Shown here: piece after piece, positions 1 through 64,000 of the stretch
Position numbering within the stretch: position 1 is the first letter of the stretch
Layout of the letters: each line of letters begins with the position of its first letter
Source: Planctomycetota bacterium
GTDB taxonomy: Bacteria > Planctomycetota > SZUA-567 > H5-PLA8
Assembly: GCA_038227875.1 (NCBI GenBank)
Contig: JBBRPR010000019.1
Location: 1-64,000 of the forward strand
Direction: 5' to 3'
DNA length: 64,000 nucleotides
The notes under the pieces: model-generated
Told to the model about the DNA's origin: nothing
The model's input: only the letters and a program-made list of their open reading frames with translations
The model's database searches: none
Translations under genes and position numbers: made by a program

Positions 1-30
1 CTGAGCCGCAGTTTCGTGAAGGGGTTGCAT
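1..30 (-). CDS. 5' end of a gene running off the left edge (MQPLHETAAQ...)
   Basis: ATG at 30-28 on the minus strand, preceded by an AAGGAG Shine-Dalgarno (ctcctt at 40-45 on plus); product not identifiable. Confidence 0.5.
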   Translation of the reverse strand, partial: MQPLHETAAQ

Positions 31-229
31 GGCAACCTACTCCTTATAAAATAGGTCCTCCGGTTGAGAACCTGATACTAAGAGTATACGCCATGAATAG
101 ACCGAAGTTCAAGACAAAACCGAATATATTCCTAATATGGGTTTAGGGTACGGTCATTAATTAATGATATTGAATGTGTTATGGATGACAAAAAGTTGGG
201 ATTATTTTATTGGAATTGGATCTTGAAGC

Positions 230-575
230 GCGGAGCGCATTGAAAAGAGGGGTGGCCCGGCCTCTAAGGCCGGGTCGCTTGGCGACAAGAGGCACCAGGA
301 CAGGCGTTGCCTTCCATGCGTGGCAACGATTGTCCGGCAGACTTCGAAGTCGGATAACTTTTTTTCCGGCGAGGGTGATTCTGTCCTGGAGCTCTTCGGC
401 AAGCTCAGAGCAAGCTTCTTGTTGCTAACGCAACCCGGCCCGAGGGGCCGGGCCACCCCTCGCGGGTTGATCCCCGCTCCCACGGATTCAGCATTCATCA
501 ATCTGAATTCTGAATTCTCCCACGAGCGCGTGTGTGAATATTCGGTGAACGAATGCTCCCGTGCACTTTTTTTAT
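230..575 (+). ncRNA. Candidate structured RNA or REP/MITE-like folded element
   Basis: Nested inverted repeats 248-278/430-460, 279-293/414-428, 295-304/380-389; inner hairpins 305-328 and 340-351; second long hairpin 481-563 followed by T7 (567-573); most mismatches are G-U compatible on the plus strand. Confidence 0.45.
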
Positions 576-795
576 CGATTTATCTCTGCCAATTTGCTTG
601 AAGTCTCCGACTCACTTGTCATGATTTCGATTCGCACTACTGACAATATCCAGAGAAAGACGGACGCTGATGCGGCCACAAAACTGCGGCGAACAAACCG
701 TTACGGACTTTTTGAAAAGGTAGAATTTCTCCGCGCTACGAAACGAAAAAAATTGGGTGGGCTTGGGACAAGGGTTTCTCTTGAAAGGAGCACGC

Positions 796-1746
796 ATGCA
801 GATCGGAATCATTGGGTTGGGCAAGATGGGTGGCAACATGGCAACGAGGTTGTTGCGCAACAAGCACAGCGTTGTGGTCTATGACCGCTCTGCAGATGCC
901 GTGAAGAACGCCGTCAAGGAAGGTGGCGTGGCCGCGAAGGACGCGAAGGATCTGGTCAAGAAGCTCGACGGCCCGAAGACGGTCTGGATCATGCTGCCGG
1001 CCGGCAAGATCACCGATGACACCATCACGGAAGTGGCCTCGGTCCTCGACAAGGGCGACTGCATCATCGACGGTGGCAACTCGAAGTTCACCGACGACAT
1101 TCGCCGCCAGAAGGAACTGGCCACGAAGGGCATCGACTACATGGACGTCGGCACGTCCGGCGGCATCTGGGGCTTGAAGCGCGGTTACAGCCTGATGATC
1201 GGCGGCGACAAGAAGCAGTTCAAGCGCCTGGAACCGATCTTCAAGACGCTGGCTCCGGCCGGCCGCAAGGGCAACCTCGCGTACGAAGGCGAAAAGGACA
1301 TCCCGGACGGTTACATGCTGTTCGGACCTGCCGGCTCGGGCCACTTCGTCAAGATGGTCCACAACGGCATCGAGTACGCGATCATGCAGGCGTACGCTGA
1401 AGGCTTCGACATCATGCGCGCCTTCCCGCATGCCAAGCTGGACATGTACGAAATCGCCAAGACCTGGCGCAACGGTTCGGTCGTCGCGTCCTGGCTGCTG
1501 GACCTCGCCGCCAATGCCCTGGAAGACGATACGTCCAAGGAATTCAAGGGCATCAAGCCGTTCGTCACGGACTCCGGCGAAGGCCAGTGGACCGTCGAGT
1601 GCGCCGTGAACTGGAAGATTCCCGCTTCCGTGATCACCGAATCGGTGATGACGCGCTGGGTCTCCCAGAGCAACAGCCAGTACTCGCTGCGCTTCCTCAA
1701 CGCTCTGCGCAACCAGTTCGGTGGCCACGAGATCGTCAAGGAGTAA
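796..1746 (+). CDS. gnd: 6-phosphogluconate dehydrogenase, decarboxylating (short type)
   Basis: GIIGLGKMG Rossmann motif, IIDGGNS, DVGTSGG, GHFVKMVHNGIEY, DSGEGQW, RNQFGGH; AAGGAG RBS before ATG 796. Confidence 0.96.
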   Translation: MQIGIIGLGKMGGNMATRLLRNKHSVVVYDRSADAVKNAVKEGGVAAKDAKDLVKKLDGPKTVWIMLPAGKITDDTITEVASVLDKGDCIIDGGNSKFTDDIRRQKELATKGIDYMDVGTSGGIWGLKRGYSLMIGGDKKQFKRLEPIFKTLAPAGRKGNLAYEGEKDIPDGYMLFGPAGSGHFVKMVHNGIEYAIMQAYAEGFDIMRAFPHAKLDMYEIAKTWRNGSVVASWLLDLAANALEDDTSKEFKGIKPFVTDSGEGQWTVECAVNWKIPASVITESVMTRWVSQSNSQYSLRFLNALRNQFGGHEIVKE

Positions 1747-1798
1747 GCAGGTGCCCCGAGCTTGTCGAGGGGCGCATTGACGTGTTAAAGTTGTAGAC

Positions 1799-1842
1799 TC
1801 ACAAAGGGCGGACACACGCGAACACGTGTGCTCCGCCCTTTT
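1799..1842. other. Intergenic hairpin between gnd and zwf
   Basis: aaagggcgga-cacacg...cgtgtg-c-tccgcccttt; a smaller hairpin gtgcccc-gagcttgtcga-ggggcgc lies at 1751-1775. Confidence 0.5.
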
Positions 1843-1891
1843 GTCGTCTCATTCGGGTCTTTCCCACGCTTGGGAAACGAGAGGATCGTTC

Positions 1892-3451
1892 ATGGCCAGT
1901 GCCGGTACGTCGGGAACAGGATCAGCCGCTGCAGGCGCGGGCGGCAAGCGCATTGCCGAGCCATGTACGGTCGTGATTTTCGGCGCGGCGGGCGACCTGG
2001 CCAAACGCAAGCTGATGCCGTCGCTGTTTCATCTGTATCGCGGCGAGCACCTGCATCCCAAGACCGTTTTTGTCGGCGTCGACCGCGCCGATGTGAAGGA
2101 AGAATCTTTCCGCAAGGAAGTCACCAAAGGCCACGCCCGCGCGCCCGGCTACCGCACGATGATGCTACCCAAGGCCCACGACTGGGACGGCTTCATCAAG
2201 CAGCTGTTTTATTTCAAGGGCGATGTGGTCCAGGAAAAGTCGATGCTGGACCTCAGCGCGTATCTCGACGCGCTGGAGAAGCAGCACGAACTTCCGCGGC
2301 GGCGCATTTTTTATCTCTCGCTGCCGCCGGCGATTTTCAGCAACAGTCTCAAGTGCCTGGAAAGCGCGAAGCTGATCGGCAAGACCACGCGCGTCAGCGG
2401 ACAGTTCGCGCGCGTGATCGTCGAAAAACCGTTCGGCCGGGACCTCGAATCGGCCCTCGCGCTCAACGAGACCATCCACGAAATCCTGAACGAAAAAGAG
2501 ACCTACCGCATCGACCATTACCTGGGCAAAGAGACCGTTCAGAACATTCTCTACTTCCGCTTTGCCAATTCGATTTTCGAACCGCTCTGGAACCACAAGT
2601 ACATCGATCACGTCCAGATCACCGCCGCCGAACCGCTGGGACTCGAAAACCGTGCCGGCTACTACGAAACCGCCGGCTGCATGCGCGACATGATCCAGAA
2701 CCACATCATGCAGATTCTATCGCTGGTGGCGATGGAGCCGCCCGTCGCGTTTGAAGGCGACGCGATCCGCGACGAGAAGGTCAAGGCGCTGAAGTGCCTG
2801 CGGCCGGTCAATCCCGCCGCGGCGTGCGCCGAAACCGTGCGCGGCCAGTACGGACCCGGCCGCATCGGCCGCAACGAAGTCTGCGGTTACCGCGACGAGG
2901 AAGGCGCCGATCCCAATTCGACGACCGAAACGTACGTCGCCGTGCGCGCGTACATCGACAACTGGCGCTGGGCGGGGACGCCGTTTTATCTGCGCTCCGG
3001 CAAACGCCTGGCGCGGCCCGACACGGAGATCGTGATCACGTTCAAGCCGACGCCGCACATGCTCTTCCGCGATGCGGGCACGCCGCATCCCAATCAATTG
3101 ATCCTGCAGGTTCAGCCCAACGACGGCCTGGCGCTGCAGTTCGAGGCGAAAGTTCCCGGCACCGACAACCAGGTGAAGACGGTGAACATGCACTTCCGCT
3201 ACCCGGAAGCGTTCTCCGACGAAAACCCCAGCGCCTACGAGCGCCTTCTGACCGACTGCGTGCATGGCGACCAGACGCTATTCATTCGTAGCGACGAAGT
3301 TGAGGCCGCGTGGCGCTTTGTCACGCCCATTCTGCAAGGCTGGCAGGACGGTCCCACGCCGGAGTTCCCGAACTACAAAGCCGGTTCCTGGGGCCCGGCC
3401 GCAGCGGACGCCTGGCTGGCGCAGGACAAACGCGAGTGGCACAACGGATGA
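1892..3451 (+). CDS. zwf: Glucose-6-phosphate 1-dehydrogenase
   Basis: IFGAAGDLAKRKL, VEKPFGRD, YRIDHYLGKETVQN, RDMIQNH, NWRWAGTPFYLRSGK; GAGG before ATG 1892. Confidence 0.97.
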   Translation: MASAGTSGTGSAAAGAGGKRIAEPCTVVIFGAAGDLAKRKLMPSLFHLYRGEHLHPKTVFVGVDRADVKEESFRKEVTKGHARAPGYRTMMLPKAHDWDGFIKQLFYFKGDVVQEKSMLDLSAYLDALEKQHELPRRRIFYLSLPPAIFSNSLKCLESAKLIGKTTRVSGQFARVIVEKPFGRDLESALALNETIHEILNEKETYRIDHYLGKETVQNILYFRFANSIFEPLWNHKYIDHVQITAAEPLGLENRAGYYETAGCMRDMIQNHIMQILSLVAMEPPVAFEGDAIRDEKVKALKCLRPVNPAAACAETVRGQYGPGRIGRNEVCGYRDEEGADPNSTTETYVAVRAYIDNWRWAGTPFYLRSGKRLARPDTEIVITFKPTPHMLFRDAGTPHPNQLILQVQPNDGLALQFEAKVPGTDNQVKTVNMHFRYPEAFSDENPSAYERLLTDCVHGDQTLFIRSDEVEAAWRFVTPILQGWQDGPTPEFPNYKAGSWGPAAADAWLAQDKREWHNG

Positions 3452-3453
3452 CG

Positions 3454-3608
3454 GAATGACGAATGTCGAATGTCGAATGTCGAATGACGAATGACGAATG
3501 ACGAATGACGAATGACGAATGACGAAAAAGTCGCCGCAATTTGCGGCGACTTTTCTTAGCGATTCAGCGCGCAGTTCTTCGACATTCGACATTCATTCTT
3601 TGACATTC
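3454..3608. repeat. Heptamer tandem repeat (GAATGWC x10), bidirectional terminator-like hairpin, then inverted heptamer copies
   Basis: GAATGAC/GAATGTC x10 at 3454-3523; palindrome aaaagtcgccgcaa-t-ttgcggcgactttt 3526-3554; GACATTC copies 3581-3608; lies between convergent genes. Confidence 0.9.
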
Positions 3609-3609
3609 C

Positions 3610-4512
3610 CTAGCGTTGTCGGACGATGCGCTGTTGCTTAAAGGTGTTCATCAGGAGTTGCTGCAGGTCGTCGCGGGTGGAGATGCGCAGGTAGAGCGCG
3701 TCGTAGACCGAGAAGATTTTCGCGACGGATGCCAGGTGCGCGCGGTAGAGCTTCTGGTATTCGGCCAGCGTGTTACCGCGCACGGTCAGCGGGACGCTTT
3801 CGCCGGTCTCCAGGTCCTGCAGGTCGACTTCGCCGGAAAGATCCGGCGACTCTTCCGCGGGGTCGGTCAGGTGCATGGCAACGACCACGAAATTATTGTA
3901 GACGAGGAATTTCAAGCCGTCGTCGAGCCCCGCGGTGTTCCAGAAATCCGAGATGATGATCGCCAGGCCCGGACGGTTCTGCTGAATCGTGAAGGCTTTG
4001 AACGCGGATGTGAAATCGGTTTTTCCCGACGCTTCGCTGCCGCTTAAAAATTCCAGCATGGCCGGCGTGCGCGGCTTTCCGGCCGGCGCGTAACTACCGC
4101 TGACTTTCGAAGCGAACGTGTAGAGGCCCGTCCAGTCTTCGTTCACGTAGCCGACGTAGGCGAGCGCCGCGGCGAGCTTGCGGGCGACATCGAATTTTCT
4201 GGGCGCGCCGAGCTGCATCGAAGAGCTCGTGTCGAGCAGCAGGCACAGCCGCAAGTTTTCCTGTGTCTCGAAATTCTTGACGACCAGCTCGTTCAAGCGC
4301 GCATAGACATTCCAGTCGATGTTGCGGAAGTCGTCGCCGGGCGAGTACTCCTTGTGGTCGGCGAACTCCATGCCTTCGGAGCCGCGCGCGCGGCTGAAAC
4401 GTTTACCGCTGCTGGAGCCTTGAAACGAGCGCGGCGCGACCAGCTTCAGCTGGCTCAGGCGCGTCATCAACGCGGCATCGAGCAGGGTATTGGGATCGAT
4501 TTGTTCAGGCAT
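3610..4512 (-). CDS. DUF58 family protein with vWA-like domain (MoxR-associated)
   Basis: GMEFADHKEYSPGDDFRNIDWNVYAR, LLDTSSSM (MIDAS), IIISDF. Confidence 0.92.
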   Translation of the reverse strand: MPEQIDPNTLLDAALMTRLSQLKLVAPRSFQGSSSGKRFSRARGSEGMEFADHKEYSPGDDFRNIDWNVYARLNELVVKNFETQENLRLCLLLDTSSSMQLGAPRKFDVARKLAAALAYVGYVNEDWTGLYTFASKVSGSYAPAGKPRTPAMLEFLSGSEASGKTDFTSAFKAFTIQQNRPGLAIIISDFWNTAGLDDGLKFLVYNNFVVVAMHLTDPAEESPDLSGEVDLQDLETGESVPLTVRGNTLAEYQKLYRAHLASVAKIFSVYDALYLRISTRDDLQQLLMNTFKQQRIVRQR

Positions 4513-4673
4513 GTGTGCACACGAGCATCAAATATTCGCTCGCCTCCACACTTTTCAATACACCAAGCCGCATACTTATGGAAAATAAACGGAAACAATT
4601 TAAATCCGCCCATAAACAGCACACCCGTTCTATAGAAATTGCGAGGCCGGACCCCGAGGAGTATGGAGTGGCC

Positions 4674-5912
4674 ATGAACGATCCCCGCGCACTGCAGCAA
4701 CTCATCTCCCGCTTCCGCTCGCGACTCGCGTTTGGCGGCGCGGTTCAAGCGGCGCTCAAGGCGCTGATCTGGGGCGCCGTCGCGGTCCTGATGTTGATGT
4801 TGATCTTGAAGTGTGCGGGTTTCTCGAAGCGTGTCGCGCTGATTTCGTTTGCCGCGATTCCCGTGGCCGTTCTCGCCGGCGGAATTTCCGGCTGGCGGCG
4901 CTCGCGCTGCTCACCGTACTCCGCGGCCAAGCAGCTGGACAAGCACCTGCAGTTGAACGACCGCCTCGCCAATACCTTCTACTTCTTAAGCCAGGACCCG
5001 GCCAAGCGCAGCCCGCTGGCCGAGCTGGCCATCGCCGACGGACTCAACACCGCGCGCAACGCCAAGCTCGGCGCGTTCACTGCCTTCCGCTGGACGCGCC
5101 GCGCCACGTACGGCGTACTGGCCTCGCTGCTCTGCGCGGGATGGATTTTCCTGCTGTATCCGCCGTCGGTCATTCCCGCGGAGCTGGCCGTCGCGCAGGA
5201 CACGCAAGATGAGATGAAGGGCATCATCAAAGGTCTGAAGGATCTGCCCGGCGTCTCCGCCGAACAGAAGGACGAAATTAAGAAGATGCTCGACACGCTT
5301 AACATCAGCGAAGACGACATGAACAAAATGACGCGCGCGGATTTGATGCGCATGATCAGCGCCAAGGGCATTGACTATAAAGGTGGCACCGGCAAGGCCG
5401 CCGCGTTTGAAGCGATGAAGAACGCGATCGGCGAACTCGACGCCATCCGCCAGCAGCGCGACGAGATCGAAAAGAAAAACAAAGAAGCATTCCAGATTCA
5501 ATTGGCCAACGGTCAGAAGATCACCGGTGTACGCATCTCGACGTCGGCCCCAAGCGAGAAGATTGTGTGCGAACGCATCCAGTCGAGCATCGGGATCAAG
5601 CAGGCCAGTGAATCCGACGAACTGGAACAGTTGCAGAAGCAGACCGCGCTGGCTGCCGAAAACGCGAAGACGATGCGCACGAAGATCGGCTTGAAAACCA
5701 GCGCCACAACAAAAGTCGACGAGAACGCGCTGCTGGCAACCAACGAGAAGTATCAGAAAGACCGCGACGACGCGATCAAGGATCCCAACAGCGAAGCGGC
5801 GGTGCGCGTGAAGAAGGCGCAGCGCGACATCATTCAGGGCGAACTCGACAAGGGCGACATTCCCGCGGGGACTGCCGAAAAATTGAAGAATTGGATGCGG
5901 CTGGATAAGTAA
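4674..5912 (+). CDS. Membrane protein with helical/coiled-coil C-terminus, MoxR/vWA cluster
   Basis: Two N-terminal hydrophobic helices, AAKQLDKHLQLNDRLANT motif, third TM, charged helical tail; GGAG before ATG 4674; stop overlaps the next start. Confidence 0.75.
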   Translation: MNDPRALQQLISRFRSRLAFGGAVQAALKALIWGAVAVLMLMLILKCAGFSKRVALISFAAIPVAVLAGGISGWRRSRCSPYSAAKQLDKHLQLNDRLANTFYFLSQDPAKRSPLAELAIADGLNTARNAKLGAFTAFRWTRRATYGVLASLLCAGWIFLLYPPSVIPAELAVAQDTQDEMKGIIKGLKDLPGVSAEQKDEIKKMLDTLNISEDDMNKMTRADLMRMISAKGIDYKGGTGKAAAFEAMKNAIGELDAIRQQRDEIEKKNKEAFQIQLANGQKITGVRISTSAPSEKIVCERIQSSIGIKQASESDELEQLQKQTALAAENAKTMRTKIGLKTSATTKVDENALLATNEKYQKDRDDAIKDPNSEAAVRVKKAQRDIIQGELDKGDIPAGTAEKLKNWMRLDK

Positions 5913-7912
5913 TGAAACTTCTCTTTCCCTCAGGTCTCTGGTTGTTCGCGGCGCTGGCATGCGTCATCGTGATCTATTTGTTGCGCATGCCGCGCCGCCA
6001 GATTGCCGTCGCCGATCTCGCGCCGTGGCTGAATCTCGCCCGCGCCGGCCGGCGTATTTCCAACGAACGGCGCACGATGATCTCGCTGGCGCTGCAGGCG
6101 TGCATCGTGCTGGGACTGATTTTCGGTTTTGCGCGCCCCTACTTCGCCGCCAGCACCGGCGGGCACTGCGAATTGGTGCTGATCGACCTCTCCCGTTCCA
6201 CCCGCGCTCACGACGACACACCATTAAAGGTGCTCGACGGCACGGACAAGCCGTCCACGAAAGGCGCTTCGCGGCTTGACCTGGAGAAAGACGCGCTGCG
6301 TTCAATGATCCGCGCGATGAACACCGACGATCGCATGACGATCATCGGTGTCGCCGGCCGGCCGGTGATCGTGGCCAGTGGCGAAAGCGAGCCGGCGATC
6401 CTCGAGCGACTGGTCAGCGACTTGGAAGCCCAGGACGAGAGCGCGGCCTTCGAGCCCGCCTGCCAGTTGGTGATGGAGTTGGCGAAATCGGAGAAGAATG
6501 TTCGCGCGACGGTGATCTGCGATGGCTCGACGGATTCGAAGGAATTCACCGCGCTTAACGCGCTGCCCAGCGACGCGGGAAAAATCCGCGTCGTGGTCAC
6601 CGGCAAGAATTCCGAGAACGTTGGCATCACCGGATTCAAGAGCCGCAAGACGTTCAACAGCGACGACATCGAAGTCTCGGTGACGCTCTTCAGCAGCGCC
6701 AGCCAGCCGCTGAAAGTTCCGGTCGAACTGTATCTCGACGCCAAGCCGCAGAGCGCCTCGATCGCCGAGATCGCGCCGGGCGAATCGAAGACGCTCACCT
6801 TTCAGATGGGTTACCGCCTCGGCGGAGTGTTGCGCGCGCGTGTCGCGCTGCAGGATGCGTGCTTGGAAGACAACGAAGCCTTCGATTACCTCCCCGCGCC
6901 CCGCCGCACGCGTGTGACGCTGGTGACCAAGGAGGCGATGGACGAGAAGATCGCCAATGATTACTACCTTGCAAAGGTGCTGCGCTGCGACACGGCGATC
7001 GAGGGCGGGTTCCTCCCCTCCTCCGATTACGAGAAGATTGCGCAGGACAAAAAAGCGCTGAAGTCGCAGTTCGACGCGGTGATCTTCGACAACTGGACGC
7101 CGACGGCCGAACAGATGCCGCCGTGCCACGCGCTCTTCGTCAACGCTGAATCGTCTGACATTCCCGCCGCGGTCAAAGGCATGCTCAGCGACCGTCCGCT
7201 TATCCGCAAGTGGGACGAAGGCCATCCGCTGATGAACTACCTCAACCTGCGTGACGTGTTTCTGAAGCAGGCCAAGCAGCTACAGCTCGACGATAAATCC
7301 ACCGACGTGGTCGCGGAGCTGGTCAGCTCGCCGCTGATCCTCGCGCGCGAAATGGGACACCGCAAGCTGGCGTACATTGGCTTCAATCCGGCGGACTCCG
7401 ACATCCAGTTCAAAAAGGAACTGCCGCTGTTCGTGCTGAATTGCTTCGAGTGGTTCAAGCGCGGCGTCGAGCCGGTGACGCAGATTCCCCCCGGCGAGCC
7501 GATGAAGATCGAGATCACCGACAGCACGTGGAAATCGGTCGTGGTCTTCCCGCCCGACAACGCTGCGCCGCAGAAAGTCGCCGTTCCGGAAGGCGCGGAG
7601 AGCGTGTTGTTCTATGACACGTTCAAGCCGGGAATCTACCGCTTCATGGGCGACGCCGAAAAGACGCCACGCCTGGGCTTCGCGGTGTACTTTGGATCGG
7701 CGAAGGAAACGAATCTCAACGTCAGCTCCGCCATCCAGATCGGCACCGCGGACGAAAAGGGGCACATCGCCGACAACCGCGCGGAGCTCACGGCCGTCGA
7801 CAAGCTGGTTGAACATCACATCTCCTCACAAATGTGGATTTACTTTGCCCTTTTTGCAGCCGGACTTCTGGCGGTTGAGAACTACCTGTTCCACCGCCGC
7901 GTGTTCTTCTAG
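5912..7912 (+). CDS. BatA-like N-terminal double-TM vWA protein
   Basis: LLFPSGLW...IYLLRMPRR...LIFGFARP (BatA-like), LIDLSRST MIDAS, VICDG, Ig-like region (EDNEAF), C-terminal TM (WIYFALFAAGLLAVE). Confidence 0.85.
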   Translation: MKLLFPSGLWLFAALACVIVIYLLRMPRRQIAVADLAPWLNLARAGRRISNERRTMISLALQACIVLGLIFGFARPYFAASTGGHCELVLIDLSRSTRAHDDTPLKVLDGTDKPSTKGASRLDLEKDALRSMIRAMNTDDRMTIIGVAGRPVIVASGESEPAILERLVSDLEAQDESAAFEPACQLVMELAKSEKNVRATVICDGSTDSKEFTALNALPSDAGKIRVVVTGKNSENVGITGFKSRKTFNSDDIEVSVTLFSSASQPLKVPVELYLDAKPQSASIAEIAPGESKTLTFQMGYRLGGVLRARVALQDACLEDNEAFDYLPAPRRTRVTLVTKEAMDEKIANDYYLAKVLRCDTAIEGGFLPSSDYEKIAQDKKALKSQFDAVIFDNWTPTAEQMPPCHALFVNAESSDIPAAVKGMLSDRPLIRKWDEGHPLMNYLNLRDVFLKQAKQLQLDDKSTDVVAELVSSPLILAREMGHRKLAYIGFNPADSDIQFKKELPLFVLNCFEWFKRGVEPVTQIPPGEPMKIEITDSTWKSVVVFPPDNAAPQKVAVPEGAESVLFYDTFKPGIYRFMGDAEKTPRLGFAVYFGSAKETNLNVSSAIQIGTADEKGHIADNRAELTAVDKLVEHHISSQMWIYFALFAAGLLAVENYLFHRRVFF

Positions 7913-7923
7913 GAAATCGCCGC

Positions 7924-10623
7924 ATGCGACTGGAAATGCTGGCTCCGGAATATTGGCTGCTGCTGCTGCTCGCGCCCCCGGTGCTTTATTTTGCGCTGAA
8001 GACCTACGCCGACGGCGGTCGCGCGCGCAAGATCACCGTCGCCGTGCTCCGCACCCTGATCCTCGTGCTGGTCGTCGCCGGACTGGCTCGCGTGCGGCTC
8101 TGGCGGCAGGCCGACGAATCCCGGCTGTGCGTGCTGGCGCTCGTCGACGTCTCTGAAAGCATGCCGCGCGACAAGACGCTCGAGGTCGCCAAGGAGATCG
8201 CCGACCTTTCCAAAAGCGCCGACGACGATCATCAGTATGGGCTGCTCGTTTTCGCCGGCCGTTGCCGTGTCTGCATTCCGCCCGCGTCGAAGCCGATCAC
8301 CGAAGAAAGTGCCCGCACACAGTTGCAGGCCGCGCTCGACGCGAAAACCGGCTCGAAGGAATTCGAAGAGCTCGAACGGAGCGAAACGCGTTACGACCAG
8401 GCGCTGGAACTGGCCGCGTCGGTTTTCCCGTCGGGAATCGGCCGTCGCATCGTCCTCTGGACCGACGGCAACGAAACCGACGGCTCCGGTCTGGCCCTCG
8501 CCAGCCGCCTCAAGCAGAGCGGCATCGACCTGAACGCGCGCACGGTGGAAGCGAAAGACCGCCCGCTCGACGTGCTGGTCGCGGCGCTGGATGTTCCCAC
8601 GCAGATCCGCACGCAGGTCGCCTTCGACGCCAAGGTCGCGCTGAAATCCACGCGCGACGCCAAGGGCAAAGTGATGCTCTACCGCAACGGATTCCTCACC
8701 GGGACCAAAGAAGTCACGCTGACTGCTGGCGCGACGGACGTGGTGTTCCGCCAGAGTATTTCCGAGAGCGGCCAGTATGTGTACCGCGCGGTCTTTGAAA
8801 GCAAAGAGGCGCAGAACAAGGAGAACGACGAAGCGTTCGCGTACCTCACCGCCACCGGCGCGCCGCGAATCCTGGTGATCGGCGTCTACGAACTGGAATC
8901 GACGCGGTTGATCACGGCGCTGCGTTCCGCCAAGTCGTACGTCGAGTACCGCGACGCCTACGGTTCGCCGCAGACGCTGCTGGAATTGTTCGGCTACGAC
9001 GCGGTGGTGCTCAACAACGTTCCGGCGGCGAAGCTCTCCGAAAATCAGATGCGCATGCTGCGCGATTACGTCCGCGATTTCGGCGGCGGGCTGGTGGTCG
9101 TCGGCGGCATCCACAGCCTCACCGCAGGCGGCTATGCGGGAACGCCGATTGAAGATGTGCTGCCGGTGACGTGTTCCACCGAAGGCCTGCCCGCGCCGTC
9201 GATGTCCGTCGCGCTGGTCGTCGATGCCTCGCGCAGCCTGACCACACAGCACACGCCCGACGGCAAGCCCTTCGACGCGCCCGCGTTTGTGCGCTCCATC
9301 ACCAACGCGGTCGCCGACAAGCTCTCCAACAATGATTTCTTCGGCGTGATCGTCACCGGCAACGAAAAGTTCGCGCCGCATTGGCCGGTTCGCATGCAGA
9401 AGGTTTACGACCGCGAGCGGATCCATGCCGACATCGATCGCGAGTTCGCAACCAATGCGGCGTTCGGCATGCGCTCCAACGATTACCTCGCGATGCGCCG
9501 CGCGGCCGAAGAACTCGCGCAACAGGACACGCGCCGCAAGCACATCGTCGTACTCTCCGACGGATTTTTCGACAGCGGCTACAGCTACCCGCGCCTGACG
9601 GCCAAACTCAACGCCGATCACTACCAGGTCTCCACGATTCCCGTCGGCCCCGAGTCCGATTTCGGTACGCTGGAAGACATGGCGCGCTGGGGCGGCGGGC
9701 TGTGTTTGCAGGCCGATGGTTCCAACGGCATCGTCGATGGCTTGAAATCCCTCTTCAGCGAAGCCCAGGGCGAAGCGCTGGCCGAGGACCCGTTCCGGCC
9801 GCGCAAGCTGCTGGACTCGGACCTGATCGAGAACGTCGACATCAATTCCGCGCCGATGCTCTTCGGTTATGTGCGCACGAAGCTGAAGACCGGCGCGTCG
9901 AACATTCTCGCCGTGCCGCCGGAATACGATCCACTCCTGGCGTCGATGGAATGCGGCGAGGGCCGCGCGGTCGTCTTCACTTCCGATGTGAAAGATAAAT
10001 GGAGCGTGCTCTGGTCGCGCGAATGGGGCCGCAATTTCGAGACGTTCTGGAGCGGCGTGATTCTCGGCGCGGCCAAGCGCGCACAGGACGCCAAGCTCGT
10101 CCCGCATTTGAAAGTCAGCGGCCAATCGATCAACGCCAGCGTCGATCTGCTCGACCCGAAAGAGAAGTTCATCAGCGGCAAGAATGTGCACGGCGAGATC
10201 TTCTACCTCGGCGAACAGGGCTACCTGTACACGCGCAGCAACATGGAGCGCATGGAGTTGACGCCCAGCGGTCCGGGCTCGTACACCGGTTCGCACCGCA
10301 TCAACCGCAAGGGGCTGTACGCGGTGAAATTCCGCGGGCCCAATCGCGGTCAGGTGGTGGCGACTGGCGTCGTGGTCTCAAACTTCCGCGAATACCTGAC
10401 GCTCTCCGCCGACCGAAAATTCCTGACTGAACTCTGCGACGCCGGCGGCGGCAAAGTCGACGCGGATGTCGCGACGCTCGCGTCGACCACCGGCAAGTCC
10501 CGTGAAACACTGACTGATCTGGGCCACTGGGCGATTCTGGCGGCGTGCCTGCTCTTCGTGGCCGACGTCACCGCGCGCCGCTGGCCGGCGATTCTGCGCG
10601 TGCTGCGACGGAGAACTGCATGA
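7924..10623 (+). CDS. Double-vWA membrane protein with GATase1-like domain
   Basis: LVDVSESM, IVLWTDGNET, YDAVVLNNVPA...GGGLVVVGG...GGYAGTPIEDVLPV, VVDASRSL, VVLSDG, C-terminal TM. Confidence 0.85.
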   Translation: MRLEMLAPEYWLLLLLAPPVLYFALKTYADGGRARKITVAVLRTLILVLVVAGLARVRLWRQADESRLCVLALVDVSESMPRDKTLEVAKEIADLSKSADDDHQYGLLVFAGRCRVCIPPASKPITEESARTQLQAALDAKTGSKEFEELERSETRYDQALELAASVFPSGIGRRIVLWTDGNETDGSGLALASRLKQSGIDLNARTVEAKDRPLDVLVAALDVPTQIRTQVAFDAKVALKSTRDAKGKVMLYRNGFLTGTKEVTLTAGATDVVFRQSISESGQYVYRAVFESKEAQNKENDEAFAYLTATGAPRILVIGVYELESTRLITALRSAKSYVEYRDAYGSPQTLLELFGYDAVVLNNVPAAKLSENQMRMLRDYVRDFGGGLVVVGGIHSLTAGGYAGTPIEDVLPVTCSTEGLPAPSMSVALVVDASRSLTTQHTPDGKPFDAPAFVRSITNAVADKLSNNDFFGVIVTGNEKFAPHWPVRMQKVYDRERIHADIDREFATNAAFGMRSNDYLAMRRAAEELAQQDTRRKHIVVLSDGFFDSGYSYPRLTAKLNADHYQVSTIPVGPESDFGTLEDMARWGGGLCLQADGSNGIVDGLKSLFSEAQGEALAEDPFRPRKLLDSDLIENVDINSAPMLFGYVRTKLKTGASNILAVPPEYDPLLASMECGEGRAVVFTSDVKDKWSVLWSREWGRNFETFWSGVILGAAKRAQDAKLVPHLKVSGQSINASVDLLDPKEKFISGKNVHGEIFYLGEQGYLYTRSNMERMELTPSGPGSYTGSHRINRKGLYAVKFRGPNRGQVVATGVVVSNFREYLTLSADRKFLTELCDAGGGKVDADVATLASTTGKSRETLTDLGHWAILAACLLFVADVTARRWPAILRVLRRRTA

Positions 10624-13600
10624 AGCGCCCCGCCCCACACTATTCGCACGTTCTCGTCCTGATCGCCGCGCTGCTGGCGGCGTCGGCCCATGCGGCCGAG
10701 ACGAGCTACAAGCAGTTTAAGATCCAGGATCTGCTCGGCGCGGCGTGGCCGGAATTCGCGGCCGAGCTCGACACGCTGATGGCCAATCCGAAAAACGAAG
10801 ATTCGTTTTACCGCATGTACAAGATCGCGCAGCGCAGTGATGCGGAGTCGAAAGTTCCACAGTATTTGTTGAAGCTGTCGCAGGAACATCCCGAAAAGCC
10901 ACAGATCAAAACGCTGCTGGGCATGTTCTACCGCGAAAATCGCGACTACGCGCAGGCCGTGAAGTACTTCCGCGAAGCGCTCGAGAAATCTCCGGACGAT
11001 TACTTCCTCCATTACCAGCTCGCGCATCTGCTGGGCAAGCAGGATGGCGAAGCGCCGCTGAAAGAGGCGCTCGAGCATTTCAAAGTCGCCGCCGAACGGA
11101 TCGGCCTGAGTGACATGGAGCTCAAGACGCGCATGCTCGAGGAGTGGGGCGAGCTGATCATGTCCCGCGCCGGCGATGGCGCGGAAGCGCATACCGCGGC
11201 GCGCGAGAATGCGTCCGTCGTCTGGGATCGGCTGGTCGCTGACGAGCGCAAGTTCGATCGCATCACCTACGAACGTCTGGCGCAGATCTACGAACGCTAT
11301 GAAATGTGGGACAAGGCGATCGCCACCCACCGGCTCTGCATCAAGAACGCGGTGGAAGACGACAGCGCCGCGCGCGTGCGCGTGCTTGACCGCATCGGCG
11401 ATCTCTCGGAACGGAACAGCGATTTCAAAGGCGCGATCGCGGCGTACGTCGATGCGCTGGGCCTGGTCGACGAAAATCACTGGCTGCACAAACAGCTGGT
11501 CGTCAAGCTCTCGCGCTGCCACAAGAAGCTCGGCGATCTCGACGCTTACTTGAAGGAACTGGACGCGAGCGTCGCCGACCGGCCGCAGAGCACCGCGCCG
11601 ATGCGCGATGTCGCGCTCGCGCACGACAGCCTTGACGAAGCGCCCGCTGCGATCGCGGCGCTCGACAAGGCCCGCGGCATCGCGCCCCGCGATGTCACGA
11701 TCCTCTCCGATCTGCTGCAGCTTTACGCGAAGGCCGGCGGCGCGAATGCCAATCCGCAGCGCGAAGCGCTCTACCGCAAGCTGATCGAGATCATGCCGGA
11801 GAATTTCGACGCGTACGTGGGCCTCGCCGACACGTGCTGGGCGATGGGCGATAGCGCGAAAACGCAGGAGGCGTTGACGCTGCTGCAGAACACCGCCAGC
11901 AAGCTTCCGGAGAAGTACCTGGTGATGGCCCGCGCGTTCAAGAAGTACGGCATGAAAGGCAACGCGCGCAATGCCTTTGAATACGCGCTGGCCGCGGAGC
12001 CCGACAACGTCGATGCCGCCACGGAGCTGTGCGACTTCTGCCTCGATTGCGTCGGCGGCGACGATTCCGTCGGCGCCGAGCCGCTGGCGCGCGCGGTGGA
12101 ACTGCGCGGCGCGCTGATGGCGCGCAACACGCTCGACGAAAGCGGCTACCTCCGCCTGACGCAGGTCTTTCAGAATCACAAGCGGCTGGATGAGGCGCGC
12201 GACATCATCGGGTACGCGGCGACCACGGTTTTTCCCAAGAGCTTCCTCTGCCGCTACGCGTTTGCGGAGCTCCATTATTCGCGCAAGGAATTCTACAAGG
12301 CGATCCAGCACTACGTCGCGGCGATGGATCTCGCGCCCAGCTTCTACTTCAAGCGCCTGGTCAACGACCGCATCGTCACGCTGACCTACAACTACGGCCG
12401 CCGCGAGAAGGATTTCATGAGCGAGCCGACCGAGGACGAAAAGAAAAAGGGATTGCTCGGCGGCGCGAAGGGCGAAGGCCTTGCGCCGTGGATTTACTAC
12501 CTGCAGGCGCTGGTCAGCAGCGACCCAACCAACGCCGACAACATGATGCTGCTGGCGCAGATCAACGAGAACACCGCCGTCGATGCGACGGTCGCGGGCG
12601 TGGCGATCAAGACCGACGCGGGGCGCGCCAAAGCGCTGTACAAATCCGTCGTCGACATGGACCTCAAAAATCTCGACGCCCACACCGCGCTCGCGCGCAC
12701 GCTGGTGATGACCGACGAATTCGAAGGCGCGATCCAGGAGAACTGGATTCTCGAAGAACTCTCGCCGGTCGGCAAATGGCAGTACGTGATGAACATCGGC
12801 GACCTGTGGAGCTTCGCCGGGTATGGCGACAAGGCGCTGCTCAACTGGAACACCGTGCGCGAGCAGGCCACGTCCGAACCGAACCTCGTCTATCAGCTCG
12901 GCTCGCGCATGTACCAGCTCGGCAAGTTGAAAGAAGCAGTGGAACTCGTCCGCAAAGCCGCCGAGGCCAACCGGCGTGAGTTCCGCTTCCATTCCACGCT
13001 CGGCAATTTGCTCGACCAGTCCGCGGAAGTTGATCCGGCGAAGCTGGAAGACGCGGCCGCGGAATTCCGCTCCGCGGTTGATCTGGCCAGCCAGAATCCC
13101 GCGCTGACCGGGTACCTCAAGCCGGTGCTGCGCCGCATGCTGGAAGTTCAGGTCACGCTGGCCCGTCGGCACTTCATCGATCAGAAGTTCGCCGAATCCG
13201 CGAAGACCTGCGCCGATGCGCTGACCACGATCGAAAATCTGAAAAGCCCGGCGCTCGCCGATAGCGCCGCCGACCTGACCTGCCTGCGCTCACGCGCCCT
13301 GATCGCCAGCGAGCACGCAAAAGAGGGCGAACCGCTGTTGCTCGAGACACTCACGGCGCATCCCAACACACTCTTCTGGTACGACAACGTGCTGAGCATC
13401 AGCGGCGGCCGCTTGCAGGAACTTTTCAAAGCCGGCGCGATGACCCCGACGCCGCTGGCGCCGTTCAAGGAAGTGCCAGGATTTACACTGACGCCGGCGA
13501 AAACGCTGGCGATGCCGGCGAACATCGAATCGACCCAAGGCAGTGCTACGACCGTCTATCTCGAATCCGGCTCGTCGCTCTATGCGGTGGCCGGCGAACC

Positions 13601-15062
13601 GCTGACGCTCAACCCGCTGAAACTTTCCGCGGCGCACGGTCCGGTCTCGTGGGTCAGCGGCGACTTCGCGGTCTTCCCTGAAGAACTTTCGTTCAGCCTC
13701 TTCGATCTCGCCAAGCAGGCGCCGGTGTGGAAGAAGGAAGTCTCGCTCAATTCCGTCGTCGGCAGCCCGTCGCAGCTGGCGTGCTTCCACACGCGCAAGA
13801 CCGTGGCCGACGCGCAGAAGCAGCCGGGGCCAATCGCGAAAACATTCCTGGCGCTGGTCGACCGCGCGACCGGCCGCGACCTCTGGGAGATTGAGTCTCC
13901 GCCGGGTGAACTGACGTTCGGCGACGGCGTGCTGGTGCTCAAGACCGCCGGCGAGCTTTCGGCGCTGAATCTCGCCGACGGCGCGGTGAAATGGAAAGCG
14001 CCGCTGCTCCGCGATGCGCTCTGGCGACGGCCGGTGATGGCTGGCGGCACGGTGCTGCTGGTCAACGATATGTCGAATGAAGTCGTGGCCTTCGGCGCGG
14101 CGGACGGCGCGGTAAAATTCAAGCGCGCGCTGGGTGCCTCGCTGCTCTGCGATCCGGTCATCGCTTCCAAGGACCGCGTGATCTTTCACGTGCTGCGCAA
14201 ACGCATTGCGATGCTGGAGTGTCTGGACGTCGCCACCGGCCGGCTGGCGTGGGAGAGCGGGCTGCAGATCATCGAGAAAAAGAAAGCGCCCGTCACGGAG
14301 ATGCCGCCGGGCTCCATTCTGCGTGAATTCTGGACGGGCATTCAAGGCGTCAACGTTGCGGACCTGACCGGCAACCCGAAGTTCGCGCAGGCGCCGGACG
14401 GCAGCGACCTGATCGAAAAGTTCGAATGTCCGCAGAACTGGGGCGACTTCTATGGACAGCGCGTGCGCGGCTTCGTGATTCCGCCCGCCACCGGCGCGTA
14501 CACGTTCTTCGTGGCCAGCGACGACGCCAGCGAACTGTGGCTCAGCACCGACGCCACGCCGGCGAAGAAAGTGAAGATCTGCGGCGTGAATGCCTGCACT
14601 GGCCCGAACGAATGGGGCAAATTCCCGGAACAGAAATCGCAGCCCGTGCAACTGGAAGCCGGCAAGCGTTACTACATCGAAGCGCTGCATAAAGAAGGTG
14701 GCGGCGGCGACAATCTTTCCGCGGGCTGGCAACTTCCCGATGGCAAACAGGAACTCCCGATTCCCGGCTCGCGGCTGGCTCCGCCCATCGGCGCGGCACC
14801 GAAAGAAGCGCGGCCGGAAAGCCTGGAAGGCGTCAGCCTTCCGCCGATCGTGTGGAATGGCTGGCTGCTCCACCTCGAGCCGACAAAGCACCGCGTCTGG
14901 GCGGCGCGTCTCGACAATGGCGACGTCGCGGCGCCGATTGATCTCGGCGGCGTCTGTGAAGCGAAACTGTTCGATGAAATCACGGGCTGGGGCGTTTTCG
15001 GCGACACGCTCTACCTCGCGGCGCGGACGGGGCGCGTCGCGCTGGCAAAACTGGTGAAGTAG
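10620..15062 (+). CDS. Exported TPR-repeat protein with PQQ-like beta-propeller and inserted PA14 domain
   Basis: Signal peptide (ASAHA); TPR-like helices; LVDRATGRDLW, ALNLADGAVKW, CLDVATGRLAW blades; PA14 motifs GFVIPPATGAYTFFVASDDASELWLS and LEAGKRYYIEALHKEGGGGDNL; ATGA overlap with the previous gene. Confidence 0.85.
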   Translation: MKRPAPHYSHVLVLIAALLAASAHAAETSYKQFKIQDLLGAAWPEFAAELDTLMANPKNEDSFYRMYKIAQRSDAESKVPQYLLKLSQEHPEKPQIKTLLGMFYRENRDYAQAVKYFREALEKSPDDYFLHYQLAHLLGKQDGEAPLKEALEHFKVAAERIGLSDMELKTRMLEEWGELIMSRAGDGAEAHTAARENASVVWDRLVADERKFDRITYERLAQIYERYEMWDKAIATHRLCIKNAVEDDSAARVRVLDRIGDLSERNSDFKGAIAAYVDALGLVDENHWLHKQLVVKLSRCHKKLGDLDAYLKELDASVADRPQSTAPMRDVALAHDSLDEAPAAIAALDKARGIAPRDVTILSDLLQLYAKAGGANANPQREALYRKLIEIMPENFDAYVGLADTCWAMGDSAKTQEALTLLQNTASKLPEKYLVMARAFKKYGMKGNARNAFEYALAAEPDNVDAATELCDFCLDCVGGDDSVGAEPLARAVELRGALMARNTLDESGYLRLTQVFQNHKRLDEARDIIGYAATTVFPKSFLCRYAFAELHYSRKEFYKAIQHYVAAMDLAPSFYFKRLVNDRIVTLTYNYGRREKDFMSEPTEDEKKKGLLGGAKGEGLAPWIYYLQALVSSDPTNADNMMLLAQINENTAVDATVAGVAIKTDAGRAKALYKSVVDMDLKNLDAHTALARTLVMTDEFEGAIQENWILEELSPVGKWQYVMNIGDLWSFAGYGDKALLNWNTVREQATSEPNLVYQLGSRMYQLGKLKEAVELVRKAAEANRREFRFHSTLGNLLDQSAEVDPAKLEDAAAEFRSAVDLASQNPALTGYLKPVLRRMLEVQVTLARRHFIDQKFAESAKTCADALTTIENLKSPALADSAADLTCLRSRALIASEHAKEGEPLLLETLTAHPNTLFWYDNVLSISGGRLQELFKAGAMTPTPLAPFKEVPGFTLTPAKTLAMPANIESTQGSATTVYLESGSSLYAVAGEPLTLNPLKLSAAHGPVSWVSGDFAVFPEELSFSLFDLAKQAPVWKKEVSLNSVVGSPSQLACFHTRKTVADAQKQPGPIAKTFLALVDRATGRDLWEIESPPGELTFGDGVLVLKTAGELSALNLADGAVKWKAPLLRDALWRRPVMAGGTVLLVNDMSNEVVAFGAADGAVKFKRALGASLLCDPVIASKDRVIFHVLRKRIAMLECLDVATGRLAWESGLQIIEKKKAPVTEMPPGSILREFWTGIQGVNVADLTGNPKFAQAPDGSDLIEKFECPQNWGDFYGQRVRGFVIPPATGAYTFFVASDDASELWLSTDATPAKKVKICGVNACTGPNEWGKFPEQKSQPVQLEAGKRYYIEALHKEGGGGDNLSAGWQLPDGKQELPIPGSRLAPPIGAAPKEARPESLEGVSLPPIVWNGWLLHLEPTKHRVWAARLDNGDVAAPIDLGGVCEAKLFDEITGWGVFGDTLYLAARTGRVALAKLVK

Positions 15063-15086
15063 ACGGCACTCTCGAAAGGGCGCGTT

Positions 15087-16328
15087 ATGGCTTCGAAATG
15101 TTCGGTGTGCAAGGTGGAGCTCGTCTCGGCGGCGGCCGCGGGGAAAATGAAGTGCCCGCAATGCGGCAAGGTATTTGTCCTGAAGACCACGCCCAAGCCC
15201 GGCGAAAAAACGAGCCCCACGCCGACCGGCGGTACGCCACGCGTGGAAAAGCCGGAGCCGGCCGCTGCTCCAGCCAAGCCCGCGGTGCCTGCTCCGCGTC
15301 CTGTCGCAGCTCCCGCCACGACGGAGGCCGTCGCCGCGGAGATCACAGCGTTCGACAACGACTTCAAACGCGTGATGAAGGAAGTCGGCAAGATGATCGT
15401 CGGCATGGAAGACGTCGTCGAAAAGGTCGTGATCGCGATGATCGCCGGCGGCAACGTGCTGCTGGAGGGCGTGCCGGGCCTCGGCAAAACACAGTTGGTG
15501 AAGGTGATCAGCCAGGCGCTGCAGATCGATTTCCGGCGCGTGCAGTTCACGCCCGACTTGATGCCCGCCGACATCGTCGGCACCAACATGGTCACGGAGG
15601 ATTCCTCCGGCCGCCGCACGCTGCAGTTTCAAAAAGGACCGATCTTCACGCATCTGCTGCTGGCCGATGAAATCAACCGCGCCACGCCGCGTACGCAATC
15701 GGCGCTGCTGGAAGCGATGGAAGAACACAGCGTCACCGTCGGCGGAACGACGTTCAAGCTCGAAGAACCGTTCTTCGTGCTGGCGACGCAAAATCCCGTC
15801 GAACAGGCCGGCACCTATCCACTGCCCGCCGCGCAGCTCGACAAGTTCATGTTCAAACTGATCGTCCCCTACCCCACCTTCGACGAACTGGATGAGGTGA
15901 TCGAGCGCACGACTACATCTGCGCCTCCGGAAATCGAACGCGTGACCAGCCGCGAGGAAATCCTGCGCATGCGGCACCTCGTCCGGCGCGTGCCGGTTGC
16001 CGGCCATGTCGAAAGTTATGCGGCGCGATTGGTGCTCGCGACCGATCCGCATTCAAAGTACGCCACGGATCTGACGCGCAAATACGTGCGCCACGGCGCG
16101 AGTCCCCGCGCGGTGCTGGCGCTGATTCTGGGCGGAAAGATCCGAGCGCTGCTGGGCGGACGCTTCAGCCTGAGCTGCGCTGACATTCAAAACGTCGCGC
16201 TCGGTGCGTTGCGCCATCGGCTCTCGATCAACTTCGACGGCGAATCCGACGGCGTTGGCGCCGACGCGGTAGTGCAGGATCTGCTCAAGAACGTGCCCGA
16301 ATACGAAGAAGAAGCGCGCTCGGCGTGA
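15087..16328 (+). CDS. MoxR family AAA+ ATPase with N-terminal zinc ribbon
   Basis: CSVC...CPQC, Pro/Ala linker, LEGVPGLGKT, RVQFTPDLMPAD, LLADEINRA, ATQNP, GASPR. Confidence 0.95.
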   Translation: MASKCSVCKVELVSAAAAGKMKCPQCGKVFVLKTTPKPGEKTSPTPTGGTPRVEKPEPAAAPAKPAVPAPRPVAAPATTEAVAAEITAFDNDFKRVMKEVGKMIVGMEDVVEKVVIAMIAGGNVLLEGVPGLGKTQLVKVISQALQIDFRRVQFTPDLMPADIVGTNMVTEDSSGRRTLQFQKGPIFTHLLLADEINRATPRTQSALLEAMEEHSVTVGGTTFKLEEPFFVLATQNPVEQAGTYPLPAAQLDKFMFKLIVPYPTFDELDEVIERTTTSAPPEIERVTSREEILRMRHLVRRVPVAGHVESYAARLVLATDPHSKYATDLTRKYVRHGASPRAVLALILGGKIRALLGGRFSLSCADIQNVALGALRHRLSINFDGESDGVGADAVVQDLLKNVPEYEEEARSA

Positions 16329-16380
16329 AGACCGCTCTGCTTACGACACGGAATTTAAGCATCTGAAATGGAGACGGATC

Positions 16381-17379
16381 ATGAGCAAACCCGAGAAGGC
16401 CCGGATCGAAGAATTTCAGAAGACGTTCGCCGCGCTGGAGAACGAGATGAACAAGGCGATCGTCGGCTGCCGTGAGATCATTCACGACATGCTCGTCTGC
16501 TTCTTCTCGGGCGGCAATCTGCTGATCGAAAGCAGCCCGGGCCTGGGCAAGACGCTGCTGGTCAAGACACTGGCGCGGGTGATCGACCTGAAGTTTTCGC
16601 GCATCCAGTTTACTCCTGACTTGATGCCCGCCGACATTCTCGGCACGAACATCGTGACGGAGGGCACCGACGGCAAGCGCTACTTTGAATTCCAGAAGGG
16701 CCCGGTCTTCACGCAGTTGCTGCTGGCCGACGAAATCAACCGCGCCACACCCAAGACCCAATCGGCGCTGCTGGAAGCGATGCAGGAACGGCGCGTGACT
16801 GTCGCCGGAAAGACGTGGGACCTGGAGAAACCGTACTTCGTCGTCGCCACACAAAATCCGCAGGACACCGAAGGCACGTACTCGATGCCTGAAGCGCAGC
16901 TCGATCGGTTTCTGTTCAAGCTGCAGCTAATCAAGCCGGACATTGGCGGTCTGCGTGAGATCAGCCAGCAGGCGTCGTCGGAGAACGAGACGGAACTCAA
17001 TCACATCATCGACGCGGCCAAGGCCGAGGCGTTCAAGAAGCTGGTCCTGGATGTCGATGCGCCGCGCTCGCTGCGGCAGGTCGCGGTGAAACTGGTGCTG
17101 CTGACGCATCCCAGTTCTGAAATGTCGCTGGAGACTGCGAAGAAATACCTGCGCTACGGTTCCAGTCCGCGCGGCGTGCAGGCGCTGATTCTCGGCGCGA
17201 AGGTGCTGGCGCTGATCGACGGCCGCGACACGGCCGAACCGCGCGACATCATGGGCGTCGCGCGCCAGGTGCTGGGCCACCGGTTGATGCTGAATTTCGA
17301 AGGCGAAGCGGACAATGTGACCGCCGCCGCGATTCTCGACGAAGCATTTGCTTCCAAGGACTTGAAGGGCGTCGCTTAA
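16381..17379 (+). CDS. MoxR family AAA+ ATPase (second copy)
   Basis: IESSPGLGKT, RIQFTPDLMPAD, LLADEINRA, PEAQLDRF, GSSPR. Confidence 0.95.
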   Translation: MSKPEKARIEEFQKTFAALENEMNKAIVGCREIIHDMLVCFFSGGNLLIESSPGLGKTLLVKTLARVIDLKFSRIQFTPDLMPADILGTNIVTEGTDGKRYFEFQKGPVFTQLLLADEINRATPKTQSALLEAMQERRVTVAGKTWDLEKPYFVVATQNPQDTEGTYSMPEAQLDRFLFKLQLIKPDIGGLREISQQASSENETELNHIIDAAKAEAFKKLVLDVDAPRSLRQVAVKLVLLTHPSSEMSLETAKKYLRYGSSPRGVQALILGAKVLALIDGRDTAEPRDIMGVARQVLGHRLMLNFEGEADNVTAAAILDEAFASKDLKGVA

Positions 17380-17425
17380 ACGCGCCTCAACAGTTCCAGG
17401 AAGTGCAAGACGGGGATCCTCTTCC

Positions 17426-20400
17426 ATGCTGAAATTCCGATGGCTCGCCGCGGCACTCTTAATCGGCGTGGTGCTCGCTCCGCTGCGCGCGGAAGAGGGC
17501 TTCAACGTTCGGCTGAAGTACATCCGCGATTATAAAGCGGACAATACCTCCGTGATCTGCACGCGCGTGCCGTCGCAACCGAAATTCGACGGTTCGTTCA
17601 ACGATCCGCTCTGGCAGCAGGCCGGGCAGACGCAGTCGGCGTTCACGCTTTTTCCCAGCACGGAAGTTTGCGGCCGGCAGACGGTGGCGCTGTTCTGCTA
17701 CGACGACCGCGCGATCTACATCGGTTTCGATTGTGAAGAGCCCGAACTCGATCAGCAGCAGATCGACAACGCCAATGTGCGCGGCGGCGATCACGTCGGA
17801 GTTCATCTGGAAGTCGGCAGCAGCGGCGGACGCGGCAAGCGCTGCAGTGTCTTTGCTAATCGCGGCGGCTGCCAGATGCAGGGCCCGTGGAAGGAACAGA
17901 AAGTCGAATGTAAATGTGCCGCCGGCCCCAAGCGCTGGTTTGTGCAGTTGGCGATTCCCTTCAGCAGTCTGCCGGGCACGGGCGCCGCTCCTCTGACGGG
18001 CGAAGAATGGAACGTAAAGCTGACGCGCTACGGCCGCATGACCGAAAATGGCGCGTCGCGGATGCGTTCGGCGTGGCCGCACATTCCGGCCATCGTCGAA
18101 GACGTGACGTGCTACGGCGCGAGCTTGTTTTTCGGCGCTGACTCGATGCTGGCGAATGGCAAGATGGAGATCAAGGACAACGCGATCCCGGAATGGCAGG
18201 TTGTATCCGGCCAGCCGACTTTCGCGGGCGGAAAAGTCACAGCGGCTGGCGATGCGGTGCTTGCTCAGAACGTCAAACTGGCGGCGAACTGCAAATACAA
18301 GCTCGAATGGAGCGCCGCCGACGGATTGACTGGCGCGGTCGCGGTTAAAGTGGGCGACAAAGACGCCGCCACGGCGGAGTTGACCGCGGGAAAAGCGTAT
18401 TTTCAGACCGGCACCGCCGACGCGGCGAAAATCGACGTGAAACTGAAAGGCTCCGGCGTTGCGCCGAAGCTGCGGCTCTCGCGCATCGTCGACGACGTGC
18501 CTGACGAATGGATCTGCGTCACCAACAACGACGTGCTTCCGGAGCGCAATCTGAAAGCAAAAATCCCAGCGGCCGGCGACGGAAAGTACATCTATCTGAA
18601 GTGCCCGCTCTACGGCTTCGATTTCGTGCCGTATCACTCGCAGGGCTGTCCCAACCCGGGCGAGGCAGGGTCGTGGGAGTGGGGCACCATCGGCAAGCCG
18701 GTGCGCAAGCCGCTGGCGGAACCGCCGGCTCATCCGGAAATCGCCGAAGACGAATTCGAAAGTTTTCCCTTCGAAACCATTTACACCGACGGCGCGCGGT
18801 TGCCGGAGTTCGCCGGCCTGACGATGGGCAGCATCGACAAGGGCGGTGAGCAGGGCTGGATTCCGTTCTCGAAGGGCAGCCTCACCGGCGATCCTTCGTG
18901 GGTCGGCTGGCCGGTCAACGCGTGGCTTTCCGGCACGACCAACGGACAGTCGCCCGCGGCGAACACGCACGACATTCTCTTCGATCTTCCCGACAAATAT
19001 TTCGTCCGGCGCATCGATGTGCTGAAAATCAACAACGGCAGCTTTGCCAGCATTGACGTCGCCGTTCGCGGCTCAGCGGACGCGCAGGAAACGTTTGTGC
19101 CGATCTGCCGCTACAGCGCGCTGACGCCGTATGCCTCGCTGAATGGATTGGACTCGGTCGCGAAGCAGGTCCGCTTGACCTTCCAGGGCGCATCTTTCGA
19201 AAACAAGTTCGGCCACATCAACGCGATGACCGACTTGCTGGGTATCGCGGAAATCTGGATCTGGGTCGAACCCAAAGGCGCGCACGCCGACACGGAAGTG
19301 AAAGCGTACCACCCGCCGATTCCCAATCCGCAACCGCCGTTGCAGTGCATCCAGTTGAAGAAGTGGCCCGAGCCCCTGATCTGGCCGCAGCCGAAGGAAA
19401 TGACCAAAGCCGATGGCCGCTTTGACCTCAAATCCGGAGCGCCCATTGTCTACGCGCGCGACGGCTTGCTACCGCAGTTCGCGGCCGTGCTGCAGCGGGA
19501 GTTCTCCCAGCGGTTCTGCACGGATTGCGAGCTGAAGGATGAGGCCGATCTTTCCAGCGTCGACAGCGGCATTTATCTCGGGATGAAAGGCGTCTCGAAG
19601 CGCTTCGACGATCTGTGCGCCGCCGAGAATATTACGCCACCGAACGAACCCCAGGGCTACACGCTCAAGATCACGCCGACAAAAATTGTTGCCGCCGGCT
19701 GCGATGCCGAAGGTGTCTTCCACGCCTTTCAAACGCTGCTGCAGTGGATGGATCACGACGAGCACACCGCGTTCGCGCGCTGCGCCACGGTCCGCGACTG
19801 GCCGCTGTTACGTTTGAGAACCGTGGTGCCGTCGAGCGACCATCGCACGCCAATTCTGCCCATCGGGATGCCGGAATCGAATTTCACGCGGATGATCAAC
19901 GGCCTGGCGCGGCTGCGCTTCAATTCGATCATCGATTGGGATCCGGTCACGCCGTATGTCAGCGAAGCGAAGACGCGCGAGCTGATCCAGTATGCCGGCG
20001 ACCGCATCGTCGACATGCGACCGACGCTTTATTTGCGCAGCGTTCCCGGTTCGTGCATCGAAGCCAATCCCGACGACCAGCCCGACAACGGCGCAGGCGG
20101 CGGCGTCGGACCGGACGATGGCGTCTGGGAGACGACCAACCTCTGCCCCTCCAATCCGCTCACGTACAAGAGCATGGAGACGTACATCGACCAATCGCTG
20201 CGCTTGCATAATGGCAGCCCGTTCGTTGAGATCGGTTACATGGGCTGCCTGCACGGGCCATGGAATGTTTGCCGCCTCTGCCGCAAGCGCAACAGCACCG
20301 GCGAGGAACTGTACGCCGACTTCCTGAACAAGATCGGCGCGATCTGCCGCGCGCGCGGGAAGACGGCGGTGTTCACCAATGCCGTGATGCTCGCCGACGC

Positions 20401-22126
20401 GATCCGCCAGGGCGGAAATACGCGCGGCGCTGATGCGTTGGACAGCGTCAATCGGGCCATCGGCATGCGCATGGATCGGCCGGTCAGTCCGGCGACGATC
20501 GCCGGCAGCGGATTCTGGACGCTCTCGCGGCCGTGGATCACGCCGCATCCGATCAGCGGCGGCGGCTACGCTGGCGGCGCGGCGTTTTTCGCGGGATTGC
20601 CGATGGAACATCCCGTCGAAGGCGCGATCGCGGCCGGCGAACGCTGCCACTACGATGGCATCTGGGCGTACGCGTTCTCCGGACACCTGCTGCGCGGCGC
20701 GAGCGAATTCTGGAACGGCCCGGGACCGGTGCGGGGACAGGCTCCGGAGAAAGACTATGCCGAATACGAGCAGAAACTGGCCAACGCCTGCGTGCGATTC
20801 AACGAGCAGATCACGCGCGGGTTCGAATATCCGTCGTGGCGCACGGGCATGGCGGCAACGTTTTTTCCGCTGGATCTGAAAGCATTCTGCACACGCAGCC
20901 ACATTGACGAAGGCACCGGTTCGGGGCTCGGTCATTCCGGCCCGCGTGAAGGCTTGATCGCCAGCGGCGCGGCGTACGATTTCCGCCGCGTGACAGCCGG
21001 ACACCAGGTCTACGCCGACGTGCCGTTCGAGATACTGGATCCGAACGAGAACAACTGGAAGTCGATCGTCGTGATCGGCGACACGCAGAAACAGAATTTC
21101 ATTCCGGGAAGCAAAGCGAAGGTCGAAATTCCGGTCAACAAAAAGGCGGCGAGTTTCTGCGTGCTGCGCTGCCTGCTGCGCAAATCGCACCGCCTGGGCG
21201 ATAACCGCAATTGGGTGCATCTGACGCTGCCGGCCTACGTTTTCGAATACGCCGATGGCACGCGCTACGTCTGCGACCGCGAATTGGTCCGCCAGACCGA
21301 CGCCGTGAACTGCCCGCAGTGTTTTCAAGAGGGCAACGACAAAGGCAACCTGCAATCCACCAGCAATGAAATCGGCGGATCGCTGCAATCGTTCATGTGG
21401 CCGGCCGGACGCGTGGCGTACTGCACCAACGCGCTGGGGGGCGGCGGCACAACGCTGTTCCTGAACGAGTTTGTGAATCCGTACCCAGAGAAAGAAGTGA
21501 AAAACCTTGTCGTCCAGTTGCCCAATCCCGAGCAGCGTGATTTCACGTTCGGATTCCACGAAGCCATTTTCGCGGTGACTGGCGTGGACGCCGTGGAGTG
21601 GGACTCCAAATTCTGGAGCCATCTCGAGCACCGCGACGTTCAATTCCCGCTACTGCCGGCCAACGCGGCGATTCCCGCCGACGCCAAGCCGATCCTCGCC
21701 GCGTGCGAATACGTTCCGGCGGGGCAGGAAGGTTCCTTCGTGAGCAAGGACGCGAAGAAGCCGCTGATTCAGACGCGCCCGGTTCCGAATGCGCCGGTGC
21801 CGACGTGGCAGCTGCAGTTTCTGGCCGGACAATCGCTTTCTGCGTTCAGCTTCCGGCTGTCGATGCCGGGCAAGGAAGGCGGTCCGATGCCGGTGCGCTT
21901 CCGGCACACGGACGTAAAGCTGACCGTCTCCGCGGACGGCAAAGTCTGGACAGATCTCGCCACCATTCCGGGCTGCACGGGAATGGACGGCGAACACCGC
22001 GTGGCGTTTGCGCCGATCCAGCCGGTGTTCTTCCAGATCGCGCTGGATTCATCCAAGTATACGGATGAGGACGCCTCGCAGATGGGTCCGATCGCCTATG
22101 AATTTTACGGCGCGCCAGCAAAATAA
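17426..22126 (+). CDS. Large exported multidomain protein: CBM9-like domain, GH20 domain 2, degenerate GH20-like barrel, beta-sandwich domains
   Basis: Signal peptide; PKFDGSFNDPLW...YDDRAIYIGFDCEE (CBM9-like); IWPQPKEM...QGYTLKI...GVFHAFQTLLQ...VRDWP (GH20 domain 2); LCPSNP. Confidence 0.7.
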   Translation: MLKFRWLAAALLIGVVLAPLRAEEGFNVRLKYIRDYKADNTSVICTRVPSQPKFDGSFNDPLWQQAGQTQSAFTLFPSTEVCGRQTVALFCYDDRAIYIGFDCEEPELDQQQIDNANVRGGDHVGVHLEVGSSGGRGKRCSVFANRGGCQMQGPWKEQKVECKCAAGPKRWFVQLAIPFSSLPGTGAAPLTGEEWNVKLTRYGRMTENGASRMRSAWPHIPAIVEDVTCYGASLFFGADSMLANGKMEIKDNAIPEWQVVSGQPTFAGGKVTAAGDAVLAQNVKLAANCKYKLEWSAADGLTGAVAVKVGDKDAATAELTAGKAYFQTGTADAAKIDVKLKGSGVAPKLRLSRIVDDVPDEWICVTNNDVLPERNLKAKIPAAGDGKYIYLKCPLYGFDFVPYHSQGCPNPGEAGSWEWGTIGKPVRKPLAEPPAHPEIAEDEFESFPFETIYTDGARLPEFAGLTMGSIDKGGEQGWIPFSKGSLTGDPSWVGWPVNAWLSGTTNGQSPAANTHDILFDLPDKYFVRRIDVLKINNGSFASIDVAVRGSADAQETFVPICRYSALTPYASLNGLDSVAKQVRLTFQGASFENKFGHINAMTDLLGIAEIWIWVEPKGAHADTEVKAYHPPIPNPQPPLQCIQLKKWPEPLIWPQPKEMTKADGRFDLKSGAPIVYARDGLLPQFAAVLQREFSQRFCTDCELKDEADLSSVDSGIYLGMKGVSKRFDDLCAAENITPPNEPQGYTLKITPTKIVAAGCDAEGVFHAFQTLLQWMDHDEHTAFARCATVRDWPLLRLRTVVPSSDHRTPILPIGMPESNFTRMINGLARLRFNSIIDWDPVTPYVSEAKTRELIQYAGDRIVDMRPTLYLRSVPGSCIEANPDDQPDNGAGGGVGPDDGVWETTNLCPSNPLTYKSMETYIDQSLRLHNGSPFVEIGYMGCLHGPWNVCRLCRKRNSTGEELYADFLNKIGAICRARGKTAVFTNAVMLADAIRQGGNTRGADALDSVNRAIGMRMDRPVSPATIAGSGFWTLSRPWITPHPISGGGYAGGAAFFAGLPMEHPVEGAIAAGERCHYDGIWAYAFSGHLLRGASEFWNGPGPVRGQAPEKDYAEYEQKLANACVRFNEQITRGFEYPSWRTGMAATFFPLDLKAFCTRSHIDEGTGSGLGHSGPREGLIASGAAYDFRRVTAGHQVYADVPFEILDPNENNWKSIVVIGDTQKQNFIPGSKAKVEIPVNKKAASFCVLRCLLRKSHRLGDNRNWVHLTLPAYVFEYADGTRYVCDRELVRQTDAVNCPQCFQEGNDKGNLQSTSNEIGGSLQSFMWPAGRVAYCTNALGGGGTTLFLNEFVNPYPEKEVKNLVVQLPNPEQRDFTFGFHEAIFAVTGVDAVEWDSKFWSHLEHRDVQFPLLPANAAIPADAKPILAACEYVPAGQEGSFVSKDAKKPLIQTRPVPNAPVPTWQLQFLAGQSLSAFSFRLSMPGKEGGPMPVRFRHTDVKLTVSADGKVWTDLATIPGCTGMDGEHRVAFAPIQPVFFQIALDSSKYTDEDASQMGPIAYEFYGAPAK

Positions 22127-22181
22127 CGGCGGGCTGCCGAATGGCCGTGACTTCGTTCAATTCACGCTGGTAGTGGTAAGC

Positions 22182-22904
22182 GTGAAGACGGAAACCGAAT
22201 CCCCGCTCGGCCGGAAACTCCGCATTGCACTGCTGAGTTCGGCGTCATTGTTTACGGGGTTGTTCGCGGTGGTCCTGATCTTCTACCGGCGCACTCCGCC
22301 GGGCGACTGGCTGATCTATGCGCTTCTGGCAGCGCTGGCACTGACGGTGATCATGGGCGTGATCCGGTTTGCGCATGTGATGTTCGCCGAGCTTCAAGCG
22401 CCGCTCGGGGAATTGCTGCTGACCTTCCTTGTCTCGGGCGCGGCGATGACGGCCTCGCGCTCGATCTATCACAGTAGTGCAGAAGAAGAAGTCGGACCCG
22501 CAATTCTCTCCATGCTGTTGCTTTCGCTGGCGATGTTGCTGGGATCGATCTGGGGCTGGTCGGCAGCCAAGCGCTTGAACGAGACACAGACGCGCCGCCG
22601 GATTGGATTGCTCGCCATGGGCTGGCTGCTGGTGCCGGGAATTATTGCGGCGGCCAGCTTTGTGCTCACCACGGCGGTATCCGTCATCATTGGAATTCCC
22701 ACGGCACCGTTTTTTGTCGATCGGTTTTGGATTTTCTATGCGGGGTCGGCGCTGGCTTCGGTGCTCGCCATTCCCGCGCTGTATTGCGAGCGGCGCATCG
22801 GCAAGCTCAAGCCGATTGCGACGCCTAAGAGCATCGAAAATCCAAAGACGGAGCTGGGATCAAATTTGATCCCAGGTCACGTCGATAAACTTAGTAGTTT
22901 GTAG
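22182..22904 (+). CDS. Hypothetical polytopic membrane protein
   Basis: About six hydrophobic segments; start uncertain (GTG 22182 chosen). Confidence 0.65.
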   Translation: MKTETESPLGRKLRIALLSSASLFTGLFAVVLIFYRRTPPGDWLIYALLAALALTVIMGVIRFAHVMFAELQAPLGELLLTFLVSGAAMTASRSIYHSSAEEEVGPAILSMLLLSLAMLLGSIWGWSAAKRLNETQTRRRIGLLAMGWLLVPGIIAAASFVLTTAVSVIIGIPTAPFFVDRFWIFYAGSALASVLAIPALYCERRIGKLKPIATPKSIENPKTELGSNLIPGHVDKLSSL

Positions 22905-22956
22905 AGTTGAAATTTGCAGCGAGGTCTCTCGCCGGCTGCAAGCCCGCGATTTTTTT

Positions 22957-25032
22957 CTATTTGCTCGTCCAGCCGTCGAGCGAATCGTAGCTGATCTTGA
23001 GCGGGCCGTCGGGATTCTTCTTCGCTTCGATGTACTTCCAGAACCAGACGCCGTGATCGAGGAAAAACGACCAGACGCGGATGCGCTGGGTGGTGTCGAG
23101 ATTCTTCAGGTCTTCGGCGGGCACCGAGTAGCTCGAGACGCCCGCGCCTTCGGAATTGCAATGGACCGCGCGTACCGAGCCGTCGGTCTGCGGAATCCAG
23201 ATGACCGCCTGAAACGAGTTCGCGCGGACAAAGCCGCGGACCGGAGCGAAATCGAGACTGAGCGGATCGCCTTCCACCGCCGGAGCGTGGCGCGAGGGCG
23301 CGACCTTGAGCGGGCGGCGCAGCAACTGCATGTGCCGGACTTCGATCGTCTGCGGCTGGTTCAACGTATCGCAGAACAGCGAGACGGTCTTGACGCGGCC
23401 GAGCGCAATCTGGCCGAAGAGTTCGACCGGCAGATGCAGCTTTCCATCTGGCCCGATGGAACGCGTGTTGAGCGTCGAGTGACGCCCGGAATCGTCGGCA
23501 ACTTTAATGGAGATGCCGCCGGGTAGCGGCGGTCCGTTTTCGTTGAGCTCGACGGTGAGCTCGTCGTATGGCAACCAGTCGTTAAGCGCGAACAATTCGA
23601 AGCCGGTGAATTTCTGCCCCGCCGGCATGCTTACCGAAAGCAGAGCGCCATCGCGCTTGAAGGTGCTTTCGCCAACCGGATCCAGGTGCGAATTGGCCTG
23701 CAGCAGGTCGACGACATCCGGCGCGTCGGCCTTGAGCGGCACCAAGCGGATGTTGTCCAGCCAGAGCGTGGCCGGTTCGGCCGCGCCATTGAGGAAAAAG
23801 CGCAGCTCCGAAATCTTGTCGACGTTCAGTCCCCGCGAGAGCAGCGAACCGTTCCAGAGATAGCCGATGGGAATTTCCACTTCGTTGCTGCCGGGCGCGA
23901 GGTGAAAGCCGCTGTCGAAATTGAAGCGCGTGCCGAAACCGGTGCTCTTTTCGTCATCGATACGCACCGACAGGTCCAGCGGCCTGGCGGCGCCGCTAAA
24001 GATTGTGGCGCGCAGCGCTCGGTAGGAACGCCAGTCGACGGCGCGTTCGAATTTCTTCCGCGCGCCGGGGAATTGCGAGGCGTCCATGTCGATGCGCAGC
24101 GCGCGCTTGCCATCGCCGGCGTGTTCTTCCACCACGGAAAGCTTCGACTTGTCGCCGGGCTCCCAGCCCTGGAGTGTATTGTCTTCGAAGCTGCCGAGTT
24201 GACTGGCGGCAAGGCCTCGGTCGACGCCGAAGTTTTTCAGTGCGGCGAAACTTAAAGAAAGGGCGGCAATCGCCCCGACGATCCAGAGTGCGGCCTTGGC
24301 GGTGGAAACGCCCGTGATCCCAGCGGCACCGGCTTTTGCTCCAGCGACCGCGGCGGGTGCCCAGACGCTGTGGTTGATCAATCCGCTGACGAATGCGGGC
24401 GGAGCCTGCTCCAGCAAACTGGCGGCGAGCGTGGCTGGCGCGAGGGCCATGGCGACATCGGCGGAACCGAGGCGCTGGCGGAGCTTATCGAGTCCCTGGC
24501 GGATGCGATCGGAGATGGTGGACTGGTCGCACCCGAGTTCCGTGGCGATTTCAGTCTGGGTCAGGCCGGCGGCAAAGTGCATGACGATGGCTTCGCGCTG
24601 ACGTTGCGGGAGCGCTTCGACCGCGGTTCGCAACAAGGAATGTATTTCGCGCTCTTCCACCTTGGCATTTCCCTGTGATTCGGGGTTCGCGGGTCCACCG
24701 CCCATCTCGTCGTCATACGGCACATCTTTGGCTGCGGCGCGTCGCGAATTTATTTTCAACGCTTCGCGGCACGCGATCGTGGCAATCCAACTGCGCGCAT
24801 GATCTCCGTAACGGGCCGCATCGAAGGTGTGCGCGTATTCTTTCAGCCTGAGGAAGGCTTCCTGGCCGGCGTCCTCTGCATCGGACTGCCGCCGCACGAT
24901 CCGCGAGACCACAGAAAAAACAGTATCTGCATGGCGGCGCACGAGCGTATCCCACGCCGCCTTGTCGCCTGCTGAAAGACGCTTCAGCAGGACCCCGTCG
25001 GTTAGTTCAGACGTTTCGACTGTCTGTGTCAT
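22957..25032 (-). CDS. ECF sigma factor with TM helix and C-terminal carbohydrate-binding-like extension
   Basis: DAEDAGQEAF (sigma2), SWIATIA, LPQRQREAIVMHFAAGLTQTEIATELG (sigma4); TM LWIVGAIAALSLSFAAL; DWRSYRALR...LWLDNIRL CBM-like jelly-roll. Confidence 0.88.
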   Translation of the reverse strand: MTQTVETSELTDGVLLKRLSAGDKAAWDTLVRRHADTVFSVVSRIVRRQSDAEDAGQEAFLRLKEYAHTFDAARYGDHARSWIATIACREALKINSRRAAAKDVPYDDEMGGGPANPESQGNAKVEEREIHSLLRTAVEALPQRQREAIVMHFAAGLTQTEIATELGCDQSTISDRIRQGLDKLRQRLGSADVAMALAPATLAASLLEQAPPAFVSGLINHSVWAPAAVAGAKAGAAGITGVSTAKAALWIVGAIAALSLSFAALKNFGVDRGLAASQLGSFEDNTLQGWEPGDKSKLSVVEEHAGDGKRALRIDMDASQFPGARKKFERAVDWRSYRALRATIFSGAARPLDLSVRIDDEKSTGFGTRFNFDSGFHLAPGSNEVEIPIGYLWNGSLLSRGLNVDKISELRFFLNGAAEPATLWLDNIRLVPLKADAPDVVDLLQANSHLDPVGESTFKRDGALLSVSMPAGQKFTGFELFALNDWLPYDELTVELNENGPPLPGGISIKVADDSGRHSTLNTRSIGPDGKLHLPVELFGQIALGRVKTVSLFCDTLNQPQTIEVRHMQLLRRPLKVAPSRHAPAVEGDPLSLDFAPVRGFVRANSFQAVIWIPQTDGSVRAVHCNSEGAGVSSYSVPAEDLKNLDTTQRIRVWSFFLDHGVWFWKYIEAKKNPDGPLKISYDSLDGWTSK

Positions 25033-25324
25033 CGCGCTTTCTAGGGTTGGTTCAGGTGCCTCTACTCCTCATTAATGTATACCCCTTTCGCCACCTGTCG
25101 CTCTTCAGTTATGGAATATCTGCAGCGAAAATAATATGGGGCGAATTTTTAAAAATATCAATTTTCCTACGGACCTGCGGTGTAGTAGGCGATTCAAACT
25201 TCATAGCAGGCATGGGCAGGTTTGGGGGAATAAGTCTTCTAAAAAAAGATAGATCTGTCCGGCTGACTTGGCCCCCCAAAGCCCTCCTTCTCAAGGGGAG
25301 AAGCGTACTTCCACGGCCTTCTGT

Positions 25325-26995
25325 TTACTTCGCTTTCCACACGGCTTCGCCGGTCTTCGGATCTTTGGAAAACTCGAGTTTATCGTGGTGTTTGGACCAC
25401 CATTTCGCAGCGTTTTCTTTCCATGATTTCACCAGTGCATCGGTCTTCTCCAGGCCCAGCTGCGGAACGGGTCCGAGGGCGTCGCCGAGGAGTTCTTCCA
25501 GCGCGACGTCCAGGATCGCGCAACCGGCGGCGTCGGCGGTTTTCAGGTCGTCGAAAAGCTGATGCAACCCGCGCAGATCGCCCATGCGACCGATCAGCAG
25601 CGAGGTGGTCTGGCGGATCATGAAGTCGCTGTGCTTGAGGTCTTCGATCAGCAGCGTTTCGGAAAAATCGGAGCCGCGCGTGTTCATCGCGGTGAGCAGG
25701 ACGAAGTCGAGGTACGGTTCGCGCTTCTGCAGTTTCGCGGCTTCGCGGAGGACGGACTGAACCTGCGGCGGCTTGGCTTTCGAAATCAGTTCGACCAGTT
25801 CGCCGGCGCGTTCCTGAGCGTGCGGAGCGGAAAGGTTGAGCGCCTGCACTTCCTTTTCGGCCAGGCCCGGATCGGTCTGCGAGAGCCGCGCCGCGCGCGT
25901 GACGTCGAATTTCACTTCCTTCAGCAGCGTCACCAGCGTCAGCATGCGCGTGACGTCCGGGTCGAAACCCGAAGCGGTCAGGCCGCGCGCGATTTCGTCT
26001 TCGCGTTCCGCTTCTTTCGATTTCGGTGCGTCGGCAGTGGGTGCGGGAGTGGGAGGAGTGGGCGCTGGTGTTTTGGGATCAGCGGTCGGAGATTGCGCGT
26101 CCGGCGCGGGAACCGGACCCGGCTTCGGCGCGACCGCCACGGTTTTCGGATCTTCCGGCGCGGCGGCGAAGTCGTTCTGATTCTCGAGCTTTTCCGCGCC
26201 GATGGGCGCGAGGGTCAGGTTCATCACCTGCGCGATCAGCGGCCGGACTTCGGTGTAGGCAGGCTTCTGGGTCCAGTGTTTGTAGATCTTTTTGTAGCCG
26301 GGTCCGTATTCGGTGAACTGGTAGCCGGGCCCGCCGCCGGGAAGCAGCGTGCTTTCGACCGTGAACCGTTTCAGCAGCGGTTCGAGATCGGGCGTGGAGT
26401 TACCTTTCGCGACTTTGCCAGGCGGAATGATCTGGGTGACCGGAAACGTCCACTGCTCGGGCATTTCGTTGCGTTCGTCGAAGACTTCCCAAACGCCCAC
26501 GCGCAAATTGCCGAAGTAGAAATGTTCGCGCACGAAACCTTTGGCACTGAGCGCCGCGGGCGCTTTTTTGCCGCGGCGGATTTCGTAGAGACGGTCAACG
26601 ACCGATTCGGCCGCGTCGGTTTCGCCCAGCGCCGAGAGCGCCATCACGCGCTGGCGATCGATCTCCCATTCGTCGTTGGAATTGCGGGGGGCGGCGTCGA
26701 GCAGCGGATTCCAGCATTCCAGCGCCAGTTCCGGTTGCCGCCCCCAGTAGGCGCTTAAGCCGCCGAACATCCGCGCATCGTGGTGCTTGGGCTGGAGCTG
26801 AATCGCGGCGGCGAATTCCTTCAGCGCCTCCGTGTAGCGGCGATCCTGAAAAAACTCGCGCCCGGCCTTGATGTGCGCTTCGAACGCCGGCTGCGAGTCT
26901 GCGGAAGCCGGCGGAGGGGCTGGCGGGGCGTCAGCGCCCGCAACGGAAAGCGCGAGCAGCAGCAGACAACAGAAAGTGGTGAGGCGACGGTTCAT
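25325..26995 (-). CDS. Exported TPR protein with Pro-rich linker and HEAT-like C-terminus
   Basis: Signal peptide, TPR helices, C-terminal LKHSDFMIRQTTSLLIGRMGD...WWSKH HEAT-like segment. Confidence 0.75.
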   Translation of the reverse strand: MNRRLTTFCCLLLLALSVAGADAPPAPPPASADSQPAFEAHIKAGREFFQDRRYTEALKEFAAAIQLQPKHHDARMFGGLSAYWGRQPELALECWNPLLDAAPRNSNDEWEIDRQRVMALSALGETDAAESVVDRLYEIRRGKKAPAALSAKGFVREHFYFGNLRVGVWEVFDERNEMPEQWTFPVTQIIPPGKVAKGNSTPDLEPLLKRFTVESTLLPGGGPGYQFTEYGPGYKKIYKHWTQKPAYTEVRPLIAQVMNLTLAPIGAEKLENQNDFAAAPEDPKTVAVAPKPGPVPAPDAQSPTADPKTPAPTPPTPAPTADAPKSKEAEREDEIARGLTASGFDPDVTRMLTLVTLLKEVKFDVTRAARLSQTDPGLAEKEVQALNLSAPHAQERAGELVELISKAKPPQVQSVLREAAKLQKREPYLDFVLLTAMNTRGSDFSETLLIEDLKHSDFMIRQTTSLLIGRMGDLRGLHQLFDDLKTADAAGCAILDVALEELLGDALGPVPQLGLEKTDALVKSWKENAAKWWSKHHDKLEFSKDPKTGEAVWKAK

Positions 26996-27967
26996 TTATT
27001 TGTGCTTCGGTTGAGGCGGCGGCGGTTTCGGCGCCGGGGGTTGGGGCTGCGTGGCATCGGGCGGATTCAGGCCTTTCGCTTGCGCTTCGCGCGCGGCCAT
27101 TTCGTCGGGGTCTTCCTCGCGCGGATCGATCTTCTCGTTGGGGTCCTGCTTTCCCGGCGCCTTGGCCACCGCGGGAGCCGCCAATGCTTCAAACTCCGGC
27201 GGCAGCGGCCGGGTCACCAGCGGCTGGCGCTTGCCTTGCAGGCATTCCAGCACGCGGTCGCGTGCCCAGTTGTAGTCACGGCCTTCCGGACCGACGTGCC
27301 AGACTTTCAGCCAGCCGAAACTTGCTTCCGTCAGCGAGAAGATGCGCCGCCCGTCGTTGGTGTGAAAGGGCGTGGCTTCCAGCAGGAATGCGGTGACCTG
27401 ATTGCGCGTTTTGTCTTCGAGCTTGAAGTACCAGAGTCGCCCGTGCTTCTTCGGTTCGAAAAATTCGTAGCCGATGAGATGCATGGTGCCGATCGGAATG
27501 TAATCGCGCGTCAGTCCTTCGTACTTCTTGAGGACGATACTGCCGTCCTTCTGCTGGCGCAGACCGTCGAGCTGCTTGCGATACTCGTCGACCTTTTCCT
27601 GTTTGTTCAAGCGTTCGTTGCACTGGATGAGCTTGCGGACGACGAACCAGTCGTTGGGTCCGTATTTGTGAAGGACTTCAAAGTGGTCGTTGGCCTTCTG
27701 GTATTCGCCCGCGTCGTAGGCGGACATGGCGGCATTGAGGCGCGTGGACATGAATTCGGGATGGCGGGCGAGGATGGTCTCGTAGCGGACAAGCGCTTCG
27801 TGGTACTGGCCGGCCTCGTCGAATTTTCTGGCCTGCGCGAAAATTTCTTCCATGTCCGCGCGTTCGCGCGGATCGAGCCCCTGGAGTTCCTGGCAACCGA
27901 GCAGCGCCGCGATGACGACGCCAAAGACGAAGAGTCGCGGCCAACGGGGAAATAGAGTGTGCGACAT
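26996..27967 (-). CDS. TPR lipoprotein, paralog of the adjacent gene
   Basis: Lipobox LLGC after a hydrophobic stretch; TPR helices; GAGGT before ATG 27967. Confidence 0.75.
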   Translation of the reverse strand: MSHTLFPRWPRLFVFGVVIAALLGCQELQGLDPRERADMEEIFAQARKFDEAGQYHEALVRYETILARHPEFMSTRLNAAMSAYDAGEYQKANDHFEVLHKYGPNDWFVVRKLIQCNERLNKQEKVDEYRKQLDGLRQQKDGSIVLKKYEGLTRDYIPIGTMHLIGYEFFEPKKHGRLWYFKLEDKTRNQVTAFLLEATPFHTNDGRRIFSLTEASFGWLKVWHVGPEGRDYNWARDRVLECLQGKRQPLVTRPLPPEFEALAAPAVAKAPGKQDPNEKIDPREEDPDEMAAREAQAKGLNPPDATQPQPPAPKPPPPQPKHK

Positions 27968-28196
27968 GGCGGACCTCAAAGATACGGGTCGCGGAATTAT
28001 CGGCGCACGGGGCGAGTTTCGCAAGACTGGCATTGCGGATTTCGGTTCTTCGTCTCACGCAAAGACGCAAAGGCACAAAGAACGGCACAACTAGTTGAAC
28101 GCTGATTTGGGTTTGAGCTCAAATTACAAACGGGGTGCCATCCGTCTCGCCGTTGAGACGGGTGTGGGATGGATTCGCGATTGCAATTAATACTCT

Positions 28197-28967
28197 TCAC
28201 CACGCCTCTTCAGGATGCTCACGCCACCAGTCCTCCACGCGTTGTTCGTTGGGGCAGAGCTTGCCGTTGCGGCGGAGCATGCCGTGGGAGATGTTGAAGC
28301 TCACGGCCACGTCGTTCGAGGCGTCGACCCAGTGCGGCGTCAGCAATTGATTCCACAGCACGTCCCCGGGCTTCATGGTGAATGCGAGAATGTCGTCCGG
28401 CTTAATCGCCTCAGGCATGATCAGCGTTTCGTGGTGGCGCTTTTGCACCGCCCGTTCGATGGGCTCTATGCGATCGGGGTCGCGTAATCCGCTGAACACT
28501 TTCGTGCCGTAGATCTGCCAGGCAACCACGTGTGAGAAGTCCATGTGGTAATGCGTTCCGGTGTTCGGTCCGGAGATAAAGAGAATCGGGTAACAACGCT
28601 TCCATTCGAAACCCGCGCGCCGCAGAAATGCGCGCCACGGCTCCATCACGCGCGCATCAAAATCCTGGAGTATCTGTCCCGGACCGAAAAACCGATCGAG
28701 CTTGAAATGGGCGACGGAGAAACGCGACTCCAGCGCCTGTTCAATCGGCAGAGTTCGAAACGCCGCGCTGATGTCCGTCGTGTCTTTCCTACCCTGATAT
28801 CCGCCCTGCTGAATCCGGCATTCCGCATCGCGGCGCAGGACGTCGACCAGTGTCGCCACGGATGGGAAATCGTACGCAAACGGCACGCATTCGCCGCTCA
28901 GGAAAAAGTTGATGTTGTGTTCCCATTCGTGTTGAAAATCCGCAATGTACGACACGGTTTTTTTCAT
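28197..28967 (-). CDS. Cupin/JmjC-like Fe(II)-2OG-type protein
   Basis: LFISGPNTGTHYHMD (HxD), QIYGTK, MKPGDVLW...PHWV; AGGA RBS. Confidence 0.75.
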   Translation of the reverse strand: MKKTVSYIADFQHEWEHNINFFLSGECVPFAYDFPSVATLVDVLRRDAECRIQQGGYQGRKDTTDISAAFRTLPIEQALESRFSVAHFKLDRFFGPGQILQDFDARVMEPWRAFLRRAGFEWKRCYPILFISGPNTGTHYHMDFSHVVAWQIYGTKVFSGLRDPDRIEPIERAVQKRHHETLIMPEAIKPDDILAFTMKPGDVLWNQLLTPHWVDASNDVAVSFNISHGMLRRNGKLCPNEQRVEDWWREHPEEAW

Positions 28968-29117
28968 GCGATCCTCTCCTGTATGGCCGCAAGAAAGACT
29001 ACGATTGTTCCAGATGGATAGCCATGAACCCGTGGCGCAAAAGATAGCATTTTTCGCGCATATTGATATTTTCTACTATAAGATCAGTGGTAGTGACTAG
29101 CATTTTAAGGGAATAGA

Positions 29118-29912
29118 ATGGCCTCATTTGAGCTCGTCTCCTTTCTGCACCCGGATAATCCTCCCGGAATTTCACTGCCGCCTCACGCGGTGGTCAATGA
29201 CGACCTGCACCTGATCCATACAGTCAGCGGCAGCGCCACGGCGCGCATTGGGAAAAACGTGTACCGGATGACACCCGGCAGCGTGATCTTTATCGAGCCT
29301 TACGTGGAGTACGCCATCACGCTCGATCCGGCGCGGCGTCTGGAGATGCTCAACTTCCACTTCCACCTGTTCGCCGATATGGGCGTACCGATCACGCGCG
29401 TGCATGGCCTGCCCACGACGTTTCGGCCGCGCAATCTCGTGCGGATTCAGCGCCACTTGCGGCGCTGGCACCGGCTGTGGACCGGGCCGTCCGTCTTGAA
29501 GCGGGCGGAAGTCGCGGCACGTTTGCACGAACTGGTCATTGCCTACCTGCGCGCGTTTCCGGCGGCGCCGGCGACTCCGGTCGATCCGCTGGCCGAACAC
29601 CTCGCCGCGTTGCTGCGCGAGAAAGCACGCGTGGAGTTCGATGCGGAGGCGTGTGCCGCCGCGGTGTTCATCAGCGTCAGCCAGATGAACCGCCGCTTTC
29701 GGCTTGCGTATGGCACGTCGCCGAAGGATTTCTGGCTGCGCCACCGCTACCTGTTGGCCCGTTCGCGGCTGCAGTACAGCGCGCAGACCATTTCCGCGAT
29801 CGCATTGGAGTTGGGCTTTGACGATCCGAACTATTTTTCGCGCTGGTTCAAGACGATGAGCGGCAGCGCGCCGCTGGAATTCCGCAAGCGGGCGATTGGG
29901 TTGGAGATTTGA
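29118..29912 (+). CDS. AraC family transcriptional regulator
   Basis: N-terminal cupin-like region; ISAIALELGFDDPNYFSRWFK...PLEFR HTH; divergent from the cupin gene. Confidence 0.92.
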   Translation: MASFELVSFLHPDNPPGISLPPHAVVNDDLHLIHTVSGSATARIGKNVYRMTPGSVIFIEPYVEYAITLDPARRLEMLNFHFHLFADMGVPITRVHGLPTTFRPRNLVRIQRHLRRWHRLWTGPSVLKRAEVAARLHELVIAYLRAFPAAPATPVDPLAEHLAALLREKARVEFDAEACAAAVFISVSQMNRRFRLAYGTSPKDFWLRHRYLLARSRLQYSAQTISAIALELGFDDPNYFSRWFKTMSGSAPLEFRKRAIGLEI

Positions 29913-30002
29913 AGATTCGGCGACGCGTCGGGCACGGATGAACGGACTTTTTCGCTGCGCTCAAATGTCCGCGCATCCATGGCACCAAGTCTTCCGCGTG
30001 CG

Positions 30003-30036
30003 TTTTTGAATTTTTAATTTTTAATTTTTAATTGCC
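30003..30036. repeat. AT-rich heptamer repeat (TTTTTAA/TTTTGAA)n followed by TTGCC
   Basis: tttttgaatttttaatttttaatttttaattgcc; a related copy lies at 50281-50307; both directly follow minus-strand stop codons. Confidence 0.7.
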
Positions 30037-30038
30037 TT

Positions 30039-31769
30039 TCAGTTCTTCACTTTGCCAGTGATGTACTGCAGCGCTTTCTTGAATCCCAGCATGCCGATTT
30101 TTTTCCCGAGCTTGCGGCCTTCCATGTCGCCGTCCTTGAAATGGATCGCGCCGTAACGGCGGGAGATGCCGGCGTCGTTGGCGGCGTCGATGAATTTGTC
30201 CCAGTGGAACTTCAGCGGCGCGGCGGGCGTGTTCAGTTCGATCGAGACGAAGCTGGCAGGGATATCGACGGTGTAGCCGAACTTCGGCGACTTGGTGAAC
30301 AGCGTCAGCACTTCCGCACCGACGGCGCTGAAAGTGCTGTGGCCAGAAATGTATTCGGCGAACGGCGGCGTCGGGATGTAGGTCTGGAATGTTTCGCCGG
30401 CGATGGTCTGCGTGCCCCGCCCCGGCCCGCCCCAGGCCTTCACGTCCTTGCCTTTAAAGAGGAAGCGGATGGATGTGATCGGGCGGACGGAATCGTAGCG
30501 GCGCTTGATGTCCCAGACTTCGACGCTGGCATCGAGTTCCGCGTTGCCCAGCGCGAAGAAGAGTTTGACGTCGTCGTCGAGCGTGTGGTGATCGCGGCGC
30601 GAGACGAACTGCGCGAACGAAAACCAGTGGCCCGGCGGCGTGACCGTACCGGCCTTGTCGACCCAATACGCGGCGACGGTCTTGGTGAGATCGGTGAGTC
30701 CCGCGGAGAGATCGAGAATCTCCTGCGATTCCTTGAGATAAGATTTGTTCGGATTGGCGGCGGGCGGCTTGGGGAAGAGGTGTTTGCGCTGCGCGCTGGT
30801 GCCGATGGCGAAGGTCTTTACGCTGCCCCACTGCGGCGTGGTGAAAGCCTGCGGCTTGCCGTTGGGCTGCAGCAGCGGCTGCCAGAGGCTGGGGTCGTTG
30901 AGCGCGGTGGTGTCGTTCTTGGGCGTGTAGCTGGTGTAGTCGGAATATGCGCCGGGATTGAGATCGCCGAGCTGATTGGAACCGTCTGCATGGCGGAAGG
31001 TCAGGTTCGCCGCGGCGGCGACGTTACCGACGCCGGCGGGCGTGGTGGTGTCGGTGGTCGTGTTGGTCGGATCGAGATTCAAGCCCGCCATGATCGCATC
31101 GAAGCGCGCTTTTTCTGCGGGAAAGAGATCCACCAGCGTACGGTACGCGGCAAACGAGATCGCGACGCTCTTGTTGGCGTCGGTCTGTTCGTTCGCAGGC
31201 CGGCGCAGCGTTGCGCCGAGCTGCGTGCCGATGGCTTTGGAATCGTAAGCAGCCCAGGCATCGAAAACGCTGGTCTGCAGCACACCCAGGGCGCGCGCGG
31301 AAATCGTCGGTGCAGTATTGGAATTCTGGAACGAAATGAGCAGCGCGGTATTCCACGTGATTGCCACGTTCGGGTCCGGTTGAGGATCGGTGGCCGTCGC
31401 ATTAAAAGTAACCGACGGCAGCCCGGTGCTGGTGGCGGTGATGCTGTTGGGACCAGCCGTGGGTCCCAAGGTCCAACCGCCGAGCGTTGCGATGCCGGTC
31501 GGGTCGGTGACTTCGGTGGCGCCGGTGAGACTTCCGCCGCCGGTGATCGTGCCCCACGTGACGGTCACACCCGGAACAGGAACGTTAGCCGCGTCGGTGA
31601 CGAGCACACAGACAGGGCCAATAACGCGCGTGCCGGCCGGAGCAACCTGGTTGTCGCCGGAGGCGAGCACCATATTGACCGCCGGTCCTGCAACGGCCGC
31701 TGTAGCCGAAGATGGCAACAACGCGACGAACGCCAGTGCGACGGTCAAAAACAGGTGCTTATGATTCAT
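30039..31769 (-). CDS. Secreted vanadium-dependent haloperoxidase / PAP2-superfamily protein with N-terminal Ig-like domain
   Basis: KRRYDSVRP (K-x6-RP), PPFAEYISGHS, ISRRYGAIHF motifs; signal peptide; SGDNQ...VTDAANVPVPGVTVTW Ig-like module. Confidence 0.85.
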   Translation of the reverse strand: MNHKHLFLTVALAFVALLPSSATAAVAGPAVNMVLASGDNQVAPAGTRVIGPVCVLVTDAANVPVPGVTVTWGTITGGGSLTGATEVTDPTGIATLGGWTLGPTAGPNSITATSTGLPSVTFNATATDPQPDPNVAITWNTALLISFQNSNTAPTISARALGVLQTSVFDAWAAYDSKAIGTQLGATLRRPANEQTDANKSVAISFAAYRTLVDLFPAEKARFDAIMAGLNLDPTNTTTDTTTPAGVGNVAAAANLTFRHADGSNQLGDLNPGAYSDYTSYTPKNDTTALNDPSLWQPLLQPNGKPQAFTTPQWGSVKTFAIGTSAQRKHLFPKPPAANPNKSYLKESQEILDLSAGLTDLTKTVAAYWVDKAGTVTPPGHWFSFAQFVSRRDHHTLDDDVKLFFALGNAELDASVEVWDIKRRYDSVRPITSIRFLFKGKDVKAWGGPGRGTQTIAGETFQTYIPTPPFAEYISGHSTFSAVGAEVLTLFTKSPKFGYTVDIPASFVSIELNTPAAPLKFHWDKFIDAANDAGISRRYGAIHFKDGDMEGRKLGKKIGMLGFKKALQYITGKVKN

Positions 31770-31931
31770 TGCATCCTCGCGGTTGACAATAACCCGTGAT
31801 TCGTGACGAATCCGGGCCGGTAATATTGCATCAAAATTGGGAACGTTGAGTTCCCACTATGAAATTTGCCAAATGAAGCAAAGACAAAACTTATAAGCTC
31901 CTGTTGCTCAGCAGTCCAACGCCGCTCAATT

Positions 31932-33023
31932 TCAGCTCACAAAACAGGCGTCGCCGTAGCTGTAAAAACGATAGTTGGACGCAACGGCATGAGCGTACGC
32001 ACGATGAAGGAACTCGACGCCGGCGGTATTTCCTGGCGACGCAAACGCGGCGACCAGCATCAGCAGGCTCGACTTCGGAACGTGGAAATTCGTCATCAAA
32101 CCATCGGCGACGCGGAAATTGTACGGCGGAAAAACGAACAGGTCCGTGGTCCCCAGCAACGGACCGGAGACGGCTTCCGTCGTGATCTGCGGGACACTTT
32201 CCAGCGCGCGCAAGCTGGTGGTGCCGACAGCAATGACGCGGCGGCCCTCGCGCTTGGCCTGGAGCACGGCCGCGGAGGTCTCGGCGGGAATGAGGTACGG
32301 TTCGGGATCGACGTAATGCTGCTCGACATCGTCGGCTTTCACCGGCTTGAACGTGCCTGGGCCGACATGAAGCGTGACGTAGGCGAGAATCACCCCGCGT
32401 TCGCGCAACGTGTTCAACAACTCGCCGGAAAAATGCAGTCCGGCGGTCGGCGCGGCGACGGCGCCCGGGTTTTGCGCGAAGACTGTCTGGTACCTCTGGC
32501 GGTCGGCGTTGCTCGACGGACCGGGATCGCGGCGAATGTAAGGCGGCAGCGGCACTTCACCGTAGTGTGAGACGTAGACATCGAATTCGGCGGCGTTGCA
32601 GGCGAAGGCCACGGTGTCGCCGGCTTCGCCGTGGCGTTCGTGCAGGGTGGCTTTCAGTCCGCCGCTGAGCGTGAACGATTCTCCGCGCAGCAGTTTGCCG
32701 CCGGATTTCGCCAGCGCTCGCCGCAGCGTGACCGGCGCGCTGGAATTCTCCCCTTCTATGGGCGGTCCGGGAACGAGCAGAAATTCGACTTTGCCGCCGC
32801 TGGAATCGCGCGTGGAGCGCAAGCGTGCGGGGATCACGCGGGTATCGTTGAGCACCAGGACGTCGCCGGATTTCAGAAACGCGGGAAGGTCGCGCACGGA
32901 CGAATCCTGCCACGTCTGCTGCGCGCGGTTGAGCACCAGCAGCTTCGCGGCCTCGCGTTCCGGGAGCGGTTGCTGAGCGATCTGTTGTTCAGGAAGGTGG
33001 AAATTGAATAGCTCGGTCTTCAT
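31932..33023 (-). CDS. queA: S-adenosylmethionine:tRNA ribosyltransferase-isomerase
   Basis: LVLNDTRVIPARL, PLPPYI, YQTVFA, AAPTAGLHF, TLHVGPGTF, AVGTTSLRALES, TNFHVPKS, YRFYSYGDA. Confidence 0.97.
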   Translation of the reverse strand: MKTELFNFHLPEQQIAQQPLPEREAAKLLVLNRAQQTWQDSSVRDLPAFLKSGDVLVLNDTRVIPARLRSTRDSSGGKVEFLLVPGPPIEGENSSAPVTLRRALAKSGGKLLRGESFTLSGGLKATLHERHGEAGDTVAFACNAAEFDVYVSHYGEVPLPPYIRRDPGPSSNADRQRYQTVFAQNPGAVAAPTAGLHFSGELLNTLRERGVILAYVTLHVGPGTFKPVKADDVEQHYVDPEPYLIPAETSAAVLQAKREGRRVIAVGTTSLRALESVPQITTEAVSGPLLGTTDLFVFPPYNFRVADGLMTNFHVPKSSLLMLVAAFASPGNTAGVEFLHRAYAHAVASNYRFYSYGDACFVS

Positions 33024-33135
33024 CGCCGGGATTTTCGAAGAGGGACGCCTAAACGGAAAGTGCAATTCGCAATATTGCGATTAAGCTTTTCGACCTCGAC
33101 CAACCACCAACCTTTGGCACAAGGAGCTCCCGGCT

Positions 33136-33915
33136 ATGGGCTATGAAGAAATCACGATCTCGCATGCCAACGTTTCCGCCACCATCGCCCCCGCGCGCGG
33201 TGCGCTGGTAACCGGATTGAAAGTGAAGGGCAAAGACGTGCTGTACCTCGACCGAGCCTCCTTCGACGACCCGACCAAGAATGTGCGCGGCGGCATCCCG
33301 GTGCTCTTTCCGTACGCTGGAAAACTGGTCGACGAAGTCTTTGTTCATGCCAAGACCAAGATGAAGCAGCACGGTTTCGGCCGCAACAAGGAATGGAAGG
33401 TCACGCACAAGACTGCCGATTCGCTCACCGTACAGCTGAAGCCCGATGCCGACACCAACGCGCAGTATCCCTATGAATTCCTGGCGGAGCAGACCACCAC
33501 GGTGCTGCCGCGCGGACTGCAGGTCGATCTGCTCGTCTGCAACTACGGCGACAAGCCGATGCCGGTCTCGCCGGGCTGGCATCCGTACTATAATTGTCAC
33601 GGCCCGTCGAAGGGCAAGGTGACTGGCGATGTCGAAGGTCTTACCGCCGACAAGCTGGGCAACGACAAGGAATTCGATTTCGGCGTCGTGGCTCCGATGA
33701 CCGGCCAGGGACGCTTCGACGTTCCGGGACTGGGTAAGCTGACGGTAAAATTCACGCCGGTAATGAAGCACATGCAGTTCTGGTCGCAACCGGGCAAGGA
33801 TTTCATCTGCATCGAGCCGTTCTTTGGTCCGAACAACACGGTCAACACGGACAAGCGCTACGACATCGCGCCAAAATCCTGCCGTACGTTCTGGATGCGG
33901 ATCGAATTGGACTAA
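33136..33915 (+). CDS. Aldose 1-epimerase / galactose mutarotase-like protein
   Basis: RGGIPVLFP, QHGFGR, GWHPY, FICIEP; AAGGAG RBS. Confidence 0.88.
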   Translation: MGYEEITISHANVSATIAPARGALVTGLKVKGKDVLYLDRASFDDPTKNVRGGIPVLFPYAGKLVDEVFVHAKTKMKQHGFGRNKEWKVTHKTADSLTVQLKPDADTNAQYPYEFLAEQTTTVLPRGLQVDLLVCNYGDKPMPVSPGWHPYYNCHGPSKGKVTGDVEGLTADKLGNDKEFDFGVVAPMTGQGRFDVPGLGKLTVKFTPVMKHMQFWSQPGKDFICIEPFFGPNNTVNTDKRYDIAPKSCRTFWMRIELD

Positions 33916-33924
33916 GTCGCAGCC

Positions 33925-33954
33925 GTACCCTGCCGCCAATTGGCGGCAGGGTAC
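33925..33954. other. Perfect 30-bp palindrome with CCAATTGG core
   Basis: gtaccctgccgccaattggcggcagggtac. Confidence 0.9.
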
Positions 33955-33995
33955 AAACTGGTCAATTTCCGACAATTCAGGTCCATTGGAACGCG

Positions 33996-34988
33996 ATGAC
34001 GAAAGCGACCGCGAAAAGCAGAGCAACGAAGCCGCTCGACATCCTCGTGACGGGCGGATTGGGCGCGGTGGGCGGGCATCTCGTTCCGGAGCTCGAACGC
34101 CGCGGACATCGCGTCTTCGTCGCGGATATCCGACATCATCACAATGCGCCGAACTATGCGCGTTGTGATGTCTCGGCGTACCGCCAGGTCGAACGACTCT
34201 GGACGGGAGGCGGTTGGCCGCAGGGCTACACGCCCAAGCCGCGCAAATTTGATGTCGTTTACCATCTCGCGGCGGAGTTCGGCCGCTGGAATGGTGAAGA
34301 TTATTTTGAAAATCTTTGGAACACCAATGCGATCGGCACCAAGAACATCCTCCGCATGCAGGAACGGGAGGGGTTTAAGGCGGTCTATTTCTCATCTTCG
34401 GAAGTCTACGGCGACTACGACGGCGTGATGAGCGAAGACGTAATGGACAAGGTCGAAATCAAGCAACTCAACGACTACGCCATGACGAAGTGGGTCAATG
34501 AGCAGCAGGTGCTGAATTCGGCCTCGCAATTCAAGACCAAAAGTGTGCGCGTGAGGCTCTTCAACACCTATGGGCCGGGCGAAGTGTACAGCCCGTATCG
34601 ATCGGTGATCTGCCTCTTCTGCTATCGGGCGCTGAATAATATTCCGTACACGGTCTACCGCGGGCATAAGCGGACCAGCACGTTCATCACCGACATGAGC
34701 CGCACGCTGGCGAACATCAGCGGGAATTTCAAGGCCGGCGAAGTCTATAATATAGGAGGCACGGACTATCACGATATTGAGACCTGTTCGGACCTGATTT
34801 TGGGGCATCTTAAGAAGAGCGACAAGGCCTTGGTGACCTACAAGGATTCAGAAATCCTCACGACGCGACAGAAACTGGTCGATTGTACAAAAGCCAAACG
34901 GGATCTGGATCACCGGACCACGGTGACGCTGAAGGAGGGAATTCGTCGCACCTTGGTGTGGATGCGGAAGGCCTATGGGATACACTAA
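33996..34988 (+). CDS. NAD-dependent epimerase/dehydratase (extended SDR)
   Basis: ILVTGGLGAVG, YHLAA, SSSEVYG, YAMTK (YxxxK), RLFNTYGP. Confidence 0.92.
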   Translation: MTKATAKSRATKPLDILVTGGLGAVGGHLVPELERRGHRVFVADIRHHHNAPNYARCDVSAYRQVERLWTGGGWPQGYTPKPRKFDVVYHLAAEFGRWNGEDYFENLWNTNAIGTKNILRMQEREGFKAVYFSSSEVYGDYDGVMSEDVMDKVEIKQLNDYAMTKWVNEQQVLNSASQFKTKSVRVRLFNTYGPGEVYSPYRSVICLFCYRALNNIPYTVYRGHKRTSTFITDMSRTLANISGNFKAGEVYNIGGTDYHDIETCSDLILGHLKKSDKALVTYKDSEILTTRQKLVDCTKAKRDLDHRTTVTLKEGIRRTLVWMRKAYGIH

Positions 34989-35018
34989 TAATAGGCTTAC
35001 ATAAGGGAGGAATTGCCC

Positions 35019-35249
35019 ATGACTGTGTCCATCACCTACTGCACGCTCTGAAATTTTGAGCCACAAGCCGCCAGTCTGGCGGACGAATTAAGGGCGAATT
35101 TTGGGGTGCAAGCGAAGTTGATCGAAGGTCGCGGCGGTGTCTTTGACGTGGTTTGTGACGGAAAAATGATTTATTCGAAAAAACAGACCGGACGGTTTCC
35201 GAACGCGGGTGAGGTCAGTAAACTGCTGCGGGAAACGAGTAATAACTGA
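35019..35249 (+). CDS. SelW/SelT/SelH (Rdx family) selenoprotein, CxxU, with UGA recoded at 35049-35051
   Basis: GGGAGG RBS; MTVSITYCTL-UGA-NFEPQAASLADELRANFGVQAKLIEGRGGVFDVVCDGKMIYSKKQTGRFPNAGEV...; Rdx motifs GxFxV and SK...RFP lie after the UGA; SECIS-like hairpin 35068-35082. Confidence 0.88.
35068..35082 (+). promoter_or_regulatory. Putative bacterial SECIS apical stem-loop
   Basis: ccgcca-GTC-tggcgg, G-containing loop starting about 22 nt after the in-frame UGA. Confidence 0.6.
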
Positions 35250-35301
35250 GGGATGTTTGGTTGATGTTTCATTCGCACGGAACGATGTGCAGGATTTTAC
35301 C

Positions 35302-35330
35302 TTGACGAGAAGTTTTTACCGCATTACTGT
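35302..35330 (+). promoter_or_regulatory. Sigma70-like promoter for pilMNOPQ
   Basis: TTGACG-17 nt-TACTGT. Confidence 0.5.
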
Positions 35331-35370
35331 CAGTGCCTTGTTTTGAATCTTGGGTCAGGAGCATCTTCGC

Positions 35371-36411
35371 GTGGGTCTTTTCGGTCGAAAAAAGAGCCTG
35401 CTCGGTCTGGACATTGGCTCCTCCTCGGTGAAGGCGGTTGAGCTCACACGCGTGGGCCAGAGCGTCGTTATCACCGGCATGGGCAAGGCGGAAGTCGAAA
35501 GCCCGGAAGCCGTGGGCGAAGCGATCACGGCGGCATTGCGCGAAGGTGGCATTAAGACCAAGCGCGCCTGCAGTTCGGTCTCCGGACGGTCGGTGATTCA
35601 CCGCCAGGTGCCGATGATGTCGATTCCAGACGCCGAGCTCAAACAGGCGATGGAATACGAAGCCGATAAATATATTCCCTTCGACGTGACCGAAGTGCAG
35701 CTCGACGCGCAACGCATGCGCGAGGGCGACACGGAAGAAAATCAGGCCGGCGCTCCTGCGGGGCAGATGAAAGTGCTGCTGGTCGCCGCCAAGAAGACGC
35801 TGATCGAAGAGCACATCAATCTGCTGCAGTCGGTTGGACTTTCGCCGGTGGTCGTCGACGTGGACTTCCTGGCCTTGGGCAACGCCTTCGAACTGCGCAA
35901 TCTGATGCTGGGCATCAATGATAACGAAGTTCGGGCGCTGGTGGACATCGGCGCGAGCAAGACGGACATCAACATCATGCGCGGCAACAGTTCGTACTTT
36001 CAGCGCGAAATCTTCATGGCCGGCAACGATCTGACAGACGCGGTCGCCAAGCGCTTCGGTGAAGATCCGAAGGACGTCGAGAAGATGAAGAAGGATCCGG
36101 GCGGCGCGCTGGAATCCATGCAGGACGCGATGCTGCCGGTGCTCGAAGACATCGGAAGCGAAATCCGGCTCTCGTTTGACTACCACGAAAATCAGCACGA
36201 TCAGGAAGTGAAGGAAGTGTACATTTCGGGCGGATCAGTACTGTTCCCGGGCATCGACACGATGCTGGCGCAGATTTTCAATCTGCCGATCAAGGTGTGG
36301 GATCCGACGGAAGGGCTGGAAATCACAGGCTTCAATCCTGGCGGCATGGGCAGTGCCAATTCCGACATGGCAATTGCGCTCGGTTTGGCCAGCCGCTTGA
36401 GGAACATGTAA
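35371..36411 (+). CDS. pilM: Type IV pilus assembly protein PilM
   Basis: LGLDIGSSSVKAVEL, ADKYIPF, VLLVAAKK, LVDIGASKT, YISGG, IALGLA; CAGGAG before GTG 35371. Confidence 0.93.
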   Translation: MGLFGRKKSLLGLDIGSSSVKAVELTRVGQSVVITGMGKAEVESPEAVGEAITAALREGGIKTKRACSSVSGRSVIHRQVPMMSIPDAELKQAMEYEADKYIPFDVTEVQLDAQRMREGDTEENQAGAPAGQMKVLLVAAKKTLIEEHINLLQSVGLSPVVVDVDFLALGNAFELRNLMLGINDNEVRALVDIGASKTDINIMRGNSSYFQREIFMAGNDLTDAVAKRFGEDPKDVEKMKKDPGGALESMQDAMLPVLEDIGSEIRLSFDYHENQHDQEVKEVYISGGSVLFPGIDTMLAQIFNLPIKVWDPTEGLEITGFNPGGMGSANSDMAIALGLASRLRNM

Positions 36412-36413
36412 GC

Positions 36414-37169
36414 ATGATAGAAATCAATCTATTACCGGAAGATCTCCGGCAGGCGGAAGGCACGCCCATCATACGGCTCGCGGCGATCATGGGATCGGTC
36501 GTGGTGGCCTGCGGTCTGGGCGTGATGATCAGTTTCTACTACATGGTTTACATTCCGCGCGTCAAAGACGACATCAAGCAGCGCGAAGTGGACATCGCTA
36601 ATTTGAAGGTGCGCGAAGCCGAAGTCAAAGAAATCGACAACCAGATTGCCAAGCTGCAGGAAAAGGTCCAGGCGCTCGACAACCTCAACCAGAGCCGCAT
36701 GCGCTACGGCCGTCTGTTTGATCATCTCACCAATTCGATGCCCGATGGCGTATGGTTCAAAGGCTTCACGGTTGGACCGGAAGCAGGCACGATTGGTCTG
36801 CCTCCCAGCCTGGGCGGCAAACGCTACACCATCCAATTGACCGGCGTCTCCACGGGCGGCACGGACAAGGAAATGGACAATCGCATTACCGAGTTGGTTC
36901 ACAACATGGAACGGGAATTCGGCGTGGCTCGCGAAGAATGGAAGCCCAAGCCCGGTGATCCGCCCGGCGCAGTTGCGCCTCCGCTATTTGGTTTCAACAA
37001 GGAGTTGGGAGCGCGATTCTTCCATCCCGACACACCGAACATCACGGTCACCACGTTGCCTGCGCCGCTGGATGTGCCCAAGGAAGCGCTGAAGGCGCTG
37101 AATGCTCCAACGGTGGGACACGATTTTACGATGTCGTTCACGTTTGAAATGCCGCCGCCCAAGAACTGA
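36414..37169 (+). CDS. pilN: Type IV pilus assembly protein PilN
   Basis: MIEINLLP PilM-binding motif, single TM, coiled coil, MPDGVWF. Confidence 0.85.
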   Translation: MIEINLLPEDLRQAEGTPIIRLAAIMGSVVVACGLGVMISFYYMVYIPRVKDDIKQREVDIANLKVREAEVKEIDNQIAKLQEKVQALDNLNQSRMRYGRLFDHLTNSMPDGVWFKGFTVGPEAGTIGLPPSLGGKRYTIQLTGVSTGGTDKEMDNRITELVHNMEREFGVAREEWKPKPGDPPGAVAPPLFGFNKELGARFFHPDTPNITVTTLPAPLDVPKEALKALNAPTVGHDFTMSFTFEMPPPKN

Positions 37170-37235
37170 GGACGGCAGTAGCCAGATCTGCAATACGCGT
37201 GAGGGTGGCGGACGTAAAGAAGGAGCAGGTGTAGC

Positions 37236-37805
37236 ATGGCAGCCAACGAATGGTCGGAAAAAACCCGCATGATCGTCACCATCGCCATTGGCGTGGTGGC
37301 CAACATTGCCCTGGGTACCGTGCTGTACATGGCCTATAGCGACTGGAAGGTCAAAGACGCCGAACTAACCAAGAAGAAGAAGGAAATCGAATCGCTGAAG
37401 CAGGTGGTCGACAAGAAGCCGGAAAAGGAAACGCAGTTGAAAGGTCTCCAGGCCGATTTCGAACACAAGAAGGAACAACTTCCCGACGCAGCCGCGATGG
37501 AAAAGCTGATCGACGACTTGGCGCCCATTGCTGACCACAATTCCTGCAAACGAAAAACATGGCGCAGGACGGTGGCGACCGATGCGGGTGCCGGCAACAA
37601 TCTGGTGAAGTCGGTCTTTAGCACAACCTGGGAGGCGGATTTCTTCGGTTGGTGCAAGATGATCAATGAAATCGAAGAACGGTTTCCACGATTCATCGGC
37701 TTTGAGAACATGCGCCTCACGCCCAAGAATTCTGGCATGGTGGCCACTGGAGCGGTGCACGACCTTTCGGTTGATATTGTCTCGTACCAGTACGTCCGCC
37801 AATAG
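37236..37805 (+). CDS. pilO: PilO-like protein
   Basis: TM, coiled coil, QLP motif, IEERFPRFI; operon position. Confidence 0.75.
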   Translation: MAANEWSEKTRMIVTIAIGVVANIALGTVLYMAYSDWKVKDAELTKKKKEIESLKQVVDKKPEKETQLKGLQADFEHKKEQLPDAAAMEKLIDDLAPIADHNSCKRKTWRRTVATDAGAGNNLVKSVFSTTWEADFFGWCKMINEIEERFPRFIGFENMRLTPKNSGMVATGAVHDLSVDIVSYQYVRQ

Positions 37806-37893
37806 CGCAAATAGCGCCACACGTGGATGTTCCGGGTGATGGTTTCAGTGCGGTAAAGCGGGGTGTGTAGTGCGGAATCAAAAGGGTCTAGTT

Positions 37894-38640
37894 ATGAGCG
37901 AATCGGGACAGCGCAGAAGTCTTTTGCCTCTGCTCGCCGTTCTCCTGCTGCTGACGGTTGCCCCGTTTGCACGTGCGATCGCCGGCGAAGCTCCGCCTCC
38001 TCCGGCGGGCGGCGCGGAAGCCACGCCAGAAAATAAGGAAGGCGAGAAGAAGCCGATCGAAGAGTCGTTCAACTTTGTGCCTGGCGAGCGCCGCGATCCG
38101 TTCACGTTCACCAAGGTCATTCCGAAGGTAGCACCGCCGCCGACGGGCGTGATCACCACTCCCGACGAAGACAAGACTCCGCAGCGCATGGATGCCGCGC
38201 AGATTGCCGCCAAGAAGAACGAAGCGTTGAATTTTTACGCGCAGGCGGAAGGCTCGTTGATGGAAATGAACGCGACGGAAAGCATGGCACGTTGTGACCG
38301 CGGTTTGGAAGTTTTCAAAGACGTGCAGATGAATCTTTACAAAGAATTACAGGAAGTTCGAGATGTTTTATTGCGGCTGCGAAAGGCCGCCGAACGCATC
38401 CGCCAGAGGCAGGATGCGGAGCGTGATTTTGGCATGATGAACATCCATTTAACGGGCGTTGTAGCGCGCGATAAAAACTCACAAGCCATTATCAATGCAA
38501 AGGTTGTAGCAAAGGGTGACGTCGTTCCTTCCTCCACGGAAGGTTCTGACGTGGTGGTCTCGGACATACTGCCTCAGCAGGTGGTCTTCATCTATCGTGG
38601 ATACAAGATGATGCTGACGTTGTCCGAAATAGGGAGATGA
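37894..38640 (+). CDS. PilP-like protein
   Basis: Signal peptide, RRDPF motif, LTGVV...AIINAKVV...GDVV C-terminal domain; operon position. Confidence 0.65.
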   Translation: MSESGQRRSLLPLLAVLLLLTVAPFARAIAGEAPPPPAGGAEATPENKEGEKKPIEESFNFVPGERRDPFTFTKVIPKVAPPPTGVITTPDEDKTPQRMDAAQIAAKKNEALNFYAQAEGSLMEMNATESMARCDRGLEVFKDVQMNLYKELQEVRDVLLRLRKAAERIRQRQDAERDFGMMNIHLTGVVARDKNSQAIINAKVVAKGDVVPSSTEGSDVVVSDILPQQVVFIYRGYKMMLTLSEIGR

Positions 38641-38775
38641 CAGGCTACGAAAGGTCGATATAGTAGCTTCTCATCGTGAACAGTGTGCGGGGGAAAACCG
38701 AACAGCCTGCAAAGGCTGGGCAACGAATAGTCTGTCTTTGGTGCGCCAATACCAGAGTCAGCCAGGAGGGGGCCA

Positions 38776-40767
38776 TTGGTTGAGGAAATGTCGTTTCCTC
38801 GAGCGTCCATCCGTTGCACGGGCTCGCTGCAGATCAGCGGACGTGTGCGGTACGCTCACGCCAAATTAGTGTCGCGCTTTATGCTCTGTGGAGTTCTGGC
38901 CTGTGCGGCCGGGGCGCTCCAGGCGGGCGACGATTCAGGTCCGGTTCTACGCCGCGTAGAATCGATCACCAGCAGCGAAGATATCCAAGCCGGCACGCAA
39001 GCGCCCGGCGCGCTGATCACGCTTGAAGTCAATGAGCGTCCCCTCAAGCAGGTGTTGGACTATCTCTCCACCGTCAGCGGAAAGAACATCCGCGTCGTCA
39101 AAGAGAAGGACAACAAGCTGCTGATCACGTTCAAGCTTGAGAACGTGACCTACCGCGCGATTCTCGATTTCATTGCCCGCAAATATGGCATGGTCATCGA
39201 TGACACGCAGTTGCGCACCGGCAACATCATTTTCGTGGATACGCCTGAAAAGGTCTCCATGGTGTTCCAGCGCGCCGACATCCGCGACGTCATCAACACC
39301 ATCGCGATCCAGTCGAACGCCAACATCGTGATCGGACCGGAAGTAACCGGCGAAGTCTCGATGCGCCTGGAGAACGTGCCTTGGAACGACGCGCTGAACA
39401 TCGTCGTCAAGACGTTGGACTTCGTGGCGGTGCCGGAAGTCAACAACACCATCCGCATCACCAGCCCGGCGAAAATCGCACAGCAGCTGGACATCCGCAT
39501 CTTCCGACTGGCGTACATTTCGCCGGAAGGTTCGAAGTACACCGCGGTGCTCAACAGCGAATTTGCCAAGCGTGAAGAATCCAAGGATACCGCCGCCGCC
39601 GGCCAGTCGTTGATCGACGTGCTGACGAAGGTCAAGGGATCCCAGGGTACGATCTCGTTTGAAAAACGCTCCAACGCCCTGGTTGTCCGCGACACGTCCA
39701 CCAGCCTCGACCAGATGCAGTTGATCATCGACAAGCTGGACGTTCCGCCCAAGCAGGTGCACGTGGCCGTCAAGCTCGTCGAACTCTCCGATTCCGATTC
39801 GGAAGCGATCGGCGTGGACTGGGGCAACGGACTGCAGCTCCAGGTCAATCCGATCAGCGGCTTCTCGACTGCCTTCCCATTTGACGTCTCGAACGGGCTG
39901 AGCAACTCGCTGCTGGGCAAGTTGGCGGTCGGTCTTGCGCCCACCCGCGTCCCCGCTGGAAACACGCACGTCGGATCTGACATCTTCGGATTGGGATCCT
40001 CAGTCAACCGCGGCGGCGATGGACTGCCCACCTCCGTCTCCCCCTTGGGTCTGGGTTCGGTGAGCACGGCCGGCACCAATGCTCTCCTGCAGTTGATTCG
40101 CACCAAGACCAGCGGCCGGGTCATCCAGGCACCGCAGATCATTGCGCTGGATAACGAAGAAGCCACGATTCAGGTCGGCGAACTGGTCCGCTACGCGGAA
40201 ACGTTCGTGGCGAACACTGAAGGTGGTGGAAACGTTTCCGGTTTCCGCGAAGCTTCCGGCTCGCCCATCAAGCTGGGAACGCAGCTCCTGATCATCCCGC
40301 ACGTGACCGGACCTGAAAACAATGTGCTGATGACGGTGGTGCCGAAGGTTGAAAGCTTCAGCACTTCCCGCAGCGGACTCAACGGCGCTCCGGCCGGATT
40401 CCAGCGCTTCAACGGCGCGGGCATCTCGTTGGACTTGCCGCAAACCGCCCAGCGCATCGTGGTGACCAAGATGATGCTGCGCAACGGCGAAACGGGCGTG
40501 ATCGGCGGACTGCGCGCCGAAACCGACGCGACGTCGGAAACGAAAGTTCCGATCTTCGGCGAAATTCCGGTGCTCGGCCGGTTGTTCAAGCACCGCGGCG
40601 CCTCGTCGTCCAGCACCAACCTGCTGGTCTTCGTGACACCGACGATTGTTGACTTCCACGAAAGTGATACGTTCAAGAAGGAACTCGACCGCCTGAAGCA
40701 GGACTTCTCCCGGCCTTTCACGCCGCTGGGCGAAGAAGAAGAAACCACGGCCTCGGCGGCCAAGTAA
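38776..40767 (+). CDS. pilQ: PilQ-like secretin
   Basis: STN/N0 domains (ADIRDVINTIA...VSMRLENVPWNDAL), N3 (SNALVVRDT...LDVPPKQV), secretin core (APQIIALDNEEATIQVG; GETGVIGGL; KVPIFGEIPVLGRLF; LLVFVTPTIV); start uncertain. Confidence 0.92.
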   Translation: MVEEMSFPRASIRCTGSLQISGRVRYAHAKLVSRFMLCGVLACAAGALQAGDDSGPVLRRVESITSSEDIQAGTQAPGALITLEVNERPLKQVLDYLSTVSGKNIRVVKEKDNKLLITFKLENVTYRAILDFIARKYGMVIDDTQLRTGNIIFVDTPEKVSMVFQRADIRDVINTIAIQSNANIVIGPEVTGEVSMRLENVPWNDALNIVVKTLDFVAVPEVNNTIRITSPAKIAQQLDIRIFRLAYISPEGSKYTAVLNSEFAKREESKDTAAAGQSLIDVLTKVKGSQGTISFEKRSNALVVRDTSTSLDQMQLIIDKLDVPPKQVHVAVKLVELSDSDSEAIGVDWGNGLQLQVNPISGFSTAFPFDVSNGLSNSLLGKLAVGLAPTRVPAGNTHVGSDIFGLGSSVNRGGDGLPTSVSPLGLGSVSTAGTNALLQLIRTKTSGRVIQAPQIIALDNEEATIQVGELVRYAETFVANTEGGGNVSGFREASGSPIKLGTQLLIIPHVTGPENNVLMTVVPKVESFSTSRSGLNGAPAGFQRFNGAGISLDLPQTAQRIVVTKMMLRNGETGVIGGLRAETDATSETKVPIFGEIPVLGRLFKHRGASSSSTNLLVFVTPTIVDFHESDTFKKELDRLKQDFSRPFTPLGEEEETTASAAK

Positions 40768-40780
40768 GGATCAACATCTG

Positions 40781-40817
40781 AAACGGGCGGCGGAAAATTT
40801 CCGCCGCCCGTTTTTTT
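40781..40817 (+). terminator. Rho-independent terminator after pilQ
   Basis: aaacgggcggcggaaa-a-tttccgccgcccg-TTTTTTT. Confidence 0.88.
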
Positions 40818-41138
40818 ATTCCCGCTCTGCCTTGGAACATTGCCACAAAAGTGTGATGGAAACGGAGTAGGTTTAAGGCTAGACTCGATTTTGGCTTTGG
40901 GAGGGTATTCAGCCTTCCGCCGACGATTCCGGTGGCCAACGAATTTTCAGTAGAACTGCCGGCTCGGGGCGGTCCCAGGCCGGATTCAGGTGAACTCAAG
41001 GATCTGTCGCGCGGCATCTCCTCCTATCGCACCCGAAATGTAAGCGGGCTGATTCCCCGGTCGTGAGCATGAAGCTCGCGTGGAAGGTGAGTAGCTTGCA
41101 AGTGTGCGGATGTGAAGGCCCCAGTAGTGTTCGCTGCG

Positions 41139-41870
41139 ATGATTCAGCAAAAGGTAGAAATCCGTTTCGAGAAGGGTGAGGCGATCCGCTTCATCTCGCA
41201 CCATGACCTCATGCGCGCGTTGATGCGTGCAGTGCGCCGGGCGAAGTTGCCGGTGCGGCTGACCGAGGGATTCAACCCCCGGCCGCGCATCGTCTTTCCC
41301 GTGGCGCTCGAGGCTGGCGTCGCTTCCCTCGACGAAGCAGCGGAAATCGAATTGACTCAATGTCTAGCCACACAGGAAGTTTTCAGTCGTCTTTCCTCCG
41401 TCTTACCCCCGGGCATCCAGCTGAAGGCAGTGAAGGATCTTCCGCCGCGTCGGGCGGGACAGACTCCGATTCGGATTCAGTATCTTCTTCATCTGGTGGA
41501 AGCGGGGATTCAACTCCAAACGCTCCAACTGGAAAACCTGCTAAAAGCTCCAGCGCTGCCCTTCGAGCGACCAAGGGAAAAGCATCTGCAAAAAGTGGAT
41601 CTAAGGCCGGCGCTGCTCGCGCTAAGCCTAAATCCACAGGGAAATCTGCTGGTCGAAGTGAAGCCAAGCCCAAGCGGGTCAGTAAGACCGCTCGAAGTGC
41701 TAAGCCTGCTGCTGAACGTGCCGCTGGACGACGTGAAGCGAGTGCGCGTGACGAAGCTGCTCATGGAACTGCAGACGCCACCGGAACTGACGCCGGAACA
41801 GCAAACCGAACGCGAACTGCTGCTGCAGAGGGAACTCGACCGGGATCAGGAGCAGGAAGCGGAAGCGTAA
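41139..41870 (+). CDS. TIGR03936 family radical SAM-linked protein (DUF2344)
   Basis: FEKGEAIRFISHHDLMR...RRAKLPVRLTEGFNPRPRIVF...LPPGI...VDLRP...GSVRP. Confidence 0.88.
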   Translation: MIQQKVEIRFEKGEAIRFISHHDLMRALMRAVRRAKLPVRLTEGFNPRPRIVFPVALEAGVASLDEAAEIELTQCLATQEVFSRLSSVLPPGIQLKAVKDLPPRRAGQTPIRIQYLLHLVEAGIQLQTLQLENLLKAPALPFERPREKHLQKVDLRPALLALSLNPQGNLLVEVKPSPSGSVRPLEVLSLLLNVPLDDVKRVRVTKLLMELQTPPELTPEQQTERELLLQRELDRDQEQEAEA

Positions 41871-44800
41871 CAACGCACGCTGCTCCGACTCAGGAATCCG
41901 CGCCGCCTGCTCCAGCACCGGTTCAACACACGCCGCCGGCCCCAGCGTCCCATTCGACGCCTTCATTCAACGAATCGGCCGCCGATGCACAGCCGGCTCC
42001 CATGCGCCCTAAGTCCGGCGACGTCGACGAATCGGCCGCCGATGCCGCCGCCGCCGCGCGCGCAGCACAGATTGTCGCCAGCATGATCGGCGTACCTCCC
42101 GGCGCGGCCGGTCCGCAGCAATTCCGCCCCGGAAGCCAACCTCGACCGGGCCAGGGTGGACCTGGACAGGGTCAACACCGGGGCCCCGGACAGGGCCAAG
42201 GCCAGATGGATGGCGGACGGCGTAAGCGTCGGCGGCGCGGACGCGGCGGTGACCGCTTCGCTCAGCCCGGCGGTTTGCCCGGCCAGCCCGGCCAACCTCG
42301 ACAGCCCGGAGTGCCTCAGGGCAACCGGCCTCCGCACCTGCCCCGCCCTCCGCACGTTTCGCCGCCGGTTTCCGGTGCCGTTACGCCTGACACGGGCACG
42401 CAGATATCCACACCCGTCGATCCTGCCGTCGTCATTACGCCACCGGCCGCTGTGATCATGGATACACAGAACGTTCACGCCGTCGATCTGAATGCGACGT
42501 CGTCCGTCGCGCCTGTATCCGCGCCGGCGCAGACGGGTCAGCCTTCGCAACAACTTCCGCGCCATCAGCAACCGCGGCGTGATCGGGATCCGCGCGACCG
42601 TGATCGGGATCGCGATCGCGACAGTGGCCAGGTTTCATTGCCCCCCGTGAAAAAAGTGGTGTTAATGAACGCCACCGATCCCGGCGAAATCCGCGTCGCG
42701 ATTCTTGAGAACGGTGAGCTCGCAGAAATTTTCATGGAACGCAAGAGCCGCGGGCAGCAGGCGGGCAACATTTATAAGGGCCGCGTGGTCAACGTGGAAC
42801 CGTCGCTTCAGGCGGCATTCGTCGATCTGGGCACGGAACGCAACGGCTTCTTGCACGCATCGGACTGCATTCCGCCCGACGGCGGCTACGGCGACATCCT
42901 GACAAAATTCAAGCCCGGCGCGGGCCGTCAACCGTTGCCGCCGCAGGCGCAGGTCCAGCAGCCGCAGCAGCAGCACCGAGGTCCGCGCGACCGGAACGAT
43001 CGCAACGCCGCGCGCCGTGAACAGTATCAGCAGCGCCGCGATGCGCAGCTGCCGGGTGGTGTGCCGCAATCCGCGCCCACCTCTCCAGCAATTTCGTCAC
43101 TGCCCTCGGCTCCGCCTGCCGATGCAGTCGCAGCCACAGCGCCAGTTTCTGTTCCGGTCACACCCGCTCCGGACGTCGACCCGACGGTGATTCGGATTGC
43201 TCGCCCCGGCGTTCCGTTGCCTCCCGCGCCAGCTCCGGTTGCACCGGCCGCGCCAGTTGATTCAACGTCAGCCGCAACGCCGACGGACGCGCCCGCTTCC
43301 GCGCAGGACGCCGCCCCCTCAAATCCTTCCACCCAGTCGTACGACTCGGATGAAGATGAAGACGAAGACGATCTCGAAGGCGGAGAAGGTGAAGGCGACG
43401 ACGACGAGGGCGATTCTGAACAGGGTGAAGGCGGCAACGCTGCGCCCATGATCGCCGGCCAAGGCGCGCCGGGAACTGGAATCGCGACAGGTCAGCCGCA
43501 GCACTCCGGCCAGCGCCCGCCGTTTGCCGCCAACAGTCAAAATGGTGGACGCCGCCGGCGCCGACGCCGTGGTGGACGCGGACGTTCCGGACGTGGCCGC
43601 CCGCCGGGTCCCGCGCCGATGATGGCCCCAAATCATGGCAATCCGGAAGGCTCCGGAAACGCCGACGCACCGCAAGGTGGTGACGTTCATCCCGTCACGC
43701 CTCCGGTTTCGAATCCGATTGTTGAAAAGCCGCCCGAAACTACGGCGCCCGCTCCCGTCATTGTTCCAGATGCTGCGCCCGAAGCCGTGCCCGTCAGCAG
43801 CAGCAACGAACCGGTCACGAGCGCGCCTGTGGCCACCGAAAGCAATTCCCCTTCACAGCCGGCGGAAGTGCCCGCCTCGGAACCGGCCGCACCTGAAGTT
43901 GTCGACGAAGAGTCCGAAACGGAAATCGATACCGATAACGTTCCGCCTGTGTCGAATGGTACCGGCGAAAGCGAAAGCGAATCCGAGAACGGCAATGAGT
44001 GGCATGAGCATCCCGTGAGCGAGGAAGCGCCGCCGACGGAGATTATCGTCCCGGAAAGCAAGCCCGCTCAGTCTCCGCGCGAAGCCGCGCCGATTCCCGC
44101 GCCGGGACAGCCCGCGCCGGTTCAGCAGCGCCGTCCGGACGGTGGCGGACGCAGCGGTCGCGACCGTGGCGATCGTCGCTACACGATTCAGGAAATGCTC
44201 CGCGAAGGCCAGGAAGTGCTCATTCAGGTCGCCAAGGAAGGCATTGGTCAGAAGGGCCCGGCGCTCACGACGTACCTGAGCATGCCCGGCCGTTACCTGG
44301 TATTGATGCCGGCCGTGCAGCGTCTGGGCGTTTCCAAGCGCATCGAGAACGAAGAGCAGCGCCGCGCCCTCAAGGACGCGCTCAACCAGCTCAACCCGCC
44401 CGACGACATGGGCGTGATCGTGCGCACCGCCGGCACGGGACGTTCGAAGGACGAACTGCAGCGCGACATGGATTACCTCGTCCGCGTCTGGGATACGTTG
44501 AAGAAGAAGGCGAAAGTTGCCCGCGCTCCCGCACTGATCTATCAGGAAGGCGACGTGGTGACGCGCGTCTTCCGCGACGTGATCACCGACGACGTGGCCG
44601 AGATCATCATCGACGATCCGGTGGTCGCTGACCGCGCCCGCGAATTCCTGCGCGAAAACGCGCCGGGAACGGAAGGCAAGGTCAAGCTCCACGCCGACGC
44701 CGAACCGCTGTTCCACAAGCTGGGCGTCGAACAGCAGCTCCAGCGCCTGTTCAACCGCAAGGTCAATCTGCGCAGCGGCGGCTCGATCGTAATCGAGCAG

Positions 44801-45445
44801 ACCGAAGCGTTGATCGCCATCGACGTGAACACCGGCCGCTTCCGCGAAAAGCGCAGCCAGGACGACACCATCCTGGCGACGAATCTCGAAGCCGCCCGCG
44901 AAATCGCGCGTCAGTTGCGGTTGCGGGACATCGGCGGCCTGGTGATGATCGACTTCATCGACATGGAACCGCACGAACACCGGCGCCGCGTCGAACGGGA
45001 ATTGAAGGCGCATCTGCAGCGCGACAAGGCCCGCATCAACGTGCTGCCGATCAGTTCGCTGGGCGTCGTGGAAATGACGCGCCAGCGCATCCGGCACAGC
45101 CTGCGCAAGACGCTCTTCGACCGCTGCCCGCATTGTTCAGGCTCGGGCCACGTGAAATCGGCCGAATCGCTGGGGCTGGAAATGCTCCGCGAAATCAAGG
45201 GGCAGTTGCGGGACGCAACGGTGAAGCGGGTGCTGGTGAAGGTGAATCCCGCGGTTGCCTTTGACATTTTGAACCAGTTCAGGAAAGATCTGGCACGTTT
45301 GGAAGAAACTCGCGGGATCGCCATTGAAGTCCGGGGGGACGGCACTGTGCCGTTAAGCCAGATCCAGGTTTCGACCGCCAAAGAGGGCGGCGAGTGGGTG
45401 CTCAAGAAAATAAGTGAGGTTGATGACTATGTACGCAATTCTTAA
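41360..45445 (+). CDS. rne: Rne/Rng family ribonuclease with long N-terminal disordered region and disordered insertion in S1 (start uncertain; alternatives ATG 42002, GTG 42647)
   Basis: EIRVAILENG, GNIYKGRVVNVEPSLQAAFVD, GVIVRTAG, IEQTEALIAIDVNTG, QLRLRDIGGLVMIDFIDM, EMTRQR, CPHCSGSG. Confidence 0.9.
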   Translation: MSSHTGSFQSSFLRLTPGHPAEGSEGSSAASGGTDSDSDSVSSSSGGSGDSTPNAPTGKPAKSSSAALRATKGKASAKSGSKAGAARAKPKSTGKSAGRSEAKPKRVSKTARSAKPAAERAAGRREASARDEAAHGTADATGTDAGTANRTRTAAAEGTRPGSGAGSGSVTTHAAPTQESAPPAPAPVQHTPPAPASHSTPSFNESAADAQPAPMRPKSGDVDESAADAAAAARAAQIVASMIGVPPGAAGPQQFRPGSQPRPGQGGPGQGQHRGPGQGQGQMDGGRRKRRRRGRGGDRFAQPGGLPGQPGQPRQPGVPQGNRPPHLPRPPHVSPPVSGAVTPDTGTQISTPVDPAVVITPPAAVIMDTQNVHAVDLNATSSVAPVSAPAQTGQPSQQLPRHQQPRRDRDPRDRDRDRDRDSGQVSLPPVKKVVLMNATDPGEIRVAILENGELAEIFMERKSRGQQAGNIYKGRVVNVEPSLQAAFVDLGTERNGFLHASDCIPPDGGYGDILTKFKPGAGRQPLPPQAQVQQPQQQHRGPRDRNDRNAARREQYQQRRDAQLPGGVPQSAPTSPAISSLPSAPPADAVAATAPVSVPVTPAPDVDPTVIRIARPGVPLPPAPAPVAPAAPVDSTSAATPTDAPASAQDAAPSNPSTQSYDSDEDEDEDDLEGGEGEGDDDEGDSEQGEGGNAAPMIAGQGAPGTGIATGQPQHSGQRPPFAANSQNGGRRRRRRRGGRGRSGRGRPPGPAPMMAPNHGNPEGSGNADAPQGGDVHPVTPPVSNPIVEKPPETTAPAPVIVPDAAPEAVPVSSSNEPVTSAPVATESNSPSQPAEVPASEPAAPEVVDEESETEIDTDNVPPVSNGTGESESESENGNEWHEHPVSEEAPPTEIIVPESKPAQSPREAAPIPAPGQPAPVQQRRPDGGGRSGRDRGDRRYTIQEMLREGQEVLIQVAKEGIGQKGPALTTYLSMPGRYLVLMPAVQRLGVSKRIENEEQRRALKDALNQLNPPDDMGVIVRTAGTGRSKDELQRDMDYLVRVWDTLKKKAKVARAPALIYQEGDVVTRVFRDVITDDVAEIIIDDPVVADRAREFLRENAPGTEGKVKLHADAEPLFHKLGVEQQLQRLFNRKVNLRSGGSIVIEQTEALIAIDVNTGRFREKRSQDDTILATNLEAAREIARQLRLRDIGGLVMIDFIDMEPHEHRRRVERELKAHLQRDKARINVLPISSLGVVEMTRQRIRHSLRKTLFDRCPHCSGSGHVKSAESLGLEMLREIKGQLRDATVKRVLVKVNPAVAFDILNQFRKDLARLEETRGIAIEVRGDGTVPLSQIQVSTAKEGGEWVLKKISEVDDYVRNS

Positions 45446-45743
45446 CGACCGCGGCCACCAGTACAAGGTTAAGGAGGGTGAACTCCTCCGCGTCGATCAG
45501 CTCAGCGCCGCCAAGGGCGCGGCGGTGACGTTCGACCAGGTGTTGCTGCTGGGCAAGGACGGTGGCAGCGTCACCGTCGGTTCGCCCAACGTCAGCGGCG
45601 CGAAGGTGACCGGCGTGGTGGAAGATCACGTCAAGGGCGAGAAGACCATCTCGCATCACCGCGTGCGCACCAACTCGCTGGGTACCCGGCGCGGCCACCG
45701 CACCAAGTACAGCCTGGTTCGCATCCAGAAAATTGTCGGCTAA
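45429..45743 (+). CDS. rplU: 50S ribosomal protein L21
   Basis: MYAI...GHQYKVKEG...FDQVLL...VGSP...GHR; GAGGT RBS; overlaps the rne stop. Confidence 0.93.
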   Translation: MYAILNDRGHQYKVKEGELLRVDQLSAAKGAAVTFDQVLLLGKDGGSVTVGSPNVSGAKVTGVVEDHVKGEKTISHHRVRTNSLGTRRGHRTKYSLVRIQKIVG

Positions 45744-45769
45744 ACCGCGGTTCGTACGTCCATACTTAC

Positions 45770-45847
45770 GCAGGCGGGACGCCTGCACCACAATTCCCGC
45801 AGGTGTAATGCCTGCAGCAAAAGTTGTGGTGCAGGCGTCCCGCCTGC
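45770..45847. repeat. Inverted REP-like doublet
   Basis: Perfect 24-bp arms gcaggcgggacgcctgcaccacaa / ttgtggtgcaggcgtcccgcctgc; a homologous doublet lies at 63210-63285. Confidence 0.85.
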
Positions 45848-45985
45848 ATAAACTTACCTTGGCCGCAGACGATTCTTGATTGGCTCTACCGGTCTCTGGC
45901 GGCTAAGTTGTAACGCAGGTCTTGACGTGCACGCGCGGGCGTGATAACAGGGGTTCTTCACAAGCTTTAGGGTGGGACCACCAGG

Positions 45986-48169
45986 ATGGCAGCACCTGCC
46001 GAAATCATAGTCACCGGTCCAGACGGCAGCGTCGCACGCTTTCCCGTCAAGGAACGCACGGTCATCGGACGGCACCCCGAGTGCGAAATTGTCCTGACCG
46101 ATCCGATGTCCTCGCGCCGCCATCTCATTGTCGAACGTTCCGCCGACGGCTTCACCGCTGAAGACAACAAGTCCGCCAACGGTTCAATCCTCAACGGCGA
46201 ACCGCTCAAGACCAAGGTCACGATCAAAAACGGCGACACGATGCAAATCGGGTCGACGATCATGGTGTTGCGCCTGGATGTCCCCGCCGCGCGCCCCTCA
46301 ACGCGGCAGCCTGCTGGGTACGAACAGAGCCTTTCGATCGTGCGGCTGGAGGAAGAATCGGCGGCCAACGTGCCGTCGTTCGACTTCGCGCAGAAGGCCG
46401 ACGCTTCGATGGTCTCCGAAGAAGAAGCCGCGACGTCCGATCCCGCGGCGCTCAAGCGCGTGACCGAACGCCTCAAGCTGCTGATCGACGTCAGCCAGTC
46501 GATGGGCACCTCGCTGGATCCCCAGAAGCTGCTGAACACCTGTCTTGAAAAATTGTTTGAAGTCTTTCCGCAGGCCGACCGCGGTCTGATCGTGCTGTAT
46601 GGTCCCGACGGCTCGCTGCCGGCCACGCTGGCGCCCGAGAAGGATCAGACGGCGACGCTGGACCGGCGCAAGAGCGCGATGACGCGCGTGAAACTGCGTC
46701 ACGCCCACTCGGCGCTCGACAACGAAATCAAGCTCTCTAAGACGGTGCTCAACCGCATCCGCACGCAACGCCAGTCGGTGCTGGTCTCCGACGCGGCGGC
46801 AGAATCCGGCGGCATGTCGCTGGCGAAATTCGAAATCAAGTCTTTGATGTGCGCCCCACTGCTGATCGGCACCGACGATCTGGGTTTCATCCAGCTGGAA
46901 ACCAAGAGCCGCCAGTCGCCCTTCAATCCGGAAGACCTGGGCGTGATGACCGCCGTCGCCGGACAGGTGGCCGTGGTGATCCGCAATTCCGATTTGGCGC
47001 TGGAAGCTGCCGCGGCCGCCGCGCAGAAGGAAAATTTGTCGCGATTCCTCTCGCCCAATCTCGTCGACCAAGTGCTGAAGGGCGCGCTTTCCGTCGAACT
47101 GGGCGGCACGGAAAAGAAGGGCACGATCTTCTTCTCCGATATCGTCAGCTTCACCAAACTGGCCAGCAAGATGAGCGCGCAGAACGTGGTGACGCTGCTC
47201 AACCGGTATTTCACGGTGATGCAGAACATCATTTTCCGCCGCGGCGGCTCGATCGACAAATGCGCCGGCGACAACATCATGGCGCATTGGGGCGTCGTCG
47301 GCGACATGCCCGACTTCACTGCCAGTGCCGTGACCTCGTCGGTGGAAATGCAGATCGCGCTCTTCCGCTTCAACCGCGACGAAACCCGCAAGGCCGAAAT
47401 TCAGCTCCCGACCGTGCCGCTGGGCCATGGCATTGGCTTGAACACCGGCATCGTCTGCGCCGGAAACATCGGGTCGGACCGCAAGATCGAATTCACCGTG
47501 ATCGGCGACGCGGTCAATCTCTCCGCGCGCATCGAAGCGATGGCCGGCCGTTTCCAGACGTTCATCGGCGAGCCGACGTACATGGAAATTCAAGACCGCC
47601 TGCTGTGCATCCGCATGCCCGATTGTCCGGCGAAGAACGTCGCCAATCTGCTGCCGGTGTACTCGGTGCGCGGCATTGTTCCGCCGCCGCTGGACGGAGA
47701 GAGCGCCGACACAAAGCACGAATTGCTGCTGGCCATGCCCTGCGTGATCAAGGGCGCCGATGGTCTGGCGGTTCCCGGCATGGTGACGCGCATCACGCCG
47801 GCGGCATCCGGTTCGGGCGGCGCGATCGTGATGCAGATTGAAAAGCACATTCCGCCGGGCACGCCCGTGGAATTGGAATGGGACGTCCCCGAAAAGCCGA
47901 CGCTCTCGAAGGTACCCGGCACCGTCGACAAGTGCCCGAAGGATCCTGAGCCGAACAAGGCGCTGACTGAAACGGCGCAGACGCCGGCAGCCACGGCGGC
48001 GAAGCATCATGATCACGTGAAGGGCTTCACCGCGATTCTCGGAGGCCCGATCGCTCCCGGCACGCTGGTAATGAAGACCGACGCGCTGCCTCCGGACGTT
48101 GCCGCAATCAAGGCTGGCGTGCTGATCCCGTCGGACCTGAAATCACACGAAGACATTGTTCGCGCGTAA
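45986..48169 (+). CDS. FHA-GAF-class III adenylate cyclase
   Basis: FHA IGRHPEC...SRRH...SANG; GAF SLMCAPLL; cyclase FFSDIVSFT, IDKCAGD, GIGLNTG, FTVIGDAVNLSARIE. Confidence 0.92.
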   Translation: MAAPAEIIVTGPDGSVARFPVKERTVIGRHPECEIVLTDPMSSRRHLIVERSADGFTAEDNKSANGSILNGEPLKTKVTIKNGDTMQIGSTIMVLRLDVPAARPSTRQPAGYEQSLSIVRLEEESAANVPSFDFAQKADASMVSEEEAATSDPAALKRVTERLKLLIDVSQSMGTSLDPQKLLNTCLEKLFEVFPQADRGLIVLYGPDGSLPATLAPEKDQTATLDRRKSAMTRVKLRHAHSALDNEIKLSKTVLNRIRTQRQSVLVSDAAAESGGMSLAKFEIKSLMCAPLLIGTDDLGFIQLETKSRQSPFNPEDLGVMTAVAGQVAVVIRNSDLALEAAAAAAQKENLSRFLSPNLVDQVLKGALSVELGGTEKKGTIFFSDIVSFTKLASKMSAQNVVTLLNRYFTVMQNIIFRRGGSIDKCAGDNIMAHWGVVGDMPDFTASAVTSSVEMQIALFRFNRDETRKAEIQLPTVPLGHGIGLNTGIVCAGNIGSDRKIEFTVIGDAVNLSARIEAMAGRFQTFIGEPTYMEIQDRLLCIRMPDCPAKNVANLLPVYSVRGIVPPPLDGESADTKHELLLAMPCVIKGADGLAVPGMVTRITPAASGSGGAIVMQIEKHIPPGTPVELEWDVPEKPTLSKVPGTVDKCPKDPEPNKALTETAQTPAATAAKHHDHVKGFTAILGGPIAPGTLVMKTDALPPDVAAIKAGVLIPSDLKSHEDIVRA

Positions 48170-48214
48170 CCGCGAAGGTGTCAGTATCTAGATTTTAGTG
48201 CTGGCTGTCCGAGT

Positions 48215-48643
48215 TCAGACTACATTTGCCAGCACCTGAAAATCATTGTAAGCGCCGCGTCGCTCCAATGCCTCTATTGTGCTACCCGCCAAATCGGGTT
48301 TGAACTCCATTAGCCATTGCTTGGTGTATCGAAAATTTCGCTCGAATGCGCCCGCGATCCTCATCTTCTCTAAAAATTCACCAAGCTTCTCAAGCTTCAT
48401 GGCTCGTTCAAGGCACCGGATTGCTGCGCAATAGCGTAACAAGCATTCCTCCGCGCAAGCTAAAAGACGCCACACTTCCTCCGTTGGCTCGTTATTTTCA
48501 ATATGGCGAATGAGGTCGGTTCTGACCGAATTCAGAAAAGGAAGTGCAGCAGCATTTGGTGCCCGGCGAGCATACGACGACTGCATCGATAGTTTTCGAC
48601 CGCGATTGAGCTGCTCGCGAATCTCATCCAAGCCATCATCCAT
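48215..48643 (-). CDS. Hypothetical protein, C-terminus reminiscent of DUF2695; lower GC
   Basis: MDDGLDEIRE... starts right after the upstream stop; ends ERRGAYNDFQVLANVV. Confidence 0.55.
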   Translation of the reverse strand: MDDGLDEIREQLNRGRKLSMQSSYARRAPNAAALPFLNSVRTDLIRHIENNEPTEEVWRLLACAEECLLRYCAAIRCLERAMKLEKLGEFLEKMRIAGAFERNFRYTKQWLMEFKPDLAGSTIEALERRGAYNDFQVLANVV

Positions 48644-48645
48644 TT

Positions 48646-49956
48646 TCACACCTTCGCCAACGCCCTGCCCAAGTCTCGGATCAAATCGTTCGCATCCTCC
48701 AGCCCGATCGACAATCGCACGCCGCCCGGGTCGATGCCTTCGCTGACCTGCTTCGGCAAGGGCACCGACGAATGGGTCATGCTTGAGGGATGTTCGATTA
48801 GCGTGCGCACCTGGCCCAGCGACACGGCCAGCGTGATCGTGTAGCTTTCGCGGGCGATGATGTCGATCAGTTTCTCGGCCAGTACGCGCGCCTTGGCGTG
48901 CGTGCCCTTCAGGATAAAATAGAGCAGCGTGCCGGGCGCGAAGTTGCCGTCGTAATCGGTCATCTGCTTGCGCGCCAGACCGTACTGCGGAAACGAAAGC
49001 AGGCCCGGGTACTTCACTTCCTTGACCTTCGGATGCTGCCCGAGGAAGACGGCCAGCGCCATCGCGGCCTGCTCCTGCTTCTTCACGCGCATCGCCAGCG
49101 TCGAGAGTCCATAGACGAGGATCGGCCAAGCGGCCTTGGGCGACAACACGCCGCCGAAATCCTTGCGGTACGAGAGCAGCGACGGCAGGTAACTTCGCGC
49201 GCCCACCACCACGCCGCCCATGTCGGTGCCGAAGCCGCAGATGTTCTTGGTGAGTGAATGGATCACGAGATCCGCGCCGTGTTCGATCGGGCGCTGGCAG
49301 AACGGCGAGGCGAAGGTGTTGTCGACGAGCACGTGGATGCGTTCGTGCGGCGGGCGTTCGGCGTTGGCGCGGCCGACCACGCGGCGCACGTGGGCCATGT
49401 CGATCAATTCTAGATTGGGATTCGACGGCGTTTCGAAATAGACGACGCGCGTGTTCTTACGGATGGCCTGCTCGAGTTCGCCTTCGCCGTTAAGATTGGA
49501 GAGCGTGACGTCGATCTTGTAGCGCGGCATCCAGTTGGCCAGCAGGCTGTAGGTCGAGCCGTAAATCACGCGGTGCGCGATGATGTGGTCGCCGGAGTTG
49601 GCGCAGATGCCCAGCGCCGCGGAGACGGCGGCCATGCCGCTGGCGAAAGTGACGGCGATCTCGCCGCGTTCGGCGGTGGCGAGAGCTTCTTCGAGCATGT
49701 CGCGAGTGGGTTCGCCGAGGCGGTCGTAAATGTAAATCGGCGCGCGTTTGGCATCGTCATCGCCTTCGGCGCCGAATTCCGCAAACCCGCGCGCACCACG
49801 GGCGGCGCTGTCGAGGCGGTAGGCCGTCGACGACGAGAGCGGCGGCACGACGTGGTGGCGATAATCCCAGTGCTTGTCCTTGCTGTTGCCATGGATCAGC
49901 AGGGTGGGCACGGAATAGAGAGGCGCGGCCGGTTTTTTGCGTGGTTTTTTTGCCAT
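48646..49956 (-). CDS. PLP-dependent trans-sulfuration enzyme (cystathionine gamma-synthase / methionine gamma-lyase family)
   Basis: YIYDRLGEPT, FASGMAA, YFETPSNP, VDNTFASP, HSLTK (PLP Lys), AVSLG, HPSSMTH, VRLSIGLED. Confidence 0.93.
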   Translation of the reverse strand: MAKKPRKKPAAPLYSVPTLLIHGNSKDKHWDYRHHVVPPLSSSTAYRLDSAARGARGFAEFGAEGDDDAKRAPIYIYDRLGEPTRDMLEEALATAERGEIAVTFASGMAAVSAALGICANSGDHIIAHRVIYGSTYSLLANWMPRYKIDVTLSNLNGEGELEQAIRKNTRVVYFETPSNPNLELIDMAHVRRVVGRANAERPPHERIHVLVDNTFASPFCQRPIEHGADLVIHSLTKNICGFGTDMGGVVVGARSYLPSLLSYRKDFGGVLSPKAAWPILVYGLSTLAMRVKKQEQAAMALAVFLGQHPKVKEVKYPGLLSFPQYGLARKQMTDYDGNFAPGTLLYFILKGTHAKARVLAEKLIDIIARESYTITLAVSLGQVRTLIEHPSSMTHSSVPLPKQVSEGIDPGGVRLSIGLEDANDLIRDLGRALAKV

Positions 49957-50008
49957 GTGTGGACTGTATCTGGATTTTCAGTTTTGCGAGTACAAAGCGC
50001 TGCGCGCG

Positions 50009-50037
50009 AGGGGTCAGGGGCCAGGGGTCAGGGGCCA
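50009..50037. repeat. Heptamer repeat (AGGGGYC) x4
   Basis: aggggtc aggggcc aggggtc aggggcc. Confidence 0.8.
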
Positions 50038-50105
50038 GAGATAGGAACAGGGTTGCCAGAGTAGTCTGCGCCAATCGCGGTCGGCACAGTTAGCAAGAAA
50101 AGAGG

Positions 50106-50271
50106 ATATGACTAATTGGTCATATGCTGGAAATTAACCAGCGGCCAAATTTGAACGACCCTCAGGCAAATTTGCCTGACCCACTACTAATGGTAGAATT
50201 GTACCTGTGGAACACCTAGGCACCAATTGGTGCCCAGGGAAAACGGGTAATCAGCTTTCAAACCTTTTCCC
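50106..50271. other. Cluster of abutting AATT-centred hairpins
   Basis: atatgactaattggtcatat, gctggaaattaaccagc, caaatttg, tcaggcaaatttgcctga, ctactaatggtag, cctaggcaccaattggtgcccagg, gggaaaa...ttttccc. Confidence 0.8.
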
Positions 50272-50309
50272 AGCGCGTGCATTTTGAAATTTTAATTTTG
50301 AATTGCCGT

Positions 50310-52076
50310 TCAAGGCGCGGGCGGCGCGGGCGCGTTTTCGTTGGGCTTGAAGAGATCGTCGAATTGCATCCCGGAGCGCTGAAGGCGCTGCGTAAGCTGG
50401 TAGATCGCGCTGGGAATGTCGGCGGGGATTTCGAGCTTGATCGCGGCGGTCTTTTCGGCCACCCGGACGCTCAGCGAGAACACCGGGTTGGGCAAGCCGG
50501 CGGTGAGTTTCCCGGCCGGGCCGTCGGGGTTGGCTTTTGCGGCGATGAGCTTCACGATCGAGAGCGGGCGCAGCATCAGGACGGCGGCGGTTCCTTTGGG
50601 AATTGCCGTAAAGAGCGTCTGAATTTCCGCCGGAACCGGCGCGGGCCTGGCGGAATTTTCGACCAGCACTTTAAACGTCTCGTGCGAACCCGTGCCGGAG
50701 GCGATGCCGACGGCGTGCTTCAGGTCAGCCATCTTCATGTAAAAAATGTCGTCCATGAAGTTATCGGTCGTGCCCATGATCGCCATGCGCCGGCCGACGA
50801 CAGGCACGCCAGCGATCGTCTCCTCGGGCGCTTTTTCCTCGGAGAGAAAATCCTTGCCATTCTTCAAACGGCTCTCGGCGTTGATGGCGTCGATCGCCTT
50901 CTGATAAAAGCCGACCAGCGTGGCGAGCGTCTTCTTGCTGTCAGCAGTTTCGACGACGACAACGGGCGTCGCCGCCTGGCCGGTCCGCGCGCCGATGGCC
51001 AGCATCGCGTCGCCCTTGGCGCTCTCGAGGAAGGTGGCTAATGATTCGAGTACTTTCAAGCGCGCTTGCACGTTGTCGTCGGCGGCGTCGGAGCGGAGAT
51101 TGCTGAGCTTGATCAGATTGCGCACGGCGCCAGCGGAATCCTGCGGATTGACATTCCACGCGATCAGCAGCGCCGGATCGAAGGGCAGCAGCGACGTGAG
51201 CTTGCCGGAAAGCGTCGGCGCGTCGCCGGTCAGGTTAGCGGCGAGCACCGTGCCCGCGCGGCCGGTTAGTAGTATTTCGAGCGCTGCGACGGCCTTCTCC
51301 GTGTTGAAGTTGGCGCGGACCTGCACGGTCTCGGCCTGCCAGACGGCATCGAGAACGTTGTGGACCTGGCCCTTGAGCATCTCCCCCTGCTCCACCGTCT
51401 GGCCGGCGACGAGCGCGCCGGATTCCAGGCTCGAGGTCAGGATGCTGCCGTAGACGCGCTTGATGTTGGCCACTTTGAGCGTGAGATCGAGATCCGCATC
51501 GGTCGCCAGCGTGCCAACGTCGCGCGTGCCGAGGAAGTCTTCCAAGCTGCGCAACACGGCTGCGTTGGGCGCGACGAGCAGATTGGCGCGCACGATTTTC
51601 ATCACGATCAGCTTGTCGGGATTGGGCAGCGGCTGTGGGATTGAGTACGTCAGCACGCCATTCTCGTCGGTCGGCATGCCCAAGCTGCCAGCCATCGCCG
51701 CCTTCAGCGCCGCGGCGTCAGAGATGGGCAGAATCATCGCTTTGTCAACGGCCTGCCCCACGGCGGCGGGCGCGACAAAGTAGACCAGCGCCGTGCCGTC
51801 GGGCTTCAGGCCGGCATTGAGCGGGATGGCGAAAACATAATTGAGCGCGACGTTGGTGCCGAGTTCGCCGGAGTTGGGGACGACCTTGTTGGCGTAGCCG
51901 GCCAGCTTTTCACGCATGCCCGAGATCGACTTGATCGTGAAGCTGCCCAACGCCCAATCGGGGACGTCCGCCACCGGCGCAGGTTTTGGCGCATCAGCCG
52001 CGTGGGCGGGAAGTCCAGTGATGAGGCAAAGCACCACAGCGACCGAGCAAACCGGGGAAATGAAGCGATGCACCAT
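50310..52076 (-). CDS. Exported hypothetical protein
   Basis: Signal peptide (AHA-A), long ORF with host-like codon usage; no recognised motif. Confidence 0.7.
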   Translation of the reverse strand: MVHRFISPVCSVAVVLCLITGLPAHAADAPKPAPVADVPDWALGSFTIKSISGMREKLAGYANKVVPNSGELGTNVALNYVFAIPLNAGLKPDGTALVYFVAPAAVGQAVDKAMILPISDAAALKAAMAGSLGMPTDENGVLTYSIPQPLPNPDKLIVMKIVRANLLVAPNAAVLRSLEDFLGTRDVGTLATDADLDLTLKVANIKRVYGSILTSSLESGALVAGQTVEQGEMLKGQVHNVLDAVWQAETVQVRANFNTEKAVAALEILLTGRAGTVLAANLTGDAPTLSGKLTSLLPFDPALLIAWNVNPQDSAGAVRNLIKLSNLRSDAADDNVQARLKVLESLATFLESAKGDAMLAIGARTGQAATPVVVVETADSKKTLATLVGFYQKAIDAINAESRLKNGKDFLSEEKAPEETIAGVPVVGRRMAIMGTTDNFMDDIFYMKMADLKHAVGIASGTGSHETFKVLVENSARPAPVPAEIQTLFTAIPKGTAAVLMLRPLSIVKLIAAKANPDGPAGKLTAGLPNPVFSLSVRVAEKTAAIKLEIPADIPSAIYQLTQRLQRSGMQFDDLFKPNENAPAPPAP

Positions 52077-52162
52077 AAGCGTTTCCAATCCGTTGATGGA
52101 GAAATCCGACAGGTTCGGTATTCAACGCCTTGAATAGCAAAGAAAAGACCGCACGCAAAAGA

Positions 52163-52234
52163 AAATGCCGGATCGCTCCGGCATTCTCGTTACGACAACC
52201 TCGAATTCCGCTTAGTTACTATTGTAACTAAGCG
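52163..52234 (-). terminator. Intergenic hairpins / putative terminator
   Basis: aatgccgga-tcgc-tccggcatt (T-rich tail on minus strand) and cgcttagttac-tatt-gtaactaagcg. Confidence 0.55.
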
Positions 52235-52239
52235 ACTGT

Positions 52240-53175
52240 TTAGAATCCAAATCCCAAACCCACCCCCACGCGCGAATGACCGCCGTGGTAGTAACCAAAG
52301 TTCACCGAGCTGCGGGGATAATAGTAGTACGGGTACGTGCGGTAGTAGCTCGGCGCGTAGATGATCGGCGGCGACACGTAGACGGGATCGCGGTAGATCA
52401 CGGTCGACTGCGGCACGGAGTAGACCACTGGCGGCTCGGCCGGCGTGACGTACTCCGTTGACGGCACCGTCACCTGAGCTTGCGCCGGAGCAGGGCCATC
52501 GCGGAAAACCGCCAGGCGGCCGCCCTGCTTCTTCTCGCCGTTTTCGAAGACGCTGACATACAGCGCTTCCAGTTGCGCCGTATCGACGCGCGAGATCAGG
52601 ACCTGCGACTTCCGGTGGTTGTAGACCGTCACGGTCGCGCCTCTATCCTGGCCGCTATAACGGATCTGGTAGACGCCCGTCTTCATGCTCAACCGCAGAT
52701 TCGCGTTCGGCGCGATGCGGCCACCCCGTTCGGCGGGGACGATCCAAATCGTGTTCAAGTCCGGTTCGTAGCGGTAGGACCACGCGCGGTTGTCGAGGTT
52801 CTCGAGATCCAGCGAGCCTTCGCCCGCTTCAATCGGCGCGGCCGGCACAACTTCCGGCGGTGCAGCTGGCGACGGCGCAGCCTGAACCGGCGGCGCGGCT
52901 GGCGCGACGGCTACAGGCGCCGAGGCGGGAGCGGCATGGTGTTTCAACATCGCCGTGATCACCGAATTCGGCACATTGGCGTTCTTGAGCTTGATGATGT
53001 CTGGCGCCGTAAGGTTGAATTCCGTTTTGGAATTGCTGACCGTGGCGAGAATGATTTCTTCGCCGACGTTTTTCTGCGACAAGGTGACAATGTCATCGAC
53101 CGATTCCGCGTGCGCCGCGAACGGCGCGAGTGCGCCAACGAAGAGCGTCAACGCGGCAAGCTGTAAAATGCGCAT
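52240..53175 (-). CDS. Exported hypothetical protein with small helical N-domain and Tyr/Pro-rich tail ending in an amphipathic beta-hairpin
   Basis: Signal peptide (AAHA); DIIKLKNANVPNSVITAM; ends VNFGYYHGGHSRVGVGLGFGF; GGAGG RBS. Confidence 0.75.
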   Translation of the reverse strand: MRILQLAALTLFVGALAPFAAHAESVDDIVTLSQKNVGEEIILATVSNSKTEFNLTAPDIIKLKNANVPNSVITAMLKHHAAPASAPVAVAPAAPPVQAAPSPAAPPEVVPAAPIEAGEGSLDLENLDNRAWSYRYEPDLNTIWIVPAERGGRIAPNANLRLSMKTGVYQIRYSGQDRGATVTVYNHRKSQVLISRVDTAQLEALYVSVFENGEKKQGGRLAVFRDGPAPAQAQVTVPSTEYVTPAEPPVVYSVPQSTVIYRDPVYVSPPIIYAPSYYRTYPYYYYPRSSVNFGYYHGGHSRVGVGLGFGF

Positions 53176-53392
53176 GGCAAACCTCCCTTACCCCACGACC
53201 ACTTCCGAATGGTAGAGTAGACCCATTCCCCCTGCCGTCAATAGGACGCGCTAGACCCTTGCGCATTCAAAGTTTCTGGCGCGGATGGCCGCTGACACGC
53301 GAAGAGTCCAGCCCGCTGCGCTCTTGCACCAGACGCAACCCGATGTAAGATTTTGTTAGGTACTCCACGCATAAATTCCCAAGGACACGGCA

Positions 53393-54508
53393 TTGAACTC
53401 ATCGTCGCCCTTTGAAGGGTCCATTCTGCTTGTGGCAGAGCCGCTGAATCCGGGCGGAATCGCGGTGTATACGCGCTCCATTTTGGCGGGGTTGCGGCAG
53501 GCCAATATCCGCCACCGCCTGATCACCTCCGTGCGGCCGAGCGAAGGGGCGTTGCTGACCGAAGAGCAGAGCAACATCGACGTGGTGCAAGGCTTGTTCT
53601 GGAGCGTCTGGCGACCGTTCATTTTCCGCAAACTGGTGGCGTGGGCGCGCGAAAATGAGCCGGTGATCATCCACGGGCTCTCGGCGTTGGCGGCGCCGAT
53701 CTGCGCTCAGCTCTCGAAGGCGCTGGGCATTCCGTTTGTCGTCACGGTCCATCATTTTCAGAAACCGGGAGTTTTGCGGCAGGAAGAAGGCTGCCACGCG
53801 TTCATCGCGGTGAGCGAATCGTTACGCGAGAATCTGGTCAACGACGCGCGCATTCCGCGCGAGCTGGTGCGGCTGATCCCCGCCGGCATCAGTGTGCCGA
53901 AGGAACTCGCGGCGCGCCCGGCGGAATACAACCGCGGCGAATCGATTCCGCTGATCAGTTCGTTTGGCAAACTGATTCCGCGCAAGGACTATCCGACTTT
54001 CTTGAAAGCCGCGCGGCTGGTCATCGACCGGCTCGGTCCGCAGAACAGTTTTGTGATCCTGGGAGAAGGCCCCGACGAACCGGCGCTGCGGAAACTCGCG
54101 CGGGAATTGAAAATCGACAAGCAGGTCACCTTCTGCGACACGACCGCCGCCGTCGAACCGATCTTCCGCGACACCGACGTCTATGTGCAGTGTTCCAAGC
54201 AGGAAGGCTTCGGCACGATGGTGCTGCAAGCGATGGCTCACGGCGTGCCTGTCGTCACGACCGCGGCCGGCGGAATATTGTCGCTGGTACGCGACGGCGA
54301 AACGGGATTCATCGTCCCGATCGGCGATCACGAAGCGCTGGCCGGGCGCATCTGCAATCTGCTGACCGACCCGGAACTCGCGGCCCGCATCGGCGATGCC
54401 GCGCGCAAGATGGCCGTCGAGAATTACGACCTCGATGCGATGATGTCCTCCACGCTGTCGCTATACAGCGAAGCGGTGAGCGAGGACGTGAAGATCACGA
54501 AAACGTGA
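53393..54508 (+). CDS. GT4 family glycosyltransferase
   Basis: GGIAVY, VTVH, AVSE, GKLIPRKD, QEGFGTMVLQAMAHGVPVV, DGETG. Confidence 0.9.
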   Translation: MNSSSPFEGSILLVAEPLNPGGIAVYTRSILAGLRQANIRHRLITSVRPSEGALLTEEQSNIDVVQGLFWSVWRPFIFRKLVAWARENEPVIIHGLSALAAPICAQLSKALGIPFVVTVHHFQKPGVLRQEEGCHAFIAVSESLRENLVNDARIPRELVRLIPAGISVPKELAARPAEYNRGESIPLISSFGKLIPRKDYPTFLKAARLVIDRLGPQNSFVILGEGPDEPALRKLARELKIDKQVTFCDTTAAVEPIFRDTDVYVQCSKQEGFGTMVLQAMAHGVPVVTTAAGGILSLVRDGETGFIVPIGDHEALAGRICNLLTDPELAARIGDAARKMAVENYDLDAMMSSTLSLYSEAVSEDVKITKT

Positions 54509-54527
54509 ACTCCAAGAGCACAGCGTC

Positions 54528-55217
54528 ATGGTAAACATACGCCCTGCGCTGATCGCTCTCTGTGCGCTAATCTTAGTCTGCGGCTGGAGCCAGGCGCCGA
54601 ATCTCGCCGCGCAGGCGTACGACCGGCCGCATGCACTCAAAATCCAAGCACCACAAATTATCACATTGGATTGCGAAGAGGCGACTATCGAGGTCGGCGA
54701 GTTGGTGCGGTATGCCGAAACATTTGTCGCCGCGAATGTCCGGGACGGGGCTACACCGCGGATGTACATCTGCCCCAAAGATTGCCAGCACGGCAAAATT
54801 TATCCCAGTGCGGCCGGGGAGAAATGTCCTGTCTGCCATTACCGCTTGTATGAAATTCGCGACGGCCGGATTGAACACAGTAACCACCGGCCGCGGCATG
54901 GCGGTGTCTTCTTCATGGGACAGGATGGCTTTCATCACGTTGAAGGCGTTTTGATTTCCGCTACTGAATTCCGACTCTATGTGTACGACAACTTCACCGA
55001 ACCGCTGAAAGAAACCTGCTCCGCGAGCGCGGAATTCATTCAGAACAAGAATGCGCCGGTGAAAGTGGACCTGAGCCGCTACGCGGACGGGGCATTTCTG
55101 TCCGGCGAGGTTCCAGTGGGATTTCCGATGCCTCTGTCGCTGGCCGTGCGGGTCCGCTTCGGTGAGCAGCGGGAGGGCATGCTCTTCAATTTCACGTTTG
55201 ATCGTTTGACGCGCTGA
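54528..55217 (+). CDS. Exported heavy-metal-binding-domain protein carrying a secretin-derived peptide
   Basis: Signal peptide; MYICPKDC...KIY...KCPVCHYRL; HSNHRPRHGGVFFM...HHVEG...RLYVYD; 30-aa copy of a PilQ segment at 54642-54731. Confidence 0.75.
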   Translation: MVNIRPALIALCALILVCGWSQAPNLAAQAYDRPHALKIQAPQIITLDCEEATIEVGELVRYAETFVAANVRDGATPRMYICPKDCQHGKIYPSAAGEKCPVCHYRLYEIRDGRIEHSNHRPRHGGVFFMGQDGFHHVEGVLISATEFRLYVYDNFTEPLKETCSASAEFIQNKNAPVKVDLSRYADGAFLSGEVPVGFPMPLSLAVRVRFGEQREGMLFNFTFDRLTR

Positions 55218-55223
55218 AATCCG

Positions 55224-55249
55224 ACCACATGGCCAATTGGCCATGTGGT
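55224..55249. other. Perfect 26-bp palindrome with CCAATTGG core between convergent genes
   Basis: accacatggccaattggccatgtggt. Confidence 0.88.
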
Positions 55250-55262
55250 TAGAAAGCACCAC

Positions 55263-56771
55263 TTACTTCTTCGGCTTGCCTTTGAACAGGTCCAACCAAT
55301 TGCGTTCCTTGAAGAAAAACGTGTAGCTGCGGCCGTCTTCGAAGGTGGCTTTGGCGTCGCTGGGGATCTGGTTGGCTTCGAGGGCGTAGTTTTTCTCGCC
55401 GCCAGCGGAGCTGGAGAATTTCACCTGGAAGCTCACGGCGCCCGGACAGGTGTAGAACCAGCCTTTGCCGTCAGGAATTTTGCCTTGAGCCCAGCGCGTG
55501 TACGAGCCGTCCCATAATTTCCAGCGGCAGACGATCGAGATATACTGCGAAGACGTCGCCAGCGGATTGTGAAAGGCGACCACGCCCTGCCGCGTCAGCG
55601 CGATGGCGCGCTGCTGGGCGAGAAACTGTTCCTGACGCGCTTTGGCTACTTCACGCTTGGCGCGTTCGATCTCGTACTTGCGCTGCGCTTCTTCACGGGC
55701 GCGGGTGACAGCGGCGTCTTCCTGCTGCTGTTTGGCCTTGATCGCGGCCAGTTCGTCCTGGGCGCGCTCCAGTTCCAATTCATCTTTCAAATCTTCCTGA
55801 GCCTGCGCGATGGCTTCGCGGCGGGCTTTCTCGAGTTCGCGCGCGTTCTCGGCGGCCTTGGCGCGCGCGGCGGTTACGGCGGCGGCGTCTTCTATGGCGG
55901 CGTTGTTGTCCGCGGCGTTGATTTCATCCAGACGCTGCTCGAAGCTCCAGACCTGGTACGCGCCGGTTTGGGAATTCCATTCGAGAATGCGGTCGCCGTC
56001 CATGTAATGGAAGCTGACACCCGGGGCGGCGTGCGGCCATTCGCCTTCTGCCAGCGGCTTGCCGGGGAAGGGATCTTCCGCGCCGCGCTGCGTCATGTCA
56101 TAAGCCCAGATCCGGTAGCGGCCGGAATCTTCCCAATCGAGCACACGGTCGCCGTCGAATTGCATCAGATGGTGGCCGGCCTTGATCGATTTCCACGTGC
56201 CTTCCGCGATGGGCTTGCCGGGAAACGGATCGTCGGCGCCCTTCTTTTCGCGGTCGTAAAACCAGATCCGATAGTGTCCGGTCTCCTCGACCCAATCGAG
56301 GACCGCGTCGCCGCCCATGTAAATCAACGTGTGTCCGGCATTGATCGAGCCCCACTTGCCTTCCACGTCAATTCCGGTGAGCGGGTCGCGATTTCCCGCA
56401 ATGCTGCGATCGTAGGCGAAGATGCGGTAGCTGCCGGTTTCCGGTTCCCAATCGAGAATCCGGTCGCCGCCCATGTATACGAGTTGATGGCCATCGGCGA
56501 TACTTTTCCACGTACCTTCAACCACGGGGCCGCCGGGAAGCGGATCGGCTTTGCCGCTGCGCTCGCGGTCGTAACGCCAGATGCGGTAGTGACCGGACGA
56601 TGGCTCCCAGTCGAGCAGGCGGTTGCCTTCTAAATAGACCAGTTCATGCCCGCTCTTGATGGACTTCCACACGCCACTGCAGACGGGGCCGTTGAAGGGA
56701 CCGTCTGCCGCCACGAGGCTCAGCGAAAAGACAACCGCCAACAGCACCGCGCTTCGCAGAATGGGTTTCAT
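55263..56771 (-). CDS. Secreted protein with five ~52-aa repeats (predicted beta-propeller), coiled coil and small C-terminal domain
   Basis: GxWxSIxxGHxLxYxxGDRxLDWExxxGxYRIWxYD...DPxPGxPxxE repeated five times; A/E/K/R-rich helix. Confidence 0.85.
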   Translation of the reverse strand: MKPILRSAVLLAVVFSLSLVAADGPFNGPVCSGVWKSIKSGHELVYLEGNRLLDWEPSSGHYRIWRYDRERSGKADPLPGGPVVEGTWKSIADGHQLVYMGGDRILDWEPETGSYRIFAYDRSIAGNRDPLTGIDVEGKWGSINAGHTLIYMGGDAVLDWVEETGHYRIWFYDREKKGADDPFPGKPIAEGTWKSIKAGHHLMQFDGDRVLDWEDSGRYRIWAYDMTQRGAEDPFPGKPLAEGEWPHAAPGVSFHYMDGDRILEWNSQTGAYQVWSFEQRLDEINAADNNAAIEDAAAVTAARAKAAENARELEKARREAIAQAQEDLKDELELERAQDELAAIKAKQQQEDAAVTRAREEAQRKYEIERAKREVAKARQEQFLAQQRAIALTRQGVVAFHNPLATSSQYISIVCRWKLWDGSYTRWAQGKIPDGKGWFYTCPGAVSFQVKFSSSAGGEKNYALEANQIPSDAKATFEDGRSYTFFFKERNWLDLFKGKPKK

Positions 56772-56793
56772 CAGCAGGGAATCTCCCTCGGTA

Positions 56794-57183
56794 TTATTTT
56801 TTCTTCTTACCCTTGGCCTTCGGAATCACGGCATCATCACCGACTTGAGTGACGGTGATGCCCTCGGCCGTGCGTGTGCCAGTCACGGTGACTTTGGCGT
56901 GCTGCGTGGCGAGGTCATCGAGCTTTTTCGCCGCATCGCCGGTGGCCTTGAGATCAACCCATTCGACTTTATCGCCGGTCGTGATCGACATCAACGCAAC
57001 GACGCCGTCCTTGGCGCTCAGGCCCTTTGTCGTCAGGGAGCCGTTCCAGCTTTGCGCGGCGCCGGAAGCCGCAGGCGCAGTGGCAGGCGGAGGCGCGACC
57101 GGGTCCGGTGCATCTGCTCCGAACGCCGTGCTTGCCGCGAGCAGTACGACCGTTAGCGAACCGAGCTTTAGACGCCTGTACAT
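56794..57183 (-). CDS. Small exported hypothetical protein (possible OB-fold)
   Basis: Signal peptide; KVTVTGT motif; AAGGAG RBS. Confidence 0.65.
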   Translation of the reverse strand: MYRRLKLGSLTVVLLAASTAFGADAPDPVAPPPATAPAASGAAQSWNGSLTTKGLSAKDGVVALMSITTGDKVEWVDLKATGDAAKKLDDLATQHAKVTVTGTRTAEGITVTQVGDDAVIPKAKGKKKK

Positions 57184-57260
57184 GGATGACTCCTTCGACA
57201 AGACAGTTTCGGCATTCAACATAGCCGTGCAGGCGGCGGTGTCACGTCTGTTGGCAGGAT

Positions 57261-57788
57261 TCAGTGGCGCGTGTCACGCAAGGCTTGCATCACGCTGCGT
57301 TGATGAGGGAACGCCAGTTCGGTGTCGCTGGGCAGCGCATCGAGCGGAAACCAGCGGACTTCTGCGGCGTCGTCTGCCGCAACAGGATCGCCACTCTCGG
57401 CTCGCGCGGTGAAATAGATGTTCAGTGTGAAATCCGGCTCGACGCCGTTGGCGGGAACTTCGCCGTAAATATCGGGCACCGCGATCAGGTAAATGAGATC
57501 GGTGATGACCAAGCCCGTTTCTTCGCGCAGTTCGCGAATCGTGGCCTGCTCGGGGGTTTCATGCGCTTCCATGAAGCCGCCGGGAACATCCCAGTGCCCT
57601 TTGGCGGGTTCAATACCGCGCTTCACCAGCAGGACTTTGCCCTCGCGGATCACGAGCGCGCCGGCGCAGGGCTTGGCGTTGCGCCAGTCAATGAAGGTGC
57701 AATTCGGGCATGCCGGCAGGCGGCGGTGGTCGATCTGGCGATCGGCCACCGCGGTCGCGCAGTTGGGGCAGAATTTGAATTTGGACAT
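57261..57788 (-). CDS. NUDIX hydrolase with N-terminal zinc ribbon
   Basis: FCPNC...CPNC; PGGFMEAHETPEQATIRELREETGL Nudix box. Confidence 0.92.
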   Translation of the reverse strand: MSKFKFCPNCATAVADRQIDHRRLPACPNCTFIDWRNAKPCAGALVIREGKVLLVKRGIEPAKGHWDVPGGFMEAHETPEQATIRELREETGLVITDLIYLIAVPDIYGEVPANGVEPDFTLNIYFTARAESGDPVAADDAAEVRWFPLDALPSDTELAFPHQRSVMQALRDTRH

Positions 57789-57798
57789 GCGCTGATTT

Positions 57799-59022
57799 TT
57801 ACTGCTTCGCGTTGTCGCTTGCCACTGCCGTCACCGCGGCTTTCGCGCGCTTCCATTCGGCGTCCCATTCGGCTTCGTAACCCTTGGTCCATTGAGACTT
57901 CGTCAGGTTCTCGTACAGGACGATGGAATCCGGAATGTGTTCGGTTGTATTTTCCAGAGTCAGCGTGCGGTAGTAGTGCCAGTAGTAATCCAGGATCGTT
58001 TCAATCTGCGTCTTTGAAAGGCTGGGATCGAAAACGAGCGTCATGGATGCGTAAACTGACTTATCAAACGCCATTGGCGCTTCCAGCTTGAAGTTCTGGA
58101 TTGCCGTCGACGGATTGATCGCGATGGAATTACTGAGCACCGCCGGCATTTTTGCGAAGACCACTTCTGGCTGCAGTTGCGGGCGCATCTGATCGAACGC
58201 CTGAGCGCTGGGCGGCACGTTGAGGTGAATTCTCATATAAGCCGTGGTCGGCGCGTGGACGGTAATCATTAAAGGCGCCAATCCAGACACTGCCACTAAA
58301 ATGCCGGAGAGGAACAACGCTTTGAGTGTGAAGCGCTGCTTCAAAGCGAGAATCGCCACCATGGCCAGTAACGCTGCGTAGATGAACTGTGAGCTCACTC
58401 CCCGGCGGACGGCGTCGCCGATGGTGCTGATGTTTTCGTAGTGATTGAGGTGGACGTCCAGTTCGCAGAAGACGATGTTCTTCTCGCCGTTCCGCAACCG
58501 GTGCAACTCGTACTGACCGTCGTAAACCATATGCGCCGCCAACGCGAGTAACAGCACGCAGCCCAAAACCACCGCAGCTCTGCGGCGGGTAAATTTGACG
58601 GTCGGGGCTAAGAGGGGTTTCGATTCGAAAGCAGGTGCTGCGCCTTTTCGTGTGCGACGCACGATCCGTTCGCACGCCAATACGGCCACGACGGCAAGCG
58701 CCAACCCCACGCCCACATCGGCCGCCAGCGGACCCCATTCAGTGGGAGTCTCGTCGAAGTCGCTGCTGTAGCCGCCGATTTTCTTGTTGTCGGTCAAGTC
58801 CACTTCCAAACGACTGCGATGCTGCCACGCCCAAGGCCAGCCCAGACCGCTTTCGCGCAGAGCGTGAGTGACGCCGGAACGCGTCATGACCTTCTCGGAA
58901 ATGACGCGCATCGTGAGGTTGCCCCAGGCGAACGCAGCCACGACGCAGCCCAGTACGAGCAACGACTGGAGGCTCAGCTGGTAGTGGTGTCGCGCGGAAG
59001 TTTCGTCGGTTTGCCCCATCAT
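57799..59022 (-). CDS. Hypothetical membrane protein
   Basis: Several TM segments, YQLSLQSLL and GWPW motifs; start uncertain. Confidence 0.6.
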   Translation of the reverse strand: MMGQTDETSARHHYQLSLQSLLVLGCVVAAFAWGNLTMRVISEKVMTRSGVTHALRESGLGWPWAWQHRSRLEVDLTDNKKIGGYSSDFDETPTEWGPLAADVGVGLALAVVAVLACERIVRRTRKGAAPAFESKPLLAPTVKFTRRRAAVVLGCVLLLALAAHMVYDGQYELHRLRNGEKNIVFCELDVHLNHYENISTIGDAVRRGVSSQFIYAALLAMVAILALKQRFTLKALFLSGILVAVSGLAPLMITVHAPTTAYMRIHLNVPPSAQAFDQMRPQLQPEVVFAKMPAVLSNSIAINPSTAIQNFKLEAPMAFDKSVYASMTLVFDPSLSKTQIETILDYYWHYYRTLTLENTTEHIPDSIVLYENLTKSQWTKGYEAEWDAEWKRAKAAVTAVASDNAKQ

Positions 59023-59151
59023 TGATGCAATCTCCCGAGTATTGGACACTTTACCTCAGCGCAGAGAGGACGGAAACGAGGGAGAAAATTTTTTTACCTA
59101 TACGAATCGACTTAAGCTGTGCGTATCCCGCGAAGCGTTCCATTGCGAGGG

Positions 59152-59838
59152 ATGAGAAAAACGGAGATAATGCGCCACATCCAATCGCACGAATGCAGAA
59201 TGAGGGACGACGGGAAAATGGCATTGCATGAGAAACTGGCTCGCTATTCTTCCGAAGGAAACATCTACCGTTTTAATAAGATACTCAACTTCGCGGCTAA
59301 AGACCTGTCCGGGCTGGATTCGACCGATTGGCAGGTCGAACACATACGCGTAAACAAAGTTACAGATCGTGAACGATTCTTTACGCTGCTCGACGCCTAT
59401 CCCGTAGAACAAATCATGACCGTCAGCGGGCATGCTTGCGGTGTCACCTTCACCGCCATATTTCCGATGAGTGTCGGCTTGTTGCTGCCGTATCGAATCG
59501 AGATTCTCCTCAACGCTTCTATCGACGGAAGTGCCATTTTCCGTCGAGGATTCTTCTGGCCGTGGTGGGATCTTGTTCCGCAAAATGAAACGAGGCTGGA
59601 GCAATTGAGGCAACTTAGCTTGCCAGGCGTGAATCTTAGGCATACATGGGGCGGTTATAAATACGTGTTGAAAGTTGGACATGAGATCGTACCTGTTGCC
59701 AACGATCCAACTCTAAGTAGGTGGACTGTGCACTCTGGATTCCAAGGGTTTGTGATCGGCGTAGGACCTCGCATTGCCAAATACGTGAAGGCAGCGGGAC
59801 GGCTTGAGACACTGTTGAAGGCATGGAGCAAAAATTGA
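59152..59838 (+). CDS. Hypothetical protein, lower GC / atypical codon usage
   Basis: Open ~230-codon frame rich in A/T-ending codons; start uncertain; no recognised motif. Confidence 0.5.
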   Translation: MRKTEIMRHIQSHECRMRDDGKMALHEKLARYSSEGNIYRFNKILNFAAKDLSGLDSTDWQVEHIRVNKVTDRERFFTLLDAYPVEQIMTVSGHACGVTFTAIFPMSVGLLLPYRIEILLNASIDGSAIFRRGFFWPWWDLVPQNETRLEQLRQLSLPGVNLRHTWGGYKYVLKVGHEIVPVANDPTLSRWTVHSGFQGFVIGVGPRIAKYVKAAGRLETLLKAWSKN

Positions 59839-59884
59839 GTTCAGCACCTCACCGTGGCGCCCCCCACGTTTTGCCAACTCTGCC

Positions 59885-59913
59885 TTGCACCGCGCCGGAC
59901 TTGCCGTTATAAG
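59885..59913 (+). promoter_or_regulatory. Sigma70-like promoter upstream of ffh
   Basis: TTGCAC-17 nt-TATAAG. Confidence 0.55.
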
Positions 59914-60032
59914 GGTCCGTTCTGTCGCATTCCGTTACGCTTAAGGGGATGGCGTGGCGGTGGTTGCGGCTTTTTTTGTTTTGACCTTTATTCCGTCTTC
60001 ACGCGGATGTTGTTGCTGTCGGGGGAGAGTAC

Positions 60033-61457
60033 GTGTTCGAAAGTTTGACCAACTCGCTCGGCACCTTCTTCAACAAGGTCCGAGGCAAAGGCCGGAAACT
60101 CACCGAAGCCGATGTTAAAGAAGGCCTCCGCACCGTCCGCATGGCGCTGCTGGAAGCCGACGTCGCATTGCCGGTGGTCAAGGCGTTCATCGAAAAAGTC
60201 ACGGCCAAGGCCATCGGTTCCGATGTCCTGACGGCCGTCGAACCGTCGCAGCAGCTCGTCAAAGTCGTCCACGACGAACTCATCCAGTTGATGGGCCCCG
60301 TCGACGCGCGCGTGAATTACAAGACCGCCGAAGGCGCGACGACAATCATTCTCATGGCCGGTCTGCAGGGATCCGGAAAGACCACGACCTGCGGCAAGCT
60401 GGCGATGTACCTCAAGAGCAAGGGCAAGCGTCCGCTGCTGGTCGCCGCCGACTTGCAGCGCCCGGCCGCGATCGAACAGTTGAAAGTGCTCGGCGAGAGC
60501 CTTGAGACGCCGGTCTTCAACGAGCCAGGTCTCGCGCCGCCGGAACTGTGCGCCAAAGCCATCGCCTACGCCAAGGCCAATAACCGCGACGTCGTGATCC
60601 TTGACACCGCCGGCCGTCTGCAGATCGACGAGCCGCTGATGAACGAGCTGGCCGAAGTTCAGAAAGTCACGCAGCCGGACGAAGTGTTCCTCGTCGTCGA
60701 CAGCATGGTCGGCCAGGACGCGGTGAATTCGGCCAAGGTCTTCAACGAAAAGCTGCCGATCACCGGCGTGATCCTGACCAAGCTCGACGGCGATTCACGC
60801 GGCGGCGCGGCGCTCTCGGTCAAGCACATCACCGGCAAGCCGATCAAGTTCGTCGGCGTCGGCGAAAAGCTCGGCGCGCTCGAAGAATTCCACCCCGAAC
60901 GCATGGCCACGCGCATCCTCGGGATGGGTGACATCGTCAGCCTCGTCGAAAAGGCGCAGGCGGTCATCAACAAGGACGAAGCGGCGGCGTTCCAGGAGAA
61001 AATGGTCAAGGACACCTTGACCCTCGACGACTTCCTGACGCAGCTCCGCGCCGTCAAGAAGATGGGTTCGTTCAAGGACCTGCTGGGCATGATCCCCGGG
61101 TTCGCGCAGTTGAAGGAACTCGATGGCTCCGATGAACAGTTCGGCACGGTCGAAGCGGTGATCTGCTCGATGACGCAGGAAGAGCGGCGCAACCCGCAGA
61201 TCATCGGAGCCAGCCGCAAGAAGCGCATCGCGGCGGGATCCGGCACGACGGTCAACGACGTCGCGCATCTGCTCAAGGAATTCGAAAACGTCACCAAGCA
61301 TCTGTCCAGTTTCACGAAAGCCGCCAAGTTCGTCGACCGCATGGTCCCCGGCGCCGCCGGCCCGGGCGGGGTGAAGACGCTCAGCGCCGACGAACGGAAA
61401 GCGATCAAGAAACGCCGCAAGCAGGAGAAGGCGAACAAGAAAAAGAACAGAAGATAA
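60033..61457 (+). CDS. ffh: Signal recognition particle protein
   Basis: ALLEADV, GLQGSGKTTT, DTAGR, TKLDGDSRGG, FHPERMATRILGMGD, SMTQEER. Confidence 0.97.
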   Translation: MFESLTNSLGTFFNKVRGKGRKLTEADVKEGLRTVRMALLEADVALPVVKAFIEKVTAKAIGSDVLTAVEPSQQLVKVVHDELIQLMGPVDARVNYKTAEGATTIILMAGLQGSGKTTTCGKLAMYLKSKGKRPLLVAADLQRPAAIEQLKVLGESLETPVFNEPGLAPPELCAKAIAYAKANNRDVVILDTAGRLQIDEPLMNELAEVQKVTQPDEVFLVVDSMVGQDAVNSAKVFNEKLPITGVILTKLDGDSRGGAALSVKHITGKPIKFVGVGEKLGALEEFHPERMATRILGMGDIVSLVEKAQAVINKDEAAAFQEKMVKDTLTLDDFLTQLRAVKKMGSFKDLLGMIPGFAQLKELDGSDEQFGTVEAVICSMTQEERRNPQIIGASRKKRIAAGSGTTVNDVAHLLKEFENVTKHLSSFTKAAKFVDRMVPGAAGPGGVKTLSADERKAIKKRRKQEKANKKKNRR

Positions 61458-61529
61458 TTATGAACGATGATTGATGAATTATGAATCCGGGCCGTTCATT
61501 CATAGTTCATCAATCATCATTCATGATTA
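61455..61529. repeat. Heptamer-built 32-bp imperfect inverted repeat after ffh
   Basis: taattatgaacgatgattgatgaattatgaat / attcatagttcatcaatcatcattcatgatta. Confidence 0.8.
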
Positions 61530-61535
61530 GTAGTT

Positions 61536-61637
61536 TTCCGGACTCTCCCGTCCGAGCGTTGCACCGGAACTTACTCCGGGCGCTGAACTGGGAGTAAGAA
61601 AGACCTTCGGGTCTAGGCGGGCAAAGAGTGCCGGCCT
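61536..61637 (+). promoter_or_regulatory. Candidate structured leader upstream of rpsP
   Basis: Four abutting stems: ttccgg/ccggaa, cttactcc/ggagtaag, agacc-TTCG-ggtct, aggcgggca/tgccggcct. Confidence 0.5.
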
Positions 61638-61659
61638 GTTGTGAAAGGGGAAATGCCGA

Positions 61660-61971
61660 GTGGTAAAGATCCGTTTACAGAAATTGGGAAGACGCAACCG
61701 TGCGTACTTCCGCATCGTGGTGGCTGACGTGCGGGTGAAGCGCCAGGGCGCCTACCTCGAGAAGCTGGGCACGTACGATCCGATCGAACCGCTGCCGGAG
61801 AAGGCCGTCGTGGTCAATCTCGAGCGCGTGAAGCATTGGACCGCACTGGGCGCCCAGCCGTCGGAAGCCGTGATCAATCTGCTCCGCAAGCGCGGCCTGC
61901 AGTACAACAACAAGCCGACGCCGAAGCCCAAGAAGAAGAAGGAAAAGAAGCCCCTGCCGGCTAAGAAGTAA
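61660..61971 (+). CDS. rpsP: 30S ribosomal protein S16
   Basis: VKIRLQKLGRRNRAYFRIVVAD...LGTYDP...GAQPS. Confidence 0.96.
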   Translation: MVKIRLQKLGRRNRAYFRIVVADVRVKRQGAYLEKLGTYDPIEPLPEKAVVVNLERVKHWTALGAQPSEAVINLLRKRGLQYNNKPTPKPKKKKEKKPLPAKK

Positions 61972-61998
61972 CGCCGCAGCGGGACTTCGCGAGCGTCC

Positions 61999-62694
61999 AT
62001 GCGCATCGACATCATTACGCTCTTTCCCGGGATGTTTACGGGAGTGCTCAACGAGTCGATGCTGAAGATCGCGCAGGAGAAGGGCCTCTTAAAGCCCGTC
62101 GTGACCAACCTGCGGGACTTCACGACCGACCGGCACAGAACCGTCGACGACCGGCCCTACGGGGGCGGACCGGGGATGGTGATGAAGCCGGAACCGGTGG
62201 CCGCGGCAGTCCGCGCGGTCCGCGATCAGGAACCTGCTGATCCGGGACGGCTGGTGATGATGTGTCCGCGAGGACGGGTCTTCAACCAGCAGCACGCACG
62301 CGAATTATCGTCCGCCTCCCGGCTGATCTTTGTCGCGGGGCATTACGAAGGGTACGACGAGCGCATCATCGATGTGCTCCAGCCGGAACTGCTGTCGATC
62401 GGCGATTATGTTCTTACCGGCGGTGAACTGCCGGCGCTGGTGGTGATCGACGCGGTGGTGCGGCTGCTGCCGGGTGTGCTTGGCGACTCTGAATCGGTGG
62501 TCAGCGAATCGTTCGCTCCTGCCAATGACGGATTGCTGGAGTATCCGCAGTACACGCGCCCGGCGGTGTTTGAAGGCCTGGCGGTGCCGGACGTGCTGGT
62601 CAGCGGCGATCATGCAAAGATCGCAGCCTGGCGGCGCGAACAGGCGCGCAAGATGACCGAAGAACACCGGCCGGACCTGCTGAATGAAACTTGA
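61999..62694 (+). CDS. trmD: tRNA (guanine-N1)-methyltransferase
   Basis: VDDRPYGGGPGMV, GHYEGYDER, SIGDYVLTGGE, LEYPQYTRP. Confidence 0.97.
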   Translation: MRIDIITLFPGMFTGVLNESMLKIAQEKGLLKPVVTNLRDFTTDRHRTVDDRPYGGGPGMVMKPEPVAAAVRAVRDQEPADPGRLVMMCPRGRVFNQQHARELSSASRLIFVAGHYEGYDERIIDVLQPELLSIGDYVLTGGELPALVVIDAVVRLLPGVLGDSESVVSESFAPANDGLLEYPQYTRPAVFEGLAVPDVLVSGDHAKIAAWRREQARKMTEEHRPDLLNET

Positions 62695-62750
62695 ACTGGA
62701 AGCTTAAAAAAGCACTCGCAAGACCTGAAGAAAGAAAGGGACTGATAATC

Positions 62751-63197
62751 ATGGCCAAGAAAGACTACATGGAACTGGTGGCGCAGACGGGAATGAAGAA
62801 CGACCGCGTCCGCTCCTTCCGCATCGGCGACACTGTCGACGTCCACGTCAAGATCACCGAAGGCGAAAAGGAACGCATTCAGATCTTCACCGGCATCGTC
62901 ATCGCCCGCCGCGGCAGCAAGCTCAACGAATCGTTCACGGTGCGCCGCCTCGTCGGCACCGAAGGCGTGGAACGCGTCTTCCCGCTGCACAGCCCGATGA
63001 TCGACAAGGTCGACATCAAGAAGAGCGGCAAGGTGCGTCGCGCGAAGCTCTACTACCTGCGCGACCGCGTCGGTAAGGCCACGCGCCTGGCCGAGAACAT
63101 CGAAGGCGGCATCAAGCCCCGCGCCGCCGGTTCGGTTCCCGCCAAGCAGGAAAAGAAGAACAAGGAAAAAGAAGAGGCTGCGCCGGCCAAGGCGTAA
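62751..63197 (+). CDS. rplS: 50S ribosomal protein L19
   Basis: FRIGDTV...EGEKERIQIFTG...FTVRR...GVERVFP...GKVRRAKLYYLR. Confidence 0.97.
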   Translation: MAKKDYMELVAQTGMKNDRVRSFRIGDTVDVHVKITEGEKERIQIFTGIVIARRGSKLNESFTVRRLVGTEGVERVFPLHSPMIDKVDIKKSGKVRRAKLYYLRDRVGKATRLAENIEGGIKPRAAGSVPAKQEKKNKEKEEAAPAKA

Positions 63198-63209
63198 GCT
63201 GCTGCTCTG

Positions 63210-63285
63210 CTGCAGGCGGGACGTCTGCGCTACAATTGATCCGCTCTGTCGGATGAAAATTGTGGCGCAGGCGTCCCGCCTGCAG
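63210..63285. repeat. Inverted REP-like doublet (second copy)
   Basis: ctgcaggcgggacgtctgcgctacaatt / aattgtggcgcaggcgtcccgcctgcag. Confidence 0.85.
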
Positions 63286-63328
63286 GTTTTATTTTATCCC
63301 AGTTCCATTCCCGCTCGGGAACCGACCG

Positions 63329-63835
63329 ATGCGCCTCCGTCACGTTCTACTCCTGGGATCCGGCGCTGGCGCGATGGGCGCATTATTGCTCGCCGCCGAC
63401 ATTCATCGCCGCGTGCAGGAAGCGCAGCGCGATTCGGTGCTCGGCACCGTGGCGACCGGCGCAGATTCCGTCATTCATTTCGGCGACGCCCACACCCTGG
63501 GGCTACTGGCACTGGCGTTCCTGTTCATCGCGATGTTCCTGATGGTGATCTCCGAACCGCTGCGCAAGAGCGCTCCGGAAACGCTGCCGGTTGCGGCTGC
63601 GATCCCTGCTTCAGTACCTGTACCCGTTTCAGTTGCCACGCTCGTTTCCAATTCGGTTCCTGAGCGACCTGCTGAAACGCCGAAGCCCGTTGAACGTGTT
63701 GCGCCTGCGATTGCTGAACCTGCCGCGGCCGCTCCCGCTGAATCTCCGGCCGCGCTGTCCGCTCCCGAAACTCCAGCAGCAGTGCCTCAAATCAGTGAAA
63801 CTAAAGAGACACCGGCCAAACCAGACGCCGTGTGA
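63329..63835 (+). CDS. Hypothetical membrane protein with Pro/Ala-rich tail
   Basis: Two hydrophobic segments followed by a low-complexity PAE-rich region. Confidence 0.55.
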   Translation: MRLRHVLLLGSGAGAMGALLLAADIHRRVQEAQRDSVLGTVATGADSVIHFGDAHTLGLLALAFLFIAMFLMVISEPLRKSAPETLPVAAAIPASVPVPVSVATLVSNSVPERPAETPKPVERVAPAIAEPAAAAPAESPAALSAPETPAAVPQISETKETPAKPDAV

Positions 63836-64000
63836 AGACGGCATGACGATTGGTTGAAGAATCCCGGTCTGCATCACGATCGCGAGTGGTCAGTCGCGGT
63901 AGATTATCAGTAAGTCGTTTTTGCCGCTGCACTTGTGCGGTCGAACTTTACTGATATTAGTATTTCTAATAGTGAGTATATTGTTAAATTTAGCGTGAAT

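Follow-up and report, generated by a model that had tools for sequence, protein, structure and literature searches.

The window, a 64,000-nt stretch of DNA from the genome of an uncultured planctomycete (G000), encodes a DUF2344 protein and an RNase E (rne) in two open reading frames that occupy some of the same nucleotides (Table 1). The rne ORF (41360..45445, + strand, 1361 aa) shares 511 nt with the DUF2344 ORF (41112..41870). Its ATG at 41360 lies 248 nt into the DUF2344 gene, the nearest rne-frame stop 5' of this ATG is a TGA at 41204, and the two frames are offset by two bases, each rne codon beginning with the third base of a DUF2344 codon. These ORF calls agree with the initial annotation, in which the rne frame had been described as open from ATG 41360, 511 nt ahead of the DUF2344 stop at 41870, and as having no in-frame start at the junction of the two genes. 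The first in-frame ATG, GTG or TTG past 41360 is indeed ATG 42002; thus, there is no start at the DUF2344 junction. The terminator-like hairpin that follows the secretin gene makes DUF2344-rne a separate transcription unit.

Table 1. Features of the DUF2344-rne locus (positions in the window)
Feature	Position	Strand	Remarks
Terminator-like hairpin, 16-pair stem and T run	40780..40814	+	3' of the upstream secretin gene
DUF2344 gene (PF10105 / TIGR03936-type), 252 aa	41112..41870	+	ORF call, Pfam, alignment, AF2
DUF2344 start and stop	GTG 41112 or conserved ATG 41139; stop TAA 41868-41870	+	MIQQKVEIRF from ATG 41139
Weakly folding AT-rich patch at the internal start	41330..41390	+	proposed translation initiation region
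Proposed RNase E start ATG	41360..41362	+	last base of Gln CAA and first two of Cys TGT (DUF2344)
Dual-coding overlap, 511 nt	41360..41870	+	DUF2344 residues 83-252; RNase E residues 1-170, predicted disordered
Acidic Ser/Gly/Asp-rich tract of extension	41426..41512	+	RNase E residues 23-51
Basic Lys/Arg/Ala-rich cluster of extension	41573..41734	+	RNase E residues 72-125
Extension part outside the overlap, Pro/Ala/Gly/Gln-rich	41871..42649	+	RNase E residues 171-430
Conserved helix motif A-D-E-x-A-A-x-R-A-x-Q-I-V	42026..42091	+	residues 221-242
Arg-rich cluster GGRRKRRRRGRGGDR	42212..42256	+	residues 285-299; conserved across five close relatives aligned
Conserved RNase E/G N-terminus and first S1 part (KKVVLMNATDPGEIRVAIL ... 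FLHASD)	42650..42895	+	
Low-complexity insertion, ~427 residues, Pro-rich	42896..44176	+	splits the S1 domain
Second Arg cluster	43544-43600	+	within the low-complexity insertion
Second S1 part, RNase_E_G catalytic domain, thioredoxin-like small domain, stop codon	44177..45445	+	

The Pfam DUF2344 match (E 4.9e-38; 131.2 bits against a cut-off of 23.8) covers residues 14-193 and extends to nucleotide 41690, well within the overlap. In an alignment of 30 loci the conservation of DUF2344 persists through the overlap, and the motifs LPPGI, VDLRP and GSVRP, which the initial annotation had read there, align with those of relatives. An AF2 model of the protein has a mean pLDDT of 77.8, with the 10-residue blocks of residues 121-220 at 81-96 and those of residues 81-110 at 81-90. 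Foldseek searches with DUF2344 recover a weak likeness to TruA/Pus1 (E ~5e-5, TM 0.25-0.30). At this locus DUF2344 neither adjoins nor is fused to a TIGR03960 radical-SAM gene: the gene upstream is the secretin, and the sole TIGR03960 match in the genome is on another contig (C1:137574-139331). Of the two frames in the overlap, that of DUF2344 is the folded and ancestral one; its greater age follows from the occurrence of the family far beyond the clade considered below, and from the outgroups that have the gene without the overlap.

The RNase E protein matches PF10150 (E 8.7e-104), PF20833 (E 1.6e-17) and, partially, PF00575 (E 1.3e-4), with the RNase_E_G catalytic domain at residues 974-1243 and the thioredoxin-like small domain at residues 1256-1337. 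The insertion in the S1 domain has a net charge of about -31 over residues 510-930. The N-terminal extension comprises about 429 residues, the first 170 of which come from the overlap. AlphaFold2 assigns it a pLDDT below 50 over residues 2-217 and predicts a sole helix at residues 221-242 (pLDDT 64-68), and residues 61-125 carry a net charge of +18. The extension is thus predicted to be disordered, with clustered Arg/Lys segments. Past the DUF2344 stop the rne frame is clearly coding, given its conserved helix motif and Arg clusters. Consequently, the public version of this protein is too short: in a look-up of six ATG-started forms of the RNase E in a public protein collection, only a 926-residue form starting at ATG 42665 was on record, which is without the whole 435-residue extension and has no overlap with DUF2344. 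A database search with extension residues 1-430 (near lengths) returned no match at E <= 0.001 among 7999 candidates, the low-complexity query making this search little informative.

Taken by itself, the open frame in G000 is ordinary. In this genome 55% of 1087 long ORFs (median 716 codons) hold an open run of at least 170 codons in the corresponding frame, and hence a single genome is weak evidence for dual coding. This fits an explanation in which RNase E is translated from a start past the DUF2344 stop, for G000 ATG 42002 or one farther downstream, and the open frame is an untranslated by-product of composition and shared ancestry, an explanation that we consider improbable on the evidence that follows. 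Also in its favor is the stop-free rne frame over the same stretch in 17 of 61 distant loci. When DUF2344 codons are shuffled synonymously, the overlap is stop-free in 1.4-2% of shuffles for G000 and in 0-3% of trials for eight of the ten loci tested from family f1. In family f5, with its third-position GC of ~0.9, chance alone is expected to leave 10-46% of shuffles without a stop. The 16 loci of f1 have rne-frame stops at 41 of 1199 codons upstream of the ATG versus 1 of 2629 downstream, a fall of about 90-fold that begins exactly at the ATG. This fall is seen in f1 only; nine outgroup loci have stops at 16 of 663 codons upstream and 38 of 1351 downstream of the same column. A start past the DUF2344 stop leaves this drop, present in the family yet not in the outgroups, unexplained. 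The stop-codon avoidance in the alternate frame for which the initial annotation had proposed a test is borne out, and the overlap signal is, by these comparisons, far beyond chance only once relatives are included.

The relatives compared are metagenome-assembled genomes only. At the alignment column of DUF2344 C84, the ATG is present in all 17 genomes of f1 and in three of the four of f5, and the length of the overlap across loci is 424-586 nt. This ATG is built from CAA (13 cases), GAA (4), ACA, GCA or AGA, followed by TGG or TGY; that is, the residue before the Trp or Cys varies and the final A of its codon is constant. Genome-wide in G000, an A precedes TGG/TGY codons in only 10.5% of cases. 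The conserved ATG is found in 14 of the 15 closest of 80 metagenome loci, 11 of these 14 being new lineages, and in 8 of 41 distant loci with Trp or Cys at the column. An A kept invariant through five different codons in every genome of the family is again left unexplained if translation begins downstream.

Alternative starts are also lacking in several relatives. In three loci (L010 of G004, L011 of G007 and L020 of G021) the conserved ATG is the only rne-frame ATG, GTG or TTG before the S1 domain. The next rne-frame start in the first two is a GTG within the conserved strand RVAV, so that in these three genomes no canonical downstream start would spare the S1 N-terminus. Likewise, in L003 of G001 there is no canonical start from the conserved ATG to residue 264, past the helix motif. 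In four other genomes (G000, G008, G009 and G015) canonical starts do occur past the DUF2344 stop and ahead of the helix motif, the one in G000 being ATG 42002, which is in-frame and just 5' of the motif. With such starts RNase E could be made in two lengths, the longer begun at ATG 41360 and the shorter at 42002 or farther downstream, and the overlapped segment would be an optional, isoform-specific extension. As G001, G004, G007 and G021 are without a second start the short form cannot be general, and we hold the use of two isoforms to be quite unlikely.

Both the downstream start and the use of two isoforms draw support from G005 (L005), which has a stop in the rne frame and manages with a new ATG, 49 nt 5' of the DUF2344 stop, showing that a shorter enzyme works. 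Similarly, G024 (L017) and L051 are without the conserved ATG and have stops in the rne frame. The loss or interruption of the overlap frame in G005, G024 and L051 indicates that the overlapped part is dispensable, and two lineages appear to have lost the feature. Stops in relatives, by which the initial annotation would have had its proposal judged, do not mark the family in general and occur only in the outgroups and in these two lineages of apparent loss. A DUF2344 gene tree of 29 rows, with the fragment L021 left out, places f1, f5, f3 and f6 in one clade (100/99) that is unresolved within. The overlap is kept in one family at least, and probably in two.

The codon choice of DUF2344 changes within the overlap. 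Its CAI there is 0.526 versus 0.672 +/- 0.031 expected from genome usage, with none of 2000 resamplings as low, and it has 20 rare codons (CTA x6, AGG x3, CGA x2, AGA x1 and others) versus 8.8 expected. At the third positions A rises to 0.26 (0.14 expected) and C falls to 0.17 (0.32 expected), and this enrichment of purines and depletion of C is confined to the overlap. The part of the gene before ATG 41360 has a normal CAI (0.621 versus 0.678 +/- 0.050), and the shift in codon usage at about 41360 noticed in the initial annotation is thereby confirmed. The coherent low-complexity reading of the rne frame, which had been offered alongside it, is also present; as evidence it carries little weight, since GC-rich genes tend to give S/G/A/K-rich sequence in this frame. 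Synonymous shuffles of DUF2344 supply a stricter comparison: in 17 of 18 clade loci no more than 1% of shuffles match the enrichment of G/A/S/D/E in the second frame, whereas none of nine outgroup loci shows it at 5%. The second-frame K/R cluster is denser than in shuffles (at most 2% reaching it) in 13 of the 18 clade loci. In G000 it has 11 K+R in 30 aa versus a shuffle mean of 6.9, a value reached by none of 500 synonymous shuffles. These comparisons support the view that synonymous choice in DUF2344 has shaped a Gly/Ala/Ser/Asp/Glu-rich second-frame peptide with a Lys/Arg cluster, which a start past the DUF2344 stop does not account for.

Two further measures side with such a downstream start. 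Firstly, the rne-frame codon score under genome usage is negative throughout the overlap (GC3 0.23-0.50) and turns positive only from about 41950. A negative score is expected under dual constraint, yet it is no positive support for it. Secondly, the reduced synonymous variation for which the initial annotation had proposed a test is not seen: there is no excess synonymous-site conservation of DUF2344 in the overlap relative to its upstream part. The same-codon fraction is 0.457 in the overlap versus 0.400 in shuffles (ratio 1.14), and 0.527 versus 0.429 upstream (ratio 1.23). Within genera, synonymous differences range over 0.28-0.56 for the overlap and 0.27-0.43 for the upstream part; the near-identical L014/L016 and two pairs that have just 15 codons upstream are not counted. 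Thus, the second-frame sequence is under weak constraint at most.

The context of the internal start is distinctive too. In G000 the GC content within +/-18 nt of ATG 41360 is 0.44 versus 0.58 for the gene, and the folding energy (MFE) of -7.2 kcal/mol places it at the 95th percentile of weakness in the gene and makes it the weakest of 13 in-frame candidates for the rne start. Across the f1 loci the GC content within the same distance is 0.33-0.49 versus 0.53-0.72 for the gene, and the 60-nt window at the ATG ranks in the 82nd-99th percentile for weakness of folding in every one of the 16 loci, compared to the 3rd-97th in outgroups. In contrast, ATG 42002, the first candidate for a downstream start in G000, lies in GC-rich sequence (0.68) with an MFE of -17.0. 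A scan of 40700-42700 for sigma-70 promoters returned no sites, and the 3' end of the 16S rRNA was not found in the assembly. In each of two metatranscriptome runs 5% of the sampled words were present, as short contig pieces that are mostly less than 90% alike and probably come from relatives. By eye, we observed a TCGAAT hexamer about 7 nt 5' of the ATG, which might serve a leaderless transcript as its -10 box; as it also encodes conserved Glu-Ile-Glu-Leu residues, this role is no more than an idea.

Conservation of the ATG and of its weakly folded surroundings would not be required by the other mechanism named in the initial annotation, a programmed frameshift from DUF2344 into the rne frame giving a fusion of the DUF2344 N-terminal part to RNase E, which we regard as very improbable: the shifted frame is open throughout the overlap as it would need, and in G014 (L012) a single ORF runs from the DUF2344 frame into S1, which may mean that a fusion is tolerated. 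However, X_XXY_YYZ heptamers are unconserved in the overlap (found at two columns, in 4 and in 3 of 18 loci), and stop avoidance starts at the ATG rather than at a later shift site. The frame change in G014, a 6-contig assembly, falls among homopolymers of five C and five G, upstream of which the second frame is open from the same ATG, a pattern consistent with a single-base indel, whether genuine or introduced in assembly.

Weighing these observations, we put at about 0.8 the probability that the planctomycete RNase E is translated from ATG 41360, inside the DUF2344 gene and in a frame shifted by two bases. The 511 nt can be read in two frames, one giving the folded C-terminal two-thirds of DUF2344 and the other 170 residues of the predicted-disordered extension, and the sequence comparisons show the ATG, the open frame and the second-frame peptide composition to be conserved. 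Of the origins suggested in the initial annotation, the one supported is therefore overprinting, in which a conserved gene came to encode a disordered extension of RNase E as well. Five comparative tests speak for it: the conserved ATG, the drop in stops, the lack of another start, the weakly folding patch and the shaping of the second-frame peptide. The extension would have arisen when the rne start shifted upstream into a frame already open by chance. Ribosomes might then load independently at the internal ATG, aided by the conserved AT-rich, weakly folded patch, on either a DUF2344-rne message or a transcript beginning inside DUF2344, perhaps leaderless. The acidic tract followed by the Lys/Arg cluster could have a role in RNA binding or assembly, by analogy with other disordered non-catalytic regions of RNase E. 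More tentatively, and with the odds rather against it, the whole might be an RNA-binding disordered arm of an essential-type RNase, which arose de novo in the shifted frame of an older folded domain and was kept as true dual coding of ~500 nt throughout the history of at least one planctomycete family. Because the rne start region lies within the DUF2344 coding sequence, the overlap may mechanically couple the synthesis of DUF2344, the synthesis of RNase E and any self-regulation through the rne 5' region. It adds a physical link between the DUF2344 and RNase E/G genes, whose pairing is widespread, whose products may act as partners and which are a single ORF in G014.

Long same-strand overlaps in bacteria are rare and usually dismissed as annotation errors, and gene callers seldom accept long overlaps. 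Our literature search found no description of a long DUF2344/RNase E overlap. If proteomics confirms it, few conserved same-strand regions of dual coding in cellular genomes would be as long, and it would be a clear case of overprinting on a folded domain giving rise to a disordered segment. A further implication would be that annotations of GC-rich genomes systematically truncate RNase E, and perhaps also other proteins whose N-termini are disordered.

Among known systems, the rnpA-rpmH pair of Thermus, in which rpmH (L34) is wholly nested in rnpA and both are translated (Feltens et al. 2003, via PMC9841429), is alike in being a same-strand, out-of-frame overlap in which the N-terminal part of an RNA-processing protein lies over a conserved neighbor gene. 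The AUGs of the Thermus pair are one base apart and share a common Shine-Dalgarno site (PMC9841429), whereas the second start in the planctomycetes is proposed from sequence comparisons and is ~250 nt inside the upstream gene; further, their overlap of 424-586 nt lies over a folded domain and encodes a predicted disordered extension. The origin proposed for the rne extension is the same as in the model of overprinting by 5'-end extension, in which the downstream gene acquires a start farther upstream within the first gene (Cock and Whitworth 2007, Sabath et al. 2008; PMC3887535, PMC2542354). Overlap surveys described in these sources discard overlaps of more than 59 bp as likely misannotations. 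Unlike the surveyed overlaps, the rne/DUF2344 overlap of ~500 nt is backed by family conservation and not by annotation, namely by a start kept via five codons, stop avoidance from that start and the shaping of synonymous sites. RNase E of Mycobacterium smegmatis likewise carries a long disordered region N-terminal to its catalytic domain, and its residues 1-329 are dispensable for survival, their deletion slowing mRNA decay (PMC12767347). The basic clusters of the planctomycete extension suggest a similar role, and the loss in G005 indicates that part of the extension is dispensable in planctomycetes too. The passages of that source on the M. smegmatis extension give no hint of an overlap with another gene. 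Finally, long embedded overlapping genes such as olg1/olg2 of Pseudomonas aeruginosa (PMC8850804) and pop of E. coli O157:H7 (PMC7103648) also involve overlaps of hundreds of nucleotides that are discarded by annotation pipelines. These, as their sources describe them, are antisense, evolutionarily young and taxonomically narrow, whereas the rne overlap is same-strand, lies in the gene of an essential-type enzyme and is conserved in at least one family, probably two.

In the G000 assembly (9.3 Mb, 59.6% GC, 176 contigs), of which the window is contig C19, a secretin gene is followed by a hairpin, DUF2344, rne and then rplU. The initial annotation had the rne frame open from an ATG inside the DUF2344 gene, and this holds: the first 170 codons of the ORF fall within DUF2344 at a two-base offset, and the next ATG, GTG or TTG in the rne frame is the ATG at 42002. 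The conserved RNase E/G N-terminus, KKVVLMNATDPGEIRVAIL, starts only at residue 431 (nt 42650), and the ORF therefore bears an extension of 429-430 residues. Of six ATG-started forms compared with the public protein collection, a single one is present there: a 926-aa protein read from ATG 42665 (MNATDP...), which omits the entire extension (435 residues on that count) together with the conserved KKVVL residues; this ATG is not a conserved start because the same codon encodes Leu in relatives.

Features of the DUF2344-rne region (window positions; genes on the forward strand)
Feature	Position (nt)	Residues	Remarks
Terminator-like hairpin	40780-40814		strong; between secretin gene and DUF2344 gene
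DUF2344 gene	41112..41870	14-193 (domain)	Pfam PF10105, E 4.9e-38
rne ORF	41360..45445		1361 codons; rear part is RNase E/G
Overlap of the two genes	41360-41870	1-170 of RNase E	511 nt
Insertion in RNase E S1 domain	42896-44176		~427 residues, low complexity
Arg cluster of the insertion	43544-43600
RNase_E_G domain		974-1243 of rne ORF	profile match
Thioredoxin-like domain		1256-1337 of rne ORF	profile match

The insertion that interrupts the S1 domain is Pro-rich, with a net charge of about -31 across residues 510-930, and is flanked by FLHASD before and RYTIQEMLREGQEVLIQV after it. For rplU, ATG 45429 (MYAILNDRG, with GAGG 9 nt upstream) is a likelier start than the mechanically listed GTG 45414, which would make the gene overlap the rne stop (45414-45445). 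The TIGR03960 radical-SAM gene, the usual fusion partner or neighbour of DUF2344, lies on another contig of G000 (G000:C1:137574-139331, locus L119; 705 bits, above the cut-off), and the DUF2344 gene of the window stands by itself beside rne.

Judged from G000 alone, the open second frame, i.e. the one offset by two bases from DUF2344 and leading into RNase E, is barely more than chance. Synonymous reshuffling of DUF2344 leaves it stop-free in 1.4% of trials when codons are shuffled within the region and in 2% under genome codon usage, and an open run of at least 170 codons in the corresponding frame is found in 55% of 1087 long ORFs of G000 (median 716 codons). The rne frame has a negative genome codon-usage score all through the overlap, with GC3 of 0.23-0.50, and a positive one from ~41950. 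The shift in DUF2344 codon usage noticed in the initial annotation is real: CAI in the overlap is 0.526 as against 0.672 +/- 0.031 (0 of 2000 resamplings as low), rare codons number 20 as against 8.8 expected, and third positions are A in 0.26 vs 0.14 and C in 0.17 vs 0.32. The 73 DUF2344 codons preceding the ATG show normal usage.

It is the relatives, rather than G000 alone, that settle the question. A DUF2344 search of 41 genomes (G000 and 40 relatives, including all 20 available genomes of the order and most of the class) recovered 30 loci, 22 of them with both DUF2344 and the S1 start, and in all 22 DUF2344 precedes rne. The unpublished genome G017 enters only the genome tallies, and none of the conclusions depends on it. 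At the alignment column of DUF2344 C84, all 17 genomes of f1, the family of the window, which span 10 genera, have a second-frame ATG, as do three of four genomes of a second family, f5, and one of nine outgroup loci. The codon supplying its A is CAA (13 times), GAA (four times), ACA, GCA or AGA, followed by TGG, TGC or TGT; the residue ahead of the Trp/Cys thus changes (Gln, Glu, Thr, Ala, Arg) and its third base is invariably A. Across the genome, 10.5% of TGG/TGY codons have an A directly ahead of them, and CAA makes up 29% of the Gln codons found before Trp/Cys. A scan of metagenome contigs yielded 80 DUF2344 loci. Among the closest 15, 14 have the ATG (CAA, GAA or ATA before TGG/TGC/TGT) and are stop-free downstream; two of them are cut off by the contig end, at 298 and 70 nt, and L043 was inspected by eye. 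Three duplicate genome loci, hence 11 are new lineages. In the remaining 65, Trp or Cys occupies the C84 column in 41, with an ATG in 8 of these. In one metagenome locus, L044 (same DNA as L013, G013 lineage), the second frame spans 3510 nt from the conserved ATG, and 1487 nt separate the DUF2344 stop from the S1 start, giving a predicted extension of ~690 residues.

The initial annotation had proposed looking for stops in the alternate frame of relatives. Counted over 16 f1 loci (fragment L021 left out and L012 shortened to 150 codons), the second frame contains 41 stops in 1199 codons ahead of the ATG and one in 2629 beyond it, as against 16 in 663 and 38 in 1351 in the nine outgroup loci; thus stop avoidance sets in with the ATG and is confined to this clade. 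Family f5 has few stops on either side (2/288 and 2/564), a consequence of its third-position GC of ~0.9, and the case for this family is built on the scarcity of A-ending codons and on the absence of alternative starts in L010, L011, L020 and L003. Among distant loci the second frame is stop-free in 17 of 61 as well, which counts against the dual-coding reading. The rne frame is open back through DUF2344 in the distant metagenome loci L074, L076, L079, L090, L104, L115, L117 and L118. Of these, L079 alone carries an ATG at the column (GCA TGG), with an ORF reaching S1, though its closest kin lack these. Such frames may be the sort of chance-open frame that gave rise to the overlap.

Ahead of S1, the rne frame of L010 (G004), L011 (G007) and L020 (G021) offers the conserved ATG and no other ATG, GTG or TTG. 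The next candidate in the first two is a GTG within the conserved strand RVAV, use of which would remove the N-terminus of the family, and in L003 (G001) no start follows the conserved ATG until residue 264, beyond a conserved helix motif. GC within 18 nt on either side of the ATG is 0.33-0.49 in f1 vs 0.53-0.72 for the genes themselves. Ranked within its gene by weakness of folding, the 60-nt window at the ATG falls in the 82nd-99th percentile in 16 of 16 f1 loci, compared with the 3rd-97th in outgroup rows. In G000, ATG 41360 is the weakest-folded (-7.2 kcal/mol) of 13 in-frame rne candidates, with ATG 42002 at -17.0.

The second-frame peptide is enriched in G/A/S/D/E to a degree reached by at most 1% of synonymous shuffles at 17 of the 18 clade loci; at the 5% level, none of the nine outgroup loci shows such enrichment. 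Lys/Arg residues cluster more densely than in shuffles (at most 2%) in 13 of 18 clade loci vs one of nine outgroup loci, and hydrophobic residues are depleted in 18 of 18 and, more weakly, in most outgroups too. In the RNase E of the window an acidic tract (residues 23-51) precedes a basic cluster (72-125), the net charge of residues 61-125 being +18. AlphaFold2, run on five aligned extensions, gave pLDDT <50 for residues 2-217, a single helix at 221-242, which is the conserved motif A-D-E-x-A-A-x-R-A-x-Q-I-V, and S1 strands from residue 431. The DUF2344 model (17 sequences) has a mean pLDDT of 77.8, with 10-residue blocks at 81-90 (residues 81-110), 61 (111-120) and 81-96 (121-220), and a weak likeness to TruA/Pus1 pseudouridine synthases.

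DUF2344 synonymous sites are no more conserved within the overlap than upstream of it, and the second-frame sequence evolves almost freely except in its start, stops and composition; a disordered segment could plausibly behave in this way, but the pattern adds no support. G005 (L005, contig C332 of a 3.1-Mb, lower-GC assembly) keeps the ATG, but its second frame has one stop and reads as more hydrophobic, and a new ATG lies 49 nt ahead of the DUF2344 stop; it looks as if the overlapped segment was lost. G024 (L017) and the metagenome locus L051 have GTG or CTG at the column and two stops each. In the DUF2344 gene tree, very long branches (2.85 and 1.84 changes per column) lead to the two inner-clade families without the overlap, f3 (L023, L024) and f6 (L022). 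Unless these placements are unreliable, DUF2344 free of the overlap seems to be evolving faster.

The initial annotation had also considered a programmed frameshift feeding DUF2344 ribosomes into the rne frame, but a scan of the overlap across loci revealed no conserved slippery heptamer. In G014 (L012; C2, ~1457408-1461091, of a 6-contig assembly) the DUF2344 frame is continuous with the S1 domain as one ORF. Relative to G006, the frame changes near the DUF2344 end, among homopolymer runs (five C, five G), and up to that point the second frame has no stop from the same conserved ATG onward; the single ORF reflects either a genuine fusion or an assembly error of one base.

The comparisons establish two frames with a conserved start, stop avoidance and a characteristic second-product composition, and the DUF2344 frame as the older; in outgroups rne starts only a few tens of bases from the DUF2344 stop. 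The conserved ATG, the stop avoidance from it and the second-frame composition favor the reading of the initial annotation as an overprinted disordered extension, and we regard the overlap as a probable overprinted same-strand overlapping gene, with odds of roughly four in five that translation of the clade's RNase E, that of G000 among them, begins at the ATG within DUF2344. The rne start would have shifted upstream into a chance-open frame, as found in many GC-rich relatives, endowing RNase E with a new disordered arm. Ribosomes would initiate at the internal ATG via the unstructured AT-rich region; the template may be the operon mRNA or a transcript beginning within DUF2344. The acidic tract followed by the basic cluster may resemble in its action the non-catalytic regions found in other RNase E proteins.

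The overlap was not found described in the literature on DUF2344, TIGR03936, the planctomycete RNase E extension or overlapping frames of RNase E. Mycobacterium smegmatis RNase E likewise has a disordered N-terminal region (1-329), which the cells survive without, although mRNA decay is slower on its deletion (PMC12767347); the basic clusters of the present extension suggest a comparable role. The proposed origin agrees with the 5'-extension model of unidirectional overlaps (PMC3887535, PMC2542354). The closest proven case is Thermus rnpA/rpmH, in which the RNase P protein gene encloses the L34 gene and the two starts are one base apart (PMC9841429); the planctomycete overlap is deduced from sequence. 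Unlike the long overlapping genes of Pseudomonas and E. coli, which are antisense and young (PMC8850804, PMC7103648), it is on the same strand and conserved in the family, and it is distinctive in its length of 424-586 nt, its placement over a folded domain, its family-wide conservation and its involvement of a central RNA-decay enzyme.

Follow-up and report, generated by a model that had tools for sequence, protein, structure and literature searches.

A PilQ gate segment, probably copied long ago, in an exported HMBD-type metal-binding protein of a Planctomycetota bacterium

On contig JBBRPR010000019.1 of a Planctomycetota bacterium, a gene located about 14 kb downstream of pilQ and behind a glycosyltransferase gene encodes a small, presumably exported protein which, ahead of a predicted metal-binding part, carries 30 residues matching the type IVa pilus secretin PilQ. 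The comparisons presented here point very strongly to a PilQ segment that was copied long ago and kept by purifying selection in its new host, where an asparagine-to-cysteine change has become fixed. With regard to function, the reading that we favour, at a probability of roughly 0.4, is that the old copy works as a gate-arm look-alike by which the metal-binding protein would be docked at or in the PilQ channel.

The window, i.e. the whole stretch of 64,000 nucleotides that was analysed, had previously been described in a sequence-only reading, which placed the host open reading frame of 229 amino acids at 54528-55217 on the forward strand and gave its parts as signal sequence, PilQ-like piece, CxxxC...CxxC module and His-rich domain. 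Both the frame and the order of the parts were confirmed, the module reading CPKDC...CPVC. The relevant features, with their basis in brackets, are the following:

38776..40767, + strand: pilQ, type IVa pilus secretin of 663 amino acids (Pfam Secretin at 3.1e-36, Secretin_N, N0/STN)
40123..40212, + strand: source segment within pilQ, PilQ residues 450-479 (translation, codon comparison)
54528..55217, + strand: host gene, exported metal-binding protein with the PilQ-derived piece, 229 amino acids plus stop (ORF list, translation)
54528..54584, + strand: signal sequence, residues 1-19, ending LVC-G (read from the sequence)
54579-54581, + strand: Cys18, possible degenerate lipobox (read from the sequence)
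54585..54641, + strand: variable linker, residues 20-38, with a small conserved P-H-(A/P)-L motif at its end (alignment)
54642..54731, + strand: PilQ-derived piece, residues 39-68 (codon comparison, genome search, profile, alignments)
54672..54674, + strand: Cys49 (TGC), in place of the Asn of the secretin LDN (translation, alignment)
54696-54698, + strand: pivot Gly57 of the piece (alignment to secretins)
54732..54761, + strand: short linker, residues 69-78, the AANVRDGATPR region (alignments)
54762..54860, + strand: four-cysteine HMBD-like module with Cys82, Cys86, Cys100 and Cys103 (20 relatives)
54861..55214, + strand: His-rich beta-sandwich domain with H117, H120, H124, H136 and H137 (AlphaFold2 model, invariant His)
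55017-55019, + strand: Cys164 in the His-rich domain (sequence)

The piece at 54642-54731 translates as IQAPQIITLDCEEATIEVGELVRYAETFVA and the pilQ segment at 40123-40212 as IQAPQIIALDNEEATIQVGELVRYAETFVA. A re-count reproduced the earlier figures of 27 identical residues out of 30, of which 7 use the same codon. At the DNA level, 65 of the 90 bases are identical (25/30, 29/30 and 11/30 at the first, second and third codon positions, respectively), and the similarity is confined to these 90 bases. In a six-frame search of the whole genome, a 9.3-Mb draft in 176 contigs with 88% completeness and 4% contamination, the two sequences found each other in both directions, the small protein retrieving the pilQ segment at E = 1.5e-9 and PilQ retrieving the piece at 9.7e-9; the match is far above chance. 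The eight other secretin paralogues of the genome reach at most 37.5% identity to the peptide, over 24-27 residues. The codons of the piece are rarer than those of the pilQ copy, at a mean relative frequency of 0.34 against 0.54, and the GC3 of the piece, 0.57, compares with 0.66 for the whole host gene and 0.78 for pilQ; since it comprises only 30 codons, this rarer usage is no proof of a foreign origin.

PilQ itself, which is preceded by the genes for PilM and PilO, has its closest solved structures in the type IVa PilQs of P. aeruginosa (6ve2, 9x0w). In an alignment with chain 5wln_G, the T2SS secretin XcpD of P. aeruginosa, its residue G468 comes to lie on chain position 432, and chain positions 443 and 446 are T and S; with a chain-to-paper offset of 34, which we infer from these residues, the three positions would be G466, T477 and S480 of XcpD. 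In a study of XcpD, G466 is described as the pivot glycine, T477 and S480 as gate-tip residues, and the central gate as residues 466-496, following the inner-barrel strand beta21 (PMC10550240). Because PilQ G468 aligns with the XcpD pivot at this offset, the piece runs, as far as alignment can tell, from the end of an inner-barrel strand through the invariant pivot glycine and along the first arm of the central gate to about its tip. The sequence-only reading had held that the match runs beyond the secretin consensus through ELVRYAETFVA. This does not stand: residues 39-68 fall on positions 11-40 of the 169-position Pfam Secretin profile, and the form ELVRYAE(T/S)FVA is typical among PilQs of the same bacterial family.

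The piece is thus homologous to the secretin central gate (XcpD 5WLN 466-496 with pivot G466; hinge G439 in VcPilQ). It represents, however, only 30 of about 170 secretin-domain residues, without the second gate arm, the outer barrel and the N domains, and with the invariant Asn replaced by Cys in the small proteins. The Secretin profile PF00263 scores 13.1 bits on the window protein (E = 0.075) against a cut-off of 27.5. Judged by its sequence, the host protein is not a secretin and cannot form a channel.

Given that the genome is a draft (176 contigs, 88% complete, 4% contamination), one may ask whether the piece results from an assembly or binning artefact, the chance of which we put at next to nil. 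Two contigs from runs of different studies, neither of which is the likely source sample, X3 record 6 (54572-54721) and X6 record 9 (54644-54794), each bridge one junction of the piece with at least 63 bases on either side, and both do so with 0 differences. A separate assembly encodes the same protein with a single substitution, A68D (P0003), and diverged orthologues exist as well; the piece is hence found beyond this assembly, to which the sequence-only reading had considered that it might be confined. Moreover, repeat-driven misjoining is excluded by the DNA identity to pilQ of 72%.

The part of the protein behind the piece belongs to a large family. At E <= 0.001, 392 relatives were found among 1.84 billion representatives, nearly all of which cover residues ~75-229 only, and their usual architecture consists of a lipobox, an N-terminal domain of ~150 residues, the HMBD and the sandwich; in the window protein, the PilQ piece stands where the relatives have the N-terminal domain. 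The earlier assignment as a heavy-metal-binding protein held for the family and in part for the protein. The HMBD profile PF19335 matches 11 of 20 aligned relatives (best E 8.2e-10) and is precomputed for P0010-P0014, whereas the window protein itself stays unmatched at E <= 1, with no Pfam hit of any kind at E <= 0.01. The window protein nevertheless contains the two CxxC-like pairs in HMBD style, C82/C86 and C100/C103; among the 20 relatives, the second pair is invariant and the first almost so. Compared with the HMBD (PF19335) lipoproteins encoded near RND/Cus-type pumps, the C-terminal 150 residues are homologous and the Cys4 and His motifs are conserved; in contrast to them, the host protein has the PilQ piece for an N-terminal domain and its gene does not lie beside an efflux pump. 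By homology, it is an exported metal-binding protein of the HMBD type with a new architecture. The same genome holds a paralogue of the usual architecture on contig C70 (L002:907-1983, +), a lipoprotein of 358 amino acids that is 41% identical over residues 77-225 and adjoins an opposite-strand gene which, by eye, is RND efflux pump-like; this neighbourhood would fit a role of the family in metal efflux.

Export is predicted from the hydrophobic, signal-like N-terminus. Bacterial lipoboxes, which close the signal sequence, follow the motif [LVI][ASTVI][GAS]C, and canonical versions occur in relatives (LLAGC in the C70 paralogue, LTGC in P0010, VSGC in P0017). In the window protein and in its orthologues P0004 and P0005, the cysteine at the signal end is conserved and stands in the contexts I-L-V-C, V-L-V-C and I-L-L-C, respectively, so that position -1 is Val or Leu, not Gly, Ala or Ser; P0004 has LVCC and P0005 LLCC at the end of the hydrophobic stretch. 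The host protein is probably a lipid-anchored lipoprotein.

AlphaFold2 models residues 111-229 as all-beta, with block-mean pLDDT values of 81-96. Values below 50 are found for residues 24-53 with an alignment of 20 rows and for residues 18-72 with one of 4 rows, and just 4 rows cover the piece. A Foldseek comparison of the model with the PDB gave no match at E <= 0.001, the weak fold matches being DUF4426, CrdA and Tp34, and a protein atlas returned HMBD-type look-alikes only, all of them below 0.9. The short linker behind the piece reads x-(T/V)-(E/D)-G-A in the orthologues and is, by eye, reminiscent of the PilQ gate tip NTEGG. From RNA run X16, a single contig (54300-54427) was obtained, which lies within the glycosyltransferase gene 19 bases upstream and is uninformative on the host frame. 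Two further exported proteins are encoded nearby on the minus strand, both with no Pfam match. The one at 55263-56771 (502 amino acids) contains about five repeats of ~45 residues (G.WKSI..GH.L.Y..GD..LDWE..TG.YRI..YDR) and, behind them, a charged region that is probably a coiled coil; the other, at 52240-53175 (311 amino acids), has a proline-rich middle and a Tyr/Pro-rich C-terminus.

The age of the piece and the selection acting on it can be judged from two full-length metagenomic orthologues, P0004 (236 amino acids) and P0005 (223 amino acids), which are 59-62% identical overall and both carry it. Among the three proteins, 22-24 of the 30 residues of the piece are identical, compared with 94-101 of 150-151 (63-67%) in the C-terminal part and 4-6 of 18 in the linker before the piece. 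In pairs of PilQs that are 60-65% identical overall, the same segment keeps a mean of 24.1 of 30 residues (n = 35, range 19-28); the piece therefore evolves about equally slowly in the small proteins and in PilQ. Where 19 of 19 PilQs have the Asn of the LDN (Asn460 in the PilQ of this genome), each of the three small proteins has Cys, and this derived residue argues for a single origin followed by descent. The pivot Gly is likewise present in 19 of 19 PilQs; it is kept in the window protein and in P0004, and is Ala in P0005. Selection at the protein level, as proposed in the sequence-only reading, is thereby borne out: orthologues at 59-62% identity keep 22-24 residues of the piece and share the derived Cys.

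At third codon positions, the window piece shares 11/30 with its own pilQ and 7-13/30 with the pilQ of 18 relatives from other genera, whereas the genome's own pilQ shares 7-23/30 with the pilQ of the same 18 relatives. As the piece is no more similar at these positions to its own pilQ than to those of the relatives, synonymous sites are near saturation. In protein sequence, each of the three pieces has its best match in the PilQ of this genome (27, 25 and 23 of 30); the donor was a PilQ of this lineage. A recent chimera, picked up from a related organism's pilQ, consequently finds no support, given the presence of the piece in orthologues, i.e. before their split, its closeness to the genome's own PilQ, the shared derived Cys and the saturated third positions. 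Taken together, conservation in the orthologues, the shared Cys and the third-codon divergence point to an old exaptation under purifying selection, a conclusion drawn from sequence comparison that we hold with high confidence.

Regarding co-variation with PilQ, position 6 of the piece is Ile in the window protein and its own PilQ, Leu in P0004 and P0005, and Ile in 5 of 19 PilQs; the shared Ile could be coincidence. The genome contigs surveyed for further co-variation material yielded 23 loci, all of them distant (27-56% identity over partial stretches) and none with the piece.

The gene is rare. Among 20 genomes of the order it occurs in this one only, and the homologue in genome G013 comprises the C-terminal part without the piece. 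As a candidate for a decayed piece, the region upstream of the G013 homologue was rejected, since only the CPxxC region aligned and the score was reached by 13-100 of 500 shuffles. Of the 150 relatives listed among the 392, P0005 and P0015 are the only two that extend into the piece. The proteins P0006, P0015 and P0162 are called from a Val or Met just before (K/R)YAET(F/Y)V and, as called, contain the second half of the piece only and no signal sequence; these short forms may reflect either true loss or a wrong start call. P0019 (222 amino acids, 39% identical in the family alignment) begins with VSGFREA, which equals the returning gate arm of PilQ and directly precedes its HMBD. This is a single case, and its N-terminus may be cut off; a search with P0019 as query found no longer form. 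A word-based search with residues 31-80 returned only P0003 as a carrier among 3 candidates, a method insensitive enough to have missed P0004 and P0005. A scan of metagenomes gave a single locus, a 109-amino-acid frame (L056:12-341, +) ending QIITLDCEEATLEAG..., which is probably a chance hit, as eight of these residues equal the search pattern; this frame lies directly upstream of a 533-amino-acid membrane protein that is nuoN-like by eye. In the open-access papers and bioRxiv preprints searched, no secretin fragment was described in a non-secretin protein.

What, then, could be the function of a gate arm in a metal-binding protein? In the mechanism that we propose, the PilQ residues of the segment would be constrained by their packing against neighbouring PilQ strands and gate arms. 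In the small proteins, 22 of the 30 positions of the piece are invariant and lie on both strand faces, and the retention of the same residues on both faces makes a pairing of the free copy with the same PilQ surfaces the most plausible interpretation. Through such a pairing, the protein, which is probably lipid-anchored, would come to sit at the periplasmic lumen of the PilQ channel or inside it, where it might tether the metal-binding domain or else plug or regulate the gate. A precedent for the location exists in P. aeruginosa, in which SlkA and SlkB are described as periplasmic proteins in the PilQ lumen at the gate; the authors of that report predict that bacteria without Slk have unrelated plugs (PMC13392014). 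In addition, the present genome encodes two further stand-alone exported proteins that are built from PilQ periplasmic domains.

Several observations speak against docking. Since the three small proteins have all exchanged the PilQ-invariant Asn460 for Cys, and P0005 has Ala at the pivot, the piece is under constraints that differ in part from those within the barrel. The joint occurrence of Cys49 and Cys164 fits an intramolecular disulfide. Once a secretin has assembled, PilQ's own segment already occupies the partner surfaces, and the host gene is not adjacent to pilQ. If the short calls of P0006, P0015 and P0162 are right, the piece would furthermore be dispensable in part of the subfamily. 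A complex prediction with two copies of PilQ 328-640 and residues 24-229 of the small protein gave a score of 0.01 against a mark of 0.32, an uncontrolled value that weighs neither for nor against binding.

The pattern of cysteines leads to the main rival reading, which we regard as somewhat less probable than docking, namely that the piece has an internal role. It would form a strand-turn-strand element in the protein's own fold or metal site, held by a Cys49-Cys164 disulfide and with no contact to PilQ, and its likeness to PilQ would be retained ancestry in a slowly evolving element. In line with this, Cys49 and Cys164 are both present in all four full-length carriers (the window protein, P0003, P0004 and P0005) and both absent from the three short calls (P0006, P0015, P0162), and the number of free non-module cysteines is even (2, 4, 4) if the first Cys of LVC(G/C) is lipidated. 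The fixation of the Asn-to-Cys change and the Ala that P0005 tolerates at the pivot point the same way. Yet in neither AlphaFold2 run does the region fold or pack, which is weak evidence with the 4 rows that cover the piece, and relatives without it seem complete with an HMBD and a sandwich of the same kind. Nor would an internal role lead one to expect a sequence so close to PilQ (3-7 substitutions), with 22 invariant positions on both faces.

A rate of conservation like that of PilQ could also be explained without any free surface on the assembled PilQ, if the piece were a tag for a shared third partner. An envelope factor such as a chaperone, a pilotin-like protein or the insertion machinery would recognise unassembled PilQ, and the small protein would borrow the segment in order to reach the outer membrane or the same site. 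The position of the piece, which immediately follows the export signal and a flexible linker, would suit this, but we consider it improbable: the secretin targeting signals described so far are the S domain or an N-terminal lipid anchor, we know of no factor that recognises the inner-barrel/gate segment of secretins, and the neighbouring genes give no pointer to a partner. Still less probable, in our view, is that the piece is a neutral leftover, i.e. a functionless chimera that arose by a recombination accident or from a relative's pilQ and whose low dN/dS dates from its time inside a working pilQ. The dN/dS between piece and pilQ alone cannot separate these two histories, and the rarity of the gene (1 of 20 genomes of the order), the two listed relatives that reach the piece (P0005 and P0015, among 150 listed of 392) and the orthologues called without the first strand would all be compatible with such a leftover. 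Against it, orthologues that are 59-62% identical share the piece, which in them has changed less than the remaining protein and much less than the linker, and it is still in frame with a fixed derived residue.

Returning to docking, which remains our preferred reading, a more specific version can be imagined that we nonetheless judge rather unlikely. In this version, the host protein would be a lipid-anchored regulator that inserts its gate-arm copy among the arms of PilQ or of its assembly intermediates and thereby plugs, props open or caps the pore, in a metal-dependent or metal-routing manner by means of its HMBD and His-rich domain; together with the two proteins built from PilQ N domains it might form a PilQ-derived accessory set.

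As for PilQ-like sequences elsewhere in the draft genome, full Secretin domains are found in nine genes, two of them in tandem on contig C18. A 418-amino-acid exported protein on contig C12 (G000:C12:140274-141527; L057:1275-2531, +) contains the PilQ periplasmic domains in swapped order, N3-like and then N0, with 55-56% identity to residues 75-237 of the genome's own PilQ, followed by ~110 C-terminal residues without an assigned identity; it has no secretin barrel. The other 19 genomes of the order yielded no counterpart; across all 20, its remaining matches are PilQ genes and one 34% stretch in a 3317-amino-acid frame of genome G010. On contig C18, a 205-amino-acid exported protein (G000:C18:122158-122775; L058:1158-1775, +) that is 37% identical to PilQ residues 36-222 consists of GspD-like N0 and STN domains only. 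Lastly, 36 residues within a 2592-amino-acid frame on contig C10 (G000:C10:119577-119684, +) match PilQ 274-309 (N3) with 53% identity at E = 6.5e-5, a match that may represent either a further short PilQ-like piece in a large protein or simply a Secretin_N domain of the ordinary kind.

Few openings in the outer membrane are as large as those of secretins, and the question of how cells seal and regulate them is still open. The first dedicated secretin plug proteins, SlkA and SlkB (PA5122/PA5123), were described in 2026, and in the accessible part of that report neither secretin-derived sequence nor a metal-binding domain is mentioned for them (PMC13392014). If docking holds true, the host protein would resemble them as an exported protein in the PilQ lumen at the gate. 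Binding is demonstrated for Slk (PMC13392014), whereas for the host protein docking is proposed, and the likeness would be one of function.

Overall, the conserved gate-arm copy would, if docking is true, represent a ready-made and sequence-defined candidate partner of a secretin, and it would be a natural case of beta-barrel regulation by strand mimicry that might be used in the design of peptide inhibitors. Whatever its function, the piece provides a clean case in which a very short fragment of a membrane barrel has, as its conservation suggests, been exapted into a soluble-type protein and held there by selection for a long time.
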